Below, piece by piece: positions 1 through 11,151 of a stretch of 11,151 nt of DNA; position 1 is the stretch's first letter, and every line of letters begins with the position of its first letter. A program made the translations under genes and the position numbers. The DNA comes from Candidatus Oleincola secundus (lineage in GTDB: Bacteria > Atribacterota > Phoenicimicrobiia > Phoenicimicrobiales > Stramentimicrobiaceae), in the NCBI GenBank assembly GCA_018400815.1, contig JAGYLS010000056.1:1-11151 (forward strand), in the 5' to 3' direction. The notes under the pieces were generated by a model. It did not search any database. It was not told the origin of the DNA and saw only the letters and a list, made by a program, of their open reading frames with translations.

Positions 1-54
1 GCACCGGAGGAATATTTCACCTTTGATGAATAAATCAGAAAATTGACTGATTAA
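1..54 (+). pseudogene. Degenerate fragment of a paralogue of the downstream BspA-like LRR lipoprotein gene
   Basis: Frame 1 reads APEEYFTFDE*IRKLTD*, versus TPEEYFTFDEETKTITCY in the LRR gene. Nt 4-30 match 1863-1889 at 24/27 with only synonymous differences. Stops at 31-33 and 52-54. The 5' part lies outside the window. Confidence 0.7.
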
Positions 55-98
55 GCAGCGCTAAAATATTTAAATAATATCAAAAGGAGACTATTAAT

Positions 99-1700
99 AT
101 GTTTAGTAGAAAGAGGAAGCAAGTAAATAACAACCTTATTATCAATATAAAAAGAATTAGAGTCAGTAGAAAACAGTTAATCAATATTTTTTTATTAGTT
201 ATCATTACTTTGACATTTTTAACCACATACTGCATGGGAAACAACCAAACTCAAGGTGAAGATCTATATCAGCAGGCTCTAAACCTGGAGAAACAGGAGA
301 GTTTCAGTCAGGCAATTAGTCTCTATGAACAGGCATTTCCTGTCCTATTAGAAGAAGAGAATTTGGAGCTGGCTACTAAGTGCAGTGAATCATTGCAAAG
401 GCTGATGATTTTCCAGTCTGTTTATCCATACACCATTGACCAGCTTGAAGAGGTTATCCGGCAAACATTTCCCCATGCCACTGTAGAGCAAATAGAAAAC
501 TGGATCACCAGTAAGGAAATAGAACATTATATCTGGGATGGTGAAGAACATTATTTCTCAGATGGAATACAAAATCTCAAGTTCCGATACATAGAACTGA
601 TACAGTCAGATGAAGCAGCAGAGCAGGAATATTATAATCTTGTACTCAAAGTAAACAAGATTGCCATGGAACAACCGCTTCATCCCTGGCAACAGTACCA
701 AAAACCAGCTACTTATCGTGGCATTCATGCTATTACAATCCCGAGAGACAAGTTACCCGAAACAGGTACTTACCGTCTATGGCTACCGATACCCATCAAT
801 ACCGGCCCGCAGACTCAAGTTACCATTGAATCTATAACACCAGAAAAATGGATTAAACAACCACCAAGTATCAATGAGGAAATCGGCCTTTTATATATGG
901 AAATTCCCATGGAAGAACTTTCCGGAGATTTGGAAATCCAGGTCAGCTTTACCTTTAATCACTATGAACAGAGATTCTCAGTCAATCCTGCCAACATCGG
1001 AGAATATGACAAAGATTCTGCTCTCTATCAAAAATACACCAGGTCTTATGGTAATACGGAGATAACTCCAGATATTAGAAAAATGGCTGAGACTATTGTT
1101 GGTGATGAAACAAATCCTTATTTTGCTGCCCGTAAGATTTATGACTATATTGTTACCCAGGTGGGTTATGCTTTCATGCCACATTTGATCTTCTGGCCCA
1201 GATCATCGCTGACTGAATCAGATTATGTCCATATAAACCAGCGTGGTGATTGTGGTGCCCAGTCTATGTATTTTTCTGCCATGTGCCGCTCACTGGGAAT
1301 CCCTGCCAGAACCACCGGTGGTTGGCAGCTTTTCAAAGATGAGTTTAGTGGTCACTTTTGGGCAGAAATCTATTTACCCAACTATGGCTGGATACCGGTA
1401 GATACCTCTGCTGCCCAGCTTGCTTATTACCCAAAAGACTTAACCGATCAACAGAGGCAAATTTTTATTGATTATTACTTCGGTAACCAGGACTCTATGC
1501 GCTGTGTGGTACAAAACGACACGGATGTACCACTGATTCCGCAAGCCCATGGAATAATATTGCTTCCAATGGCTATTCAGGTACCCGCTGTTGAATATTC
1601 TATTCCTGCTATAGACTTTCCTGATGAAATATTTTTGGAATATTATACGATACAATGTGAAAAAATAAACTATCCAAAAGAAGGGGAGTCAAAATCATAG
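99..1700 (+). CDS. Transglutaminase-like (transglutaminase core domain) protein with N-terminal membrane anchor and TPR-like helices
   Basis: 533 aa ORF with AAGGAG RBS. Hydrophobic segment LINIFLLVIITLTFLTTY. Catalytic Cys-His-Asp motifs GDCGAQ...AMCRSLGIPAR, GHFWAEIYLPNYGWIPVD. Confidence 0.9.
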   Translation: MFSRKRKQVNNNLIINIKRIRVSRKQLINIFLLVIITLTFLTTYCMGNNQTQGEDLYQQALNLEKQESFSQAISLYEQAFPVLLEEENLELATKCSESLQRLMIFQSVYPYTIDQLEEVIRQTFPHATVEQIENWITSKEIEHYIWDGEEHYFSDGIQNLKFRYIELIQSDEAAEQEYYNLVLKVNKIAMEQPLHPWQQYQKPATYRGIHAITIPRDKLPETGTYRLWLPIPINTGPQTQVTIESITPEKWIKQPPSINEEIGLLYMEIPMEELSGDLEIQVSFTFNHYEQRFSVNPANIGEYDKDSALYQKYTRSYGNTEITPDIRKMAETIVGDETNPYFAARKIYDYIVTQVGYAFMPHLIFWPRSSLTESDYVHINQRGDCGAQSMYFSAMCRSLGIPARTTGGWQLFKDEFSGHFWAEIYLPNYGWIPVDTSAAQLAYYPKDLTDQQRQIFIDYYFGNQDSMRCVVQNDTDVPLIPQAHGIILLPMAIQVPAVEYSIPAIDFPDEIFLEYYTIQCEKINYPKEGESKS

Positions 1701-1751
1701 GCATTCTATAAGATATCTATATATTTGTTAAAAAGAAAAGGAAGAAAAATT

Positions 1752-2414
1752 ATGAAAAAAAAGATTTTTTTACTGACGTTAATTTGTATCACTTCATTGT
1801 TCACTATCGGTTGTCAGCTGGGCGATTCCGGTCTCTTGTTACCCAACAACCCATCAGCCACCCCGGAGGAGTATTTTACCTTTGATGAGGAGACTAAAAC
1901 AATTACTTGTTATAAGTGTGATTTTGGTGATTTTAACCCTCAAGGAGATGATATCGTGATACCTCCAACCATTGATGGCCTACCCATAGAACATATTGGC
2001 AATAAAGCTTTTAAATCAGGATTTAACACATGGATAAGATCGGTTGTTTTCCCGGATACCATCACGACCATTGGTAGTTATGCATTTTATAGTAATTGCC
2101 TTCATTCTTTAACTATACCGGATAGTGTTATATCCATTGGGAACGCCGCATTTTATTTTAATTCCTTAACATCTATAACCATTCCTGATAATATCAATTT
2201 TATTGATGAGCATGTGTTTGATGGTAATCCTCTAAGATCAATAACAATCGGGTCAGATGTTGATATTTATAGTAAAAATTCTATAGGATATTACGAAAGA
2301 GCTACTCTCCCAACCTTAGTGCCTAAATATGTGGAATTTAAAAGTGTTTATGATGCACATGGCAAAGAAGCCGGCACTTATCAGTTGATTAATATGACCT
2401 GGACCAAGATGTAG
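1752..2414 (+). CDS. BspA-type leucine-rich repeat (LRR_5) lipoprotein
   Basis: Repeats SVVFPDTITTIGSYAF, SLTIPDSVISIGNAAF, SITIPDNINFIDEHVF. ATG at 1752 follows AAGGAAG and gives MKKKIFLL...LFTIG-C (lipobox), so it is preferred over the TTG at 1725. Confidence 0.88.
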   Translation: MKKKIFLLTLICITSLFTIGCQLGDSGLLLPNNPSATPEEYFTFDEETKTITCYKCDFGDFNPQGDDIVIPPTIDGLPIEHIGNKAFKSGFNTWIRSVVFPDTITTIGSYAFYSNCLHSLTIPDSVISIGNAAFYFNSLTSITIPDNINFIDEHVFDGNPLRSITIGSDVDIYSKNSIGYYERATLPTLVPKYVEFKSVYDAHGKEAGTYQLINMTWTKM

Positions 2415-2484
2415 GGAAACTAATAATTTATGTTTGTCAATATTTGATTACCTGAATGAATTTGTTGTTGGGGGGGCAATAAAA

Positions 2485-2596
2485 ATGAAAACTAATAAAA
2501 CGGTTTTGGTAAGGATGGACCCCCTGGATAGATTATCTGAATATTCATAAAGATTCCATGTTTTACATTCAGGGAATCCTGGGTGATGGAAAATAA
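2485..2596 (+). pseudogene. Possible degenerate ribbon-helix-helix (CopG/Arc-like) regulator
   Basis: G-rich RBS, then MKTNKTVLVRMDPLDRLSEYS*RFHVLHSG and, after a frameshift near 2572, ILGDGK*. The alternating beta strand, helix A and SxIL helix B pattern fits RHH proteins. Confidence 0.4.
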
Positions 2597-2654
2597 AAAT
2601 CTTGGCTAAAAAAACTATCATAATATGGTTAGCTTTAATTTTAGATACCGCTTA

Positions 2655-2663
2655 TGGTATTAT
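2655..2663 (+). promoter_or_regulatory. Candidate extended -10 promoter (TG-G-TATTAT)
   Basis: TGnTATTAT at 2655-2663. The predicted +1 (~2670) coincides with the start of a long-range stem. No good -35. Confidence 0.35.
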
Positions 2664-2670
2664 AAATATG

Positions 2671-2787
2671 AGGGCAGCCGGTCCCACAGACAAGCCGCTT
2701 ATATCTTTTTTTTCAGGCAAAAAAAGAGAGGGTAAAAAGTTTCTTTTCTGTTTCCCGGCTGTCCTTTTTTGTTTCCTGAATCGGCTT
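2671..2787 (+). ncRNA. Candidate structured small RNA (unassigned)
   Basis: AGGGCAGCCGG (2671-2681) pairs with CCGGCTGTCCT (2755-2765; one G-U, favouring the + strand), followed by a T-run. Alternative helices: 2692-2697/2782-2787 and 2712-2717/2775-2780. Confidence 0.35.
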
Positions 2788-2869
2788 AAATGCAAAAGAA
2801 GGTTACAGGGAAATACAGTGCTCCAGATCAAGAGAGATTAAGTCAAAAAAAGAGGTAAATATTAAACCA

Positions 2870-2903
2870 AATACCAATACTAATACTAATACAGTATAGT
2901 AGT
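2870..2903. repeat. Tandem AATACN hexamer x4 followed by a partial inverted copy
   Basis: AATACC AATACT AATACT AATACA GTATAGTAGT, read directly. Confidence 0.6.
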
Positions 2904-2976
2904 CGCCTTTTTCCTTCGGAAACCGTTGAAAAATATAGAATTTACCCCTTAAAAAGTGAAGGGTTTTTCGTAATTT

Positions 2977-4053
2977 TCAATTATAAAGAAAATCATCAAT
3001 AATGTGTTTCTCTTTTAATACATGAATGGCTTTTTTCACCGTAGCAGAATTCATCTTTGCGGTATTTGCTATTTGATTGATAGAAGGATTTTCTCCATCA
3101 AAGACAGTTCCCAACAAGCAGGCAATTCCACGTTGTGTGTTGGTTAAATCCGGCAACAGCCTTAAGCTTTTAACCAAAATATTTCTTTCTCCTAACTGTC
3201 CTCCCCTGAACCGGTATGTGCATTTTTCACAACATACATAGGGAAGCTTTTCTCTTATTCCGCTACATCCGTAATGATAAGATTTCCGGTAGATCTTTTT
3301 AAGTTCAAGATCCGTCAGGGGATTGGCCAGGGACCGGTTTTTCGTCTCTACTATCTTTCTGGCATATTCCCGGGAATTCTTGTTCTGGATCAGGAGATTA
3401 TAAAGAATAAACAAACCGTTATTCCTCTCCCCTTCTTTAAGATCTCTTTTTAATATCTGTCTTATACAATCCATCTTGTGCCCGTGGTATTCTGGTTTTT
3501 TAAATATTATATTCCTATTTTGGAATTTGTCATTAGTATTAAGCAACTTTTCAGGAATAGGCATTATTTTGCTTAGTGGAACTTCATAGGCGTAGTAGTG
3601 GTTTTTTATTACAGAAGGCGGAGCTATAATATAGCTTCCGTTACTTTTTAATTCAAGTCTTTTACCGAACAGGGTATTGGTACTCTTTACCTGGTTGCCG
3701 TTTAAATAGAAATAATAATGGTATCCCCTGTTGGTCTTTACCCTGGTGGTTTTATTGATTTCAGGTAATGTTTCGCCAAGGTCCGGCAATAGAGAAAGAT
3801 CATCAACATCAATCACTGCCAGCTGGCTGATGTGGCCGGTAACAATTCCGATATTTGGTGTGTCAAACTGGTTATGCCATTTCAGGATATCGTTTACCGT
3901 TGCCCTCTTGTACTGATACTTTTTCCAGAATACAAATGGTCTTTTCTCTTTATCAACCGGAATCAGGCTATATCCGTATTGTAAATACTGGTTGATCATA
4001 CTGTGAATATAATTCAAAACTTCCCGGGGCAAAGACAATAGCAGAAAATCCAA
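2977..4053 (-). CDS. Bifunctional DNA primase/polymerase (Prim-Pol, AEP superfamily) with PriCT-like domain, Cys cluster and C-terminal winged HTH
   Basis: Prim-Pol motifs GYSLIPV..KRP, NIGIVTG..LAVIDVD, VKTNRGYHYYF, ELKSNGSYIIAPPS. PriCT-like EGERNNGLF...NPLTDLEL. Cys cluster YGC..CCEKC. HTH SINQIANTAKMNSATVKKAIHVLKEK. Start is TTG 4053 (AAGGGG upstream) or ATG 3999. Confidence 0.88.
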   Translation of the reverse strand: MDFLLLSLPREVLNYIHSMINQYLQYGYSLIPVDKEKRPFVFWKKYQYKRATVNDILKWHNQFDTPNIGIVTGHISQLAVIDVDDLSLLPDLGETLPEINKTTRVKTNRGYHYYFYLNGNQVKSTNTLFGKRLELKSNGSYIIAPPSVIKNHYYAYEVPLSKIMPIPEKLLNTNDKFQNRNIIFKKPEYHGHKMDCIRQILKRDLKEGERNNGLFILYNLLIQNKNSREYARKIVETKNRSLANPLTDLELKKIYRKSYHYGCSGIREKLPYVCCEKCTYRFRGGQLGERNILVKSLRLLPDLTNTQRGIACLLGTVFDGENPSINQIANTAKMNSATVKKAIHVLKEKHIIDDFLYN

Positions 4054-4191
4054 CCAACCCCTTACAGCCTTTCAACTACATTTAATATTACAATCCTGGT
4101 ATGACGATAAATACGACTTCAGGACAATATTACAGCATAATAAAACAAATAACTTAAAAAAATAATGTTTCAGACACCAGTGTAGCAGCCA

Positions 4192-4224
4192 TAAAAAAAA
4201 GAGCGTGACTTGAGCATCACACTC
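4192..4224 (-). terminator. Intrinsic terminator/attenuator upstream of the Prim-Pol gene
   Basis: Minus strand GAGTGTGA-TGCTCAAG-TCACGCTC-TTTTTTTT: 8-bp stem with one G-U, then 8 U. Confidence 0.75.
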
Positions 4225-4238
4225 CCGCAAACGTGTTT

Positions 4239-4247
4239 ATTATAACA
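4239..4247 (-). promoter_or_regulatory. Extended -10 promoter TG-T-TATAAT
   Basis: Perfect TGnTATAAT on the minus strand, about 15 nt before the terminator hairpin. Confidence 0.55.
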
Positions 4248-4488
4248 CTTTTCTTAAAAAATAAGTAGAGAAAATATATTATTATTAAGTAAAATATAAA
4301 AAATAACAATATTTATATATTTTTACCGCTCTTTGTCTATACCCCGTCTCTTTTCCTCCATAACAATATCGGGTATTTTTCAAGTATCTCTTTTTTCTCT
4401 TTAATTCCTCCCACCTAGTCAAATCATTCTTTCTTTAGTTTTTTCTTGCTTAATATATTCCCCAATAATGTTTTCCATTCAACTACTC

Positions 4489-5246
4489 TTATGAGGGTGG
4501 GCGCCTACCACGCTGGATATTATCAAGCATTTTCATAACCTTTTCTTCCCGAGACACTCCCTCTGATATTTTCTCCATTAGTTCGTCATGTTGTTGGTTT
4601 ATCTGCTGACTAACCTTTTCTTCAATATCAACAACATTGCCTACCCGCGAGTGAATTGCTCTTAACGATTCATCCAGCGTCGAGGTCATTATATCCACCG
4701 AACCAGTGAGGTCATCAATCGATTTCGTGATTTCACCTGTCATTTGATCAAGGGCCGCTGCTAGATTAGCAAATCCTCCAACAAGAATCTGGTTAGTCTT
4801 GCGCTGTTCATAGATTGTGGCAAATTGAAAATTACGCTGCGCTTCCCACACAATGCCATTGCAAAAGCCCCGTAAGAAAAGTTAACTTCCGATTGATCCA
4901 GATATTTCTCTGCAGACTCCAGGTATTTGGGTGTCTCTTCAAAAAGGGAAATTGATTCTTCTCCTAAAACAATCATCTTCTTTTGATACTCTCTTTGAAC
5001 CTCTTGTTGCTCCTCTTCTTTTTTCTGTTCAACTCTAACCTGTGCTTCGTAAAATCGGCGTTCTTGTTCTGTCTTCTCTAAGCGCTCTTCTTTTTTTATA
5101 TTTATATTAGAGAATAATTTAATTATTAGGGTAATCACTATAACGCCAATTATAATAGGTATTAGGTATGCTAAGGCATAAGATAATACTGCTATAATAA
5201 ACATAATACCAAGTATGGCAGCAAAAACCCCTTCAAATGAGTCCAT
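4489..5246 (-). pseudogene. Frameshifted membrane-anchored coiled-coil hypothetical protein (ORFs 4761-5246 and 4489-4851)
   Basis: ORF1 has a GGAGG RBS, two TM helices and a coiled coil. ORF2 overlaps in another frame, lacks a clear RBS and is open only from ~4880. The reading ...YGAFA / GIVWEAQRNFQFATIYEQ... puts the break near 4860. Confidence 0.65.
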
Positions 5247-5287
5247 TATCCCCTTCCTCCTTCACCTTTATTTTTTAAAACAAGGTT

Positions 5288-5309
5288 TTAAACCATATAT
5301 ATGGTTTAA
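5288..5309. promoter_or_regulatory. Perfect 22-bp palindrome, operator-like
   Basis: TTAAACCATATATATGGTTTAA, about 40 bp upstream of the ATG at 5246. Confidence 0.5.
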
Positions 5310-5403
5310 TCATAGTGTTATGGATACATATTATCCAAAATTAAAAAAGTTTTTTATAATAAAAATATAATTTATATTTACCATCACTTCTTCACTATTT
5401 ATT

Positions 5404-5595
5404 TTAAATTTTACCGGAAGTAACCCACTCTTTAATTATTTCTCTTCTCTTTTCTTCCAAAGCAGCCTGTAATATCTTGGATAATTTACCTTTTGCCTTT
5501 TCTTTGTTTAGTTGGGATTTCCAAAAATCATCTAATCTGTTTTCTGCTTCCAGGTCTATTTCTTTTTGTTTAACAGGGTCAAGGGGATGATAACA
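5404..5595 (-). pseudogene. Headless C-terminal gene fragment
   Basis: Frame with no upstream start codon: CYHPLDPVKQKEIDLEAENRLDDFWKSQLNKEKAKGKLSKILQAALEEKRREIIKEWVTSGKI*. In-frame TGA at 5602-5604 lies inside the adjacent palindrome. Confidence 0.6.
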
Positions 5596-5629
5596 AATAT
5601 GTCAAGAGACAACAGTCCCTTGACATATT
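5596..5629. repeat. 34-bp imperfect palindrome (REP-like element and/or terminator of the pilin operon)
   Basis: AATATGTCAAGAGAC-AACA-GTCCCTTGACATATT: 15-bp arms with one mismatch (G-U on the minus strand). Abuts the pilin stop codon. Confidence 0.75.
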
Positions 5630-6109
5630 CTACTGGCTACCTTGAATAATATAAGTATAATTATTATTTAGTGTATGGCGAAAATTGCTTTCTCCTAACA
5701 TCCCCTTAATGGTATTCACAAGAGCCATGTTCGTTTTTGTAGTAACTGAGATTCCATAAATAACACCGGTATGGGTATGTTCAGGATTACCATTTTCACC
5801 ACTCCAGTTATCCCAATCGTACAATATATCCAAATCAGGTACCTTGAAAGAAAATTGTTCATCTAAATACGGCCGTAATTTTGGGGGTATACTACCTGGT
5901 CCGCTATCATCGGGATAATCTCCAGCACCTGCATAGTAAGTGGAAACAGCAATATGTATACTGTGGAGATCTCCAATAACTTTAGCAGCATCTGCTTTTT
6001 TTATTAATCTATAATACTGAGGAAAGGCTAAATTAACTAATATACCAATAATTGCTACAACAACCATTAACTCAATAAGGACAAATCCTCTTTCTGTTCC
6101 TTTCTTCAT
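5630..6109 (-). CDS. Type IV pilin / type II secretion pseudopilin (prepilin N-terminal methylation domain)
   Basis: MKKGTERG|FVLIELMVVVAIIGILVNLAFPQY: class III signal peptide with G-1, F+1, E+5. Later Y..GDYP motif. Confidence 0.9.
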   Translation of the reverse strand: MKKGTERGFVLIELMVVVAIIGILVNLAFPQYYRLIKKADAAKVIGDLHSIHIAVSTYYAGAGDYPDDSGPGSIPPKLRPYLDEQFSFKVPDLDILYDWDNWSGENGNPEHTHTGVIYGISVTTKTNMALVNTIKGMLGESNFRHTLNNNYTYIIQGSQ

Positions 6110-6489
6110 CGATTTTTATTCCTTTCTCTCATAATATCCATATTCTCTTTTGTTAATATGCTACCTGCTGGTTCTAAGGAATCATAATAAATAAAGCATT
6201 CGTACCATTGAAGTGTAATCGAATAATGATCAATTGACTTTAAGTTATATTCAAGATAATCGTCATGGATATTTAAGGAATCCAGGGATGTGGGATAATT
6301 TCCGTTTTCTTGATAATAATCTTCTATTTTCCCCTGTAGCTGATATAAATAAATATGAAAATCCTGACAAATTTTTTCAATTTCTTCAGGTTGATTAATT
6401 TTATTAATTTGAGTAAAATTATACCAAGAACTTAGGGCTAAGAATAATATCAATAAAAGTAGAATTATTTTACGATTAATAGATAACAT
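6106..6489 (-). CDS. Membrane-anchored hypothetical protein, pseudopilin (GspG)-like core
   Basis: N-terminal TM helix and KIEDYYQENGNYPTSLDSL. No prepilin cleavage motif. 4-nt ATGA overlap with the pilin gene. Confidence 0.7.
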   Translation of the reverse strand: MLSINRKIILLLLILFLALSSWYNFTQINKINQPEEIEKICQDFHIYLYQLQGKIEDYYQENGNYPTSLDSLNIHDDYLEYNLKSIDHYSITLQWYECFIYYDSLEPAGSILTKENMDIMRERNKNR

Positions 6490-6654
6490 AGAACCTTCTT
6501 TTTTTCAAAAATGATTATATATTTATTATTCCCTAAAAAAGAATTATCCAGAATAACGATTGTATGATTTTCTAGGATCAGCTAGTAAAATCCGTTATTT
6601 CTCTTTGCTGTCAGAAAGCAATTTCAGGCTCATCTTGCTTGGATAAGACTGAAA

Positions 6655-6918
6655 TGTATTACTTTCAAGATGTGTTTACACATCTAAGTTCTTTCCTATA
6701 GCAATAGAATTCTATTTATCCAGGTTCCGGTAAAGTGAATTTACGCCTACCATCTAAGAATTTCTGATAGGGGATTTCCCCTTTAGCCGGTAACCCTGAT
6801 TCGTTCTTTTAAAATTGTAATCGTAGATAAAACGATCCAGATCATCCTATAGCTGGCCCAAAGAGGTATAGATATTCTTGCTCATGGCAATCTGGTAGAA
6901 TTCTTGCAATAATATAAT
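6655..6918 (-). mobile_element. IS481-family insertion sequence remnant (transposase C-terminus plus right end)
   Basis: Minus strand IILLQEFYQIAMSKNIYTSLGQL*DDLDRFIYDYNFKRTNQGYRLKGK/PYQKFLDG matches the IS481 EFY..KKIY.S..LQ.DLD..YN..R.HQG..P..FLDG tail. TAG at 6847-6849, frameshift near 6775, stop at 6716-6718. TGT...ACA-bounded end at 6655-6680. Confidence 0.8.
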
Positions 6919-6950
6919 TGGAATAAGAAATTATTAACCCGTTATTTACA

Positions 6951-8354
6951 TTATTCAAATTTAAATCCTTTTTCTCTGAATAATCTCACACAAACATCTA
7001 CTATTTTGGGATCATAGAGAATACCTTTGTTTTTAATAATTTCCTCCAGGGCTGCATCAATGCCTAAAGCTGCACGATAAGGTCGGTGTGAGGACATGGC
7101 CTCAACTACATCTGCAACACCAATAATTTTGGCCTCCAATAAAATTTCATCACCCTTCAGCCCTTTAGGATAGCCAGAACCGTCGTTTCTTTCATGATGC
7201 TGTAAAATTATTGGAGCAATCTGGTATGGAAAATTTATACCCTTTACAATATCATAACCTTTTTGGGAATGACTCTTTATTAGGCTAAACTCAATATCAG
7301 TGAGCTTGCCAGGATTAGTCAAAATCTCCGAGGGAATCCCTATTTTCCCAATATCGTGAATTAAAGAAGCTATCTTCACGCTTTCAATTTTATCTGGCGA
7401 AAGATTCATTTCCTGTGCAATACGAATGGCAAGTTGAGAAACCCTGATCTGATGCCCGGCAGTATAAGGATCCCTGGTATCCATTATTTTGGAGATTGTT
7501 TCGATAATTGCATCCATGGTTCTTTTCAGCTTATCCTGGGATTGTTTCTGTTCGGTAATATCCAAGGCACTCTCTACCGCTCCAATTATTTTCCCTTCAT
7601 TGTTTCTAACCGGCATCCCAGTTAACATAAAATAACGGCCATCGGGAGTAACCATTTCTCCATTAACCACTCTTCCAGTTTTCCATGCCTTTTCTACAGG
7701 ACATCCTTCACATATAGTTTCCCGTCCTCCCCAGATTTGATAACATTTTTTACCCTTCAATTCAATTAACTTTTTCTTCACAAAATCACAGGCTGTCTTA
7801 TTTGCCCAGATAATCTCGTGTTTCATGTTTTGATAAAAGACCATATCGGGAGCAATATCCAGTATTATAGATTTTTCTTTTTCTGAATCTTTCAAAGCCC
7901 TTTCTAAGTGCTTGCGTTTACTGATATCCCGGGCTATTCCCAGGGCATACATCTTATTATTTATCCTGATAGGGTGAGTAGAAATTTCTACATCTATTAA
8001 TTTACCGTCTTTGCGTTTTAGGGTAAATTCCTGTGGCTCCGTAGGAAGCCCTTTCCTGTTTCTCTTTAGGGTGCTCACAGCTTTAGGAACATCCTTTAAT
8101 GTTAAGAGGCCTGCTTTAAAATAACTCTTTCCAATCAACTCAGAACGGCTGTATCCGGTGATACGTTCGGCAGCTTTATTTCCGTCTATTAAGGTTCCTT
8201 TTAAATCGTTGATGTAGTAACCGTCAGGAGCATAGTCAAAGAGGATCTTAAAACGGCCTTCTGAATTATTCAGTTCTTTTTCTATAACTTCTTTATTTAT
8301 ATTTTTTATCTCCTTTGAAATTAACGGGTTTGGCTTCTGATTATTATCTTCCAT
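6951..8354 (-). CDS. PAS-PAS-HD-GYP protein, predicted cyclic-di-GMP phosphodiesterase
   Basis: Two PAS/PAC domains, then RDPYTAGHQ, HDIGK, HHERNDGSGYP, ADVVEAM..RPYR. ATG at 8354 has an AGGAGG RBS and is preferred over 8378. Confidence 0.93.
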   Translation of the reverse strand: MEDNNQKPNPLISKEIKNINKEVIEKELNNSEGRFKILFDYAPDGYYINDLKGTLIDGNKAAERITGYSRSELIGKSYFKAGLLTLKDVPKAVSTLKRNRKGLPTEPQEFTLKRKDGKLIDVEISTHPIRINNKMYALGIARDISKRKHLERALKDSEKEKSIILDIAPDMVFYQNMKHEIIWANKTACDFVKKKLIELKGKKCYQIWGGRETICEGCPVEKAWKTGRVVNGEMVTPDGRYFMLTGMPVRNNEGKIIGAVESALDITEQKQSQDKLKRTMDAIIETISKIMDTRDPYTAGHQIRVSQLAIRIAQEMNLSPDKIESVKIASLIHDIGKIGIPSEILTNPGKLTDIEFSLIKSHSQKGYDIVKGINFPYQIAPIILQHHERNDGSGYPKGLKGDEILLEAKIIGVADVVEAMSSHRPYRAALGIDAALEEIIKNKGILYDPKIVDVCVRLFREKGFKFE

Positions 8355-8432
8355 TTTCTCCTCCTGTATTATAAACATTCAGTATTCAGCTTCGTTTTTT
8401 GCTGTATATCTGATTATTTTTAAGATAATAAA

Positions 8433-8528
8433 AAAAGCCGGCGGTCTGGCAGCCATAGTGAGGTATTCACTTTAGGCCCATGACTTTGCGTCCTGCCCTT
8501 TCAGACAGTTTGCCTTTATCAGCTTTTG
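8433..8528 (-). ncRNA. Cyclic di-GMP-I (GEMM) riboswitch
   Basis: Minus strand AAAAGCTGATAAAGGCAAACTGTCT-GAAA-GGGCAGGACGCAAAGTCATGGGCCTAAAGTGAATACCTCACTATGGCTGCCAGACCGCCGGCTTTT. Has the GGCAAA, GAAA tetraloop, GACGCAAAG and CCTAA..ATGG receptor motifs. P1 AAAAGCTG/CGGCTTTT. Confidence 0.93.
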
Positions 8529-8726
8529 TTTTGCTCTGCAGTATGCAGTTTTAAAAACAAATGAATATATTAAAAGAACAGTTAATTACATATCTTCAGG
8601 TAAAATATTCCGGGAAGTGCTTTTCTTCCGGCAATTCTTCCGTCAGTCAGGGTATTTTATGGTCTGGCGGGTGTCTTGCCTCTTCTCTTTCTCTTCTTAT
8701 AGTTTTTTTTCTATCCGCCTATTAAC

Positions 8727-10097
8727 TTAAGGAACATAATAACTTATTACTAATTTAGGTCGTTTTGTAGCATCGTACACATATTCAGAAGACCTAAATT
8801 CGGCTATCTTTTCATTGGTGGACTCATCTGCAGCTTTCAATAAGATGCCATGATTGGCAATGCTTCCATCGATCCAGCCCTGCACTAAATCATCGATATC
8901 CCAGGTTCTCCAGGCTCCACTGGCAGGAGAGACGGTATGGAACGCTTCTGCTTCGGGTAAGCTGCTGGGCCGGTTATTCCAGGTAATGGTATTCTCCTGC
9001 CATTCGCTGGTAACCTGATAGGCACCGATACTGAAGCTCTCTAAACCGGAGCTTTGGTAAAGCCTTAAATCCCCATGGATGATGACAGCGCCCGGGGGAA
9101 GAGAGACAGAACTCAGATCAAATTCCAGATAAGTTCTTTCAATTTTAATACAAGGATCTACCACGACACCTAAGGCAGTATCAACCCCATAATTCATATT
9201 GGGGAATATGTCAGTAATAACAGCATCCTTTCCTTCACTGCCCGGCTGCAGGGTCAGGGTTTCCGCCGGAGCGTAGGTCAGAGCCCAATTGATATAAGTG
9301 GTCTCCCCTGCGGTTACGGTAACATCAGTATCTTCCCTGTTCTGGTAATTTAATAATTCCAGTTTTACGGTATGGGTCCCGGCAGCTACGTTGGTCAGCA
9401 CAATGGGGGTGATGTGACCGGTGTCTATACCATCTAAGTAGACCTTGGCTCCTGCCGGGTTGGAGTTGATATCGATAGAGCCCAAAGCTGAACCTACGTT
9501 GACAGTGACAGTGTTGGTAACACTGCCATTTGTATTGCTGGCGGTTAAGGTGTAGGTAATGGTAGCGGTGGGATTCACCACTTTTGTTCCGGTTGAATCC
9601 ACTGTACCGATACCCTGGTTAATGGTCACACTATCTGCGCCGGTCACATTCCAGCTTAGGGTGACACTCTCTCCGGAGATGATGTGATAAGAGTCAGCAG
9701 TAAAGGAATTGATGGTGGGAGGGTCTGTGCCGGGAGTGACTCCACCGCAGGCAGGCTCTGTAACAGTTATCTTTATAGTATCAGTAAAAGCACTGTCTTC
9801 TGTTATAACGGTGATATTGGCTATGCCTTTTTTTAATGCTGTTACCAGACCATTTTCATCAACTGCAGCTACATCAGTATTATCTGATTCCCAGGTTACT
9901 GCTTTATTGTCAGCATCTTCCGGGGTTACTACTGCAGTTAATTGCAGGGTATCTCCAATATTAATTGACTGGTCATCTTCAATTATGCTTACCCCGGTAA
10001 CCTCTATCACTTCAGGTACCGGTGGTGCACAGCCGGTAAGAATGAAATCAATTAACAACAATATGATAATAGTAAAAACTATTTTATTTGCTTTCAT
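8727..10097 (-). CDS. Surface lipoprotein with Big_2 Ig-like, Ig-like, PEGA and DNRLRE domains
   Basis: MKANK...ILTG-C lipobox (ATG 10097 after AAGGA). Big_2 LQLTAVVTPEDADNKAVTWES. PEGA INSNPAGAKVYLDG..TP. DNRLRE KDAVI..NYG..RTYLEFDLS..ITWNNRP..NHGILLK..RPKLVISY. Confidence 0.88.
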   Translation of the reverse strand: MKANKIVFTIIILLLIDFILTGCAPPVPEVIEVTGVSIIEDDQSINIGDTLQLTAVVTPEDADNKAVTWESDNTDVAAVDENGLVTALKKGIANITVITEDSAFTDTIKITVTEPACGGVTPGTDPPTINSFTADSYHIISGESVTLSWNVTGADSVTINQGIGTVDSTGTKVVNPTATITYTLTASNTNGSVTNTVTVNVGSALGSIDINSNPAGAKVYLDGIDTGHITPIVLTNVAAGTHTVKLELLNYQNREDTDVTVTAGETTYINWALTYAPAETLTLQPGSEGKDAVITDIFPNMNYGVDTALGVVVDPCIKIERTYLEFDLSSVSLPPGAVIIHGDLRLYQSSGLESFSIGAYQVTSEWQENTITWNNRPSSLPEAEAFHTVSPASGAWRTWDIDDLVQGWIDGSIANHGILLKAADESTNEKIAEFRSSEYVYDATKRPKLVISYYVP

Positions 10098-10303
10098 TCC
10101 ATATTTCCTTTCCATTAATTTATTTATTAAGAAATTTGCTATCACATGCGGAATGTTTTATAATTTAAATTAAGATAAATAAAAAGCTTTTAATAGATGG
10201 CATCACTCCTTTTTTGTGTTTAATACTCTTTTATTGTATATTATGTTTATTTATTGTTTATTAAAAAATATCACCTCCAGTCTTATTAGAACCATCCTTA
10301 TCT

Positions 10304-11020
10304 TTAAGCTAGATGCTTGGTTATATCCTTTTTTATCTGATCAGCTCTGCCCTGGGAAAGTCCCAATCTCTGAGCTGTCGTGGTCTGCCGCAAATCCATA
10401 ACAAAGAGATAATAGGTAATATTGCGTTGTAGTTCTTTTATCTTTAAAAAAGCCTTCTGTAGAGTAATAACATCTTCAATAGGCAGCTTAAAATGCTGGT
10501 ATGATTGGCTTCTTATATTTTCCAGTTCCGGTTGAATTTCATCGATATTATCTTCTAAATGATAAATAAAACACACTTCTTTAACTGATTCTCTGCTTTT
10601 AAGTATTTCCTGCAAGCCACTGTTGTTGATATTAATATGGTCGGAAATTTCAGATAGGCTGGGAAACCTTTGATATTTTTTCCGGTAGGTAATAACAAAC
10701 CGGTCAATGCTTTGATTTAAACTGACCAGCCAGTCTGGTTGATTAATTTTATATTTACTATCCATTAAATATTGGTGTATCTCTTTAGTAATAAGGAGTT
10801 GGGCATAGCTTTTAAAATCAATGTTAGCGTTAGAAACTTCCTGATTATAAAGATTTACCGCATTAAGCAAACCGATATAACCAACATTTTCCAGTGTCTC
10901 TTGTGTTTCAGACACGTTTTTAAAATTACAGACAATTTTATCTATCAGAGAAAGATGTTCTTTCAGGAGTTTGTTTTTATTTAAGTGAGACTCCTTCGGA
11001 CATATTGTTGTTGAAAACAT
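10304..11020 (-). CDS. Divergent RNA polymerase sigma factor, SigB/SigF/SigG-like (sigma-70 group 3)
   Basis: AGGAGGT RBS. Region 2 LENVGYIGLLNAVNLY..FKSYA..ITKEI; region 3 PSLSEIS; region 4 DLRQTTTAQRLGLSQ. Confidence 0.82.
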   Translation of the reverse strand: MFSTTICPKESHLNKNKLLKEHLSLIDKIVCNFKNVSETQETLENVGYIGLLNAVNLYNQEVSNANIDFKSYAQLLITKEIHQYLMDSKYKINQPDWLVSLNQSIDRFVITYRKKYQRFPSLSEISDHININNSGLQEILKSRESVKEVCFIYHLEDNIDEIQPELENIRSQSYQHFKLPIEDVITLQKAFLKIKELQRNITYYLFVMDLRQTTTAQRLGLSQGRADQIKKDITKHLA

Positions 11021-11090
11021 TCTTTTTACCTCCTGATATTTTCGTTATAGTTATCCGTTAAATTCAGCTAGTTATTAAAATAAAAAATAA

Positions 11091-11151
11091 ATCGGCAGCC
11101 TGGCGACCTTAGAAAACCCTTAGGCCCATGGCTTTGCGTCTTGCCCTTTCG
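11091..11151 (-). ncRNA. Cyclic di-GMP-I (GEMM) riboswitch, 5' end beyond the window
   Basis: Minus strand CGAAAGGGCAAGACGCAAAGCCATGGGCCTAAGGGTTTTCTAAGGTCGCCAGGCTGCCGAT. Same core as the 8433-8528 copy, about 70 nt upstream of the sigma ATG. Confidence 0.88.

Follow-up and report, generated by a model that had tools for sequence, protein, structure and literature searches.

Sigma-factor mimicry has been described for the PhyR-NepR-EcfG system, in which PhyR is an ECF-type domain that is switched by phosphorylation and acts on a known anti-sigma factor (PMC8103513). In Clostridioides difficile the Cd1 (Cdi-1-3) riboswitch, a class I c-di-GMP riboswitch, precedes the flgB operon that includes sigD and works as a terminating OFF switch (PMC6366702); sigD itself is intact and lies deep in this operon of 23 kb, and the terminator hairpin of Cd1 is a structure separate from the aptamer (PMC9262584). 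The (RsiG)2-(c-di-GMP)2-WhiG complex of Rubrobacter couples c-di-GMP to a group 3 sigma factor for which type IV pili and dgc/pde genes are the suggested targets, with sensing at the protein level by the anti-sigma factor, a flagellar-type promoter and no riboswitch in the text of that paper (PMC8325347). Cyanobacterial SigF, a SigB/F-type sigma factor, controls the major pilin gene pilA, and the accessible text mentions neither a riboswitch nor a degenerate paralogue (PMC7690835). SigB of S. aureus and B. subtilis, which works with RsbW/RsbV, has the consensus GTTTWW-~14-GGGWAW, whose -10 GGG is read by R97, R100 and R110 and whose -35 element is read by a helix with S235, Q236, M237 and R241, where M237 contacts the base opposite the third -35 position (PMC11156646). 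The control of pilus sigma factors by c-di-GMP has precedent.

The locus considered here lies on a stretch of 11,151 nucleotides (the window), which is the entire contig C166 of the 2.02-Mb draft genome (86% complete) of Candidatus Oleincola secundus of the Atribacterota. A sequence-only reading of this DNA had placed a c-di-GMP-I riboswitch directly upstream of an alternative sigma factor gene. At the contig edge, positions 11091-11151 on the reverse strand match the c-di-GMP-I (GEMM-I) family RF01051 in an Rfam search with 49.8 bits (E 1.6e-7, model positions 22-87 of 87), which is above the gathering threshold of 35 bits on a match that lacks the 5′ side; the contig holds the 3′ two-thirds of the aptamer and its 5′ part lies beyond the edge. 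Among the ligand-pocket positions G20, A47 and C92 (Vc2 numbering), A47 is found at 11135 and C92 at 11095, and G20 falls past the edge. A 162-nt contig of run X1 is identical to 11014-11151 and supplies the 5′ half by reaching 24 nt beyond the window; 23 of these 24 positions are those of a canonical G20-type 5′ half (one difference, with relative L176 as reference), and over 63 positions compared with the complete L176 aptamer the X1 contig differs at five, four of them within the known part. Run X1 is probably the source sample, and hence no independent support for the 5′ half. The aptamer as such is real, and the U-rich tract and ribosome-binding site are present as described earlier: the 3′ strand of P1 (11090-11094) is directly followed by a U-tract, a predicted terminator tail, at 11077-11089 (reverse strand), and AGGAGG stands at 11029-11034 (reverse strand) with the ATG 8 nt further, the distance from aptamer to ORF being 70 nt. 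On the coding strand between the aptamer and the gene, where a separate transcription start had been the concern, no sigma-A-like or SigB-like promoter is seen.

The source genome contains eight RF01051 matches, three of which stand before related sigma-like genes (C166, C204 and the frameshifted C179); a search of genome contigs with the window protein as the query gave no match. Across 40 relatives the sigma-like family falls into two groups, A, to which the window gene belongs, and B. An aptamer lies directly upstream of the group A gene at all three source-genome copies and at 16 of the 17 loci of relatives (19/20 in total), the lone exception having only ~140 nt of upstream sequence, and it precedes none of 28 group B loci. 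The linkage that had been suggested for related genomes is conserved and is not due to chance, although the loci have one shared origin and are not independent. Nine further loci from metagenomes comprise four with the aptamer directly upstream, one with it one gene further up, two with too little flanking sequence and two with IS-type insertions. Among 86 genomes examined across the phylum, group A turned up only in the Atribacterota family of the window, where 16 of the 22 genomes carry it. The source names of homologues are Atribacterota or Caldatribacteriota, except for one that is given as Elusimicrobiota. The window resembles the Cd1 locus in that a sigma gene is preceded by a class I c-di-GMP riboswitch, but unlike sigD the group A gene is degenerate and is always the one next to the aptamer, and it has a strong ribosome-binding site. 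Group A genes stand alone, and PAS/HD-GYP/GGDEF or lipoprotein genes come next.

The ligand of the group A leader aptamers is likely to be c-di-GMP, because G20 and A47 are present in all 18 complete leaders; C92-C93 is likewise found in all. A cGAMP-type switch, for which A at position 20 is presumably the mark, is disfavoured by the same invariant G20. Elsewhere in the set, the aptamers at L102 and L137 are parsed with A at position 20 and are candidate cGAMP sensors. The GGC-variant family RF03167 scored above RF01051 in 7 of 16 relatives' leaders, with A47 in all of them. P1 shows compensating changes and pairs at 5/5 positions in 17 of 18 group A leaders, and in 19/19 the aptamer is directly followed by a U-tract (at least 8 U in 12 nt); in contrast to Cd1, no separate strong terminator hairpin is conserved across these leaders. 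An OFF switch in which P1 itself would be the terminator stem is modestly favoured over an ON switch by these features. The ON arrangement is possible by way of a weak local alternative hairpin, mostly of G-U pairs, that pairs 5/5 in 12 of 18 leaders; the pilM ON switch shows that the aptamer can contain a T strand (PMC9262584). The second switches of the tandem pairs at L129, L133 and L138 have neither the long P1 nor the U-tract, lie 31-34 nt from the start codon and are possibly translational.

In the window, the sigma-like gene is followed by the gene of a predicted surface lipoprotein with Big_2, PEGA and CBM96/DNRLRE domains (8727-10145, reverse strand), which is probably co-transcribed with it; a lipoprotein gene also follows in L039, L177-L179 and L182. 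A second, complete c-di-GMP-I aptamer with G20/A47/C92, a 5-bp P1 and a U-tract (8437-8524, reverse strand; RF01051 76.4 bits) precedes a PAS-PAS-HD-GYP protein gene (6951-8378, reverse strand; Pfam PAS_9 and HD_5), a predicted c-di-GMP phosphodiesterase. The order sigma-like gene, riboswitch, HD-GYP is shared with L176, and contig C36 of G000 carries a near-identical second riboswitch and PAS-HD-GYP gene (compare window 6951-8524). Further along, 5630-6489 (reverse strand) holds a pilin-like gene with an N-methylation motif and a small membrane-anchored gene, upstream of which lies a GGGAATA -10-like site with no matching -35. A Prim-Pol domain gene at 2977-4053 (reverse strand) suggests that the region contains a mobile or integrated element, and transglutaminase-like and BspA-LRR lipoprotein genes at 99-1700 and 1725-2414 (forward strand) encode products whose N-termini resemble those of riboswitch-preceded genes in G009 and G017. 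A DtxR/MntR-like gene or its 91-aa remnants precede the subclade of the window (L176:1766-2215, L177, L178, L179, L055, L039), interleaved with further riboswitches in L055 and L039, and a Molybdenum cofactor riboswitch lies downstream of a group A locus at L051:642-763.

The gene behind the aptamer (10304-11020, reverse strand) encodes a SigB/F/G-derived protein of 238 aa and is predicted, from its ORF, its match to TIGR02980 and its residue map, to be a pseudo-sigma. Its earlier description as SigB/F/G-like holds in that TIGR02980 (SigB/F/G) is its best family; its 97.8 bits however fall below the cut-off of 234 and key contact residues are changed. Group A scores 61-106 bits, and full-length group B proteins at ~170-200 bits are also under the cut-off; besides group B, only SigA-sized and weaker TIGR02980 sigma matches were seen. 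The AlphaFold model of the window protein is all helical (pLDDT 76, pTM 0.40), and the top 50 Foldseek matches are all sigma chains with a whole-chain TM of only ~0.30, so that a sigma2-sigma3-sigma4 fold is predicted to be kept, with moderate model confidence. The nearest solved relative is S. aureus SigB (8x6g, E 3e-16), through whose alignment the contacts available from PMC11156646 were mapped onto the family. In the window protein all three -10 positions are replaced, R97 by Q (Q83), R100 by M (M86) and R110 by D (D96); of the -35 helix, S235 and Q236 are kept (S222, Q223), M237 has become G224 and R241 has become Q (Q228). A tyrosine occupies the position of SigB F86.

These changes extend across the group. 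The residue table drew on 120 of 161 homologues and 150 representatives, and omits the frameshifted C179, the partial L055, L056, gene 2 of L061 and gene 2 of L083. The R100 equivalent is arginine in 0/105 group A proteins, as against 33/33 group B loci, 32/32 group B homologues and 145/147 outside relatives. R241 is kept in 2/105 of group A (41 are without the residue, some of them perhaps incomplete proteins) and in all 33 group B loci and 32 group B homologues, and R110 is mostly Asp throughout group A. The S. aureus map transfers imperfectly, because group B too departs from SigB, at R74, F79, R97, R110 and R244. Judged by these residues, the window gene probably does not encode a functional SigB/F/G sigma factor. 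Positive autoregulation by the riboswitch-controlled gene itself was dropped as a candidate on account of the lost promoter-reading residues.

Group B genes are found, mostly as tandem pairs, within pilB-(HD)-pilC-sigma-sigma-DUF6982 x2-pilin operons, and by their sequences are intact SigB/F-type sigma factors related to group A. DUF6982 gave no informative PDB or Atlas match, and the PilB of one group B operon (L056:1668-3395) has a Pfam MshEN match. In the family of the window the first sigma of the pil-operon pair is without sigma4 and ~180 aa long in 16/16 loci (L062, L065-L067, L069, L071-L079, L081, L083); it keeps R100, has a low dN/dS and represents a second degenerate sigma. A two-subunit sigma made of a group A protein and this sigma4-less protein was rejected, helix 4.2 of group A being its degenerate part. 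In a quick tree group A forms one clade (SH-aLRT 100) on a long stem; the tree flags a possible long-branch join of group A with the sigma4-less genes, and therefore no order of descent is claimed. The nearest outside relatives of group B share 40-46% identity, 52 of 150 such proteins are at least 370 aa long, and a GGDEF domain is present in 17 of the 25 long relatives scanned, whose clusters are mostly from Armatimonadota. These SigB/F-like sigma-GGDEF fusions (L152:4001-5410; P0124, P0129, P0131 and others), in which the GGDEF motif is absent from the sequences read, share an FxLPIED segment, and in the single locus examined the fusion gene comes immediately behind pilB-pilT-pilC; a contig search with P0124 gave one true sigma-GGDEF locus among 24.

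In 15 of the 18 complete group A leaders the aptamer is preceded, at a distance of 52-100 nt, by the motif GTCTAA-N13/14-GGGAA(T/C)A. This motif has 146 matches in 41 genomes as against 36 for the reversed control, and in group B loci it precedes a pilin gene in 11 of 15 matches. Of the 58 riboswitches in five genomes, 27 have it within 450 nt on their upstream side, with matches shared between tandem switches. The motif resembles the SigB consensus except at the third base, which is C, and the M237 position is Arg in group B. Arg at this position and the G opposite the C would form a pair, and group B is the inferred reader of the motif because its Arg suits the changed third base. A SigB/F-type sigma factor for a pilin gene would be comparable to cyanobacterial SigF. 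In the subclade of the window the motif is found in one of the six closest relatives' leaders (L041, but not L039, L055 or L176-L178), the promoter region of the window copy itself lying beyond the contig edge. The motif also occurs in genomes with no detected intact group B, e.g. G001, G008, G022 and G040; an assembly gap for the missing genes is indicated only in G000 (pilB cut at the contig start), G019 and G026.

The reading put forward here, which is given somewhat less than an even chance, is that a PhyR-like sigma decoy is under the control of c-di-GMP and tunes an intact sister sigma together with its pilus regulon. Intact tandem SigB/F-type sigmas are encoded within the pilB-pilC operon, and would read the motif, which precedes most group A genes as well as pilins and many riboswitches. 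Group A, in which the sigma fold and the clade-typical FKLPIED segment are retained but DNA- and core-contact residues are changed, would bind a putative inhibitor of group B in the manner of PhyR and so free group B. With somewhat better than even probability, the ligand-stabilised P1 and the U-tract would terminate transcription, and high c-di-GMP would shut the decoy off; at low c-di-GMP the regulon would reinforce itself by way of the decoy. The predicted targets of group B are type IV pilin, surface-lipoprotein and c-di-GMP-turnover genes. Like PhyR (PMC8103513), group A would resemble a sigma factor in fold, have degenerate regions for promoter and core contact, and belong to the regulon of the intact sigma to which it is related. 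Unlike PhyR it is a group 3 protein that stands alone and whose synthesis would be gated by a riboswitch, and the likeness is one of working and not of membership: the window protein, with 238 aa and sigma matches only, has no receiver domain, and no NepR partner is present. The earlier notion of a second messenger wired by RNA directly to a sigma regulon survives in part, in that the proposed circuit touches such a regulon; the gene under control does not have the features of that regulon's sigma factor, and the wiring from riboswitch to transcription is likely to be indirect, because group A has lost contact residues and intact group B has no riboswitch in front of it.

The sequence-only reading had listed no anti-sigma gene in the window, and indeed none was found among the 10 window proteins scanned. 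An RsbW/SpoIIAB-type anti-sigma was not found as a conserved or adjacent gene in a PF13581 search of 41 draft genomes, where the matches are CBS-HATPase proteins, stressosome RsbT-like proteins (two genomes) and long proteins, four loci having been examined in detail. Relative to SigB, whose promoter type the motif resembles, group A has lost key DNA contacts and an rsb operon adjoins neither group A nor group B. Stressosome-like rsbR/S/T/X genes are present at L084 and L089 in two sister-family genomes, with no sigma gene beside them in the stretch read. A more elaborate form of the proposal is tentative: a full-length group 3 pseudo-sigma, transcribed by its intact paralogue and switched by the riboswitch with P1 as the terminator stem, would titrate a novel class of anti-sigma that grips the FKLPIED surface of a cross-phylum 'pilus sigma' clade, for which the fusions to a degenerate GGDEF domain would be a different route to c-di-GMP control in Armatimonadota.

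It is less probable, at roughly one chance in five or slightly better, that group A is an active sigma factor with a new promoter specificity that is switched directly by the riboswitch, a modified form of the earlier model. Many copies, that of the window included, have a full-length fold; region 2.4 is still 69% identical within group A and carries fixed new residues (His82 in 99%, Gln83 in 82%), S235 and Q236 are kept in the window protein, and helix 4.2 is fairly conserved among its closest homologues. Group A is moreover under purifying selection, to judge from a dN/dS of 0.10-0.23 that derives from 5 of 153 pairs (the unsaturated ones only). The position of R100 nevertheless varies between M, L, I, T and S, which is not what a fixed new reader would look like, and conservation within group A is lowest in the recognition helix, at 37% identity as against 80% within group B, with no residue at R241 in 6 of the 18 group A genome loci. 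The net charge of residues 79-98 is -1.8 in group A and +1.6 to +2.1 in group B. The earlier notion of a second messenger wired by RNA directly to a sigma regulon survives in part, in that the proposed circuit touches such a regulon; the gene under control does not have the features of that regulon's sigma factor, and the wiring from riboswitch to transcription is likely to be indirect, because group A has lost contact residues and intact group B has no riboswitch in front of it.

Close to this in standing, and likewise improbable at about one in five, is a dominant-negative sigma factor that binds core RNA polymerase, is blind to promoters and damps group B, which would amount to a c-di-GMP-gated negative feedback. 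Such a protein would fit the predicted sigma fold and would need no extra partner, in keeping with the outcome of the PF13581 search, and region 2.2 is the best conserved part of group A (84% identity within it, 61% to group B). Against this, the equivalents of the E. coli sigma70 core sites D403 and Q406, taken from bioRxiv 2020.09.07.285775 and aligned onto the family, are changed in nearly all group A proteins: Asp is found in 1/105, as against 97% of outside relatives, with N or T in its place, and Gln in 0/105, as against 90%, with E or N in its place. The D to N and Q to E changes are mild and core binding may not be abolished. A core competitor would however not be specific to group B and would hit SigA as well, and it leaves unexplained the conservation of the clade-typical FKLPIED segment, which is 79% identical within group A and, like region 2.2, is as conserved there as in group B. 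The decoy is favoured over core competition because the core residues are changed and the clade-typical surface is kept. That group A is a decaying duplicate whose inherited riboswitch was intended for the downstream HD-GYP/GGDEF or lipoprotein genes is highly improbable: several copies are truncated or broken (C179 is frameshifted, L181 and L182 have IS-type insertions), the downstream genes are typical riboswitch targets and riboswitches are common (40 of 41 genomes), but the low dN/dS, 34 alignment columns that are at least 90% conserved in groups A and B alike, the retention of group A in most genomes of the family and its constant place behind the aptamer with a strong ribosome-binding site all speak against it.

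A search of literature listings gave no riboswitch-gated degenerate sigma factor and nothing on c-di-GMP control in Atribacterota; the gene-association tables of riboswitch surveys may include cases of the former. For annotation, a 'sigma-B' gene behind a riboswitch need not encode a transcription factor. For this uncultured lineage a regulon is proposed that comprises a promoter motif, a cognate sigma factor with a matching Arg change, and pilin and lipoprotein targets. Mimicry of a sigma factor by PhyR is switched by phosphorylation, and a conserved pseudo-sigma gated by a riboswitch would, if true, be a second route to the same end.
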